Assembly (NCBI RefSeq): GCF_000315625.1
Contig: NW_005434632.1
Coordinates: 420,899-484,898 of the forward strand
DNA length: 64,000 nt
Direction of reading: 5' to 3'
DNA from: Guillardia theta CCMP2712
Taxonomy: Eukaryota > Protista > Cryptophyta
The notes beneath the pieces were generated by a model. It was not told the DNA's origin and did no database searches. It saw only the letters and a list, made by a program, of their open reading frames with translations. Numbering within the stretch: the first letter of the stretch is position 1; each line of letters begins with the position of its first letter. This document shows positions 1 through 64,000 of this stretch, in pieces. The translations under genes were made by a program, and so were the position numbers.

Positions 1-531
1 TAAAGTGAATCCAAGACGAGCTGGACCAATGATCTCCAGCGCAGCGATGGAAAGCTGAAACCGTACAAGACCTGCGGCGCTTGACTCATCTATGTCATCC
101 TTGAAGCATCGTTCAGCATCATGGCAGAAGAAGCACACGCAGGATCAAACCTTGATGCTCTCTGGAAGAAAGGACAAGACAGTCTTGATATCAACATTCG
201 ACAAAAGCGCATACCCCATCACCAAACACGTCACCCAAACCGTTGTGTGGATAAGCACCGCCGCGAACCCATAATCCCTGATTGTCTGCTTCAGCCTTGA
301 TGCAGCATCTCCTCCGAGCGCTTTCAAGGATGTCAATCCACTCCCCTTTGTGTTAGCTTGCCTCAACCATCTGTTGCTCTGGATTGAGGTGATATGCTTG
401 CGCTGGGTTGCACCGATTGCAAGCGGCCCACTCCACGCGCTGGCAGGGGCGAAACCTTGCACTTCGACCAGCACCAAGAGCAGAAACAACATGTTGAACA
501 AATATTTCGCATTCCCCAAGAACGAAAGCAT
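1..531 (-). CDS. DUF1279/FAM210-like membrane protein, probably plastid-targeted; runs off the left edge
   Basis: RLKQTIRDYGFAAVLIHTTVWVTCLVMGYALL, then after an intron (donor near 150) DDIDESSAAGLVRFQLSIAALEIIGPARLGFTL, matching the DUF1279 pattern. N-terminal hydrophobic leader ends VQG-FAP. Start at 531 or 492. Confidence 0.65.
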
Positions 532-1632
532 CTTCACAGCCTGTTTTTCCAGCTGTGCTGAAAGAAAAACGCACAACAATCTCAGGCGGCGAGCGAGATG
601 GCAGAAGGTGGGATGGCCTGCAGGAAAGTCCAAAGAGAAGGGGTAGTGTAGAACCAACACCGAGGCGATCAAAGAAAGATGTTGATATCACAAAACTGCA
701 GTTGCCTTCTTCGCTCTCTCCGTCAGCCGCTCATCTGCACTGTCCTACCCACCATTCTGCCATGGTGCACACCTACAAGAACAGAGAATTTCCGCCGCAA
801 CTCTCCATAAAGCTAGTGATTTGGATCCATCAAATATTGAATGTCAAAATTTGAAACTTGATGAAGATATTATTTCTTACTTAAAAACTATTTCAATTTG
901 CAAACATTGGATACCCCCGCAGAGATTAGTTTTCGGGTCTTAAGTCGACTATGCCTCAGATGGACCCCTTCAAGGTATAGTGACGGATGAGGTAGAGGTA
1001 CCGAGTCAGGGGTGGGTGGGTATACCTTCCCCGCATTTCCGTCCATTTTTGAGAATGAATCTAGGGTAGGGGTCATGCAAACCACCTGTTGTGGGGTGGG
1101 GTGTTTTTGTTTGGAAGAATTCATAGTAGTTGTGGTGTACGGGTACTTTGATACTTGAATAGAGGGGTGGGGGGTGTGGCGGGGGCCGCTAGAATGTTTC
1201 AGATCTGACGATGTGGTCTGCCAGCTGACCTGGCACACTCGCATCAAATAAATAACGAGGTTGTAACGGTCTATAATTGCAGGAATAATGATGTGCAAGG
1301 CCTGGTCAACCAGCTAGGCGAGATAAGGAAAAATGGCCTGGAGCCGTTGCCCTAGGAGGGTAAGAGGAGGAGGAGGAGAGGAGAATGACTGAGGCCAGAG
1401 GACGGGAAGCAAAAGCGATTCGCTGAGTTGAAAGCATGGAGTGAGACGATGAAGATCGAGGGAAGATGAAGAGATGGTGAGAGGGGAAGGGAATCGACAA
1501 CATTGTGCGATGGGGAGGATGAGGGAGGAAGTGGGTTCATTTCTTGATCTGTCAGCGGAATCCTTGGAAGATTGTCAGACGAGCATCCATCTCAACCGTA
1601 CGAAGAACTTGCAAGGCAAGTCAATATAGGGC

Positions 1633-4600
1633 ATGCGTGCTGCTCAGGCACGGCTGCTGATAGCGGTTGTGTTGCAATCGGCGACGGCTCTGGCCATCAA
1701 CCTCTATGTCTCGATCACCGGCGACGACGTAAAGGGGGATGGCACCCTCCACCTTCCCTACAAGACCATCCAAGGAGCGATCGACGCATCCTGGGATCTA
1801 GACGTCATCGTGCTGCTGGATGGCCATCATGTGAGCGACAAGGAGATCAGGTTCAGGGGCAGGAAGCTGACTGTACGCGGTGACTCCCCTCCTGTCACAA
1901 GATATGGCAGCTGCTGGCCTGTCATGACAGCAGATCCACTCGTTCCCACCCTCTCACGCTGCAACATCAGCTCCTTCCCGCAGACATGGTCCCAACGGCA
2001 GTACAACGACTTCATGGAGGTGGGCCAGGAGACGACTGTCCAATGGTTCCCTCCGTCTCACGCAGACCCGGCCATGGCTGACCCTGCATACCATGCTGTG
2101 CTGAGCTATGATCTTGGTGTGCGCGATCCCTCCAACCCTCCTCGCTCCTGCTCGGGCTCGATCTCAGCCGGGAGCAGGTGGAGCTGTGGTTTGATGGGAT
2201 GCAAGTATAATTTTTCCGGGTCGGGGGACGAGCAAGCCGCGATCAACAGCGCTGTGAGGATCGTGGGAGCAAGATTCATCTTCCTAGAGGGAGACGAAGT
2301 GATTCTGAGGGATCTTGACATCAGGGGACAGGACGAGAACTTTGCTACTGCTTCTGCGATCGAAGGGGGGTGCTTGTTCTCTACAGGAAGGAACAATATC
2401 ACCGTGGTTGACTCGGTCTTATCCTCTTGCTCCTCGAAGCTCAGCGGAGGAGCGGCGAGCATAGGCTTCGAGTCCAAGATGACTTTCCGTGGAGTTCGCT
2501 TTCTGAACAACTCAGCGAGGAACGGAGGAGCCATGTCGTTCAAGATGCGGTCGACGGTCCTTTGCAGCCACTGCGAGTTTTCCGGCAACTTGGCGGAGAA
2601 GGGAGGAGGCATTTACGTCGACGATGTTTCCTCCCCTCAGTTTGAATCCTGCGACTTCTACTCGAACACTGGAACGTACGGGGGAGCGATCTATGCAGGA
2701 GGGAGGTCCTCGCCGGCCGTGGTAGACTCCGCGTTTGTTCACAACTCAGCGCTGGATGGAGCAGTTATCTATGCTGGAAACATGGCGATCATTGACACGG
2801 CCAACTGCACGTTTCAGAACAACTCGGCTGAGAGGTATGGAGGCGTCGCCGTGCTGGAGCAGGTAAGGGTGCTGAGGGGAGTGAAGTTGGAATGAGGGAG
2901 GACGGCAGGGAGGGTCGCTGTGGTCAAGGGGGGACGCCATGTTCTTCAATTTCGCCAGCAGAGCAGGAGCAGCGATCTACTCCAAGAATGCAGACCCGAA
3001 CAGATGGCGTGACTCGTATCAAGTGCAGAACAGATTCAACCTCCTCTCCCTCCACGACGACAACTTCCTACTCAATACAGCGGCCATCTTCGCCGGCCAG
3101 GTCTACCCCAAGGTGAAGCCGAGCGGCCAGTCTGCTATATCAACCGCCATGTGAAGTTTAGTCTCAGGCCTTGTCCGATGCTGTCTTCTCTAGTTCTAAT
3201 GGGAACAAGATCTGCAACGGTCGCGGGTCCCTCGACGAGAACCTCGAGTGCCTCTGCCGCCTGCCTTACACAGGCGTCAACTGCGAGGTTCAGTGTAAAG
3301 GGCTGCTGCTCCTCGACAGCTGGAATGGTATCTGTTAAGTTCTGCTCTTTGCTCCCACATGCTGATTGGTCTTGCTTTCAGGGACGTCCAACGCTTCATC
3401 AGGTACGTGTGGAGCTGCAGTTGAAGTTGCTCTAGCTCAATGTGTGAAAGGGAACCATACTGCGAACGCAACTTCTACTGTTGTGTGCTCGGGCCATGGG
3501 ACCTGTCTAGTCGGCTCTGCTGTGTTCGACACCGAATGTAGATGGTTTGGGGGCAGGAGGTCAGCTGAATTGACTTGGCTAAAAGTGTTTGGTAGAGAAT
3601 TCATTATCTCACTTGCCCTTCTTCCTTCAGATGGTTTTGTTCCAAACTGCTGTCGCTCCTTGCTCATGTGAGTTCGGATATCTCGGCAGGTATATCTCCT
3701 CCCCTCCTCCTCTGCCCTGCTCTCCTGCTCTCCTCCTCTCCTTGCTTCATTCTCTAGTTCCTTCTTCTCCTTCTCCTTTCCTCCCCTCCTTTCCTTCCAC
3801 ATTTCTGCCCGTTTTCTGACACCTCGTCCAGCGATTGCTCGCAGAAATGCCCGGGTACAACTCAGTCTTCCGTCTGCTCCGGCCATGGGGACTGTTTCCT
3901 TGAGAACGGCACCGCTACCTGCTCTTGTTTCTTCGGGTCTGCCTGCCTTGCCTGCCTTGCCTGCCCTGCCTGAAGCTCGAGATGCCAAGGTGGGGAGGAG
4001 AAGAATGTGACGAGATTCGTCTGTACGTGCTGGGGACAGGAGGCAACCAATCGAGGTTGAATCGAGTGATCCGCCTCGGGGACAAGGTAGGAGGGAGGAG
4101 GGAGGAGGGAGGAGGGAGGAGGGAGGAGGGAGGAGTGAGGAGGGAGGGAGAGGTTTGATTTGGGAGAGGAGGTTGGAAGAGGGTGGAAGGAAGTAGAACG
4201 TGTTTGCGGAAAACATGGGAAGTGGAGTGGGGGAGGATGGGATCGGAGGGGGGGGGGGCACAGGAGGAAGGGACTGGAAAAAAGAGCGGGCCATGAAGGG
4301 AGGAAGGAGGAGAGTAGACTGATTTATCCTCTAGATGCTTGCCAATAACAGGGAGAGTGGCCTGCACCTTCTAGTGCTCAATCGAACAGACTTGACGGTC
4401 GTGTGGGACTACAGCTACGAAGTGATGAAGTTCGAGTATCCAGCCAGCCAGTACTCTTCCGAGGTAGCGTTGGAGGAAGAGAGGGAGTGGGAGTTGTTGG
4501 AAGGAGAGGAGTGGAGAGAAAGGAAGGACAGTGCAGATGAGGAAAGGAGAGGAGCGAAGGAGAGAAGAGCAGAGGATGACAGCAAAGGAGAGGAGAGGAG

Positions 4601-6973
4601 GGGCGAGGAGGAAAGCGGAGGCATGAAAATGAAAGAGGAGAGGAGAGGAAAGGAGAGGAGAGGGGAGGGGAGAGGAGGAGAGGAGAGAAGGGGGGCGGAG
4701 CGGAGATGCAGTCCTGATGGCAGCTGGCAGAGATTTTATCTCTTCGGGGGCAATGATGGAACCATCAACGTTGCAACTGGGATCGCCGAGGATGGAACCT
4801 GCGGCTCACTCAACAGCAGCACGGACGGCGTTCTCACCCGAAACCCACAGGTCTCCTCCTACTACTTTGGGGAGGGGGAGGCGAACAGGATGGCAAGGGA
4901 CTTGAGCCTCTTCGACGCTCGCCATCTCGCCATCGTCTCCTCTTTCTTCGCATGGGAGAACCACACCAACCCCGCATTGTTGCAGGTCTGACTCCCGTCT
5001 TGCCGCTGCTTCTCCTGCAGAGCCCAGGGCCGAGCCTCCTCGTCTTCTCTGACGTCGGCACAGGCGCTGAAGAGGATCGGAGGGCCGGACCTCGAGCCCT
5101 TCGTACAGGACAAGCAAGGCAGCGGCCACGCTCTGATCATTGTTGGCATCCCGGACTCAGGAGAAGGGAACGGGACGTTCATGCTCAGCCCGCCGCCTGA
5201 TCCTGCTGCTGGCTACGCGACGAGCGTGGCGGAAGTGGAGGTCAACCTTAAGTCGAGAGTTGAAGTGAGGACCACTGTGAAGAGCAGGAGGAGGGGAGGG
5301 AGGTGGGAAGGAAGGGGGGGGAAGAAGTTGAGATGAGGCTCGTGAACCTGATGTTGTTGTTAAATCAGGATGGGAAGGGTTAAAACATGGTATATTGGAG
5401 GGGTGGTTTAAGGAAAAAGAGAGGGAGGAAGAAGGGAGGAGGAGGAGGCTCTCATCGGGGAGGGGTTTTGACATGGAAGAGCAGGAGGAAGCTGTGCTGT
5501 GGTGCGGGGCTCGAGTGTACGAGCATGGCGTCGACGTCTCACACCTAGTGGGAACGGCCTGCGTTAGGGACGGCCAAGTGGTGGCGAACTTTGAGGATGG
5601 TGCGGATGGAATCATAGGAGGAGGGCTGGCGGTTGAGCCGGTGAAGACGATCAGGACAGAGACGGTGAGGAACGAGACCGGAGGACAAGTTGCCCGATGG
5701 TTCGTCGTGGCCCGGGCACCTCCCGACACTCCGAGGGTGAGGAAGCGACAGGCGAAGCATCGTCGTCGATGCAGCAACTGACACTGATCGCAGCTTGAAG
5801 CATGGGATCTCCTCTCAGACTTCGACCTTTCCTCCGGGCCAAGTCCCCTCCTCCTCTCCTCTTCAACCATCGTGCAGGTGATCGGTGCTGTACCTTGCTT
5901 CCTCCTCCTCACTCGCCTCCCTGGCTCGCCACCAGCCATGCTGCAACAGGAGCGTGCGATGGAACCATGGTGGCTGTCGCAAGGGCCGCACGGTCAGCCG
6001 CTCCCCACAGACGTTGGAGGGAGAGATCCTAGTGTGCGAGCAGTCGGGGTGGCTGCTGGAGGATGGAAGCACGTGGCCCGGTCACTTCGGCAACTTGGAC
6101 TTGGCCGGGCCCTTCGGAGACTCACTGAACCGCAACGAGGACGACCTGATCGCTTCACAGCCTGACCCCCTCCGTGGGGTGAGATGAACCTGCTTGCCGC
6201 TGATCTCCCGGCTGCTCCTGCTTTTCTTCCTCCTGCCCCTGCTCGTCCTGCTCTCGTTAACCACCTGCATGCTCTTCCTACGGCGATCTGCCTTCCGCTT
6301 TGAAAAACTGCCATCCTCCTCCTCCTCCTCCTCCTCTTCATCTTCCTCACTTCCTTGTGCATGCAGGCCTACACACCCTACGACTACCAGCCCGGGCACA
6401 GGAACACGCCCTTCACAGAGGAGGACATCGTGCCGCAGCTCCAGGAGCAGCTCCCCCCGCGCGGCCTGCAGGACCTTTACAGCTCCTTCCTCGAGGTGCC
6501 GACCCCCACTCCAGTCTTCAAGGAGTGTGAGGTGGGGGTGAACGAATGCGAGCAGAGAAGCGTGCTGGACCCTGCGGTCCTGAACGAGTGCTCTCTCGGC
6601 CAGTGCAACGTCGACACAGGATGGGAGGCCTCGCAGCGATGGCAGAAGCCTCTCAGTTAGTTCACCTCTCGGTCTCAGTACGGATCCACTTGTCATAGTA
6701 TCGGTCATTGTTAATCAGTGTAAACTTTGAAAGCCAGTCATGTTTAGTTTTACTAGGCTATCAGCCTACGGCGGGCCAGACTCTGGTCACCCCGTGACAG
6801 CCGCGCTGAGCACTCAGTGCCCTGGCAGTGTCACTGTACGGTTCGGGCTCCGGGCCTATTCGGAGTCCCGGCCGCCGTGCGCCGGCCCTGACGGTGACTC
6901 AGCAGGGCTCCTGTCTGATGAGACTCCTGAGAAGTGTTGTAGCCTCATCCCCCCACACACCAAATGCTCATAA
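1633..6973 (+). CDS. Large multi-exon secreted protein: pectin-lyase-like beta-helix (Pmp-type GGA repeats), EGF-like repeats and a putative ILEI/GG domain
   Basis: Signal peptide and YVSITGDDVKGDGTLHLPYKTIQGAI. Repeats FxNNSAxxGGA(I/M). EGF-like exons CNGRGSLDENLECLCRLPYTGVNCE and CSGHGDCFLENGTATCSC. SGLHLLVLNRTDLTVVW...ANRMARDL...AIVSSFFAWE. Many GT-AG introns; 3' end approximate. Confidence 0.7.
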
Positions 6974-7012
6974 CCTGCTCGAGTCGCAATGGTGCGAAGG
7001 GGCAGTAGAGCC

Positions 7013-8629
7013 ATGGCGTCAGGGCTGACGGTGATGGTGCTTGTGATCGCGGCGGTGATGATGGCGAAGATGGTGAATATGAGCCGGAGCATGATGCCGA
7101 GCGTGCTCTCATCCAAGGGGGACGCGCAGAAGCGGACGGCTCTCGCGTCAAGGTGAGGAATGGAGCAAGTGGAGAACATGTAGATAAGAGTGAGGATGGT
7201 GGAGGGTTCAACCCTCCTCTTGGATCTTTCAGGGATGGTCTAGGTCTTTGGTGACCTTGCATGCAGGTTCTCCGATGCTGTTGAAGCCGCAAAAGTCCTG
7301 CAGCAGAAGAATGCGCTCGTTTCCCGGCATCGAAGGGGTCTTGCTGTTAGGGGAGATGCTAACGACAGGGCGCCTCAAGCTCAGCCACAGCCATCCAGCA
7401 CACAGCACGTCACCTCTCCTCCTTCCTTCGTCCCAGGGAAGCACATCGTCGACATCGACGCCGGGGAGCTCGTTGCTGGCACCGACGTCACTTTCCATGA
7501 CTTCAACGCAAGGGGGGCGGTGGGCCAACCGACTGCGCCCTCGGCCAGGGAGCAGTCGAACGACCGCAGGATGATCGGAACCGATGCCACGTTCCATGAC
7601 TTCAACGCTCGTCGAGGAGGAGAGGCTTCTACTGCAGCAGCTGGTCCTTCAAAGGGTAATGCTTCCTTTCAATCAATTGCATCCAAAGGCCCCTCCCCCC
7701 CCCGGCCCCCCCCTCCTCCTCCTCTACTATACTTATCCGCTTCCAGCCAGTCTGGTTGCTGAAAGCTTATCTCCGCAGGCTACAGGAGCCATCGCGTCAC
7801 TGAGGCGCATCGGAGGCATCGGACGGCTCAGAAGTCGTTGGACGCCACGGACAAGAGACCACAGGTCTGTGCGACCCTCGACTGTGAGAGGAGTGACGAG
7901 CTTGCAGAGCATGGATGCTCCCCAGACGATCAACGTGGCGAGCGGGTTGGGAGGAGGGGTGAGGAACAGGGAGGGGGAGGAGCAGGAGCTGTTGACGTTG
8001 GAACGTCAGGTCCCCAGCTCTATGTGGGTCACCCACCGTCGTGCACAACAAGTGAAGCAGGAGGGATCGCGAGTGGCGCAGAAGTCCAGGTGGAAGAGGA
8101 GTCGCTGCTGAGACTTTCTTCCTTACTTTCTAGCAGGAGGCCTCAGGATGCGAGGGGAACACGTGTAGGCAGCAAGGCAGAAAGCCAACCAGGTTCCGGT
8201 CCATGTCGGAATGGAATGATGTGATGAGCGATGAGAAATGACCTGTCGAGCTGTACTTGCTGTTGATAGTGATAGATGTGTCTGTCCATGACGTTGTCTT
8301 CCATCCAGCTCAACGACGCCTCACCATGCGAGACATGGAGGACAACGTTGGTGAGCGACTTTGTTTGTCATGATCGCTGGAATGACAGTACAACAGGGAC
8401 AAACATTGTCTTTCATGGCGTTGTGAACGAGGTGAGGGAGGGGAAGGGAGGAGGATACGCCATGCCGACTGTGGGGCAGGGAGGAATCCTCGGAGCGAGG
8501 AGGAGGGGAATTCGCTTCAACGACAGAGAAATGGTGAAACTTTCACTTGCGTTTTGATCGGTTGACCTGAATTTCAGTACTGAGAGCCAACTGTGGTTTG
8601 AAGACGGACTTGAAGCCAATACAAGCTGA
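7013..8629 (+). CDS. Hypothetical multi-exon protein with N-terminal membrane anchor
   Basis: ATG at 7013 gives MASGLTVMVLVIAAVMMAKMV. A chain of short exons is bounded by GT..AG and ends ...QLWFEDGLEANTS-TGA at 8627-8629. No family recognised. Confidence 0.45.
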
Positions 8630-8849
8630 CCGCTCCCGTTCTGTATCGAGTATCATCAGAGGAGAATTAATTAAAATGGATCAAGATAAAATCTAGGAAA
8701 CTTTATTTACATGTCGATCTCTCGTCAAACAAATATAGGTAACTCTACAGATTCCCCCCTTGTCGATGAGAGTCATTCTGCCACTGAAAAATATCTTTCT
8801 TCTCCGTCTCCTTCGTCGTCTATTTCTTTCATGTCGTATTTCCTACCAT

Positions 8850-10145
8850 TCAAGGGCTCCTGTACAAGGGATGATTCACAAACCAGTCCATCCACTTTGT
8901 ATCTCCCGAGAGATTTTCTATCTCCTCTTCCCCCGAGAAAGAGTTCAATATCGGCATGCTGCCCTCCCGCGACCGCTTGTCCAAGTCTCCGCTGCCTGAA
9001 CAACTAGCTAGGTCGAACGACTGCGATGGGCTGCCGTCCTGCTCCAAGCACGTGCTGCTCCCGTTGTCCCTCAGGCTGAACCTCCTTGCTCCTACTTCGC
9101 TCTCCAACGACTTCAAGTCTTCCAGTCTCAACAAGTCCTCCTGCTCCTCCACGGGTTGCTCCATCGAGGCGGGCTCAGCCGCTGATGGCAGCGAAGACGA
9201 GCTCGACGCCTCCCATACCTCGGGGATCTCGATAGCCTCCAGCAAGCTGGGAGGGCTGGGAGGGCTGGGAGGGCCGGACCCTCCCCTGTCTTGCCGCGTC
9301 CTTGGCTTCTTATTTTCTCTTGTCTTCTCGTTCTTGTCCTGCTTCGCCTTGCTTTCATTCGCAGCGTCTGAGTTCCGATTGTTCGGCCACTTGAAGATTC
9401 CCAGGGCCCTGCACGCTGTCTTCAACGCCGAGAGAGATATTCCCTGCCAATCGACATCAGAAACAGCCCACACCAACGCAGAGGTTGTGGAAAGGAAGGA
9501 AGGAAGGAAAAGAGGGAAGTGGGGGGGGGGAGGAGCAACATGCAAGAAGCGGAAGGAAAATAAAGGGCGAAGAAGAGGAGAAGGAGGAAAGGGAAATGTA
9601 AGAACGTAGGCACAGGGTGGAAGGGAAAGAGATGGGAGGAGGAGATTATCACTTACAAGCTCCCTGGCAGCTTCAATCTGACGGAGATGGAACAAGCTGC
9701 AGATCTTAGCATAACTGAGAGCCACAATCTCCTTGCTGGAAGGCATCTGCCCTCCTTGCTTCTTCCTTGGCATCACGTAGTGGACGTGAGGCTGAGGTGG
9801 TAGCTGCTGTTGTTGTGGCCTTGAGTTCGCCTTCATGGCTGACTCTCGAATGGCCTCCTCCTGCAGCTTGTGAAATGACTCTGCAAGCATTTGAGAGTAG
9901 ACGCTGGGCGGTGGAGGTAGCAGAGTAGGAGCCATTCCTATTCTTTGGGTGCTGGGCAATAGGGGAGGAGGAGGAGGAGTAGAACTGATCTGATCTGCGG
10001 GCACAACGCCAGTGCCCATGCATGAAACGTGTGATGGAACACACATCAAATTTTCTGGCATCCCAATCTCCGATCTCTGATCATATGCATTGTGATCGAC
10101 AAGCTGAACTGGTACAAACATCCCGTTGTCTCCCATGTTCACCAA
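8850..10145 (-). CDS. RWP-RK domain transcription factor
   Basis: Removing the in-frame 213-nt intron 9444..9656 (GTAAGT...CAG) gives ICSLFHLRQIEAARELGISLSALKTACRALGIFKWP, the RWP-RK signature. Confidence 0.9.
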   Translation of the reverse strand: MVNMGDNGMFVPVQLVDHNAYDQRSEIGMPENLMCVPSHVSCMGTGVVPADQISSTPPPPPLLPSTQRIGMAPTLLPPPPSVYSQMLAESFHKLQEEAIRESAMKANSRPQQQQLPPQPHVHYVMPRKKQGGQMPSSKEIVALSYAKICSLFHLRQIEAARELVSDNLLLPSLSLPPCAYVLTFPFPPSPLLRPLFSFRFLHVAPPPPHFPLFLPSFLSTTSALVWAVSDVDWQGISLSALKTACRALGIFKWPNNRNSDAANESKAKQDKNEKTRENKKPRTRQDRGGSGPPSPPSPPSLLEAIEIPEVWEASSSSSLPSAAEPASMEQPVEEQEDLLRLEDLKSLESEVGARRFSLRDNGSSTCLEQDGSPSQSFDLASCSGSGDLDKRSREGSMPILNSFSGEEEIENLSGDTKWMDWFVNHPLYRSP

Positions 10146-11016
10146 ACTCTGTATTCCACGTTAGCCCTCTGTGCTTGATCTGGAGATCCTTGAATTCTTC
10201 ATTTCCTGTTGTACTGTGCCTTGAAATCTGAACACAATAAACTAATCAGCGAGCATGAAGTCACACGGTACATCAGTTTGTTTTGTACGTCAAAGGTCCT
10301 CAAATTACAGAACAGCGCGAAGCAATTTTCTTCCCCCTCGCGAACCCCCCCCTCCCCTCCCCCCCCCCTCCTAACCCTTCCCCCATTCTTCTTAGCCTGA
10401 CTCCTGCTTCTACCTCAGAGTCTGAGGGTTTCCTTGGTTTCTTGTCTCCTTGCTGAATATCTTGCCCTCCCAAACATTCAACATTGCCCACTCCCCTCCT
10501 TCCCTTTGCTCCCCTCCCGTCCCCCTAGCTTCTTCTATGTCCCCTCCCCTCCCCTCCACTTGATCCCCTCACTAACAACTCCTCCTTGAGCTCTTCTCTC
10601 CTATTCTATCCTTCTCTGTCTCAGTCCTGCTCCCTGCTCCCTACCACCGTTTCCTTCTCCTCAGCTACCCTGCTTGATTGTACGACCAAAATCTCAAACG
10701 CACTCTTTCAGGGGGAGGATTCATTTGGAGGGGTAGGGGTAGAATCGATGGTTATTCAACAGGGAAATATTAGGATGAAATACAGTCAAATGGGAGGTGG
10801 GGGTGGGAAGAAGCGATGGTCCAGATTCGGGAATACTTTTTGGATAAAAATTGTTATAGGATTGGTGATATAAAAAACGCATCGTATCAGGGGGGTTGTG
10901 AATTAAATTTCAAGTTTAGTTCTAATATTTCAAAATTAATCACATAATTTCATGCAACCCATCATGTATGCAAAATAAAAAGTTTTAGGAACGGAGAGAA
11001 AGTATGAAAAGAGGTT

Positions 11017-13240
11017 TTATCGGTGGGATGAGCGTCCAGCGCCCGCCAGCAGGGATGCTGATGCAAAATTAAGAAGGCGGGGGGCGCAATGTTTTGATGG
11101 GAGAAAGGGGGGTAGGGGTGTAGAACAAACGGACGGGGTCATACATGGGAGAATCAGGGGGTGAAGGGGAAGGAGGGGTGGAGGCACCTGCAAGCGCAAT
11201 GTCTTGATCCGTAGTCGGCCTCCCAACACTAAGTCGCACAGCTCTGCGAGGGAGGCAGCAAGGTCAGTGATGGTTCCGGATGCGGAGATGGCAGCACCTG
11301 AAAGCTTTGTCCTTGCTGATGTTCATAGCCTTGAGGACATGGCTGACCTGATGATCCAATGTGCTCAGAAGCCGGGATTGAACCGATCTCGTTCTTACAT
11401 GCCCCGTCTGCCCTGCGTGACAAGCACTGCCTGCAGAGAAGGCTAGGCGATCGGCTGTCTGAGCAATGATCTGAAGATCGCCTTAAGGGAACAATCGCAG
11501 TCAGGAAAATCTAGCGAGTTATACCTGGTCGTTGGTTGGGGACGAAATTGGAAACGAAATCTGCAGAAGTCACCATGAGATCGAACACACGAGAAGGGGA
11601 GGTTGAGCACGTTGAGGGTATTTGGGAGACGACGCTCAGGATGCCTGCACAAGCACTCACGAAGCACATCGAACCTGCGGATCAATACCCGTTGAGCTCT
11701 ATACCCGGAATAGCCTGGTGATCACTCACTGAGTCAGCGGACCAGCGGCATCATGGAGCGGTTGAAAATAGCATCATGCCTTTGCCAGTAAATCATGCAG
11801 CAGATCTCTCATCTTGCGGAGATGTTCGGAGTCTTTCAGAAGGTTGTCCTTGCAGACCTTGCATGCCGCTCCCAACGCCACGAGGTGCCTGCGAAGAACA
11901 GTTGGGGAAGTGGAAAGAATTGATAGTGATGAATGTCAAGATTCAGCAGGAGATCGATGAGAACAACAACAAGGGACAAGTAGAAGGAACAAGACAGAGA
12001 GCATTCATACATGGTGTTTTCTGTGCCGGCCCTTCGTCCTCGCTCGTGCCCTGCACCATGCATGAAGCTGCATCGCGTCATTCTTGTGTAAGGAAAGGGA
12101 ACGAGAGCTCTCACTTGGGAAGTTCGGTTCCATGACGGATGTACAACGCTCCGACCCCAGCAGGAGCATAGAGCTTGTGACCTGGCCAAGTTCCGGAGTC
12201 CGTTAACGTGTTCGCTACAACATGCTTTGCATGTTCACCAGCGACGGTCAAGAAGTCGACTCCGAGGTCATTCACGTCAACAGGGATCTAGAGATAACTT
12301 TCATTGCCCTGCCTGAAAGCGGCAAGCTCAACCTTGCCAATCGCTTGCGAGGCATCGGTGTGTACCAGGACGCCTGCGAGTAAAATCAGGAAGACCGGGG
12401 CGCCCACCAGTAGTCCGGCACCTTTGCTCCTTGCGATCTGGGCAATGCTCCGGATGTCGTTGATGGTTCCTGTCTCATTGTTCGCCAGCATGACTGCAAG
12501 GGGTGGATTTAAGTGGCGCCAGCAACACAGGAAAGGATACTCGTAACAAGGGCCGTGTCTTCCCTTATGGCAGCTCGCACTTGCTCGGGGTCAACCTCTC
12601 CGTACTCGTTGACCCCCACGTGCGTGATCTCCATGCCGTGAACCTCCTCGAGATACTTGCAGCACTCCAGCACGGCGACATGCTCGGCTGCGCTCGTCAC
12701 GATGTGTCTCTTGGTCTTCCTCAACCTCTCGGCTGTTCCTTTGAGCGCCCAGTTGATCGACTCCGTTCCCCCTGAGGTAAAGAACACCTCCTCACTCGAG
12801 CACCCGATGAGATCAGCGACCTCCTCTCTCGCCTGCTCGAGTATGAGTGCAGCTGCAGAGGAAGGGAGGGCAGGGAGCTCACGACCTTGGCCACAGCTTC
12901 CTTCTCCTTCACTCCGTACCAGTGCGATGAGCTGGGATTTCCGAACCTCCCCTGTTCCATGTAAAAGAAAGGCATGAGAACGATGTTGTCTTGACTATGC
13001 ACTTCCTCGTTCTCTCTCCTTCCTGGCCCCCAACCCCTCTCCCTCACTCCTCACCTCTCCCTTCTTCTCCCCTCCTCAGCTTCTTCCCACTGAGCGACAG
13101 GTGACCATATCTAACAATCTCTGATGTCTTCCTCTCTCTCTCTCACTCACTCTCACCTCTATGTACGGCTTCATCGCCTGCTGCACCTTCTCGTCCAACG
13201 GGGTCGTAGCGTTGTAGTCCAGGTAGACCATGGTCGCCAT
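11017..13240 (-). CDS. Class-V PLP aminotransferase: NifS-like cysteine desulfurase / selenocysteine lyase
   Basis: Exons encode [59 protein letters not shown] (PLP Lys), [30 protein letters not shown] (catalytic Cys) and [11 protein letters not shown]. Confidence 0.92.
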
Positions 13241-13499
13241 AATTTCACCCCACCTACCGTACTGACTTCAACACCCCTACCTACTGAAGTGAAAAACCTA
13301 CCCCTTTAATTACAAGGTTTTTGGTATATATTTACCCGGTACTTGCGTGACCCCACCCTGAAAAATGTGCCGATCAACCAAGTGGATCAACAAGTGTAGG
13401 CTACTGACGAGATTGAGCATGAAAATACAAGATGAACGTGCGCAACCATTCTGATGTCTTCCTACATATCACACGAAAACATTTGAATCAGTTACAAAG

Positions 13500-14600
13500 T
13501 GATGAATGGAAAGAATCACAGTCATTCGTAGTGTAACAAGTAAGATTCTTGAATTTACAGACAGGAAAGGGGACATCGCTCACACAATGCATCGAGAGGA
13601 CTGGGCTCTTCCATCTGAGTTTTAGATATGGTTCGAAGGTGTCATACTACTGAGGTTTCAAACTACATATAGTTGTCATACAACTATGTGGTGTTGTGAA
13701 AAAATTCATCGGCAATGAAACTCAAACGTTCGAATGAATCCATCATTTTCTACTCAGCGCATGACTCGCACAAAGAACAGAAGAATTGAAGCAAGTAGAT
13801 ATTCGTATTTCATTTTTTGCTGCAAAACTTAGAATACTGTGATGGATAGAAATCACAACACTAAATTCATCCCACAAGATCATCTTGCTCTCGTGAAATG
13901 AGAAGAGGTTGAATTCTAAAGCAATTAACGACAAAGGTTTACCAAGGTTGATATTCCTTCAGATCTCGCCAATGCTGCAAACAGGTCCATATCATCATGT
14001 TCTGCAAACTCATGCAAAATCATAAGTCAACTCTTTCTTGTACAGAAGAAACGAACTTATTCAAATACTCTTATGGACCCCAGTCAGAGCCATGAAAGCA
14101 CAAAAAGATGTTCAATGAAAAACACGCAAAGGTGAGAACAAGTTAAATCAAAACAGGATGTCGCAGTGGGCTCTGCGGCGATAGCATACCACGCTGAACA
14201 ATCACATCAGAGACCTCAAAACAGGAGAAACATGAAGACATCACCGAAAACGGCTGTTGAAAGCATTCCTGCGGGTGCAAGCTGCAATCCTTGACCAACA
14301 TGGTGAATTGTTGAGGCAGCATTCTGTCATTGGCAGCCATGACCTGCTTCATGAGAACGCCTCAGCATCTCCGCAGCATGGTTTCTTTGCGGGGCGAACA
14401 CATGAGTTGCACCAAAGGACATGGGTTTCAAGAGGAAGCAGATGTTGGTATTTCAGCAACGCAATCACATCAAGAAGGCAGGGTGTTTGAGATTGGAGCA
14501 TGCAAACTACCTTCTGAAACAGCATGCTCGTGACGTCCTTCCCTCTCTCCTCTCCCCTCCCCGATGCCATCAGCGCCGCTGCTGCCTTGGTCAAGCCCAT
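13500..14600 (-). CDS. Possible multi-exon hypothetical gene
   Basis: ATG at 14600 (MGLTKAAAALMAS) followed by short open segments with splice-like signals. I could not assemble a convincing protein. Confidence 0.25.
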
Positions 14601-14871
14601 TCCAAGCGCCTCCCAAAATATCACGGCGATGCGGGGAGGAGGGGGGCCACAACTTCTTTTAAATAACGGTTTCCATCGCTCCGTTGCAATGTCAACGATA
14701 GAAGTAACGGAAGAATCCAGGATACAGCACAAGGCATGCATGGCAACAGCGACAGTAGGAGGGAGCAGGAGGAGCTAAGAAGGAAAGGAGGAGTGGCAAG
14801 AGGCGCGGCAGTGGAAGAGGGAGCAGGGAGAGGAGCATGGGTGGAAGGAGGAGCAGGGTGAGAGGAGTATC

Positions 14872-17824
14872 GTGCCAATAGATGAGGAGAAGAAGATTGC
14901 AAGTCGAGCATGTATGAAATCGGATATAGAGACTTGGGTGCGATGCAGGAGCATGATGAAATCAGAGATCGAGGCCGGATCAGGAAAGAAACTATGTTTT
15001 TGCATGCATCGGACTCAGAAAAAGAGGGGGTGTTTAGAATGTAGCTGTGAGGAACCAAGAAGTAATCATGTGTTGTGGATTCCTTGTAACGATTCTTCAG
15101 GGCGAGGACTATCTGCATGTGAAAAGCTCACGGAGTGCATCGAGATGCAACGGAGACAGGGCGTAAGAGCCAGGCACGATGACGAAAAGAGCTCAGATCA
15201 GGACCAGGATGACGACGAGGTCATCGGAGTGAAGTACGGAGACTTTGTGCTTGTAGCTTGTGAAGAAGGGCTGCCATTCATCGCCTTCATCTGCGAGCCT
15301 AAGGCTCACATGTGCAAGGGCACTGGGACTGTCAAGGTCATGTGGCTATACAGACAAGACGACGTGGACGCCAAGGTGCTCGTAAGAGAGTCCAAGAGGC
15401 TCAAGTGTCAGGTAGGTGGAGGGGTAAATGTAGTAGGGCAGTCACGAGGGCTGCAGCTGCTGGATCGCAACCGGGAGATTTTCTGGAGTTTCCACATGGA
15501 TGAGTGCCCGTTAGAGAGCATGCTGCGCCATACGAGGGTGCTGGTGCCCTCCAAAGAGCCAGAAGGTCAGTGAAGATGAGAACATGACGAAGTTCTCCTC
15601 AACGTGCTGGCGCTCTTAGATCCGGACAAGCATGTGAAGCAAGACGAGATGATGTGCCGCTTTGTGTTTGATCCGATCAAGGAGAAGTTGTCTCATCTGA
15701 ACTCGAGTAGGGAAAACTCATGCAGCATGCTTCTCTCTGACTTGAGCCTGGTCCTTGTGCGCAGAGCACTGGAGGACCGATTTACAAAACCACATTGAGA
15801 GGGCTAAGAGCATCAACAAGTAAGTTCTCTCGTTTGCGAGCCTCTGACTTTTGGATCGACCCTGTTTCATTATCATGACTTCATGTGGCCCACCTCCCTC
15901 CCTCCCTCCCTCCCTCCCTCCCTCCCTCCCTCCCTCCCTCCCTCCCTCCCTCCCTCCCTTCTGCTGCACCTCATCCCCTCGCCCCCGGGTCGCAAATGCC
16001 TCCAATTTCTGTCTCGCTCCCTCGATTGCCCTTCCTATCTGTTCATACGCGCATCAAGGTATCCGTATGCTATGAAGTCTTCCAAGTCCAAACCCTCGAT
16101 ATTGAAGAAGCCGGCTCGTCGCGAGGATGCTGAAGAGGGGGCGAGTGGTAGCAGGTGTGGACTTGTTCGTGCGGTCAGAATGTGCGTGAAAAACTTTCAA
16201 GTGCTCAGAAGAAACCGGTGAAAGAGAGTGAAGAGAGTCGAGCGAAGGCAACGGGCCAAGCAAGTGAGTCTGCTCAAAAGGTTGCAGAGAATGCAGGGCG
16301 AGACGCAAAGTCCAGGTAAAAAGGAGGAAGGAGGAGGAGAGGAGGAGAAAAATTTCCTTCTTGTTGACATGTAGCAGGGCTGAAGCTAGGATGATCGAGG
16401 CAGCTCTTCGGGCTTCACTTCAAGAACCAACTGCAGCAAGTTCCAAGGGTAGCAGCTTACCTAAGGCGGTCAACACCAAGAAGAATCAGATAGTCCAGAA
16501 GGAGAAGAGCAGGGAGGTAGAGGCGAAGCATGTGGAAGAGAGCGTGAGGATTAATCAAAGGAGGAGGAGAATCATTGAGGAATCTGACGATGAGCTTGAC
16601 AACAAGAGGTAAGACGAAGCTCACACTTACATCTCCCCCCGGTTGACTCGGGCTTGCAGTGAGTCTAGTTCCAAGAGGCTCAAGGGGGCCAACCCGTCAG
16701 CGGCGTGGAAGCAGGAGAAGGTACAGGCAAACGTCAAGGACAGCTCCAACGTCGATCCCAAAGGCTCCCAACCCACCAGCTCCCGTGTGTGTAAGTCTGA
16801 GGAGGTAGACACGAGGCAGCACGAGCCTCCCAAACGAGGCGAAGGGGCTAAGAAGAAGGTGGGAGGCATAACCGTGCCCATCGTCAAGCTCGAGGAGGAG
16901 ATCGGCTCGTCCTCTGCTGCTTCCCCGATGCTGATGCACTCGCGGGAGAGTGCGGTACGAGGAAGGCCATGGCTGCTCTCGCGCAAGATGATCCAGGGTG
17001 GAGGGTGCGAGCGGATGGTCGCAAAGCAAGGGAACATTCTGCAAGAGCAGCTGGCTGAGGTGACGTGGCAGAGCAACCGGCCGCAGCTGATGTCCAAGGA
17101 TGCGCATGACGGAGTATCGGAGATCTTGGAGGAGACGAGGGGAGTGAGGCTAGAGGACGTGAGCGCCGTACGGAGGAGCGAGAGGGAGCATGCGAGGGAC
17201 TGGATGTTCGACAGTGAGGACCTGGGAGGAGCAGGAGGGAAGAAGCTGAAGGAGCCAACGAGGGCGGAAAGGGAGCTGAGGGAGAAGGAGCGATACCTCG
17301 GGCATCTGATAGGGAGGGAGACAGCGACGAGACTGAGGGTCAAGGAGCATGCAGTGTATCGCCTGGTGGAGGCCTTGCAAGGCGTCATCAACCAGTCCGA
17401 CCACTTCGTCGACTTCGCCTGCGGGAACAACAGGTTTGGCAGCATCCTGTGCCAGTGCTTCGGCCTGTCGTGGTCCTCCTACGACGAGGCCGTGCCGGAG
17501 GACAGGAACTACATGGGCAAGAGCTGGATGTTAGCTGGGCCCTCAGACGTCCCAGCGAACGTGGTCATAGGGATCTTCCCTCCACTGCACAAGGGACCGA
17601 TCATGTGTGAGATGTACCTGCAGCATGCTCTCCAATTTCGGCCGAGGCTCCTCGTGCTGCTCGTACCAGCCTCATGCCGCTGGTGCCCGGACAAGAGGAA
17701 GTATGAGGAGCTGATGAGGAGGAAGGGCTTCTGCAGCGAGGTGGACTTTGCTACTGAGCAGGGGCATGGAGACCTGGCTCTGCAGCGAGTGAGCCTGGAC
17801 CTCTTGATCCTCCGGCGGGTATGA
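14872..17824 (+). CDS. Chromatin protein: BAH domain + ubiquitin-interacting motif + C-terminal EDM2-like methyltransferase-fold domain
   Basis: BAH: KYGDFVLV...PFIAFI...VKVMWLYRQDDV...REIFWSFHMDECPLESMLRHTRVL...MCRFVFDP. UIM-like: EARMIEAALRASLQE. C-terminus: HFVDFACGNNRF...SYD...KSWM...VVIGIFPPL...HALQFRPRLLVLLVP. Exons can be joined by GT-AG introns; start uncertain. Confidence 0.75.
15894..15958. repeat. (CCCT)n tetranucleotide microsatellite inside an intron
   Basis: Perfect CCCT run read directly. Confidence 0.95.
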
Positions 17825-18255
17825 GAACCGAGAAGGTCAGAGAGAATGTGATAATGGAAATAGAAATCGGCGATGGCTAGAAAACTGTCCAGCACATACA
17901 GCTGGGTGACTTAAAAGCTGGGAAAGAAGTGGGGAAGGGGTGGGGGATCAGTGCTGGCATGTCCTAACTTTCCCCTCCAGCTCTTCCGGCAAATCATGAC
18001 TGCGATGACTTCATTCTTACAAGATTTCTTCATATTCGTGGCTCGTTGCTCGACGCAAAGTTAAACTCATGCTCCTGATCCTGATCCTGATCCTGATCCT
18101 GCAATTCCATACGTCAGCACATAACAACACTACTCCGGTTCCCCCTCACCTCCATCGCTTCCTGCGTTGTCAGTGAGCGGAGTAGGATTGTTCTGCAAGT
18201 TGGCATTCTGACAAAGAAAAAAACTGATCAGAGACAGGAGGCATCCACACAAAGA

Positions 18256-19250
18256 TCACGTTGGTCTGCTTCTTGAAGGCCACAATCTCCTGGCAAGGAG
18301 GGGTACCCCTACCAACTCCGTGCTTGCCGTCCTTGTCGACTGATCCGGTGCCTTATTACACAGTCAAACACACGAGGCTGTCGACAGGGAGCATTCACAG
18401 TCAGGAGAAGTCTCGTCCTTCTCAGCTTCGTCGATGATGGACCCTGCGACGATGCGTGGAGAAAGCTTGCCGTTCACTACCTGCGACCGCCGTCAGGTTG
18501 TCACACTGTTGTGCTGCTTTTCCTACAGCCATGGTGGGAGCGTTCTCGAGCTCCTTCTCATAGTTTCCTGTCACACCACTGCATGCGCGTTACTCTGAAA
18601 GTGGGCGTGACGGCAGCGCAAGATACCTGGTGATGTACTTGGATTCCGCCCTGTAGTTAGGGAGAGATCCTCGCAACCAGGCCGCCCGCTTGTCGTCCAG
18701 ACCGTCCAACACCTTCTGATACATCTTGGCACCGACCTTTCCGGTCACATCGATGTTGTCCTTGTTGGCAGCGTCAATGATGGCGTCAGCTACCGTCGCA
18801 TCGTCCGAATGTGACCCGTCAACGTTGTTGAACTCTTCCGTCATAGTCTTCTCCATGGTTGGCCCGTTGGCTCCCATGATCGCCTGTGCCTCTACCTCAT
18901 CCGTGGGAACGGAGCCAGTTATAGTGCCAGCTTGGTTGGCAGGCAGATTGTTAAGCTCATTATTGACATCGTTCTGGGCTTCATCCACCATGTTCTGGCC
19001 AACGACTATGTCTTCAAGAGCGGTACGTCTGACCTTAGAGCCGTCCTGGGTTGAGAGCGCGATGACAACGAGGCCGATCAGAATCACTGAAGTTGCGGCA
19101 GCAAAGAATTTCCTTTGGCAAACAAGTTAGTTACGCGGAGAGGAACATGCCAGAGAAAATTCCAAGGACGGTTAACAAGAAGTCGGCAAGATACGAAGAA
19201 CGATCACTATTGTTGTAGTAGAGATCATCATTATGTCATGACATGCTTTC
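18256..19250 (-). CDS. Hypothetical acidic protein with N-terminal hydrophobic anchor
   Basis: Open 165-aa exon (ILIGLVVIALS...EDIVVGQNMVDEAQND) plus downstream short exons. First exon not located. Confidence 0.45.
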
Positions 19251-19345
19251 ATCCCATCTTTCGATCATCATTTCCATCTCCACGACCTCACCAACTTAAG
19301 AACCACGTCTCTATCCATTGCGACACTCTCGTCCCATCACATTAG

Positions 19346-19595
<250 letters not shown>

Positions 19596-20591
19596 GGACA
19601 TCAGACTATCTGCATCAGTCTCGTGCATGGCAATCATCACGCTTCTCCTCTGTCGCTTCTCTCTCCTCACCTTCCATCTTTCCTTCCCCCTCGGATCTCC
19701 GCCAAGGGCGCCGTCAGGTGCTCCATTGTCATTGTCACCCGAAATAGCACTGATGACCCCTGTTACTCATCAGTACCCCGAACTGTCCATCTTCGCCTGA
19801 GCCTAGTATCATTCTATAGGATACTAGGGGCTCAGGTCCTATCCTTTGCTAGTACGGTACTACCCGATGATCCAACATTGCCGCTTCGGACCCCACCCCA
19901 CTGGGCCGGGCCCGGCCGGGCCCGGTGACTCATGAGTCAGTGAGAGAGGCCCGGCGGCGCCGCGGGGCCGGCTGCCGGCCGCGCGGGCGCTGCGGGGGGC
20001 ACTCTGAGTGACTGCAGCACTGTCCGACCGGGGCCAGGCTTGCGGAAAAAGTAATCGTACCTAACTTTGAGTAAAGACTGAGTCACTCAGTGAGTTTAGT
20101 GATACTATGATAATGCCGGCCCCCCCCCCGCCAGCCTGCCAGTCGGATACTAACCGATCATGGCACTGCCGCAGGAGCAAAACTAGCCTTGTCAGACATC
20201 CCTGAGTCAAGTCACTAGAACTTCAGGCGGCCGCCGGCCGAGTCGGAGGCTCGGAGACTGCGGCAGTGCTCAGTAATCTTTACGTGACTGAACTTTGAGT
20301 AAAAGTGACGGTGAGCCGCTCACCGTGAATCAGTATAAGAGAGAAAAAAAAAACGGCGTAGGGGGCTTCAAGTGACTTCAGGCGCGAGCCAAGGGGGCTC
20401 TAGCGCGGCCCACTAGGTCACTTTTCTTTACTCAAAGTTAAGTTAAAAATCAGTACGAGGACAATCAGGAGAGTCGAGGAGGCTTGACCCTGACACTGTC
20501 GCACAGGCCAAACGGCGAGAAGAGAAAAGACAGCGAGAACCAAACCCAATCCTGCCAACTGCTGTCCCCCAAACTTAACTGATACCTTCAC

Positions 20592-21345
20592 TTAACTGCG
20601 CGCTGGACAATACCCCCCCGCCGCCATGCCAGCGATGTCGCGGTGGCCGCCGCCGAAGGAATGAGACGCATACCGGGATGCACCCGCGATGATGGCAGCG
20701 TAGGACAGGGAGGCCTTGAGCTGACGAAAGATCCTGGACCGGATGCGTTTGCAAGTCGGATCACCTGAGACGTCTTGCGAGGCCGAGAGACCATCCAGCG
20801 CTGCCGTTTCCTTGTTCGCCGAGCGATCCGCCAGCCACCACAGAAAGCGCAACGCATCGTCCTGCAAGAGGCCATCAGTGCTGGCGATGATGGGAAGAAA
20901 GGCCTTTGGCGGGACGTGCTGAGCATATGCATTACGATGCCCTCGGATCTTCCGCTGTGCTGCCGCTTGCAGTTTGCTCCGAGCGAGGTCCGGTATTCCA
21001 TCATTGTCAAAAACATGTGACATGCTGAAGTCCAGGATTAACCCATGCCATCCGCCTCCAGTAGCCATCAGTTGTGGAAGTTCAAAGTCCCCTACATGAT
21101 GATCTTCAGGGCCATGTTGGGAAACGTTCTGCCTGGTGCCGGGTACGCCCTGCACATGGACGCGGCATCTCACTCCGGAATCTTTGATGAGGGTACTGAG
21201 GACGGCATTGCACTTCTCATGCGCATCAGTCCATAACTGGCTGCGGTGCCTGCAGGTTGCCATGTGTGTGGTCCCCCCAGGATGACGGAGAAGATGATGG
21301 CATCTATCGCAGTGCGGCGGGAGGTCAACCGGCAATCCATGAAGA
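20592..21345 (-). CDS. Zinc knuckle + restriction-like endonuclease segment of the retrotransposon, frameshifted relative to RT
   Basis: LHGLPVDLPPHCDRCHH...HMATC...AHEKC...GDFELP...ILDFSMSH...RKIRGHRNAY...FLPIIASTDG. Confidence 0.8.
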
Positions 21346-23973
21346 AAACTTGTCAGCGGCAGCCACCAAGCTGATGGGCTGCTGCTCAAAGATCCCAAGG
21401 TTTGTACTTTCCATGATCGAGTGCCAAATCGTGCGCTGAGGGGTAAACTGAGACAGAAGTTCATCAACCGGGTGGGCTGGTACTCGAAGGGGAGTAGAGA
21501 AGCTGGAGTGGTGTGCCAACAAAGATCTCTGGCGCTCAGAAAGGTGAGCCCGAATACTGCGGAACCGAGGAAACTCCGAGAGGAACTGAGCCGTGAGCTC
21601 CCGCTGGGCGGGGATGAAAAGCGCACTGCCCGACGTCCCAAATAATTCCGGCGAGGGGGTCCAGCCATTGTCGCACGCCTGAGGAAGCTCCGCCAAGGAG
21701 GTGTACGCCGAGATGCCCTGCTCCATCAAGTGCCTGTGAGTGTCTAAGAAGGCAGCCAGCATGGGGACAACATCCCCAGCGTCCGCTTGCTGCGGTTGGC
21801 GGATTCGAAGCTCAGTGTCAGAATTGATCCGGTGGAAAAGTGGCGGTGTAGGTAACATCCAATGCTGGAAGATGGCAATTTCACCCGCCCATTTGAGAAA
21901 CTTGGCAGTCGCCGACCAGAATGCGGTGTGGGCCACGCCCTCCTGCGGGGTGAACCCATCTCCTCCAGCACTATAAGGCAACTGACGTTTGAAATAGGCA
22001 AAGTGAAGGTCAGATGGAGGGGTGTCAGGGGCAGGTTGCAGGTCAGATAAACCCTCCTGTGCCTGGTTCTGTGGCCACTGAAACACCTTCGCCAGGAGAC
22101 GGAGATTCGCGACGTCAAAGCACTTGCACTGGGCAGCTGTCAAGGCCGGGGAGATTCCACGCAAGAAGTATTGGAGGGTGGGAACGTGGGTCGTTTTCAA
22201 GAGCTGCTTGAGACCCAACGCAATGGGAAATTGTTCCAACTGGGTCAATTCAGCATTGAGGGCATTCACCTTGGCAGTGATAAACTCTTGCTGGAAGGAC
22301 TGAGATCCTATCGGGATACCTCCAAGGATGATCCCCTGGCCGCGGAAGGCAAACTGCTGCAAGCCCGGGTACCTGCTGCAAATATGCTCTTGGATGGCTT
22401 GTTGCTGACTAGATTGAAGTTCGCACCAGGACGAGGAGAATATCTGCGAATCTCTGGGTTGAATCTCCAATCCTAGCTCTTGTTTTAAAGTATCAACCAG
22501 CGATGCAGTGGCCTGTGCGGCAACTGAGAGCTTTCCAATAACAGCCATGTTATCCGCATAGGCCGGGAAGACACAGTCGGGAAAGGTCTCTGCGACTTTG
22601 ACCAGGGAAGGGAAGGTGGTGTGCGCAAAGAGAGCCATCGCCAAGGGGTCCCCCTGAGAAACTCCCGTGGTGGCCGAAAAAGCCCGAGTCTCTCGCTGAT
22701 GTTTCAGAAATAACTTACCTGCCTGGCCATAATATTGATGAACATACGGAAGGACTCCTTGGGAAAAGTTTTCACAACGATGCTCGGGAGCAAGGAGGAT
22801 GTCAAATAGCCGTTGGCGAGAGATCTCATTGAAGGCATTTCTTGCGTCGATCATGATGATTACCGTGGGATCAAAATTATCAGACTCACCTTCGCCCTGG
22901 TCTGGGAATGGGTTGGCAAAAGAATAGGGTCCTAACAGGCATTCGATGGTCTTGCAGAATTTGAGGCAACCTTCCTCCAGACCCACGCAAAATTGCAGGA
23001 CCCGAGAGTGACTGAGGGTGAAGTGGCTCTCTAAAGATTTTCGGTAGAAACGACAGAAGATGCTAGACACAATCCTTCGCTCCAGGTCCCCTATCACAAT
23101 AGGTCGGATTCCGCTCTTTTCCACTGACTTGGCAGCAGGAATGAATCGCCCCCCTCTGGTGTATTCCTCGAGGAAAGCGCCCGAAGGGATTCCCAGCGCG
23201 ATCGGCTTCAATATGAGGTTAATGTATCGCTGTTTGTGATCATCATGCAGTCTGAGAATGTGTCGCAGGTGCTGGAACGGTCGCCAACCAAATTGATCAG
23301 GGGCCGAGGAAGCAGTGAATCGCCGCAGGAATTTCCCTACCTCTCGCTGATCTAAAATCTTGTCAAGCAACGAGACCGGTTCATCGGCGATGGCATCGTC
23401 GAGCTGAGCACTTAGCATTTGCCTTGAGGAGCCGACTGCGTCTAGGAGTGTTGGAGGAATGGGGTCCAGTCTCGTCGGAAATTTCTCACGAGTTTGCTGC
23501 CATAGCTGCTCAAATGGATCTGGGGAGAGGCCATGGCCCACAAGCGCCTGTCGAGCTTTCTTCATATCTCGATTTTGGTAATGCTCAACAGCCGAGAGGA
23601 TTTTCCTTTTCTCGAACTGCTCGCTCTCCATCACTGGCTGCTGCACGCCCTCTCTCGCACGGTCAGGTCCTTGTGGGCGACCTGCATTTTGACGGTTAGG
23701 TTGTTGGCGCCTACCTTGCGGTGCCCGCGGTCTCGTGCCTCGTCCCGACCCAGTTAGTCCCGCCGTGGGCTGCTGCGTGACATCCTGCGGATCTCCACCG
23801 CTGCCAACCGCTGGGCCGTCTTGGTCAAAGGAAACACCCTCTTCTAGTTTCAGCAATGTCCCCCAACGCCCTTGGAGGAAATGGTGGATACGGTAGCTCA
23901 CATCTCGGTTTTGTCGCGAGATTGCAAGAACTGGATTCACTCTCAGCAGGAGCAGTGGGAGACAATGCCACAA
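21325..23973 (-). CDS. Reverse transcriptase ORF of the retrotransposon, in frame with upstream ORF 23986..24531
   Basis: 882-aa intronless ORF carrying non-LTR RT motifs. Confidence 0.9.
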   Translation of the reverse strand: MWHCLPLLLLRVNPVLAISRQNRDVSYRIHHFLQGRWGTLLKLEEGVSFDQDGPAVGSGGDPQDVTQQPTAGLTGSGRGTRPRAPQGRRQQPNRQNAGRPQGPDRAREGVQQPVMESEQFEKRKILSAVEHYQNRDMKKARQALVGHGLSPDPFEQLWQQTREKFPTRLDPIPPTLLDAVGSSRQMLSAQLDDAIADEPVSLLDKILDQREVGKFLRRFTASSAPDQFGWRPFQHLRHILRLHDDHKQRYINLILKPIALGIPSGAFLEEYTRGGRFIPAAKSVEKSGIRPIVIGDLERRIVSSIFCRFYRKSLESHFTLSHSRVLQFCVGLEEGCLKFCKTIECLLGPYSFANPFPDQGEGESDNFDPTVIIMIDARNAFNEISRQRLFDILLAPEHRCENFSQGVLPYVHQYYGQAGKLFLKHQRETRAFSATTGVSQGDPLAMALFAHTTFPSLVKVAETFPDCVFPAYADNMAVIGKLSVAAQATASLVDTLKQELGLEIQPRDSQIFSSSWCELQSSQQQAIQEHICSRYPGLQQFAFRGQGIILGGIPIGSQSFQQEFITAKVNALNAELTQLEQFPIALGLKQLLKTTHVPTLQYFLRGISPALTAAQCKCFDVANLRLLAKVFQWPQNQAQEGLSDLQPAPDTPPSDLHFAYFKRQLPYSAGGDGFTPQEGVAHTAFWSATAKFLKWAGEIAIFQHWMLPTPPLFHRINSDTELRIRQPQQADAGDVVPMLAAFLDTHRHLMEQGISAYTSLAELPQACDNGWTPSPELFGTSGSALFIPAQRELTAQFLSEFPRFRSIRAHLSERQRSLLAHHSSFSTPLRVPAHPVDELLSQFTPQRTIWHSIMESTNLGIFEQQPISLVAAADKFSSWIAG

Positions 23974-25574
23974 GCTCCGGATAATCTAGGCTTCCTCGCA
24001 ATGCAAGTCAGGGTAACCTTGTAGCAGGTCTAACGTAAACTGTAGCGCACTCTTCCATTTATCAATCGTCTGGCGATTGGGGTGTTTGATGGTTGTAATG
24101 GAAGGATTACGAGCCAGGAGTGCCGGAAGCTTATGTGGTCCCTGTTGAGCAAAGAGAGGGAGGGCTCTGTGCCAATTCGACGTACCACAAGGCATGTCTT
24201 GCGGACGCAGATTATGAAAGTAAGCCGCTGCGCTAGATTGCGTGCCAGGGTCCTCTGGGAAAAGATTTGCCGGTTGAGGAGGGGGCGGTGGGGGTGTAGG
24301 ATTGACCGTAGGCTGATCGGTGGGTGTCCGCTGGGAGATGGATCGGCGAAATCTTGCCTGCTTCCGAGGTCTTTGGTTCCCCGAACCTCCTCCAGATCCA
24401 GCGGCGGAGGAGGCAAAGTCATCCTGCGGAGGAGACGCTGCAGAAAGAGATTGCCCTGCCAGCATGTCAGGAGTCCGTAGGGGTTCCTGCTGTGAGCGTG
24501 GCTCAGAGTCAGAGGAGCTCTCTGGGGACACAAGGCCTGTGTAGGAAAGTGGGACGACGAGCCCGGCATGCCAGTCAGTAGAGGATCAACAACAGAACTG
24601 TGAGGACGGAGGACGGCAGGCCGCTTGTGCCGCGCCATGATGTCTCACAGTGATGATGGAAGTGAGAGCGGATCTTCACGCTTCCCTTGTCGCTGTTCCC
24701 TCGCTCTCGCCGTCACCACCGAAATGAAAGTGGCGAGTAGGCGCATTTCCACTCACTTACGCCTGTCCGATTGCCAGGTAGTAGGCTAGAATAACGAACT
24801 TCCGAAGTTCCGGAATCCGATCACGGTGCCCTGGCAACTTGTTTACTACTGGCAGGCCTGATTGAGGAGGGGCGGCTCATGTCGACCGGCCGATCCGGTA
24901 GTAGCATAACTAGGGATCCACACGACAGTGACCGTCACATATAAGTGATATGAAACTCCAACGACCCCTTGCGGCCACCACAGCCGGAGGCTCCGAGTCG
25001 GGGTACGGTCGCTGTCACCAGTCACTTTACGTGTTTCGAATCATTCGGTACCGTAGTAGTACGGTGGGTCCGTGGGTTTACATCATCATCTTAAAACATT
25101 GTCTCATGACACGCCAACATGGGATCCGATCATCATGCGTCAGGGTCTGTGTATTCAATCCTGATTCGTTGGTTGAAGCGGTGGAAGGTGAGGGGTACTC
25201 CAAAGCTCGATGTCCCAATCTTGGTTGGCGACAAGTTCCTACCAAGAAGTACTACTAGCTAGTAGTTTACTACTGTACCGGCGGTGCCTGTGCTTCCGAG
25301 GCTCGGACCGAGACCTTGTCGGAAGTTCCGCGCGTTCGGCAGATCCCGAAAAAAAACATTGAGGCTTTTTAAAAGCAGGTCATTGCGGAAGGATGGAAGT
25401 GATGAGCACGGGGAGTGGTTAGAGGCTCAAGAAGCAGAGCCTGGCAGACAGCTGAAGAGAGTATGATGATGACAGTGTGATGAGATAGATAGCCCCGTAG
25501 CTTGCACTTGTCAAACCTCATAATCCAAGAAAATGTTGGCTCACTGACTCACCTACAGGCATATCAGCGCGAGC

Positions 25575-27178
25575 ATGACCAAGATCAAGTTTGCTTGCAT
25601 ACCATGCATGGATGCGAAAGTAAAGTGTGACAACTTCCAGCCATGCTCGAGGTGAGGACCAGTAAGAGAGGAGGTGCCATTTGTTTTATCGTGTCGTGTT
25701 TGGAGTGAAGCGACTCTTTTCTCAACTTGTCATGTGATGGCGGATGCAGATGCGTCAAGCACAACGTGCAAGGGCTTTGTGTCAGACTAAGAGGAGCCAA
25801 GCCCTCATCCTCGAGGAGCTTGGTCGCTTGCGATGCGTGCAGAAGATCCAAGGTCAGGTGCGACGAGGGTCGACCCTGCTCACGCTGCAGGGCTCGATCG
25901 AGAGAGGAGGAGTGCATGTACGAGGATATGGAGCTGATCGTCATAGACGACGGGAGGAAGGATGAGGAGCATTTAGACCTTGTGCTAGTGCATGAGAGGA
26001 GGCGGATGGGAGAGCTATGGGTGGAGAGACCGCTGGACTTCTGGATCCGAAGCATGTCGTTCGACAAGCCGTCAGCTCTACGGGAGCAGATGAACTCAAT
26101 GGGGTGGCCGGATCGCGTGCTGGCGAGGCACTGGGAGTTCGGCTTCAGCTCGCAGGAGCTGATGAACACCTTCCTCTGTCTTCCTCCCTACCTGCAGCAG
26201 GTGACGCGACGAGCGCTGCATGCGGTAGAGATCATCGTGGCAGACAAGATGGAGAGAAGTCGGGGATGGCAAGACCAACTGCTGATGGAAGGAGGCGAGA
26301 CGGAGACGAAGCCAGACCTGGAGGTAGACCGAGCCTTCTACGACCAGCAGAGCTTCGGGGTGGTGAAGCAGCATCTGCATCCGTCGACGGGGCAGCGAGC
26401 GCACGTGTTTGTTTCCGATGCCACGTCGAGGCTTGTAGGACTGCATGCGGAGGAGCTGCTGGCGAGGATAGCAAACAGAGAGCTGTCCTTGCTCTCAACT
26501 GAGTTCACCTACTTCTGTTACGTGATGTTCGGTACCTGGTCCTTTGCAGTCAGACCGGGGCAGCCGATGGCCTTGTTGATGAGGCTTCGAAACTTCAGAG
26601 ACGAGACGGGAACAGAGTGTGTGGTCGCGAGGTTGATACAGCAGCAGGAGTTCGATAGCTACGGGCGACCAAGAGCGATAAGGACTTTCCTAGTCCCGGT
26701 GAGTCGAGGGGAGGGGAGAGAGAGTAGAGAGCTGAAGCCAGGGGTGGTGCTTGTTTGGATACAGGGGTCAAGTGAGGGTACCGATCTAACATCCCCTGCT
26801 TCCTGCGGGGCACTGCAGGTTGACAGGGAGGAGTACAAATCAGCTCAGGTGCCGTCAGACAGGTCGACTTCGAGTATCCAGAGGTTCTTGAACGCCGGAC
26901 GAGACTACGAGACATGGACCAACGACTTCGTGTCCGACCTGTACGCGGTGAGAACTTCTTTGGGGAAAGGGAGGGAAGGGAGGGAGAGTAGCAGCATGCT
27001 GACTGTGCACGTACGGTGATGACTGCAGGAAGAGACAATCCTTGGAATGCAGAAGTCGAAGGAAGGGATGGAGCGTCTGTACGCGCTAGGCAGAGAACTT
27101 GAGAGGATGTACCAGCCGTTCCTGGAGCTGGCGGAGAAGATACTGCAGGAAAGAGTCGGCGAATCATCATGTAGCTAG
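25575..27178 (+). CDS. Zn(II)2Cys6 transcription factor with two tandem clusters
   Basis: Exon 1 (25575-25651), intron 25652-25749 and exon 2 give CIPCMDAKVKCDNFQPCSRCVKHNVQGLC, followed by CDACRRSKVRCDEGRPCSRCRARSREEEC. The last exon ends GESSCS-TAG at 27178. Confidence 0.85.
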
Positions 27179-27345
27179 ACAATGAGATCTGAGAACACTA
27201 CCGTACCGTTCGGTAAAAAGACCTGGGATGACTCGTGACCAGCGGCCCGGGGGGCAGCCCGGCTGAGGGCCGCTGACGCCGGTCACTGGGGTGTATCATC
27301 CACAGCTGCGGCTCGATCCACCACGGTAGACCGTCCCTCGGACAC

Positions 27346-28110
27346 TCAGATGATTTGGGGCCTCTTCCAGTCCCCGACATGATCAGAGCAAGGCCTACTA
27401 GCAACGCCTACGCGCGCTCGGAGGACAACAGCCTCGACAACAACAACAAGATCTCGCTCACCGACCCCGTGCCGAGGGACGACGGCTCGTATCCGCCGTT
27501 GACCGACATCTCCGACATCTTCCAGCAGGTGGAGAACTACATCCTGAGCGGCGACGTCAGGCCTGGCGTGAAGCGGACGGAGAAGGCGCTCCTCTCCTTC
27601 TCGATGACTCGCTGGTGACCGACTTCCTGGGGCTCGGGTCAGCCTACTTCGACCCCTCCCTCGGGGTTCTGCAGCACACCCTCCCCAACCTCGCAAGTTT
27701 ACTTCCTAGTAAACTTAGAGACTTCTATCTTCTGCTTCTCTATCTTCTTCATCCTTACTTTACTCGTGTCGTTGACAATCTCTGTGTTGTGTATACAACA
27801 CTCCTCCTTCTTCAACGCCGAGCTCGACCGCATCCTCGGGCCCGTGCTGCACCCGGACGAGGAGCTGGCGGACTGGGGCTACCTGGGCCTGCAGTACGAG
27901 TACAGTGACGGTGCCTTCGAGTCAGGCTACGCCTCCCTGGCCGAACTGGCCTCGGCAGCATTCGCCAGACCCGCTGTCTCAACGTGAACTTCAACACGAC
28001 CGAGCCCGGCGTCTCACAGAACCTGGTCTCGCCGCAGGTTGAGCTCTGCGCGCAGGACGGGAGCTGCGAAGTAACTGCTATCATTTTGCTCCCAAGCGTC
28101 TCATCAGCTG
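27346..28110 (+). pseudogene. Frameshifted gene fragment of unknown family
   Basis: Strong C/G third-position bias in segments that join only through 1-nt shifts, near 27600 (SF/DDSLVTDF) and near 27980 (AV/NVNFNTTEP). No clear start and no intact acceptor after the 27690-27800 intron-like stretch. Confidence 0.45.
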
Positions 28111-28158
28111 AGAAACATCTCGATAAACTCGGAACTTCGCTGCATCAGGAATTGGGAT

Positions 28159-28216
28159 TAGTCAAATTAAAATTACGATCAGTCAAATTAAAATTACGAT
28201 CAGTCAAATTAAAATT
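28159..28216. repeat. 21-bp tandem repeat (AGTCAAATTAAAATTACGATC), about 2.8 copies
   Basis: Read directly. Confidence 0.85.
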
Positions 28217-29399
28217 GGGTGCCGACGGCAGAAAACTTTAGTCGTACAATTTCAGCGAGAACAACAAGAGAATTCGAATGTGCAGGATGCACAATTATAT
28301 ATCACCAGCAACACGGACTTGGCTCGTTCTTTCTAGCAGCTTGAATTGAATCCTGATCATCGATATCTTACGTGCTTTATTACAAAGTTGCGAAAAATCG
28401 AGTTTACGAAACTTCCATTTGGTTTAATTCATTCTGATAATCAGTTTCAAAAATTCTCAGAGAATGTATTGACTGGAATTGACAAGTGTTTCTTAGTGTT
28501 ATGTTGACGATGTAGTGATGGTCTCATATGGTACACTGGAGCATCACAAGCAATTGATTCATTGCTCGTTGTTGCAATCAATTGCTCATGTTGCGCTTTC
28601 GAGAGGAGAAATTGTTCGTCAAAAAGAAAAAGTGTTATTAGGAGATAAAATCTCCTAATTTCTGAATTTCTTAGGTTTCAGAATCCTCTCAGCGATTTAC
28701 GCCACCTACACCGATGTCCCGCTCAGCCCGGCTGGCTCCCAGTGAACGAGTCGGGCAGTGTGCCAGGCTCAGTCCGGACGGAGTCGTGAGCCGCGCGGCC
28801 CGGCCGCCGGCCACCCCCGCGGCCGGGGCCCGGGCGGCCCGGAAACTGTCGGAACTGAAGTTGCCCGGGCCTACCCGGACTTGACAGTAGACATCTGGGG
28901 CCTCTCCCAGTGAAGGGGCAGCATGGCGGTGAGGATGAGCCGAGACGGAGCCGACCGTGCCATGGAAGATGAGAGCGATGGAGAGGGAGGGGACCTGAAG
29001 GAAGGGGAAGAAGGAGAGGAAGGGAGAGGGAGAGGGAGAGGGAGAGGAATGAACGGGGATAGGCAAAGGAAGGAAGAGGAAGGGAGAGGAATGAACAGGG
29101 ATAGGCAAACGAAGGAAGAGGATAGGAAGCAAAGAGGAGAGGAACGGAAGAGAAGAAGAGAACGCTGAAGCAGTTGACATACATGCAAAGAGATCGTCAA
29201 GAAGGAGAGAAGAGAAGAAAGAGAGATAAGAAGCGGTTTCCAAGCTAGCTGCGATCAAAGTTGATGAATGACGAGAAGAGCAACAAACTGATTGATAGGA
29301 CAAGATATGATGAACACGGCATTACTGTCGTTCTGACACTTCCTTCAGCTTTCATGCACGAGGATGGATTGAGTTCAAAGAAATGATCGCGTAAACAAG

Positions 29400-31570
29400 A
29401 TGGGACTACGTTTCAACTTCTTTGCATGCAATCTTCTGATTATACAAACTCTGATAATCATAGCTTATGGCATCATGACAAGACACGATGGGTATGGCAC
29501 ACAGCAGAAGATTGATCCGGCCAGGCAAGCGCAGCTCGATCAAGCTCAAGGTCTGTACCTCTTGTTCCCGTTGCACTTGCTAGGTCACGCGCTGCTAACA
29601 GCTCTCCGCCCACCCACGCCTGCTCCCCAAGAGTCTGAGTACGGTCAGCCCGACATGCCCTTCATGTTCGGTTCGTGTGACCAAGACTTGACGTCTCCCT
29701 CATGACTCGTGCCTCAGATTTGAACATGTATACCTTCCTCGGCATGTGCCTCACCATGACGTTCCTGAGGAAATACGCCTACACCTCTCTCACCATGTCC
29801 TTCTTGATGAGCTGCCTGGCGCAAGAGTGGTGCTCGCTCTTGCTGCAATGGATCGACGCCTCCTACTGTGAGAGCTTGAAAACCAAGTTTGCGCTGGTTG
29901 GATGTCCGTACAGTAAGAACCCAAGTCTCACTCAGGTATCGCCAAGAAGAAGCTTCGCTTCTGTCTCAAGTTTCTTGCTTCACAGTTTGAAAACTATCAA
30001 CGTACACGCGCCTGCACGTGCAGTGGACTATCAAGCATAAATGGCTTGCCGCCTTTAGCCCTCCAGATTTCAGGTGAGATGCAGTCGGGTCAAGCAGATA
30101 GTCCTGACACCTTGTCAAAAGATTTCTTGAAGGGTCAGTATGGAGTTGTTGCTGTCTTGGTCTCCTACGGTGCCCTATTGGGGAAGGTCCTTCTATCTGC
30201 AAAACCAAGATTTTGCTCTCCTCTGACGTACCGTCGACGACTGTAGGTGAATCCGCAGCAGATGATGCTGATAGTTGTCATCAACGTTGGAGCCTATTGC
30301 GGGAACAAGTTCTTAAGCGTCGATTATCGAGGAGGCGTAGACAACACTGGGAGGTAGGCGCTAGATCTCGAAGCCTTGTAGGAGCCTTCTGAACTTGGGC
30401 CTAGTCTTTACACCACCCACATCTTTGGAGCTGCTTATGGTATCGGATGTGCCATCGTCGTATCAGGCAAAGGTCTGAGCAAGAACCCGGACAACTCATC
30501 GCGATATCAGAGCAACAATTACGCCATCCTGGGTGCGACGAAGTGTCTTCAAGTGACGTCGCGATGCCCTGACGACGACGTTGCAGGGTCTCTGTTCATG
30601 TTTGTGACGTTCCCTTCCTTCAACTCCTACTGGGCCCCTGCCTCCTTGAGGGTGTTCGTGGCGACCAACACGTTCGCTGCTATGATGGCGGGAGGAATGT
30701 TCAACTTCATATGGGCAAATTTGGTCTACCCTGAGGGCCCTACAGTCATGCACCTCCAAGACGGAGTACTTGCGGGTAGGCTGAGCCCCCCCCTTCCCTG
30801 CCTCCCATAGAACCTGACTTGTGCCGACCCCTCCTCCTTCCTCTCCTCCCTAGAGCCCTTGACTCTTGACACTCCGTGCAGCTGGAGTAGCCGCGTCGAC
30901 TCCAGCGTGTATGTTCATCGATCCAGTGTTTATGATGTTGGTCGGTGCTGGTACGACGACGAAGGCATCTGCTGGAGGTTGAGACTGACAGTCATGGCAG
31001 GGGGAACGCTGTTAGCAACCCTCTCGTTCCATTACCTGCAGCCCATCATCGCGGATCAGGACACACAGGGGATCGCGAGCCTGCACCTGATCCCTGGGCT
31101 CTGGGGGGCGACGGTTATGATCTTTGTGTGCATCTTTGGGATCGACAACAACACTGTGGTGCGTCTCATGGAGCAACAAGAGTTATCACTCTCCCTGCTC
31201 AACCTGCTGCAGACGCTCCGGAACGCGGACCTGATTGACACCATCATGCCGCATTACGGAGACAAATGGGCTTCGACCGAGACGCAGACCATCATCGTTG
31301 CTTTCAGCATCTTCGTCGGAGGATTGTCAGGAGCAGCTACGGGAGTCGTTGCCAAGCTAACATGTTCGAAGTCAATCTTTCATTACAAGAGCACTGACTC
31401 TTGTTGGTTCACAGCAAAAATCTCCATTGGAGGAAGCTATTCGGATCATGGTGACATATGGTGACTGCCGAGGAAAATTCCGCTGACATGTGCTTGTCGC
31501 AGTTTTCTGGATCGTTCCAGACGACTTCACTCACATCGGTGAGGATGATGCTGGCGAGAAGGTTCTGTAG
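29400..31570 (+). CDS. Rh-type ammonium/CO2 transporter (Amt/Mep/Rh family)
   Basis: DLNMYTFLGMCLTMTFLRKYAYTS, AVLVSYGALLGKVNP, DNTGS..THIFGAAYG, SRYQSNNYAILGSLFMFVTFPSFNS, HLQDGVLA, DTQGIASLHLIPGLWG. Both pore histidines are present. Multi-exon; TAG at 31570. Confidence 0.9.
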
Positions 31571-31630
31571 AAGAAAGCAATCTTATCGAGAGCTGGCCAA
31601 CCCTCCCGTCCTTGACGTCTGGCGCTCTAT

Positions 31631-34600
31631 CTAAATCCGCAGATCACCAGGAAGGGACTCGACTCCCTTGCCCAGCCCTGGTCCAGCTGTGGTTAGCAGG
31701 CGGAACAGCTCAAGCAAGCTCTTACCAAGCCCCCGAATCCAATCTTCATCATCCTTCTCTCCAGCAGCTCTTTTCTTTTTGGAAACCTTAAAATCTTCCT
31801 CGTCCTCCTCGTCCTCTTCTTCATCATCCTGTTCCTGCTCGTCCATACCCTCTAAAATGCCCTCCTGGGCATACGTCGAGTACCCTGGAGGGGAGTCAGC
31901 ATGGCGGTTGAGGTGAGCAAGAGGATACCAAGGTCCTCGTCGACTTCGTAGGGAGAAGAAAGGGGAGGCCACATGACGGCGTTCTCGTCCGCGTCCACCT
32001 CGTACGTCTCCTCCCATCCCACGTTCACCTGCTCTCCTCTCAGCTCCGGCAGCCTCCCCTCCCCTCCTTCCACCTTGAGCTGCTCAGACCGAACGTGCTC
32101 GTCCTCCGACAGGCTGACGCCGCTCTTGCCAATTAGCCGAGTCCGCATCTCCTCCATGCCCTGAGCGAACACCTGCATCGACTCGTCCTCGAGCCGCTCG
32201 TCTGCCGTGGGCCGTCATGCGGGGAGGTCGAGGAAAGAGGAGCAGCGCAAGTCACCGAGCTCGATGGAGTAGGTCAGGTCGTCGCTGACGGGAAAGCGAT
32301 CCATGAGGGTGAGGGCCCTCCTGGCGTTGAGGCGGATCTCCGCTCCTACTCCTCGCTCTCCCGGCACGTAGGGCAGCCTTGGGATCTTCGAGGAGCAGGC
32401 GGGTCAGAGGAGGGAGGCGGATGACGCGGGACACACCTGGCGGAGGATGTCGAGGACCCGGCGGAGAACGCGGATGACGTCTCCCTCTTGCATGGACGTC
32501 ATGGCGAGCAGCGAGTTCCATGATGTTCCTGCGGGGAAGGAGCGGGTGAGAGGCGGAGGAGGAGGAAGAGGACCGGACCGAGGGCCCAGGCCTCAACGAG
32601 CCCTGCGAAGGAAGGGTCGAGAGGAACTTCAAAGGTCAGGCCGTTGGCGAGCTGGGAGGCGATGACGCGAGACTGCATGTCTGACGCCTGCTCGACGAAG
32701 TCTTGAACCTATTGGACGGTTAGCCTCTTCTCCTCCACATCCCCCCCCCCTGCCATCCCCTCCTCCATCATCCTGCTCCTCTTCCTCCTTGCCCTTTCCT
32801 CCTCCCTTCAACCTCCTCCTTGTCTACCCACTCCCGTCTCCTGCTCTATCTTCCATCCTCTTTCACCTTGGGAGAGGCATCGAAGGCGATGTAAATGTCC
32901 GGCCGGTTGAGGTCAGAAACGACGCAAGACTGCTCGGAGATTCAGTATCGTGTCCGGCAGCCCAGGGTATGAAGGCGAGGAGGTACAGCGGGAGGGAGGG
33001 GGATGCAGAAGTGAAGTTTGAGTTGCAGAAAACCAGACAATGAAAGGAGGAGTGAGGTGAATCCGAGGAGGAGTAGGAGTAAGAGGAAGAGGAGATGGAG
33101 GAGGAGGATGAGGAGGAGATGGAGGAGGAGGAGATGAACAATCCAAGGAGGAGGAGGAGGAGATGGAGAAGATCTATTTCCGCACCAATGCTGCTGCCAG
33201 CTCATGCGGGCCGAGCTCATAGAGGATATCGTTATAGAGAAGAACCGACCCGACCCACTGAAGAAAGCAGATCAGGAGGATGGAAGGAAAGAAGCAGGAA
33301 GTTGGAAGCAGAAGCAGGAAGCAGGAGCAGGAAGCAGGAAGCAAGAAGCAAGAAGCAGGAAGCAAGAGGCCTCACAAGAGAATTGTCGGCATTCAAACTG
33401 GCAACCAACTTGCCGACGTCTGTCACGTTGTTCTCGACTAGGAAGCCGAAGTCTCTTAGACTGCAACAAGAAGGTGAGGGAGGAGAGAGAGACACAAAAG
33501 ATAGGAGCTGATGGTTGAGAGAGGAGGAGAAGAGGAGCGAGGGAGGAAGAGGCAGGGGGAGTAGAGCCAGGAGATGAAGATGGCTGGTGAGGAGGAGGAG
33601 AGGAAGGGTGAGGAGAGGGGGGGGGGGGAGAGAACAAGAAGGTTATAGGAGGAGCAGGAGGAGGGAAGGCAATCAGCGAGTACGTTGCTGCACAGTTGAT
33701 AAATTCGTTCCAGGCAGGGTTCTCAACACTGGCCGAGGGGGCCTGTCAAGCCGCAAGAAAAAGTCATTTGAGTTGGTCACAGGTCATGGCGAGTCACTTC
33801 AGTCGCCTTCTGTCGGAGGCGACCAGTGGCGATCTGATCCGAGATGAACTTGTAGGCTCGGAGGAGCTGAGAAACGTCGTGAGCCACGGCCCAGCTGAAG
33901 GGCTGCAGGGGCTCTTTACCTCCTTCCTGTCCTCGCGTGCGAAGAGAGGATGGGAGGTCAAGAGAGCTTCGACGTGGTTGACCCGGTCTTGTTGCGCGAG
34001 GACCTCAGGAGGAGTCTTGGGCTCCTGCAGAGGGAGAGGAGGAGATTCAAACATGTGCCGCTCCTGTGGACCCTCGAGTTCACCTCAACGACGGGGATGC
34101 TGAGGAACGAGTGAGTGGGGAGGGAGAGGAGGAGGCGGTCAAGGAACCTTGCAGCGATGGCGGCCAGCTCCCTCGGCGCAACCATGAGGTAGTCGCCGCT
34201 TGCTCTCTTGATCGCACTCCGAGAGGAGATCTTGGCGATGAGCTCGTTCACGTCCACTCTTGCTCCCTGCTCGTCTACCATGGAGACCTGAAGGAAATTC
34301 TCCCTCAGAGGTCCCAGCAGCAGCCAACCAGGAACACGTACCGGCTCGCTCTCCAAGTCAACGTCCACAATGTCTTTGGGTGTGACGACCCTGCCGGGGG
34401 CCTTGAGAGGGGCCGAGGACGGCGGGCCGGCAGACGAGACTCACCGGTAATCGTTGGTGGAAGTCAGGCAGACGAAGTAGTTGGGAGTTGATATGTCCAG
34501 CAGCTGGTCGGACAGGAGGCCGAGCAGGACGGCAGACTCCGGGCGATTGTCGCTGACGGGGAACAGATCAGTCAGGGGGAGGGGCAATGAGTGGGAGCTG

Positions 34601-37600
34601 TCACGTTGCATCTTTGCGCGGGGTGAGGAGGAGAGGAGTGCCTGGGGAGCAGTACGGAAGAGTGTCCTGAGGAGAACAGGAGTGAGAAGGGTTGGAAGAG
34701 AGAGAAAGGAGGGGGAGGCGGGTGCAGGGAGGGAGAGAGGGAGGGATGGGGTGGAGGGAGAGAGGGAGGGGAGGGCAGGGGACCGGGGGAAAGGGAGGAG
34801 GGAGGAGGGAGGAGGGAGGAGGGAGGAGGGAGGAGGGAGGAGGGAGGAGGGAGGAGGGAGGACCTCGAAAACAGAATTCATCCGCTCTTGAGCCTGTTTG
34901 AACGAGTTACACGCGACGTAGCGGGCCATTGATCTACATCCACCTGCTGCAGAAGAATTCTCAAAACTCTCTGCTCAGTTTTCAGCCTCTGCGTCAACTT
35001 GGCGAAATTCTGCAACTCCGATTCTTCGACGGTCGCAAGGAGATCCTGTGGGATGAGATGAGGGAATGAAGGACGAGGGGAGGGGGGAGGAGAAGAATTG
35101 CTGAACGAGGCAAGATAGAGAAGGAGGACCACAAGGATAGGCAAACAGCAGGTGAGAAGAGGGAGGGGAGGATGAAGTGAAAGGCTTCAGCCCATCAGAC
35201 TCACTTGCGCTGCCTGCACCTCCATCTCAACGTCTTCCGCACCGTCCGACTTGCCGCGTCTCTTGATCGACGCTGGTTGCGCATGACACCTCAGCCATGG
35301 AAGCAAGTCGGGCTCGGCGTCTCACCGAGGAAAGAGCCGAAGGATCGCTCGACGATCTTCTTGCACTCCTGCGCCCTTGTCAACTCGGCAGGAGACTGGG
35401 AGCAGGAAGGCACCTGGATGGGTCGGTCTTGGAGCAGGTTCAGCACCATCCCGTACTTGGGAGAAAACTTCGATCGGAGGGGATCCGCATCCTGAGAAGG
35501 AGGGAAGACGTTAAGGTGCCATGGCACAAACACGCTGGAAAGGTGAGGAAGGGGAGGGTGCAGGGATGACAAATCTTGAAGAGGAGGAGGAGGTGGAGGA
35601 GGAGGAGAAAAAGGGGGAGGACGAGGGTGGGGAAGACAGAGAAGGATAGCAGCAGTAGGAGGAGGAGAAGGAGGGGAAGAAGGGGGAGGAGGAGGAGGAG
35701 GAGGAGGAGGAGGAGGAGGAGGAGGAGGAGGAGGAGGAGGGGAAGAAGGAGAAGCAGCAGCAGCAGCAGGAGGAGGAGAAAGGGAAGGCTGAGGACTTAC
35801 CTTCATGACGAGGGTGAAGGCTTCGGGAGCTCCTTCCCACTTGCTCCTCATGATCACCGAGTGACCGACCTGAGGTCACCGGAGGCGTCAGAGCGGGTTA
35901 ACCTCCTCCTCTCCCTCACCGTGTCCTTGCCCCTCCTTCCTGCCCTCCCGCACATCTGCCTTAGCTCGTTGGAGGTCAGGCTGAGGAGGCACAAGGTGAG
36001 ACCCAGGCGCTCGACCATGACACGGGTCTACCTCGTCACTCCGTCGGAGGTTCTCTTGGACAGAGAGCTGATGACAGTCGTCCTTGCTGGCATGTTGATG
36101 CCTGCTGCCAGCGTCTCCGTGGCGAACACAACCTGAGGGGCGAGGTAGGTAAGAGCGAAGGAGGACAGGAAGTGCGAGGGAAGCAGCCGCCGATGAGGGA
36201 GGTGCGATTGAGGGAAAGGTGAACCCAGCAGGAAACGATAGGGCGCGTGAGCAAGGAGGAGGGGAGAGGAGAGGCAAGGAGAAAGAGTGCGAGAAGAGAA
36301 GAGAAAGAGGAGGACGAGAAGGGAGAAACCAGAAAGAGAGCAACAGGAGGAGAGCGGGATGGAGTTAGGAGGAGCAAGGAGATGGGATGAATCTTTGAGC
36401 AGCATGTTCACTTTGATCAGTCCATCCTGGAAAAGCTCCTCCACCAGCGCCTGCACAAGACCCTTACTCTCCACTCCTCGAGTGTCTTCGTGCACAGAAG
36501 CTTCTCTTACCTTCCATAGGGGAACCAGCCCAGCATGATGAGACGCAATTCCACGGAGAGCAAGCCTGTTGTTGAAGTGACAAAACTGCCTGCTGACCTG
36601 CCTTCCCTCCCTGCTCTCCCTTCCTCTCCTTCCGTTCCTTGCTCCCTCTCTCCCTCCTCGCCCCCTCCCACTTCACCTGATCCGGTCTTCCTGAGCCACT
36701 TCTTTATGCTGGGAGACAAACTGCAGGAGTAAGGAGCATGTCACAGATCCAATCACAGCGAGCAACTCGAAAACTTTCCAGTTGGAGTCGTTTGCGAATC
36801 TCTGCCTTCTCTTCAGCAGTGACAAGAGAGTTCTGATCAGACGCGTCAACATCTGTCAAGGTTTCCCCCCTGTTTCTTCCTGACCTTCTGGTTCGCCGCT
36901 TCCTCTGCCGCCTTGTCGCACTGGATGGTGGAGAAACAAGAAGGGAAACAATCAGTCATTGACGACGTTGTCATCAACATCGGCGCAGTACTTTTTTCAT
37001 CATCACTATCATCGTCTCAATCATCAAACTCACAACCACTTTCTTTTCTGAGCTCAATCACCTCCACCATCATGCCGTCACATTCTCCCTCCGATCATAC
37101 CTGTGCGCGACTGAAGATGAAGATGATGGCGGGCAGCATCTCTCGCTTCTGCAACTGCAGGGCAAAACGTCAATCAAGCAAGAGCGAGCAGGAGAAAGGA
37201 GAGGAGATTCGAGAGCGCGCGAGAGAGGAGAGGGCGGGGAGGAGGAGTATTCTGAATATAAGGAGACCTGTCGGACCGCAAACCCGTAGCTCGGTATCTC
37301 AGCATAACTTCCTCCTCCTCTCTTGCGCCCACTAGACCCCTCTCCACTCGGGGTTGAAAATTCCTCTCCCCCTCCTCCTCCTCCTTCTCTCCTCCTCCTC
37401 GGGCCAGACTCGTACGATCGCCGAGAGTTCTTCCCATTCCATCCATCGAACTTGGAGCTTCCCCCAGACTTTTTCCGAGGGTCCTGGGCTGCTGCAGCGC
37501 TGGGGAGGAGGAGGCGGTTCAGCCTGGGCTGACCCTTCTTATTGTTCTCATTGTCAAACAGGTTGAGGATTCCCTTCCTGTCGATGAACTTGAACTGCAG

Positions 37601-38551
37601 AGGGACCGGGCGGAAGTCGGAGGTGATGAGATCCGTCGGGCCGTGGACATGGGCGAACCAGTCCCTGATATCCTTGACGTTCTTCATCGTGGCGGATAGC
37701 GCTACGAGGAGGATCTCGGGAGGGGAATGGATCACGCTTTCCTCCCACACCGTCCCCCTGCTCTCGTCGTTCATGTAGTGGAACTCGTCCAGTATCACCG
37801 AGTGCACCTCCGAGGCCACGGTGTCCTGAGAGTCGTACAGCATGTTGCGGTAGACCTCCGTCGTCAGCACGAGTATCGTCGCGTTGTCCCTGTTGACGCT
37901 GACGTCCCCGGTCAAGAGCCCGACCCTCTCCTTCCCGAACTGCTTGCAAAAGTCAGAGAACTTCTGGTTGGACAGCGCCTTCAGAGGCGTCGTGTAGAGC
38001 ACTTTCTTGCCCATGGCAGACCCGAGGTACACCGCTGCCTCCCCGCAGACTGTCTTGCCACTCCCAGTAGGAGCGGAGACTATCACGCTCCTCTTCTCGA
38101 TCAAGGCTCGGATCGCATCCATCTGGAACTCGTCGACTGGGAACGGGAAGCAGGAGGCCAGCTCCTCGGTTGTGATCTGTCCGGTCTGCCGGAACTTCGA
38201 TCGAAGAGCGTCCACCACCTCCGGCGTCCCGCTTAGAGAAGCGATGTTCCAAGGGGCTCCTGGCTCCTCCATGCTCGAGGCTTCAGCCTCCAGCCCCACA
38301 GGACCAGTTCTGAGTCTTGTGAGGGCTGGAGCCATCTTCGCATGGGAGTGCGAGGGCCAAACGAAAGGCGAAGGAGGGGAACGCAAGTTCGGAAACACGC
38401 ATGTCCTGTGAGGAACCAAGCCATGCAGCTTGTTCGTTTTACACTGGAAGGAGAAGGGGCCACAGGAGGAAGGAGCTGTAAAGCCTTGGCTTGCATACAG
38501 GAAAGACAGGAAGAGCAGGCCACTGAGAGCACGAGGAGTGTTCATCAGCAT
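31631..38551 (-). CDS. Ski2-like DExH-box RNA helicase (ISE2/HelY-like), probably plastid-targeted
   Basis: APTGSGKT, YTTPLKALSNQK, DEFH, LSAT, VFATETLAAGINMPART, QMCGRAGRRGKD, SKFSPKYGMVLNLL and a DSHCT-like EGDVIRVLRRVLDILRQ. Leader ends SQG-FTA. Confidence 0.92.
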
Positions 38552-38965
38552 CTCCGCGCGCCCGAACGATCAGTCGTGAATTCCAAGGAGCTCTTTCGAT
38601 TCACAGGCTGAAGGGGTAGCCGAGAGAGGATAGCAGGGTAACTGGGTCAGAGAGTCTCAGAGAGGAAGGGAGCAGGAGGAACATGGCGAGCAGCAGGCGG
38701 CAGGAGCATCGTGGAGGAGGCGTTCAACCCGGTGGCATTGAAGGAGCCCCTCCCAAGCCATGGATCCTTAGGCAAGTGAGTCAAGTCTCCAAGGGGTGGG
38801 TTTCGAAAAGGAGGGGGTCATCACTGATGAAATATAAGTTGAAATGGGGGTAGAGATGTTCATAGGGTGGGTAGTCAGGTATCTTGGTCCTTGAGTAGAG
38901 TTGCAGGGACAGAATCTCATCGCCCTCATTATCTAAGTAGCGGGCCCGCACCAGAGTACTCACCG

Positions 38966-39440
38966 GCTCTCAAAGTTAAGGGAAAAATCAGGCAGTACAA
39001 GGACCGTACAATCAGGAGAGTCGAGTCGGCGAGGAGGAGGTGACCCTTGACCAACTTTTACTCAAAGTTAAGTTAAAGATCAGTACGAGGACAATCAGGA
39101 GAGTCGAGGAGGCTTGACCCTGACACTGTCGCACAGGCCAAACGGCGAGAAGAGAAAAGACAGCGAGAACCAAACCCAATCCTGCCAACTGCTGCCCCCC
39201 AAACTTAACTGATACCTTCACTTAACTGCGCGCTGGACAATACCCCCCCGCCGCCATGCCAGCGATTCTTGCGTCGATCATGATGATTACCGTGGGATCA
39301 AAATTATCAGACTCACCTTCGCCCTGGTCTGTGAATGGGTTGGCAAAAGAATGGGGTCCTAACAGGCATTCGATGGTCTTGCAGAATTTGAGACAACCTT
39401 CCTCCGGACCCTTGACCCTGACACAACTGTCGCACACTCG
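38966..39440 (-). mobile_element. Internally deleted derivative of the CRE-like element with flanking degenerate 3'-end fragments
   Basis: 39058-39266 matches 20428-20636 with 2 substitutions. It is joined directly to 39267-39405, which matches RT-internal 22840-22978. Degenerate pieces of the same 3' end lie at 38966-39050 and 39410-39440. Confidence 0.9.
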
Positions 39441-39850
39441 GCCTGGGAGGCCATACGGTGACCAGGTTCAGGACTGACCGTCTGATCGGACCGTACGGGC
39501 CCGCCCTCTCCGGCGGTCCGGACTTAGTGACCGTCCAACCGTACGGTCGCACTCATGATACAGCACGGCACTCGAGGACTTGCCGTGACTGTCCGGCGAG
39601 GAGTAAACCCGGGGCCCAACAGCGTTCAGTGGCACGGGTCGGAGTCGAATTATACAAAGATAAGTAAATTTGTTAGTACGGATAAACAGAACCGTTGAAA
39701 AGGTCAAAACCGAACTTTACCACAGTGGGATGGCCTCCGGGATCAAAAGTTGACTCGGTGATATCCGGGCTGCCTACACCGAGTCTGACTCCCTCGCTGA
39801 ACCTTCCGGCTCACCTTCCTTCCAGTCCCGTCCCTCTCCACCAAGTTCTC

Positions 39851-40324
39851 ATGGCGACACAACAGCCCCCAGCGACAGGACCCTCCGTCCTCATCCAAGC
39901 TCGCCCCCGCAACTCCCATCACCGCGATTACATCCACCTCGACCGTCATGCCGTCACCTCCCTCTTTCATCTCCGTCAGGTCGAAGCTGCTCGCGTCCTG
40001 GTAAGCTGTCGCTCGCTGAGGAAGAGGAGGGGAGGGGAGGGGAGGAGCAGGGCAGAGGATAGGAGAGGAGCGAGCTAACGAGGACGGCAGGGGATCTCGC
40101 TGACGTCTCTGAAGAGCGCATGCCGGAGGCTGGGGGTAGAGCGATGGCCCTACCAGCGGGAGTCAGCACCTCCTGATCGCACATATCTCACTCCATCGCC
40201 TTCCAAACAAACACCATTAGCAGGGCCAGGCATCACGAAGGAGGAACAGCGTGAGAGCGTGATGGAGGCAGGATGGCTGGAGTGGTACATGTCGTTCCCT
40301 CTAGACGATGATGCCTCTACCTGA
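39851..40324 (+). CDS. Small RWP-RK transcription factor (copy A)
   Basis: Intron 40001..40090. Spliced product: VTSLFHLRQVEAARVLGISLTSLKSACRRLGVERWPYQR...GWLEWYMSFPLDDDAST*. Confidence 0.88.
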
Positions 40325-40885
40325 AACGGGAAGGGGTTTGAGGACAACAGATGAAAGTTAGGCCCAGCTGGGGTCGTAATGACCAAATGCAAGTATGATT
40401 GTGTGATATCCTAAAATGATTACATCAACACATCATTGCATAGTTGACATGATAACTGAGACAAGATTGAAGTCACATGAGGACTGTAGACGTCAACAGC
40501 AAATTCTAACAGCAACTTTTCTGGATCACACACAAAGCTGAAAAGTAGAGATATCAAGTTTATTTGAGCTGCAACACAAACACAATAAAGGTTCGTAGCA
40601 AACACACACAGCAAGGACAGCAGGTCAAGCACCTCGAGAAGTTGTCCACAATCCTCATCTAGTCTAGGGAAACAACCAGGGGTTATCAGACTCTTCGTGA
40701 GGTTCTGCCAATCGTACCGGTACAGGAGATACCAACCTTACACTCGTTTGTAGTTGCAAGTGAAGACCATACCCTCACTTGCTGTTCACTCGCACCCAGC
40801 AAGACTTCCTTCTGCGGAGGGTTGATCTTCGAAGATCTCTGATAGAATGTCGACCGTGCTCTTTCATATCTTAACGCAAGAGTCT

Positions 40886-41482
40886 TCAATCCTCTTCCTC
40901 TTCTTCTACTTTCGGACTACCTTGCCCGCTTATGTTTGTACCCCACCAGATTTGCTGACCGTGACCGTGACTTGGTTCCTCTTCTGCCTGTTCCAGCGGA
41001 AACGACATGTACCACTCCAGCCATCCTCCTCTAGTCTCATTGACTCTAGCCCTCGCACCCTCCTCTCCTAGCTGTGAGTGCTGCCCCAGTCGTTCTCCTG
41101 CCCCAACCGCGATCCTCCCTCCCTCCTCCCTGGCATCGCCCAGATCGTTTTCGTCTGCTTGCTGTGCTGCTTCCCGCTGGTAGGGCCATCGCTCTACCCC
41201 CAGCCTCCGGCATGCGCTCTTCAGAGACGTCAGCGAGATCCCCTGCCATCCTCGTTAGCTCGCTCCTCTCCTCTCCTCTCCTCTGCCCTGCTCCTCTCCT
41301 CCCCTCCTCTTCCTCAGCGAGCGACAGCTTACCAGGACGCGAGCGGCTTCGACCTGACGGAGATGAAAGAGGGAGGTGACGGCATGACGGTCGAGGTGGA
41401 TGTAATCGCGGTGATGGGAGTTGCGGGGGCGAGCTTGGATGAGGACGGAGGGTCCTGTCGCTGGGGGCTGTTGTGTCGCCAT
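40886..41482 (-). CDS. Small RWP-RK transcription factor (copy B, inverted paralogue)
   Basis: 41172-41482 is a near-identical inverted copy of 39851-40161. Exon 2 (41242-40886) is open and ends GWLEWYMSFPLEQAEE...EEEEED*. Confidence 0.88.
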
Positions 41483-41560
41483 GGCGGCCGCGCAGGCGTA
41501 CGACTGTCAGCAAACCCCCATGACTGTATCCGGACACCACTGAATGACTTTAATCCAGGC

Positions 41561-41755
41561 AGTCTTTACTCAAAGTTAAGTTAAAATCAGTACGAGGACA
41601 ATAAGGAGAGTCGAGGAGGCTTGACCCTGACACTGTCGCACAGGCCAAACGGCGAGAAGAGAAAAGACAGCGAGAACCAACCTAATCCTGCCAACTGCTG
41701 TCCCCAAACGCATACCGGAACCTTGAGCTGACGAAAGATCCTGGAGAGTCGAGGA
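41561..41755 (-). mobile_element. Short mosaic 3'-end derivative of the CRE-like element
   Basis: 41564-41709 matches 20426-20574. It then jumps to pieces matching about 20668 (GCATACCGG) and about 20714 (CCTTGAGCTGACGAAAGATCCTGGA). Confidence 0.88.
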
Positions 41756-41835
41756 CCTCCATCAGGCGAACCGTTGAACTGTAAAGCAGTACGCTGCTAC
41801 CTAGGACCCGCCGAGAGTCGCGGTGCATCCCAGGT

Positions 41836-44729
41836 TTAGTGTCGCGCCCCTCGCTGGCTGTCTCGGTCTCTTGGTCGCGGGTCTGATCGCTGAAGCAGCT
41901 GGGCAGGTGCTGGGCTGTCAGGAAGCTGCACGTGCTCCACCGACGTGTCGGTCTCGCTCGACGTGGAGCTCGCGTGCCGCCGGCTGTGCCGGGAGCTCTT
42001 GGGCGCCCCCTCTCGGCGGCTCTGGACGGGTCCGCGGCGATCGACCTGGGACTCGGAGTCTTGACTTCGCTCCTTGCGACTCGCCCGGCGATCAGAGTTG
42101 GTCTGCTCGACCTCATGACTGCTCGTCCTCCTGCCAGGATACTCAGGCCGCGGGCTTGCTGCGCGCTCATCGCCATGGGCATGTTGCCTCCTCTTGTGGT
42201 CCTGTTCCTTCTCGTCTCTAATTGACTGGGTCCTTTCGAGGCTCTGAGCGGTGGAGCTCGACCTTGGCTCCCGACTAGAACGGCGTCTCTTGTCTCCATC
42301 ATCCTCCCCCTCCCTCCTCCTCGTCTCCTTCTCTTCCTCCCTCCACATCCTCCCCCTTTCAGCTCGTCCATTTTCCGTCCTCTCCCTCCGGCTTGTCGGG
42401 TCAACCGAGCTGCTGTGTTCGTCGGCTATGTTGAGTCTCGATCCCCGCGCTGCCGGCCCCACCTGCCCCGGAATCACTGCTCTCCATCCCCAGTGCTCCA
42501 CCTTGTCGCGGGAGGCTGCAGCACCCTGCCGCTGGGAGGCGTTAACCTCCTCCGGCTTGCCAGCTACTTTCCACGTGCGGAAGGGCCTCCATGCTGGGAG
42601 TTTCCACTTGGGCCAGAGGGCTGCTGGCTTGCAGGACCATCTGATCTTAGACAACAAGAGGCCGAGAGCTGCGCCAAGTGCGAGGACGATGATGACAGCG
42701 GAAGACACCTGCGGGAGCTGGTCAGTGGGGAGAGATCCCGCAGGTCAGTGGGGAGAGATCCCATGTAAGGGCCGTACAATCAGCAGCAGGATGGCTGTTG
42801 AGCCGCGACTGATGAAGGTTGACAGCTGCTCTCCCCACAGAACCCACTTGCCGTTGAGGCAGATAGGCTGGTAGTCTGACTGTTGACATCGAACGGTGCT
42901 GCCGTCACTGCGCACTAACATCACGGACAGGACGTGCACGGAAGCACTTGCCTGCAGATGCGACACTCTCCGTTCCTACAGTCGCCTTCGAAGTCGATGG
43001 CTGGCGACTCAAAGGAGAACATGAAGTATCCGTTGTCAAAGTGAAAATCCCCTTGCGAGCACTCGCCGGAGATCTGTCAAAGGAAAGGAGTGAATCAGCA
43101 CAGGTCGAACTGAACTTTCGGCTCACGTGAATCTCGTAGAGGGAGTCCGGGCAGGGGCCGTCTGTGGTGCAGGAGTTGCGAGCCGCGTCCACCAGGCACT
43201 TGACGCACGTAGGACTAAATGTTCAGCTGTGAGTGAGCTGGGGGTCAGACAGGCAACAACCTGCATGTATCTGATGGACTGAAAGTCCAGGGGTTGCCTT
43301 GCATGTACGGGTAGACTCCGAGGAGAGAGTCATACCTTTGTGACTGATAGCTGTAATAGGTCGTCGATGACGTCACTGACATCGACCGACAGGTGGCGCT
43401 TGAACCCGTAGGATTCCCTCCATATTGCGGACAAGGAGCGCATATTCCATTGCTCGCAGCACATCCTGTAACTTCAACTCTCACTATGCATCAAGTTCCA
43501 AGAGACTGACCTCCATGGTTTGTGACGCAGGTCAAGCATGTCTGGTAGCACGCGCAAAAAATTGATTGTTCTGCTGTCATGGACATGGACTGCAGATGCG
43601 ATCATTGAATCATTCATCATTCCGGCCTTATTAAGTTACCTCGCACATGTAGCTGTAGATCCATCCGCTGACTGATGGTTGATGAGGTTGACATGCGTCC
43701 TCGCAATCTCTGTACATGTAGCATGTTCTCGTGGTGGGACTGTAAGAAGAAGCGCTGGCGCAGCAGAAGTCGTCCGTTCTCTCAAGACAGTCTTGTTTAT
43801 ACTCACAAGAAGTACACACTGTTTTCTTTGGGTCTAGCAAGATTACAAACTGCCTTATCGTCAGCACGAGGAGAGGGAGACAGCAAGTCGGGAGTCACAA
43901 GGAGCTGCTTGGCATTACCGGAGTGCATGTGGCGGGGGTGTTGTAGTATCCCTTTGTCGAGACGGTGTCGGACTGATGATTCCACTTGATTGCCAACTGC
44001 ATGGGTTTTGAACCGGCCGGGTTCAAGTCGATGACCGGGAAGAAGGCAGGGGCCCAGGAGTTGACTTTGCCGCAGAAACTCTCTGATGGCACGTGAGGAT
44101 CTTCAAGACATGTCACCTCCTCGCTTACTCTCAGCTCGTTTGGGCGTCCCCCAGGGTACTCGCGTCTGGAAAAAAGTTGAGTACTCGATGTTTGAGGTCG
44201 ACTGTCTTTCGTCTTCAATCAGCACATGCGTCAAGACTGACTCTGCGTATGCGCCGGGGGGCTTGTTTGAGGAGCACGTGGTAGGAAGCTCGTACTTCTT
44301 GCACTTAGAGCGCAAGGGAAGCTTCGAGAAATGTCGTACATACGCCTCCAGCAGCAACTTTATCTTGTTTGTCAGCCCCGAGCCTGTATTCTGAGACGTC
44401 AAGTTCGATGGCATTACAACTGGGTGATTCTCGTCCACTCCACAATACTTGTCAAGAGCACAATCACAGTCACTGATGCACTCAACACACAAGCCGACGA
44501 GGCGAGGCTTTGTGTCTTCAGCTGGCTTGTTCCATTGTGAATTAGCCTTGTTGTACATGTACGTTTTGTCCGCGAAGACAAACTGACAGATTGGAGCCTC
44601 TTTGGTATTACAGTCCTCTGGAGAATAACAGATCTCGCCGTACTTGGCTGAAAGTGCAGCAGGAAGGAGGAGGAGGAGGAGGAGGAGCTGGAGGAGGAGG
44701 AGGAGGAGGAGGGGTTGGCCGCGCCGCAT
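41836..44729 (-). CDS. Multi-exon Cys-rich type I membrane protein
   Basis: Signal peptide MRRGQPLLLL...AALS. Cys-rich exons CVECISDCDCALDKYCG, CTSCEYKQDC, CAASNGICAPC. Transmembrane segment SSAVIIVLALGAALGLLL, then a low-complexity tail. Confidence 0.6.
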
Positions 44730-45084
44730 TTTGAAACACGAGGACTGAAGGGGTTCATCGGTGGGTTGAGCTGGAACTGTCGGGGTCAATTTTAGAGGGG
44801 GTTGGGGTTGTCCCTTCGTCTGCTAGAAGGGGTACTTTGATAGTGTAGAAATGGTTTCAATGGGGGTGGGGGTGTGAGTCAGCTGGTGGTAAGGGATAAA
44901 AGGCTTTATCGCGAGTTATGTTAGACCGCTACGTTCCAAGTGAGGGGTAAATTTCAAATATACAGCTGCTGCTTCAAATTAATTTCGATTTCATTCAATT
45001 TCCCTCGATGATGGTCCCTCGTACGGCTGTGACCGTTGGAACTGTACCATGAAATTCAGTCAAGTCTGTGGGCCGGCTACTAGG

Positions 45085-48000
45085 CTAGCCCGTGACGGTC
45101 ACTGAACCAACGTGGGAGAAGAGCAGGTTGCTCAAGTACGTCTGCTTGCTCGCTTGAGAGTCCTCGGGCCACTCCCAGTAGGGGACCACGAGCACGGGGA
45201 TCATCAGCTCCGCAAGGTGCCGATGCTTGAGCTTGGTCGAGCCCAGAGGGTGTCGACCGTTGCCGTCCGGCCTCACCGTGGCCGAGCCTGTGATCACAGA
45301 GAAAGTCAAAAGAGAAGACTGATGACTGCTGGGGTGAGCTGGGAATCATGAACTCACCAGGGCGTGTTTCCTGCGCGGATCCAGCAGAATATGCGTAGTG
45401 GTAGGGACCGTCGACTTCAAGGGCGATGCCGAAGGTTGGCAGCCAGGCGTCGACGACGTAGCGGGAGCGAGGTTCCATCCATTCCTCCTCCACCTCGACC
45501 CCCATCCCCCGCAAAGTTCTGATGACGTCGCTCTGGAGCCGAGAGACCGTCAGGCCAGCTCCTCCAGCCAGGCCCCTGCCGACCCCAGCTGCCACGGCCT
45601 TCATGGACGTGGACGAGTCGAGGAGGAGGTGGGAGGGGATGCTCTTCGAGGCCATTTGGAGCTTCTGCTGCCCCTCCTTGTAGCTGCCCTTGATGTCCCG
45701 CAGAGCGCAGTCGAGGAGGTACTGGTGGACCTGAAAGAGGCAAGCGCGGTCCATGTTGGCGATGTGAAACTTGATCGCATCTAGCAGCCAGTCGTGGACC
45801 CTCCCGCTGACTTGTAGCGCTGCGACCGACCACGCGATGTTGGCAACTGCCTGGCCAGAGGAGGAAGCAACGTCGAGGGAGACCAGCTCGTCAACAAGAC
45901 ACTCGACGACTCCCTCGGGCCCTTGGATGTCCAGTACTGCCATGGCATGCATCGTCATGGAGATGGATTGAGCGGATGGAGAGACCCTGTCCTTGTCCCT
46001 ATCCCTTCTCCTCTCTGCTGTCATCGTGGACCCTCCTAGCCCACCCCCCACGAGTTTGATCAAGTGTTGGAATACAGCCTGATCGCGCAGGCGCGAGTTG
46101 GCGTAAGAGTTGAGCACCATCGAGGCCTGCTGGTGGGAAAACTGCTGGGGGGGTCTGCGGCGGATGATCTTAGAGAAACTTCGGAGGAGGTTGAGATCCT
46201 AGAGCAGCGTGTCAGCCCCGACCTATGAGCAGGATGCAGCTCGTCACCTGCACCTTGAGCCTGGTCATCCCATTGCAGATCATGGCGATCGCCTGCGCGT
46301 CGAGAGAGTCCGGCTCTCGGGTCGAGATGGTCTGTGAGCTACATCAGCACGCTTCCTCTCGCTTCCTCCTCCCTGCTTCTCACCCATGCATGAGAGAGGA
46401 GCATACGTAGTAGCACGTCGTCCTTCCTGCCGAGCCGAGCGAGGGCGTTGATAACCAGCGCGAGCTCCTGAGCGCTGAAGGAGGAGGGAGGGGAGGCCTT
46501 GCTATCCTCCTCGGAGTAGAGGGAGTAGGTCGCCTCGATCAGTGCCTGCTTGACTTGCTCCTCAACCTCTTCGATTTCTCGCTGCTGCCCGGCCGACAAC
46601 TTCCTGCTGCTCTTGTCGAGGTTGACAATGAAGTTGAAGATGTTGGCTATCCCCTGCAGAGGAGGTGGTCAGTGTTCATTCCGACTGTAATCCTCTTGCA
46701 CCTGAGCATCAAAGTAGCGTGACTTCATGGAGCCGAGAAAGCGGAGGACGGCGATGAGTTGGGTAGAGGTGTGGTCAGAGCAGGCGTGCTCCAAGGAGGT
46801 CAGAACCATAACAGCATGTTTGATCTGTCAGGATGATGAGTTCAAAAAGCTTGAACAAGCACAGGTTCAACCGAGGAGTTCTCGTTGAGGGATTGCACGG
46901 CTACCGACATGACTTTTAAGATCGCAACCTCCAGTCTGCTCTTCAGTTGTTGATTTCTACAACCTGAGGATATCATCGTCGTTACAACAACAAAGTCATG
47001 GAATGGTTTCTGACACAACTCACTTGTCTTGAAAGACGTTAGCATCTAGACAGTAAAGACGTAAACTTTACATTTATGAGTGAAAAGAAGAATGTTACCT
47101 TGAGAGTTATTGCTTGCGAAGGAAAATCCCAATCGTCACATTGGACGGAATCGAACAAGATGTTGAGAATCCTTTCGTTGGATGGCATCTTGCAAACAGC
47201 ATTCAAACAGGAGGCATCTGAGACAACGGTCACTTCCTCATCAAGGATTGAGCATGAAACACTACAAGCTGAGGCGCTCAAAAGCTGGTGTCTGACGCAG
47301 AACTCGATTTCCGTTGTAACGACCTCCCAAGCTTGATTTAGCTGGAACAAACTTGACGAGTCTGTCTGCATGTGCTCTCCTTTACGAGCATCATTATCAA
47401 CCGCTCCCGCCACGAGAGAGTCTGCAACAGCATGTGCGAGAACAGAGAGGTCAAAGGCGGAAATGGCTGATTTTGACATAGTTGTGCTCCTCTTCCTTTG
47501 CGCTTCCTTCAAGGACCCCACAGCAGCTTCCACACAAAGTCTCCTGCCACGTCATCGTCAGGAGACGTCGGATGGGGATGATGCAGGTTACAGGGCGAGC
47601 AGAATAGTCTGGTCTACTTTCTCTCTCCCAAACCACCGGAGGAGGAGGAGGAGGACTTCCACGTCCCCTAGGATCTCCCTGCTTGCCGCCGATGCCTCCA
47701 AGCTCAGGTCGATCAGCGCGTGTGCCTGGTTGCGAGTGTGAGGGTGAAGAGTCGCGAGCAGCACGCTGACCGTTGCTCTCATGATGGAGGAAGATAACAA
47801 GCTCGCTCGTGAGCTGCGGGCTCTTGCAGGCGAGTCATTGTTCGGGTCCTCCGGAGCTGAAGAAAGCCTGCTGAGGATTTCTTTTCTCTCCTCCATCCGC
47901 AAGCTTCTTGCCATCAAGACATTGAGAAAGTTCTCACAGTTCACATCCCATGAAGAAACGATCCTTGCTGTTCAAGACCAAAGAAGTCAGAACAAGACAA

Positions 48001-49204
48001 CAAACATGTAACTCTGTGCTTACCCAGGTCAACAACAGATCTAGAGTCCAACTTCACCTCCTCATCCACCATCTTCGTGAAGTGCCCCAGTACCTCTTGC
48101 AGACGCACATTGGAGCCCGAGAAGGCTTCTGCTGCCATGGCCATCGTCTGCCCCTGGTAGCTTCGCGAGGAATGGCGCAAGAAGACTGAGGAGAAGTGTC
48201 CCAGCACCTGTACGTCCAGTCGCCCGAGTCGCTTCAGCCCGTGCGCGATCAGCGCTGCTGCTTGCAGGTCGATGGTTTGAGTCGGCCTCCTCAGCATCTC
48301 AAGAGCCAAGAATGTAAGGACAGGATGGTTCTGTCTTGCCCTGTTGCATCCTCCCACAATCATCGCGATGCCCTGAGGGGACCCGGTCGGTCAAGAGGCG
48401 AGAAGAGGAGCGGGAGCTTACCTGGGAGCTGAAAGAGGAGATGTTGATCTTGTCCAGGGTGTCAAGAAGGCACTTGATCGTCTCATTCGCCCCTTTCAGC
48501 TGTAAAGAGGTCGGCTGGGAGAGCGCGTTCACGAGGGTCGACACAGTCTGTCCGTCGCACTCCGTGTAGTTGTTCGACCTGTCGGCGTCGGCGACTATTT
48601 CCTGTATCCGCAGGCAGCTTGCCTCAAAGAACGAGGTGTATTTGCTCCAACTCTTTCGTAGAGCGTTGAACGCCATAGCGATCTGCTTTAACCGTAGGGC
48701 TCGACAGTTCGTTTGTAGGCATCCAACACAAATCTCTTCGATGTCCTGCATCTTGACAGCATGAGAGGACGGGAGGGTTCGTCCTGCCCTAGTCCCGTCA
48801 AAGCTATTCAATTTTGAGAGCACGCGAGCAGCATCTGCAACTTTCATACGAGCATTGCTGCCTCTACCGGCGGCCAGGAGGGGGTGTATGGTTTCAACCA
48901 TGCCGCAAAGATCGCGGAAGTCTTTCAGGAGAGGAAGCTGTATTGGCGCCGTCCTGGGAGTTCTACCCTGCTGTCGTTTGAGGTTGTTCTTCTGATTAAC
49001 GTTCTGCGACATGGAAATGCGGACGATGTTGCATTCTCCGGGGCGCAAGTGAAGGGCTGCTTCCTGCTCCCTCACGCCGCGGAGCCTTCGAACCAAAGGG
49101 CAGCACAAGCTGTTAGAGGCACGATAAAGCTGGAGGTCATGCGTTATCCTAAAGCTCGTAGCGCACTGGAGTAGGAAGATGGAAAATGAGATCGATGGGC
49201 GCAT
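45085..49204 (-). CDS. RAP-domain helical-repeat (FASTK/OPR-like) RNA-binding protein, probably plastid-targeted
   Basis: C-terminal RAP: YVVDAWLPTFGIALEVDGPYHY...LGSTKLKHRHL...VLVVPYWEW. Repeats such as FSAQELALVINALARLG and GQAVANIAWSVAAL. Leader ends ATS-FRI. Confidence 0.85.
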
Positions 49205-49706
49205 CCCAGTCCCAGTCTGTTCCCAGTTGCCGCGGACGTCCAACCTTGTTCCTCCTACCCTTGTCTTGCTCCCGCTCCTTCTGCTTCTGCTTCTCCAACT
49301 TCTTCTTCTTCCTCTGCCACTGCTCCCTCCCCCCTACAGCTCAACACGCACCCCGACCCCCTTTCTCCTGCTTTTGTTTCATTGGTTGTTTTGCCTTTTA
49401 CGGCTGCTCCTGTATGAGGGGGATGAGGGGTACAATCAATTGAGGATCAGATTTGACTAAAGAATTTGTGTAATTAGTAACGTCTTGTAACGTTTTTCTT
49501 TGGTCACCGAAAAGAATTCTTTTCGAGGACCAGGAGCAACGAACTGACCAAGGACCCACCTTCTTTCCCGAGATTGTCGGTCAAGTGGGTGGGTGATCTA
49601 TCCTACCATGAGCTTGACCATGAGCAACCCCATGCTTCGATGCTTGCTGTTTATGATTATCTGCTCGAGATGTATCGCCGTCTCTCCTCTGAAGATCTTC
49701 GCAGGC

Positions 49707-50572
49707 ATGGGATGGGAATGGAGAGCATTCTTCCACGGGGACTTGCGTGGAAACTTTCAGAATCATATCAATTCAACAATGCCAAATCTATTGAATCGCT
49801 ATCCTGAAAGCGAAGCAGAGGAAAGGTATGATGTTTACGCCTGCATCGAAGAAAGTGTTGGGTATAAGGTTCGTGGTGATGAACAATCGGAATTGCTGGA
49901 AGTTAAAACTCGCCTTGAAAGAAAAAAACGAGGTGCAGAGCAATGGCAAAAGGTAGCTATTTCTTTTTTGTTGCAACAAGGTTGTCAGACTCAGCTCTCC
50001 ATTTTTGCAGGAACTTATTCCCCGTCAAGCAAACAGCAAAGGGGTATACCCCACTCTTGCGAATGATGTGAAGGCCCTGCTCAAGTCGGATGGCCGAGAA
50101 ATAAACAGCGTATCCGAAGTCAAGCTCGACAAATCGAGAATAATCTACAGAGGTACGAGCCGCGGATCAGCAGACCAGCACTGTCTTGACTGTGACACAC
50201 ATTGCAGTCTATCATTCGGGTACGAGAGAGCCTGATGAGAAGTACAAAGGAGTTTCGGTCGAGTGCACATTGATCAAGACTACTTCCGGCGCAAAGTTCA
50301 CATCGATCTGTGTAGAGCACAGCAAGCATGCAGACAAGATTTACTCTGTCATTGAGGAGCTGAAATTGTCAGAATTTGAGAGAGAAAGGCTCATTGTTTG
50401 TCAAGAAGCCGACCAAGCTCAGGTGATGTGATTTGGTCTGGTGTATTTCGTGTCATGACGCAGCCCACAGAAATCATGGTTGAGTGTTGCCTGCATGGGA
50501 TATCCAGGTTTTGTGAAGTTCTTGTCCGATCATCAGAATGGAGCTCGTCATGGTGCAATGTCACATGACTGA
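49707..50572 (+). CDS. Hypothetical protein, possible CYTH-like fold
   Basis: MGWEWRAFF...EERYDVY...VGYKVRG...LLEVKTR...AEQWQK, later VKLDKSR, VECTLI, SICVE, GYPGF. The spacing resembles CYTH-like triphosphate tunnel proteins. Confidence 0.5.
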
Positions 50573-51497
50573 ATGTAAGGCTCTCATTCACAGCAAATAT
50601 CAAACAAAAGTGGGCAAGAAAATGTTTACTGTACATATTTTCCGGCTGAAATGTACAAATATTACACATGTTTTTCTCATACACTAGAATACACAGGCGG
50701 TTTGAAAAAGCATGTCATAAAAAAAACGACAACTTCTGCTCCACTTGACGCCGGGATATCTCCTCATGTTCGACCATCCTGCAAATCAGGCATGTTAACT
50801 CGGGAATCAATTAGATTCACCGCACATGCAGCACAACAGATCAATGTCCTCACAAACTAGAGTATAGAATCCTCAAGATAATTCAGTTCCTAAGGTGAGC
50901 ATAGTTTGACACATCATCGGACATCGAAGTTAAGAACGCTCTAAAACAGCACGCATCGCAATTTCACACCTTGTAAAATGGAAGCGTTGCCGGGAGTAGT
51001 GACCGTCTACCATTCTGGATCAGGTCAGTCCGAGGTAGGAGATTGCTTCTTCCCTATCCACATCGAGACTTCAACTCTGCCCACCCTTTTCTCCTCCACA
51101 CCATACGGTATGATTGTCCTCGATCGTATCTGATCAGTCACAAGCCGCGCTCGTGCTGTGGTTTTCAACCCCCAGTTTAACACCCAGTTTCAAATTTCAC
51201 CACAATCTTCAAAACTGAAAAGGTAAAGTTGAATCATTGACTCTGAATTTTGATAGGCCGGCTTGGCCCGGCCAGGCTGCCGGCCGAGGCCGGCTGCGGC
51301 GGCGCGACACTGAGCTTCGGAATCACCCAGGTCGGAGTTTCCCGAGAAAAAAAAACAAAACTTGTTCCAGACCCTACCCCGTCTTCCTAGAAAAAGTTCT
51401 TTGAAAGTACCGGTAGTGAAGCATCAAACACTTGTAGCATCGAATCAAGGCCAAGCTGTTCCCCTCAAGTCCTCGGTCCTCTACCACGCAAGGAGCA

Positions 51498-52598
51498 ATG
51501 CACTCGAAGGACCTTCACGTCCCTCCCCACATCACCAAGGCCCTTCTTGCTGCTAAGGAGAAGGAAGCTTCCCAGGAGTTTCAGGTCGCGGCCAGTTTGA
51601 CTTCATGCGTGCTCGGCCTCGAAAACTTCCAGCTCAAGGAATCCAACTATCACCCGGAGAGAGAGATCTTACAAAAGGCGCATGAATTCACATCGACACT
51701 CAGGACTCGCAGGTTCAGCAATGAGACTGGCAAGACTGAGCGTCGTCATCCGCAGGCTTCCGCGTCCTCAGGCTCTCCCAAAAACAATGACCTGCATCAG
51801 CATTCCACTCTTCCTCTCTGCGTTGGCACCCAGGTTTGGACAACCGCGGACCAGGTCAATCAAACAGAGCGAAACAACAAGAATAATTATCAAGACTCGA
51901 AAGGCTCAAAAAGACCAGAAGAATGGCATTGGTAGGAGGGCAGGTCCGTAGGTAGACTACTACGGCGAGTCGAGGGCAGCAGCCTGTTCAATTTCCTTGA
52001 TCAGCAACTATCAAAGACGTGATATCGTGAATAAACACTCAGAACATGACAGCCCATGCAACACTCTATTTCAGGTCCATATTCAAGCAAACATTACACA
52101 AAACTGTCCGTGAAGGCGCTGCAGTTCTCTGTCACGCATTGCAAAACAATGTTGGCGTTGTTTTTCGATTGAGCAAGATGTAGGGGCAGGAGAAAGTTTT
52201 ATTTGATTCAAACAAGGTTTGTAAAGTTTCTGCACGATTACAACTTGAGGTTGGGGACTGCAGTTCCTGTCTCCCAAGATCGCCGAACCGTTCACTTCAG
52301 GACTAAGTTACGCCGGCCGCGGCGGAAGCCGGTAGGACCGTACAGTGATGGCCGAGGACGATCCTTTTATAGTCGAGGGGAACCACCAGGGGTGGTGAGG
52401 CTCCTCACGCACGAGCGAGCATCCCTCGTGCGTCCACTTAGATCTGTTGCTTGCTCCTTCTCGAGGTTCAGCCAATCGTACAAGTGGAGGGTAGACCACT
52501 CGTTCTTTGCACGCTCTGTCGCCCAACAGAGGTTTTACTCCAGCGATCCAGTAGCCGTTAGAGCCCTTACTGCCTTCGTGACTGTAAGAGAAGACTAA
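51498..52598 (+). CDS. Possible multi-exon hypothetical protein
   Basis: ATG at 51498 (MHSKDLHVPPHITKALLAAKEKE) with in-frame intron-like segments. The 3' part is uncertain. Confidence 0.35.
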
Positions 52599-52890
52599 GA
52601 GAAGACCATAGCTTCTCTTGCTGCCCACTCTTGCTCACTAAGGATCCTTCCTGCAGAGGCTTGAGCTAGCACCTTCACAGAGCTCTGATAATAACGAGGA
52701 CAATCAGGAGAATTACGGCAGCGGCGAGCCTGGTTTGCCAGTGACCCTGAAACTGTCACACGCTATCACAGGGCCGGGCCGTAGACTGACAACTGAGAGC
52801 CAGCGAGAGTCGGTAACCTTTGATTGTTTATCACTAACTTAATACACATGTGTAACATTACAACTTGACTTTACAGCTTTCATCACAGAG

Positions 52891-54207
52891 TCAAACTCTA
52901 GACATAACTACAGAGACAGGCTGACAGGTTTGGGCTGTAAGGAGAGAGGAAGAATGAATATCTTGCATATGAGTCGGATGAATAAATTCGCTTTCTGGAG
53001 TTTGTTCAGTTCTGACATAAATCTGAAATCTCGCTGCTTTTTTCATTTGGTCCGGACCCAGTTTGTCTTCGCGTTCAATAGAGAATGACAAATATCGAGT
53101 GCTGCTCAACGGAGGAAGGTTGATTGAATCGTATTCCACCCTCTTCTCAATGTCACCCAAATTGTTCATTGGCTGTACTGGCTCGTTTTTCCTGTTCGTC
53201 ATTGTCATCAGAATGAAAGCTATAATGCATAGCAAGACGACAGCAACAGAGACGATGATCAGTGTCGTCTTTTCAGACACTGAATTGTCAGAGGCGGTTG
53301 ACTGTTCGACTTGGAAGTTGATCTTGATGACTTTCGGCAAACCCCTTTCTGAAAGGAGTCGGTTCACAAATTCGATATTCAGCCCTGCAATCAAATCCTT
53401 GGGTTGATCTGTCTTGGTCTTGTACACAAGGCTCGTGTGTTGTGTCTCTTGCTCGGATTTAATTGATTCCGTCGCCAAGCTGTCCCCAATGACACCACAC
53501 TTTGAAATGAGGTCTACAAAAACCTGTCTGATTTTTTGTTGCAGTGGACTGAAGCTCTCAAGACTGGTATCCAGCAAGACCGTGATGGTGACGGAGAAGC
53601 AACCTTGATCACACTGCTTGACAGGTGCTTGAGGACTCGGAGGATGCTTCTCGTCTGCTGCCTCGATGCATTCAGTGTTCCATGCCCCTCCCCCGGGCTT
53701 TGTGGTACCGCTTGGACAAGCCACGCATCGCCCCGGAGAAGAGCTGCTGTAATCCATTCTATACATGTTAGTGCCGCATGGCTCAAAGTCATTGCATGCA
53801 GTTGCTCCCTCTGCTGACCAAGAGCCGTTTCTACATTGCATGCAAGTCGCTGTGTATGCCGCACCTTTGGGAAGATACTGTCCTGCTGGGCATGCAGAAC
53901 ATGTTCCAACACTGTTCCCTGATGTCTTGTCCAGAAAAGAGCAGTTTGCACGGAAATACCCATCACTGCAGGGTCCGCAGCAGATGCTTTGGGTACCTGT
54001 ACCCTGGGCCTGGCACTTCCAGCCCGTCTCAATTGTGCAGAGAGACGAGCACCCATCCCCATTTACAGTATTCTTGTCATCACATTGCTCGAATTCCTGT
54101 ACAACGCCATCTCCACACTTCGAGGATGTTTGAGAGCTATTTCCGGCATCCACCCCCTTCTTCGCTAAAAGAAGAGCTATCAGTACGAAACGCTGATGTA
54201 TTCTCAT
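52891..54207 (-). CDS. Intronless type I membrane protein with Myxococcus-type Cys-rich repeat (DUF4215-like) and TNFR/ephrin-receptor-like Cys repeats
   Basis: Signal peptide; CGDGVVQEFEQCDDKNTVNGDGCSSLCTIETGWKC; CSACPAGQY, CVACPSGT; TM LIIVSVAVVLLCIIAFILM. Confidence 0.8.
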   Translation of the reverse strand: MRIHQRFVLIALLLAKKGVDAGNSSQTSSKCGDGVVQEFEQCDDKNTVNGDGCSSLCTIETGWKCQAQGTGTQSICCGPCSDGYFRANCSFLDKTSGNSVGTCSACPAGQYLPKGAAYTATCMQCRNGSWSAEGATACNDFEPCGTNMYRMDYSSSSPGRCVACPSGTTKPGGGAWNTECIEAADEKHPPSPQAPVKQCDQGCFSVTITVLLDTSLESFSPLQQKIRQVFVDLISKCGVIGDSLATESIKSEQETQHTSLVYKTKTDQPKDLIAGLNIEFVNRLLSERGLPKVIKINFQVEQSTASDNSVSEKTTLIIVSVAVVLLCIIAFILMTMTNRKNEPVQPMNNLGDIEKRVEYDSINLPPLSSTRYLSFSIEREDKLGPDQMKKAARFQIYVRTEQTPESEFIHPTHMQDIHSSSLLTAQTCQPVSVVMSRV

Positions 54208-55168
54208 CGTGTTCGTGATGCGCAAGCACGAAGGAACGATTCAGGTGGAGTAGACAGTCCTTGTGGTGGTGGATGGGGTCTGGTTTTGGTTCTTCCTCCT
54301 AAGGAGGTCTCAAGAAGGAGTAAACGAAGCAGAAAGATACTGTTCGGGGGCGGGAAGGGCACGAGCAGGGCAGGGGGTCTGCACTACGTGCAAAGTACAA
54401 GGGATACAGAGGGAGGGGAAGGAGACAAGGCGGGAAATCGAAAAAATGTGTTTTCGATTAAGAAGCCCATTGAGTAAAAATCAAAAAGATTTTTTTTGAG
54501 GAACTCATAACGAAAAGATGTATTTTCAGGGAGTTGCATACAGCTGGAGGGACGTAATGGAACACCAAAGTGCATTTTCGCCTTTGCTCACCCCTTATTT
54601 TCCCACTTCTTATCAGGGTACTCTGGGGGGAGGTGGTCAAGGAAAGGGGCGTTGTTGGGACCACGAAGGATGGGTGGGGTCGACGCAAGGGAGGAGACTA
54701 CTTTGAACTATAAGGGTGGGGTAGACACAAGGAAAAGAAGGGGTAGTCTGATCGGTATCTGCGCACTGAGTGTGGAAGGAGGAAAGGGGGGTAGTAAAGC
54801 CACGAGCCAATTAAAAAATGTGTTGGAAGGCACTAGAATAAAATTGAAAAACATTCAACACCCCCACCCTACTCCTCCACCCCCTCCCTCAGCTACTTCA
54901 CCCCGCTCCCACCCCCCCTCCTAGTCTATTTAACCCCTCCTTGAGCATTTTAGGGAGGCGGCCCCAACTCGGAGAACCCCTCACAACCTGGCAAGGAGAC
55001 ACAATCGAGGCGGGCTCGATTTCAGATACATTGAGCTAAGTTTCAACCAGGGTCATCTTGAACCGGGTAGGGTGGATACTTGAAAGGGTGGGTGCAAAGA
55101 TTGAAAACAAGGGGTAGTGGTTAAAAAAATAGAGTTGCCGAGTTGGGGTAGTCCGCACAGTGATTCCT

Positions 55169-55231
55169 CGAAACATGTACAAGTTTTTTAATAATTGTAA
55201 CGAAACATGTACAAGTTTTTTAATAATTGTA
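55169..55231. repeat. 32-bp tandem duplication (CGAAACATGTACAAGTTTTTTAATAATTGTA x2)
   Basis: Read directly. Confidence 0.85.
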
Positions 55232-55702
55232 GTGAACAGTACAAATTAGGCCTGTATAAACTTTCCTCTTCTAGAGAGTTTGTACACAATTCTATACTAT
55301 CAACAATTTGTCTCTAAAAATAGTCAATCACAACTTGATTTCTATCTATTTTTTAAAAATCAAAAGTACGACACTCATTTCACCAGTACTGTCTGCAAGA
55401 GTACTCATCCCTGAAAATCGTACCACAATAGGTTTGAAGCACAAATACGCCCCCGTCAGTTCTTCCTCCCTCCCGCCGGCGGTCAAACCTGACCCCTTGC
55501 TCCCTCCCGTCTTCATCCCTCTAGGCTCCGCGCATTTGCTCGGTCTCGTACGGTACGATCCTAGAGGCTCCCCATCCGGCCCTGCTCTGCAAACGGTACT
55601 CCGTATCTGTCACAGTGAAGCGCACAGTTCAGTCCTGCATCATTCACCCTACAGCCGTACCGTTGACTGAGTTAACAGTTCAGTTCGATCAGAGGTTGCA
55701 TC

Positions 55703-56050
55703 ATGAATCATGGGCATCTTGAGGTTAACCCCAAGCTGGACGAGTTGATGCACCGGTCTGACGGAGAGACCCTAGGACGGCACATCGACGAGGCCTCCCA
55801 ACTAGGTTCAGATCTTCTCCGTAAGTCCCAAGCCCCACGCCATGGGCATTCGTATCACCCCGAGGCAGTGGTGGTGAAGGCAGCTCATGAATACACTAAA
55901 ATGGTCCACCGCGACCTGGATTATCTTGCCACGGAGCTCCAATCGGAGCACCACAAAACCAAAGATTCGCTTCCTCTTCATGAGCGCGATCACAAGAGTG
56001 GTCATGGCCATCAGCATGGCCATCACAATCAAGAACACCAGCCAACTGAG

Positions 56051-56083
<33 letters not shown>

Positions 56084-56443
56084 TCATCAAGTCATGATCA
56101 TGTTTCAGATCGTGTTGGGAAGGTCGATTCTCTCTGCTCTAGGAAAATCCATGTTTGGACAGGACACCATCAGGGTGGACAGCAGGTGGCAACCAGTTCA
56201 GAATCTGTCAATTTTGGAGAAAAGCCCATTGAGCTGGTGGACAAATTCTACTACGACCGTGACGACATGGTTGAAAGGCTGATGTGAAACAGGCAGGATT
56301 GATTCCTGGATTGTGCCCTCTTGCTTGAGATGTTTGTTCTTCTTGGAGAGCAAGTGAGGTGACTGAGTGACAGATCCTTGCATGTTTCTCGAAGTTTTGA
56401 TCGCCACAGAGTGCGGAGGAGCTCTCAACCAAGATCATCGTTG
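55703..56443 (+). CDS. Histidine-rich hypothetical protein
   Basis: 194-aa ORF from ATG 55703 with dispersed His and an H11 run encoded by (CAT)n at 56051-56083. 3' exons are uncertain. Confidence 0.5.
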
Positions 56444-56547
56444 AGTTTAGAGTCCAGTCTGGTGTTGCAATGAATTCTGGATTCTTGACAGAAATGTTTG
56501 CGATATTCTAGTCTTACACAAAAATGAATAAATGTTGAGATTCCCCA

Positions 56548-58220
56548 TTACATTTCTTTCACGGGTTGAAAGGACAAGTAGCTTCTGATAGGTATTTTGC
56601 ACATTGTTCCGGTGATCCAACGTAGAAAATCTAACACACTAGTCAGACTTTGATGGTCGGTATTGGCACAAATTCTGTTACGCACCTCGGCAAAGTTTCC
56701 TGGCCAGTACCTGCATGCTGTAGTCAGCATCGATTGTACTCTATGTTGGCATACAAGGAGCGTGGATAGATGAGTGAAGTCAGCCTATGGCGAGCTGCCT
56801 GCCGTGTGGTATATCAGAGAGGAGAAACGTTAGTCGCCGGACGGTATGTAAGGAGAGGAATGGGGAGCATTACCAGCCGGGTAACGAGGCTTCTGAGATG
56901 TTGAGCGTGCAGCAAGTGACCCTGCAAGCAAGGCGCTCACTGGTATGCATGGTCTAGTTGCTCACAAGGCCATGCACCTTGAGCTCGCGTATCTCCCCCG
57001 ATGCCTCGTGGCAAGCACGGCCATCCCTCCACAGGGCAACCCTCTCGGCACTCCAATGCAAGGTGCCTTGTGCTTGACCCCAATCCTGATCTGATGAGCG
57101 GTCGTCGTCGCTGGAATCATCCGAACTCCCCGAGGAGCTCGCTGATGTCTGCTGCTCTTTCTGTTGCTTTGTCAGATGTCTTGATTTCTGTGCAGAACGA
57201 CTTGACTTCTTGTCTCGGTCCTCAGGATCTGCCAAGCAAACGCACAGAATGCAACCTGATGGATCGAATTGACCGTAGCTGAACATTGTGAACAAGTCTG
57301 CGATCGGGCTTTTCTCTACACGTCTGCGGCCTGCAGCAAGGGTGCAGCAATAATCCAGGTACACAAGTCCAAATCTGAGGGATGGAACAGAGTCTACGAA
57401 TGCCCTCACACTCCCGTGAAACACTGTACAAAGATTGGACCCACAAATCTTCAAATATGTTTCTGTGCAGTTGTTGGGCACGAAAATTTCTTCTTTGCAG
57501 CTTCTCTGATCAGAGCTAGAGAGAGCTCTCACTGAGTTGCAGGACGCACCATCCAGAATCAGCATCTTCTTGTTTTGCACTGTTCTGGACAGCCTGACAA
57601 GGATTTCATTGACAGCCGTCTTGTGTATGGCCGACTCCCGCGAGCTCGAGAAAGTGTCCTTGCGTGTGAGCCATCGATATCTGGACGGGACTTCACAGAA
57701 AGGAACCATTTCATGTCTGAAGCTGCAAAACTCTCCTCTACTACAGAATCCTCCTGACACTACCCAATCCCAGCACATGTCCGAAAAGAGCTTCCCAGAA
57801 CGTGAGAGCTGTTCATCCATGGACCTTTTGAGCCCGTTGTGCCTCTCACGCAGCAAGTGCGAAGCATGCTTCAGTTCCTTCTGCTCCACCCTATCGACCA
57901 GGAAGTGCAGGAGCCTCCTGACCTCTTTCTCGACATAGGCCGGATTCCGAGGATCCTCCTTGAACTTCTGCTCCTCAGATGCAGGAAAGCCGAAGTTCAT
58001 CTCGACATTCTTCCCTCGGATCACCACTGGATCGCGCCTGTTTGCTTCGACCATGGCCCTTGCTTCCACCGCGGCCCCCATCTCGACTATCGCTGTTCCG
58101 AACCCATACCAGATCCTTACCGAGAGCACCGAGCCGAACTTGGAAGCACAGTCAGTGATGTCGACCTTGCTGGTTTTCTTGTGCATCCTCTTGATATGAA
58201 CTATGCAGCCAGTTCGCTCT

Positions 58221-58261
<41 letters not shown>

Positions 58262-58336
58262 TGGTTCAAGACCATTGCAAACACCATCTCGGCTCTCCAT
58301 CTCATGCTCCAGCCCCTTCCCAGCGGGCGGATGCAT
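56548..58336 (-). CDS. RRM + CCCH zinc finger + putative SAM-dependent methyltransferase-like domain protein
   Basis: RRM-like IVHIKRM...SKFGSVLSVRI...TAIVEM. CCCH: CWDWVVSGGFCSRGEFCSFRH. MLILDGAS...FVPNN...FGLVYLDYC. A (GQ)n tract comes from (TGTCCC)n. 3' exons approximate. Confidence 0.65.
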
Positions 58337-58398
58337 CGCACATGCGGGTCGCAGCCCTCATACCGCACGCTACCGCTGCCGAACTGCTGCCGGAGAAC

Positions 58399-60664
58399 AT
58401 GGGGGGTTCAGAGGCGGTGGAGGGGCATGAGGAGGCGGGAGGCGGCGGCGGGAGCGACCAGCCCGTGCTTGAGATGGGGCAGATCATACAAGTGAAGAGC
58501 AAGACCCTCGGACGGTTCAAGGAGGTGAGGGACATCCTGATGGGTGAGCACAGGAGCGAGTGGAACCAGGTTGTGGTGCAAGGGATGGTGACCGGGAAGG
58601 TGAAGAACGACAAGTACATCGTGGACTGGAACATCTCGGGTCAGAAGGTCAGGCTCTGTGTCAAAGGACACGTGCTAGCTAGGAAACGACTCTACGACGC
58701 GTCCTCCGCCTCGCTGAATCGAAGTGCAGGGCAGAACGCGCAGGCTGGTAGCGACGATGGGAGCACTGGGATGGTGGGGGCGGACCCTGAAGATGACGCT
58801 TCTGTAGGCGACGAGCACGATACCATACCGGCAGAAACTGTGAGTGCCCTGCAGTGCGACTCTGCGGATGAAGCGCTACAATGGGATGCTTGCGAAAACG
58901 GGGTCCAAACCGACCAACGCAGGGCCCTGGGGTTTGAGTTTGCCACCACCACCTTCAACTGGCCGGAGTCCATGCGGTCTGCTGATCCGAAGACTGAGTT
59001 TGACTGCTGGAAACTGATGTTTCCCTGGCAATTCTTCTTCGGCAAGAGTAGGAAGAATGGGTCCTGTCTCCAATGGACGAATGACAGCTTACCAGCTACT
59101 GTGGACCCTTTCACCGAGTGTGAATTCCTGCAGTATCTTGGTGTTGTCTACACTAAAGCTCTCTTTCCTAAAGGGAATTTCTTGCACTTGTGGGGGTCCG
59201 GCAATGGAGAACTGATTCGAGCCCCTGATCTGGGTACAAGGTACAAGGTGTCGCAGGATCGCTTTGAGCTCTGGGTGAAGCATGTCAAATTATGCTCCCC
59301 AGAGTACGAGAACGGTCACGAGAGTACAGAATGCATGTATCCGTTGATAGATGCATTCAATCGTAACAGAGTACAGAGCATTCGTGCTGGAACTGAGCTG
59401 TTTGTGTTTGAAGACGTCGATCTGCGCAGCATCTCCAATGAGGTAAGCAGCCTTTTATTGCTGGGAAAGTCTGTTGAATCTGATTGGTCTGCAGTATACA
59501 AGTAGAAGTCGCTCTACTTTGAATGGGGCAGCAAGTATCTGTAAGAGAGCTGGTATCGAATACACGAAGCTTGCAGAGTGTACCTTTGGGATTACACTTG
59601 CGTTGGAACCCAGGCGGGAGCTGGGCATGGAGTTGGATGTCAGCAGCAGCGCTGCTACACTCATCAGCGTTGCAAAAAAATATCTTGACAAAGGACATGT
59701 CATACACGGGAGCTCGGGGTTCTCATCAGTCGTGATTGCAAAGGCGCTGCTCTCGCGACAAACGTTTTTCACGGGGTTGCTCAGAAAGTCTCCGCCAGGC
59801 TTCCCGAAGAAGTTTTTGAAGGCTGACGCTGAGGCCTCTGGCGAACAGCAAGGAGCTACCAGAACCGCAACGGCCCAAGTTGAGCTGCAAGGCAAGATGC
59901 GACTTATCTATGGCCATGGCTGGATCGAGAGCGGACTGTCAGGCAAGGAGAAGAGACTTCTGGTTTCTACATGGAACACAACAGACAAGTCAGAAGTTCG
60001 CAGCGAGGACTCTGTCAGTGCAAGGAAATCAGGAGCTGACTCGTGGCAAGCACCCGCATCGAAAGTCATGTCGTCATACTTCACGGCAGCGACCAAGATC
60101 TACCTTAGCAAGCACAATGATCAGGATGAGCTGGAGCAGGAGAGCTCGATTGGGAAGCAGAATTGTCAGCTGGCCATGTTGTGCGACGTTCTCAGAACAA
60201 TGGAACTGGACGCTTTCAAGGTTTACTGTGCCTCCAACCCTTCCGGTGGTCCCGTTCGACACATTGTGTACACTGAAGCGCTCTGTACGCAACTCTTGAC
60301 CAGCGGGACTGATAGCAGTCACAGTCAAGGCAAGGCGAACTCAACTTGTGACGGGGGAGTCTCACAGATCATGGATATCGATGATTCAGGTGATTCGTCC
60401 AAGGGCATACACACTTTGGGGTTGGTGAATGACCATGTCATCAAGTGGAACTTGAGAACTTCTCAATCCTTCGATGAGAAGCGGGCCATCAGAGTCAGAT
60501 GTAGAGTATGTAAGGGAAGCAATGGCTTAGGATCTCTAACGACATGTTGTTGCATATGTTGCAGCGAGAAGGATCGCAACAAACGGCCTTATGGATTGTG
60601 TGGGCCGACCACACGCAGGAAATGTTATTCAGAACATGTGAAGCAATTTCAGAAGAAGGGTTGA
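58399..60664 (+). CDS. piggyBac transposase-derived protein (DDE_Tnp_1_7-like) with degenerate catalytic triad and C-terminal Cys-rich domain
   Basis: Intron 59443..59494 joins two ORFs. Motifs LMFP..WTN..EFLQYLG..LW..PDLG..SQDRF, LIDAFN, FFTGLLRK..GFPK, LLVST, and C-terminal CRVC...CICC...LC...CYSEH. Confidence 0.75.
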
Positions 60665-62502
60665 TGAATGAATAAACAGCCGATTTTGAAGCCGTGAAAC
60701 CTTTTTAAGCCTGGTAGCCTGGCCGTGGTGTGCCAGCCCGGCGCCCGGCCGGGATCATGGCAAGCCTGAAGTGCACTGTTACTATAGTACGGTACGCGGT
60801 ACTGCGTACCGCGGGGGCGGGCGGGCAGGTGACCGCCCGGGGATCATCGGCCGCTCGGCGGGCGGCGGCCGGGGGCGCGGGCGGCGGGACTCCGTGACGG
60901 CGTCTCCTGGGCCCCGGCGCCGCGCGCCGGCGGCCCCCCGCGCGGCCCCGGGGGTTGAACGGTCCGGTCCGGCGCCGGCCCCCGACTGCGCCGGGCGGCC
61001 GGGCGGGCTGCCAGTGCCAGGGGCCCGGGGGGCCGCCCCCACATCGCCGGAAGTTCGGAACCTGTCACGGTCGGACCGTAGCAAGATCCGGGATGCCAGT
61101 GCCACACTGTTACGGTACCGGGCCCGCTAGCCGCTTCAACATCAGACGGTAATTGAAGGGCCTCGCCCCCCCGGCCCTCACGGAGTCACGGTCACGGGTC
61201 ACTCAGTGCCAGTGCAGCCTCCGAGCCCGTGCGGCGGCGGCGATCGGCCCGGCCCCGGGCCGGATGGTACGGTCGGCAATTCGATCTCGGAGTCAGTGAT
61301 CGGAGGTGACTCAGGCCGGGCTGAACCGGGCTGGCGGAGGCTCGCCGCGGGCCCGGCCCCCCGCTGGCTCCGAGGCTGGGCCCGGGCCGGGCCGATCACG
61401 GCTGCCTCAGTGCAGTGCTTCCGTGACTGCGATTCAGAGCTCGGCCGCCCGGGCCCGGCCGGAGGTGCCCTGAGGCGCACTCATTCATAATTGAATCACA
61501 AAAATAGCAACGCGGCCATTTGGCCGGTTATAGGAAACCTAAGGACCGGTCATAGCATTTGAATTCTGGTCCACTATTCAAGTAGACCACTTCGTAGGAA
61601 GTATAGGAGCAGACATATAGAGATGTCCATCGCCCTAGGACCAATTTGAAACGGTTTGTGTTTTGTCGAGCAGAGACGGGTGGGGTGATTCTGCAATATG
61701 GGTGATGCGCTCCAGGGGTAGTAACCCCTACCTACTCTCTCATGATTCACCATGGTACAAAGACCTACATTATGGTAGCGACAAGGGCTACCGAGAAATT
61801 AGTGGGTAGGTTGAACTTTTTGATAGGGGTAGGGTAGGGGAGAGTGCTATAAAAAATCTCAGAGCTCTACATGTTGCGGGAGGTGCAGATGTAGCACGGT
61901 TCATGATATGCTGGACGGGACAGGGAGGCGAAAGGTCGGGGTGGGGCAGGGAAAGGACAGCGGAGAAGAGGAGAAGAGAAAGCTCTCAGTGTGAACCGGT
62001 TACACAATTTATGGACTTGATGTGATGTGAAACAAACGGGGAAAGTTTGGGTGAACAGAAGCAGTGATGTTTGTACGTGAAAGAAAAATCTCTCGTTGGA
62101 ATGCGATCACAAACAGGGGATAAACAAGTATGAACAAGTATGCCTTAGGATGCAGACGAAGGTTAAATCGTACAAGAAAGCTCGATAGAGAAAACAAAAG
62201 ATCAAATTCATGCTCCCAGTGGGAAGTAGGAAGGACTGTCATAATTTTAGAAAAGCATAAGGTATGGTTATATAGTGTATCTGGATGTGAATAGATGATA
62301 CGATTGCAAAATCTGACGCCTGGAAATGAAGACTAAGCGAGAAACTCATGACCGTGTGAAATGCCTCAAATGTAAAAAAGTCCACGATAACAAGACGATT
62401 GCAATCACCCATGAAAAAACTATGTATTTTGTACAAAAATTCAGCAACCCACAAACGCAAGAATTCGGTTCCATCATACAATTGCATCCGTCATGCTGCT
62501 CT

Positions 62503-63380
62503 CTGCGTTTCTTCGTTTTGTTTGCGTGTAGAGGCTCGACCGTGGAGCACAAGGCTTGCGGAGGCAGTGACCACACAGGAGGAACACCTCAATGAGTGGG
62601 AGTAGGCAGGGTCAGGTTTGGGAACTTGCTTCTTGTCAGAGTGAATGGTTGTCAGCTTTGCAGACGAATAACTCGTTGATCATCTGTATGTGAATCTCTC
62701 GTGCATGGTAGGAGTGCATCAGGTTTGGGGGGACTTGCTTTCTGCGTTTCTTCGTTTTGTTTGCGTGTAGAGGCTCGACCGTGGAGCACAAGGCATGCGG
62801 AGGCAGTGACCACACAGGAGGAACACCTCAATGAGTGGGAGTAGGCAGGGTCAGGTTTGGGAACTTGCTTCTTGTCAGAGTGAATGGTTGTCAGCTTTGC
62901 AGACGAATAACTCGTTGATCATCTGTATGTGAATCTCTCGTGCATGGTAGGAGTGCATCAGGTTTGGGGGGACTTGCTTTCTGCGTTTCTTCGTTTTGTT
63001 TGCGTGTAGAGGCTCGACCGTGGAGCACAAGGCATGCGGAGGCAGTGACCACACAGGAGGAACACCTCAATGAGTGGGAGTAGGCAGGGTCAGGTTTGGG
63101 AACTTGCTTCTTGTCAGAGTGAATGGTTGTCAGCTTTGCAGACGAATAACTCGTTGATCATCTGTATGTGAATCTCTCGTGCATGGTAGGAGTGCATCAG
63201 GTTTGGGGGGACTTGCTTTCTGCGTTTCTTCGTTTTGTTTGCGTGTAGAGGCTCGACCGTGGAGCACAAGGCATACGGAGGCAGTGACCACACAGGAGGA
63301 ACACCTCAATGAGTGGGAGTAGGCAGGGTCAGGTTTGGGAACTTGCTTCTTGTCAGAGTGAATGGTTGTCAGCTTTGCAG
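62503..63380. repeat. 239-bp tandem repeat, about 3.7 near-identical copies
   Basis: The unit starts CTGCGTTTCTTCGTTTTG at 62503, 62742, 62981 and 63220. Copies differ only around AAGGC(T/A)T(G/A)CGG. Confidence 0.95.
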
Positions 63381-63845
63381 TTATTCAACTTTTCTCCTTT
63401 TTTTTATTTGGTTTGCTCTTATGGTTTGGTTTTTATTTGTTTGTTTTTTTCTTTTTTGGTTAACAACAAGGTTTTCCTTGTTGTTTTTTTTGACTGGACG
63501 TTGGGTCTTCACCATCTTCAATGATGGCAGTCTGCTTGCTTCTTTGTTTTCTTATTTGTTTTTTCCTGAGTCGCAGGTGGTGTGGCTTGCTTTTTACTGG
63601 GTTTGTCTAGTTTCTTTCTCATTCTCTTTTCGTTCTCTCAAGTCTCTGGTTTACTGGTTTTTCATCGCAATCTCATGTTTACTATCTTGACAACACCTTT
63701 TGTAACTTTGCAGAGGTGAAAGCATCGGAATAAACTTTACGTTTCATTCCTGTGTCAACACATTCTTTCTATTCCTGCTCTAGTTTCTCGTCTCCTTCAT
63801 CGAGTTGCTCTTACCTTGCCTCCTTCTTGTGCCTCAAAACGTATT

Positions 63846-64000
<155 letters not shown>

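Follow-up and report, generated by a model that had tools for sequence, protein, structure and literature searches.

A single nuclear gene of the cryptophyte Guillardia theta codes for a BAH domain together with an EDM2-type domain whose catalytic motif is degenerate

In plants, EDM2 has, through its methyltransferase-like domain, a central part in the expression of genes with intronic heterochromatin. A reading made from the letters of one stretch of the Guillardia theta genome (the window, 64,000 nucleotides, to which all positions below refer) placed a BAH domain and an EDM2-like domain in a single polypeptide. This raised two questions: whether one gene encodes both domains, and what such a protein would do. 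The locus is GUITHDRAFT_109961, an annotated nuclear gene on scaffold JH993006.1 with a CDS of eight exons (15145-17824), whose product, XP_005831157.1, has 707 aa. The peptide strings quoted in the sequence-only reading were all located as it had described. The gene and its surroundings are laid out as follows.

14872..15144, plus strand: Cys-rich open frame upstream of the ATG, outside the annotated CDS
15145..15411, plus strand: CDS exon 1 (residues 1-89), the acidic N-terminus and the first half of the BAH domain with cage residues F45, W67 and Y69; the annotated ATG (15145) and protein P0151 agree exactly with the transcript-derived model, and the joint 15411/15457 occurs in 3 runs
15457..15565, plus strand: CDS exon 2, BAH continued, with H102 and D104 in FHMD (contig joints, translation, 7CCE alignment)
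15620..15706, plus strand: CDS exon 3, the end of BAH and the helix after it (contig joints, Pfam)
15765..15819, plus strand: CDS exon 4 (contig joints, translation)
15820..16058, plus strand: intron 4, the longest at 239 nt, containing a (CCTC)n microsatellite at 15893-15959 (contig joints)
16059..16154, plus strand: CDS exon 5, where the charged low-complexity linker begins (contig joints)
16202..16315, plus strand: CDS exon 6, linker (contig joints)
16378..16608, plus strand: CDS exon 7, linker including the UIM-like helix AEARMIEAALRASLQE at 16379-16426
16660..17824, plus strand: CDS exon 8 and stop codon, the remainder of the linker and the entire EDM2-type domain
17825..17920, plus strand: 3′ UTR, reaching at least to 17920 (contig ends 17869-17920)

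Spliced transcript contigs from three runs of three studies join all of the exons through seven GT-AG introns (15412-15456, 15566-15619, 15707-15764, 15820-16058, 16155-16201, 16316-16377, and 16609-16659), and each joint was seen in 3 runs; the joining by GT-AG introns foreseen from the sequence was thus observed directly. The contigs that cross the seven joints are 2.0-2.2 kb long, start at 15104 or at 15306 (in the BAH exon), and end in the 3′ UTR. They carry the BAH and EDM2-type parts on one transcript, which answers the check for one transcript or two genes that the sequence-only reading had proposed. The spliced frame is open throughout, its translation is exactly XP_005831157.1, and no contig was seen to start or end between 15700 and 17300. 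GUITHDRAFT_109961 is one real, expressed nuclear gene. Its introns, of 45-239 nt, are short and not the long, repeat-filled ones that had been imagined. In a sample of about 6% of the raw reads of run X17, the neighbouring minus-strand gene was covered and GUITHDRAFT_109961 was not, an observation with no bearing on expression.

On the spliced protein, the BAH domain (PF01426, residues 29-151, corresponding to 15229-15696 after splicing) scores 34.5 bits, above the Pfam gathering cut-off of 30.8, and spans profile positions 3-119 of 121, as expected from the earlier reading. Sequence search of the PDB gave a single match for this domain, the complex of the AIPP3 BAH with H3K27me3 (7CCE, E 4e-6). 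BAH domains that read H3K27me3 have an aromatic cage of three residues and, for the recognition of H3P30, a His and an Asp (Zhang et al. 2020, PMC7718874). Alignment with 7CCE pairs Y149/W170/Y172/H198/D200 of AIPP3 with F45/W67/Y69/H102/D104 of GUITHDRAFT_109961; all five positions of the signature are filled, the place of Y149 being taken by F45, in an assignment based on one pairwise alignment. The Atlas predicted model of the region reaches TM 0.65 to ASI1-like BAH clusters, a value that does not set these above the other BAH families, and a single-sequence AF2 model (pLDDT 38) was not used. From the cage residues we infer that the domain is an H3K27me3-type reader, the choice of histone mark being likewise a prediction. 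BAH cages are also able to read other methyl-lysines. A repressive chromatin state containing H3K27me3 is present in G. theta (bioRxiv 10.1101/2025.03.17.643675).

Between the BAH and the C-terminal domain lies a linker of ~380 residues, charged, with several K/R clusters and probably disordered, for which no Pfam match was obtained at E<=10. The helix AEARMIEAALRASLQE (residues 244-259) matches the UIM consensus by eye, and its flank is basic, not acidic. Scanned within a 35-residue piece, it reaches 12.9 bits (E 0.11) with the UIM model (PF02809), short of the cut-off of 21, and UIM is absent from the whole-protein Pfam scan of the 707-aa product. The UIM assignment is not supported, and the ubiquitin sensing built on this sub-threshold match was overstated. 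Pfam detected no RRM or other RNA-binding domain, and no PHD finger, in the 707-aa protein and the linker.

The C-terminal domain and its two principal motifs map as follows.

17306..17821, plus strand: EDM2-family Rossmann methyltransferase-like domain (modelled residues 536-707; domain ~545-707)
17408..17431, plus strand: motif I, VDFACGNN, the SAM-binding loop, with D571, G575 and N577 kept
17570..17590, plus strand: motif IV, GIFPPLH where the family has GLNPPFG, with the catalytic Asn, the stacking aromatic and the Gly all replaced

This domain is a true EDM2-family class I Rossmann domain. The precomputed Pfam listing of the public protein carries PF01426 and PF26055 (Mtase_EDM2) with no 'weak' mark, that is, at E<=1e-5; membership of PF26055 is taken from that listing. 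Our local Pfam set lacks the PF26055 model and, for this reason, returned no match on the C-terminal exon, nor on plant proteins that carry PF26055; on the 707-aa protein it reported BAH only. With phmmer, the domain gave 153 matches at E<=1e-3 in 1.8 billion proteins, including plant proteins composed of RFD, PHD and this domain (Oldenlandia, Heliosperma; E about 1e-9), the 'edm2-like protein1' of the haptophyte Chrysochromulina, and a protein of the green alga Bryopsis. Against a profile of 41 plant EDM2 sequences, hhalign returned a probability of 97.6% (E 2.9e-12) for a core of residues 551-661 (17351-17683). The EDM2-like identity suggested from the sequence was therefore well founded.

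The AF2 model of residues 536-707 (pLDDT 87, pTM 0.84) matches three Atlas EDM2 clusters with TM 0.83/0.82/0.78. The alignment behind the model consisted of family members, so that this likeness does not count as evidence separate from that of the sequence. Compared with solved folds, it gives Z scores from 14.9 (ErmC') to 13.4 across Erm, KsgA/DIMT1 and METTL5, and Foldseek finds KsgA at E 4.5e-6. The resemblance to EDM2 and Rossmann methyltransferases, which the first reading had proposed as a check on itself, is strong by hhalign, TM and Z alike. Sequence and profile searches of the PDB with the domain gave no real match. The top PDB match, PsbY, was rejected as a repeat artefact on 'AGDNRFG', and weak motif-I matches to Rossmann methylases merely agree with the fold.

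The motifs of the domain have fared unequally. In motif I, the retained residues stand at columns that are D in 149/149, G in 148/149 and N in 146/149 of the relatives. The acidic residue after strand 2, D595, is kept at a near-invariant column, within SYD in place of the NYD of the family, and W609 is kept as well. Changes at near-invariant positions concentrate in motif IV and spare motif I and D595: the motif IV Asn, present in 147/151 relatives, is F in G. theta, and the aromatic (F or Y, also 147/151) is L. The degenerate NPPF reported earlier is thus correctly described. The FPPL that results departs from (D/N)PP(Y/F/W), the motif of active N6-adenine methyltransferases. In characterised enzymes with that motif, these are the residues that place the target adenine and stack on it, and METTL14, with its variant EPPL, is inactive (PMC5023411). 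At motif IV the nearest relative, P0002, has SPPL, and it groups with the G. theta protein (SH-aLRT 85). In the family tree the terminal branch of G. theta is 1.92, against a median of 0.25; a branch of such length suggests relaxed or shifted constraint.

On these grounds we infer that the domain has lost its activity. The retained SAM-binding motifs mean that it could still be an enzyme with an unusual acceptor, and of the alternatives considered this one survives best: the domain would remain an active SAM-dependent methyltransferase, FPPL would fit another acceptor atom or substrate, and the BAH would target the activity to marked chromatin. The retention of D571, G575, N577, D595 and W609 together, the complete class I Rossmann domain with its confidently predicted fold, and the shaping of m6A ascribed to rice EDM2L (in a report cited in PMC11286456) all speak for it. 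We nevertheless regard it as unlikely, given that the Asn and the aromatic, the residues that would position and stack an adenine, are both gone together with the Gly that follows, that the comparable METTL14 variant is inactive, and that the long branch points to altered constraint.

The architecture is unusual too. Pfam found no BAH in the EDM2-family relatives (0/149 representatives), where the usual partner is the PHD finger (PHD_NSD in 74/149), and phmmer, run locally with the BAH and linker on the 150 family matches, found nothing. By sequence comparison, the pairing of BAH with an EDM2-type domain occurs in no other sampled family member. Neither a word-index protein search nor a metagenome scan yielded a full-length orthologue. 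The former returned nothing or a single plant EDM2, which is no evidence of absence and is explained by the restriction on length, by how few words are shared, and by the representation of the protein's own cluster by a 157-aa fragment; the latter, with an alignment of the G. theta protein and P0002, gave 333 pattern matches, of which 0 were confirmed. The sequence-only reading had called the protein undescribed. This stands insofar as no paper on it was found, and fails insofar as the combination of BAH and Mtase_EDM2 is already recorded in the precomputed public Pfam.

Taking these results together, the reading that we favour, with a confidence somewhat above even, is that GUITHDRAFT_109961 is a chromatin-tethered, catalytically inactive EDM2-type adaptor that may couple repressive chromatin to the handling of nascent RNA. 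The BAH would dock the protein on nucleosomes that carry methylation, probably H3K27me3. For its part, the EDM2-type domain would no longer methylate and would serve to bind nucleic acid, SAM or a partner protein, in a role resembling that of the EPPL-bearing METTL14 in the service of METTL3. Docking through BAH combined with a non-methylating binding module would make of the protein a tethered adaptor. With the EDM2/ASI1/AIPP1 complex of plants as the model, repressive chromatin would then be coupled to nascent RNA handling; the analogy with ASI1-EDM2 is plausible, and the protein may on that basis have a role in RNA processing.

A stricter version of the analogy, close to the original proposal, would make the protein a functional single-chain equivalent of ASI1/IBM2-AIPP1-EDM2 that binds intragenic heterochromatin, suppresses premature polyadenylation, and senses ubiquitin through the UIM. 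We consider it improbable, more so than a surviving enzyme. Both types of module do act in one Arabidopsis complex, in which the ASI1 BAH and the EDM2 methyltransferase-like domain are found together (PMC7529245; PMC11265718), and ASI1-like BAH models match the Atlas BAH model at the TM of 0.65 given above. Against this, RRM and PHD finger are both missing, the UIM is sub-threshold, the catalytic motif is lost, and the nearest solved BAH is that of AIPP3, an H3K27me3 reader belonging to a BAH-PHD-CPL2 repressor complex.

The Cys-rich stretch at 14872-15144, which the sequence-only reading took as the N-terminal part of the protein, lies upstream of the annotated ATG, contains an in-frame ATG of its own at 14914, has no Pfam match at E<=10, and is probably outside the main protein, as 5′ UTR or a minor isoform. 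A single contig covers it (14894-15059), at a depth of 3.2 where the main transcript has 144, and no joint connects that contig with the main one. A 39-nt in-frame intron (15062-15100) that would link the stretch to the protein was rejected, no joint in the contigs supporting it. That the fusion is an artefact of annotation or assembly, two adjacent genes read as one, might be argued from this separate upstream piece and from transcript contigs ending near 15099-15104, and is very nearly discounted, as that gap lies upstream of the ATG and not between the two domains, single contigs of three studies run from the BAH exon into the 3′ UTR through seven spliced joints, and the joined frame has no break.

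If GUITHDRAFT_109961 is such an adaptor, it bears on the EDM2 domain at large. The enzymatic role of that domain is unsettled, and the sole activity-related report that we found, on rice EDM2L altering the m6A landscape, is one cited in a review (PMC11286456). The G. theta protein keeps the fold and the cofactor motifs, loses the catalytic loop, and is wired to a predicted histone-mark reader, which makes it a test case for a non-catalytic role. The pairing of BAH with a broken motif is a hint of non-enzymatic work by the EDM2 fold on chromatin. The protein also adds to the evidence, with the haptophyte Chrysochromulina and the green alga Bryopsis, that the EDM2-type domain is not confined to plants, and H3K27me3 maps now exist for G. 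theta. In practical terms the gain is modest: a hypothetical protein acquires a function that can be tested, and PF26055 gains a BAH-linked branch of putative pseudo-enzymes. A bolder extension would treat the protein as a 'Rosetta stone', in which the functional partnership between BAH readers and the EDM2-type module is an old one outside land plants, the EDM2 fold has as its core job not catalysis but the binding, on repressive chromatin, of nascent RNA or of a partner, the module persisted for long in a cryptophyte lineage (G. theta and the SPPL relative) after the catalytic Asn was lost, and a single chain couples H3K27me3-type chromatin to RNA processing. We offer this as speculation, rather doubtful as it stands.

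Among known systems, the closest solved folds are the RNA adenine-N6 methyltransferases Erm, KsgA/DIMT1 and METTL5 (rmsd 2.3-3.0 A over 144-159 residues), with which the domain shares the motif order, I before IV, at a sequence identity of 8-16%. Those enzymes have N-x-P-Y or NPPF where the G. theta protein has FPPL, and a C-terminal rRNA-binding domain that it lacks. METTL14 offers a precedent for a non-catalytic scaffold, its EPPL being, like FPPL, an xPPL that replaces (D/N)PP(aromatic) in an otherwise intact fold (PMC5023411); it belongs, however, to the MT-A70 family, with a permuted topology, and has lost SAM binding as well, whereas the SAM-binding motifs of the G. theta domain are kept.

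For the BAH, the H3K27me3 readers AIPP3/BDT1, EBS, SHL and BAHD1 have the same aromatic cage, His and Asp, and the similarity to AIPP3 (7CCE) extends past the BAH into the following helix. AIPP3 reads H3K27me3 within a BAH-PHD-CPL2 complex that represses transcription (Zhang et al. 2020, PMC7718874). At the first cage position the AIPP3-type domains have Tyr and the predicted G. theta reader has Phe, and the latter is not accompanied by a TFIIS or PHD domain.

Homology links the C-terminal domain to that of Arabidopsis EDM2 and rice EDM2L (the N6-adenine methyltransferase-like ELP domain, PF26055), with which it has in common motif I (VDFxCGxNxF), an NYD-type acidic residue, the W, and the ALxFxPxLLxLxVP strand, and EDM2 likewise couples the domain to a histone-reading module. 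The partner in EDM2 consists of an RFD-like region and PHD fingers, neither of which occurs in the G. theta protein, where BAH takes their place; EDM2 has NPPF against FPPL, and the G. theta domain sits at the C-terminus without the Pro-rich tail of EDM2. EDM2 is a plant protein, and the cryptophyte GUITHDRAFT_109961 is not its orthologue. With ASI1/IBM2 (BAH and RRM) it shares the BAH, with the shape match already noted between predicted models, but not the RRM. GUITHDRAFT_109961 is a new pairing of two modules and not a fusion of ASI1 and EDM2: in plants ASI1 and EDM2 are bridged by AIPP1, whereas in G. theta the two modules are covalently linked.

The locus is the annotated gene GUITHDRAFT_109961 (EKX44177.1/XP_005831157.1, 707 aa), whose product is named "hypothetical protein" at NCBI and "BAH domain-containing protein" in UniRef; positions 12145-20824 match L002 (GCA_000315625.1, scaffold JH993006.1, 433043-441722) letter for letter. 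Splicing was checked by comparing four sequencing runs with positions 13200-19100. The contigs of X1, X2 and X5, from three different studies and carrying an RNA label that is a guess, showed seven identical gaps.

Introns of GUITHDRAFT_109961, each a GT..AG gap in contigs of three studies
15412-15456, plus strand, intron 1, 45 nt
15566-15619, plus strand, intron 2, 54 nt
15707-15764, plus strand, intron 3, 58 nt
15820-16058, plus strand, intron 4, 239 nt
16155-16201, plus strand, intron 5, 47 nt
16316-16377, plus strand, intron 6, 62 nt
16609-16659, plus strand, intron 7, 51 nt

Since all seven introns are missing from them, the contigs are not genomic DNA, despite the guessed label. X2 and X5 each have a single contig (2211 and 2022 nt, respectively) that reaches from the BAH exon into the 3′ UTR. 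The joined exons form one unbroken frame, and its translation starting with the ATG at 15145 agrees fully with the public protein. The BAH and EDM2-type domains therefore lie on one transcript, as the sequence-only reading had proposed, and not on two genes: GUITHDRAFT_109961 encodes a single expressed protein. The long repeat-filled introns invoked in that reading do not occur in this gene; its introns are short, and their only repeat is a (CCTC)n tract at 15893-15959 in intron 4.

The Pfam score of the BAH domain was weak in the unspliced ORF (21.6 bits) and rose in the spliced protein to 34.5 bits, above the curated cut-off of 30.8 (residues 29-151, profile positions 3-119 of 121), which confirms the domain first seen by eye. 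The sole PDB chain matched by the BAH sequence was 7CCE (E 4.4e-6), the Arabidopsis AIPP3 BAH domain with an H3K27me3 peptide (PMC7718874), and the similarity extends past the BAH domain into the next helix. BAH domains reading H3K27me3 are recognized by an aromatic cage (Y149, W170 and Y172 in AIPP3) together with H198 and D200 (PMC7718874), to which F45, W67, Y69, H102 and D104 of the G. theta protein are aligned, respectively, in the 7CCE alignment. By its sequence, the G. theta BAH domain carries a methyl-lysine reader signature, and a mark fitting it is present in the same organism, as the repressive chromatin state of G. theta, covering silent genes and some transposons, is enriched in H3K9me1, H3K27me3 and H3K79me1 (bioRxiv 10.1101/2025.03.17.643675). 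In the Atlas predicted model of this protein, the BAH region was equally close to BAH-TFIIS (AIPP3-like) and "ANTI-SILENCING 1-like" clusters (TM 0.65 for both), so shape alone does not decide between the two; a single-sequence AF2 model of the region had a pLDDT of 38.

The EDM2-like methyltransferase fold proposed for the C-terminus was borne out by sequence and by structure. Precomputed Pfam data assign PF01426 (BAH) and PF26055 (Mtase_EDM2) to the protein, the latter being also found on its nearest relative, P0002, and on a Gypsophila EDM2-type protein. An exhaustive phmmer search with residues 511-707 against 1.84 billion representatives (E<=1e-3) gave 153 matches, about 98 of which form one clade whose named members are plant or green-algal. 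Some proteins of this clade, 1000-1400 aa long, have the architecture of EDM2: DNMT1-RFD, NSD-type PHD fingers and, around residue 700, the domain itself (named cases are from Oldenlandia and Heliosperma); further matches came from Bryopsis and from Chrysochromulina ("edm2-like protein1"). A profile of 41 plant members matched residues 551-661 with a probability of 97.6% (E 2.9e-12). The AF2 model of the domain, built from a 52-sequence alignment (pLDDT 87, pTM 0.84), was nearest to three EDM2 clusters of the Atlas (TM 0.83, 0.82 and 0.78, rmsd 2.5-2.7 Å). Comparison with solved structures placed it among the class I Rossmann methyltransferases, its nearest neighbours being ErmC′ (Z 14.9), ErmE, KsgA, METTL5 and DIMT1, with M.TaqI and HemK2 slightly lower. 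The enzymes named methylate exocyclic amino groups via an N/D-x-P-aromatic loop.

Motif conservation was counted over 151 aligned EDM2-type domains. The family consensus comprises the SAM-binding motif I, VDF(C/S)CGxN(D/E)F (D 149/149, G 148/149, N 146/149), an N(Y/F)D motif (acidic residue in 144/148), a Trp (143/150), the catalytic motif IV, GLNPPFG (N 147/151, each P 150/151, F or Y 147/151, G 141/148), and a last strand, ALxFxPKLLxLIVP. The G. theta domain retains motif I, D595, W609 and the last strand, while its motif IV reads GIFPPLH, bearing out the degenerate FPPL noted earlier; its cofactor motifs are intact and its catalytic loop is broken. The motif IV Asn is missing in only four sequences, P0002 (GLSPPLV) included, and only G. 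theta has Phe there. The tree pairs the G. theta domain with P0002 (SH-aLRT 85), its nearest relative at 39% identity (E 1e-20), and the G. theta end branch measures 1.92 vs a median of 0.25. Enzymes of this class hold the target amino group by a hydrogen bond from the D/N side chain, with the flipped base stacked against the aromatic residue; METTL14, which has an EPPL loop where the G. theta domain has FPPL, shows no activity and acts as the scaffold of METTL3 (PMC5023411). Taken with the kept cofactor motifs, this makes the domain a probable pseudo-enzyme, which may still bind SAM.

P0002 itself, encoded on contig L001 (JGI 3300017172, Ga0186174_108373), continues after the domain in a tail of ~270 residues (~170-435) in which R, D and E abound and RDRY/GREDRY-like units recur, reminiscent of the charged tails of RNA-processing factors.

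A Pfam scan of all 149 other matches, which are 50%-identity representatives reachable from one divergent sequence, found PHD_NSD in 15 + 30 + 29, DNMT1-RFD in 2 + 22 + 19 and a Tudor domain in one; a cluster of the Atlas bears the name "DM2 domain-containing protein". The EDM2-type module has thus repeatedly been coupled to chromatin readers. BAH was found in 0/149, the contig of P0002 being cut at its 5′ end; among the matches scanned, BAH is so far a partner of the module in G. theta only. Many stand-alone members of 140-330 aa (P0012, P0026, P0040, P0052, P0083, P0097 and others) form a separate clade. Atlas clusters of comparable size bear mostly viral labels (Nucleocytoviricota, Uroviricota), and eukaryotes may exchange the domain with giant viruses or phages.

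Two further elements of the sequence-only reading were not sustained. The linker (residues ~166-545; 36% charged, 19% hydrophobic, several K/R clusters) had no Pfam match; its helix AEARMIEAALRASLQE (residues 244-259) resembles a UIM on inspection, but it scored 12.9 bits (E 0.11, 35-residue query) vs a cut-off of 21 and has a basic, not acidic, flank. Ubiquitin sensing is not supported. The Cys-rich N-terminus was seen because the frame is open upstream as far as 14872, and probably does not belong to the main protein: the annotation begins at 15145, high-depth contigs stop at 15099-15104, 14894-15059 is covered by a single contig (depth 3.2 vs 144 for the main contig) with no joint between them, and Pfam gave nothing for the 91 residues even at E<=10. 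The stretch is probably 5′ UTR or belongs to a minor isoform. A divergent minus-strand gene starting at ~14600-14700 leaves scant space for more upstream exons.

In one X2 contig the match to the BAH exon begins at 15251, after 255 unrelated letters; possible sources are an alternative 5′ exon, a paralogue and chimeric assembly of the contig. Directly upstream of the open frame, between the divergent genes, lies a purine-rich imperfect tandem repeat (14799-14867, periods 30 and 17). A spliced minus-strand transcript (13200-14700; CT..AC joints 13252-13299, 13357-13941, 14194-14244 and 14347-14510), its strand backed by stranded raw X17 reads, connects an annotated 54-aa gene (14148-14525) with the exons of an Aminotran_5 gene (annotated end 13231); the two models may be one gene with its 5′ end at ~14600-14700. 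Joints 14342-14508 (6 raw X17 reads) and 14347-14510 (18 reads) suggest alternative splice-site use in its 5′ region (14341-14511, minus strand). Downstream of another minus-strand gene (~18067-18991), a perfect (ACA)83 array of 250 nt (19346-19595) has long poly-Asn and poly-Leu frames, one per strand.

The protein had been called undescribed. Both domains were already known from precomputed public Pfam data, which list the pairing; the literature search found no paper on PF26055, the G. theta protein or BAH-EDM2 pairing. What is new is the BAH partner and the degenerate active site in a domain family that was itself known, and its occurrence in a lineage without earlier discussion. The protein would be located on H3K27me3-type chromatin, its probably dead methyltransferase fold serving as a putative binding surface. 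In Arabidopsis, chromatin-bound EDM2 brings ASI1/IBM2 (BAH + RRM) and AIPP1 to heterochromatic introns for the control of polyadenylation (PMC7529245, PMC11265718), and rice EDM2L reportedly has an effect on m6A (cited in PMC11286456). The G. theta protein has BAH and the EDM2-type module in one chain, but it lacks the RRM present in ASI1 and the PHD fingers present in EDM2, so "single-chain ASI1-EDM2" is an analogy and not a finding. The architecture is consistent with an old partnership of BAH readers with the EDM2-type module.
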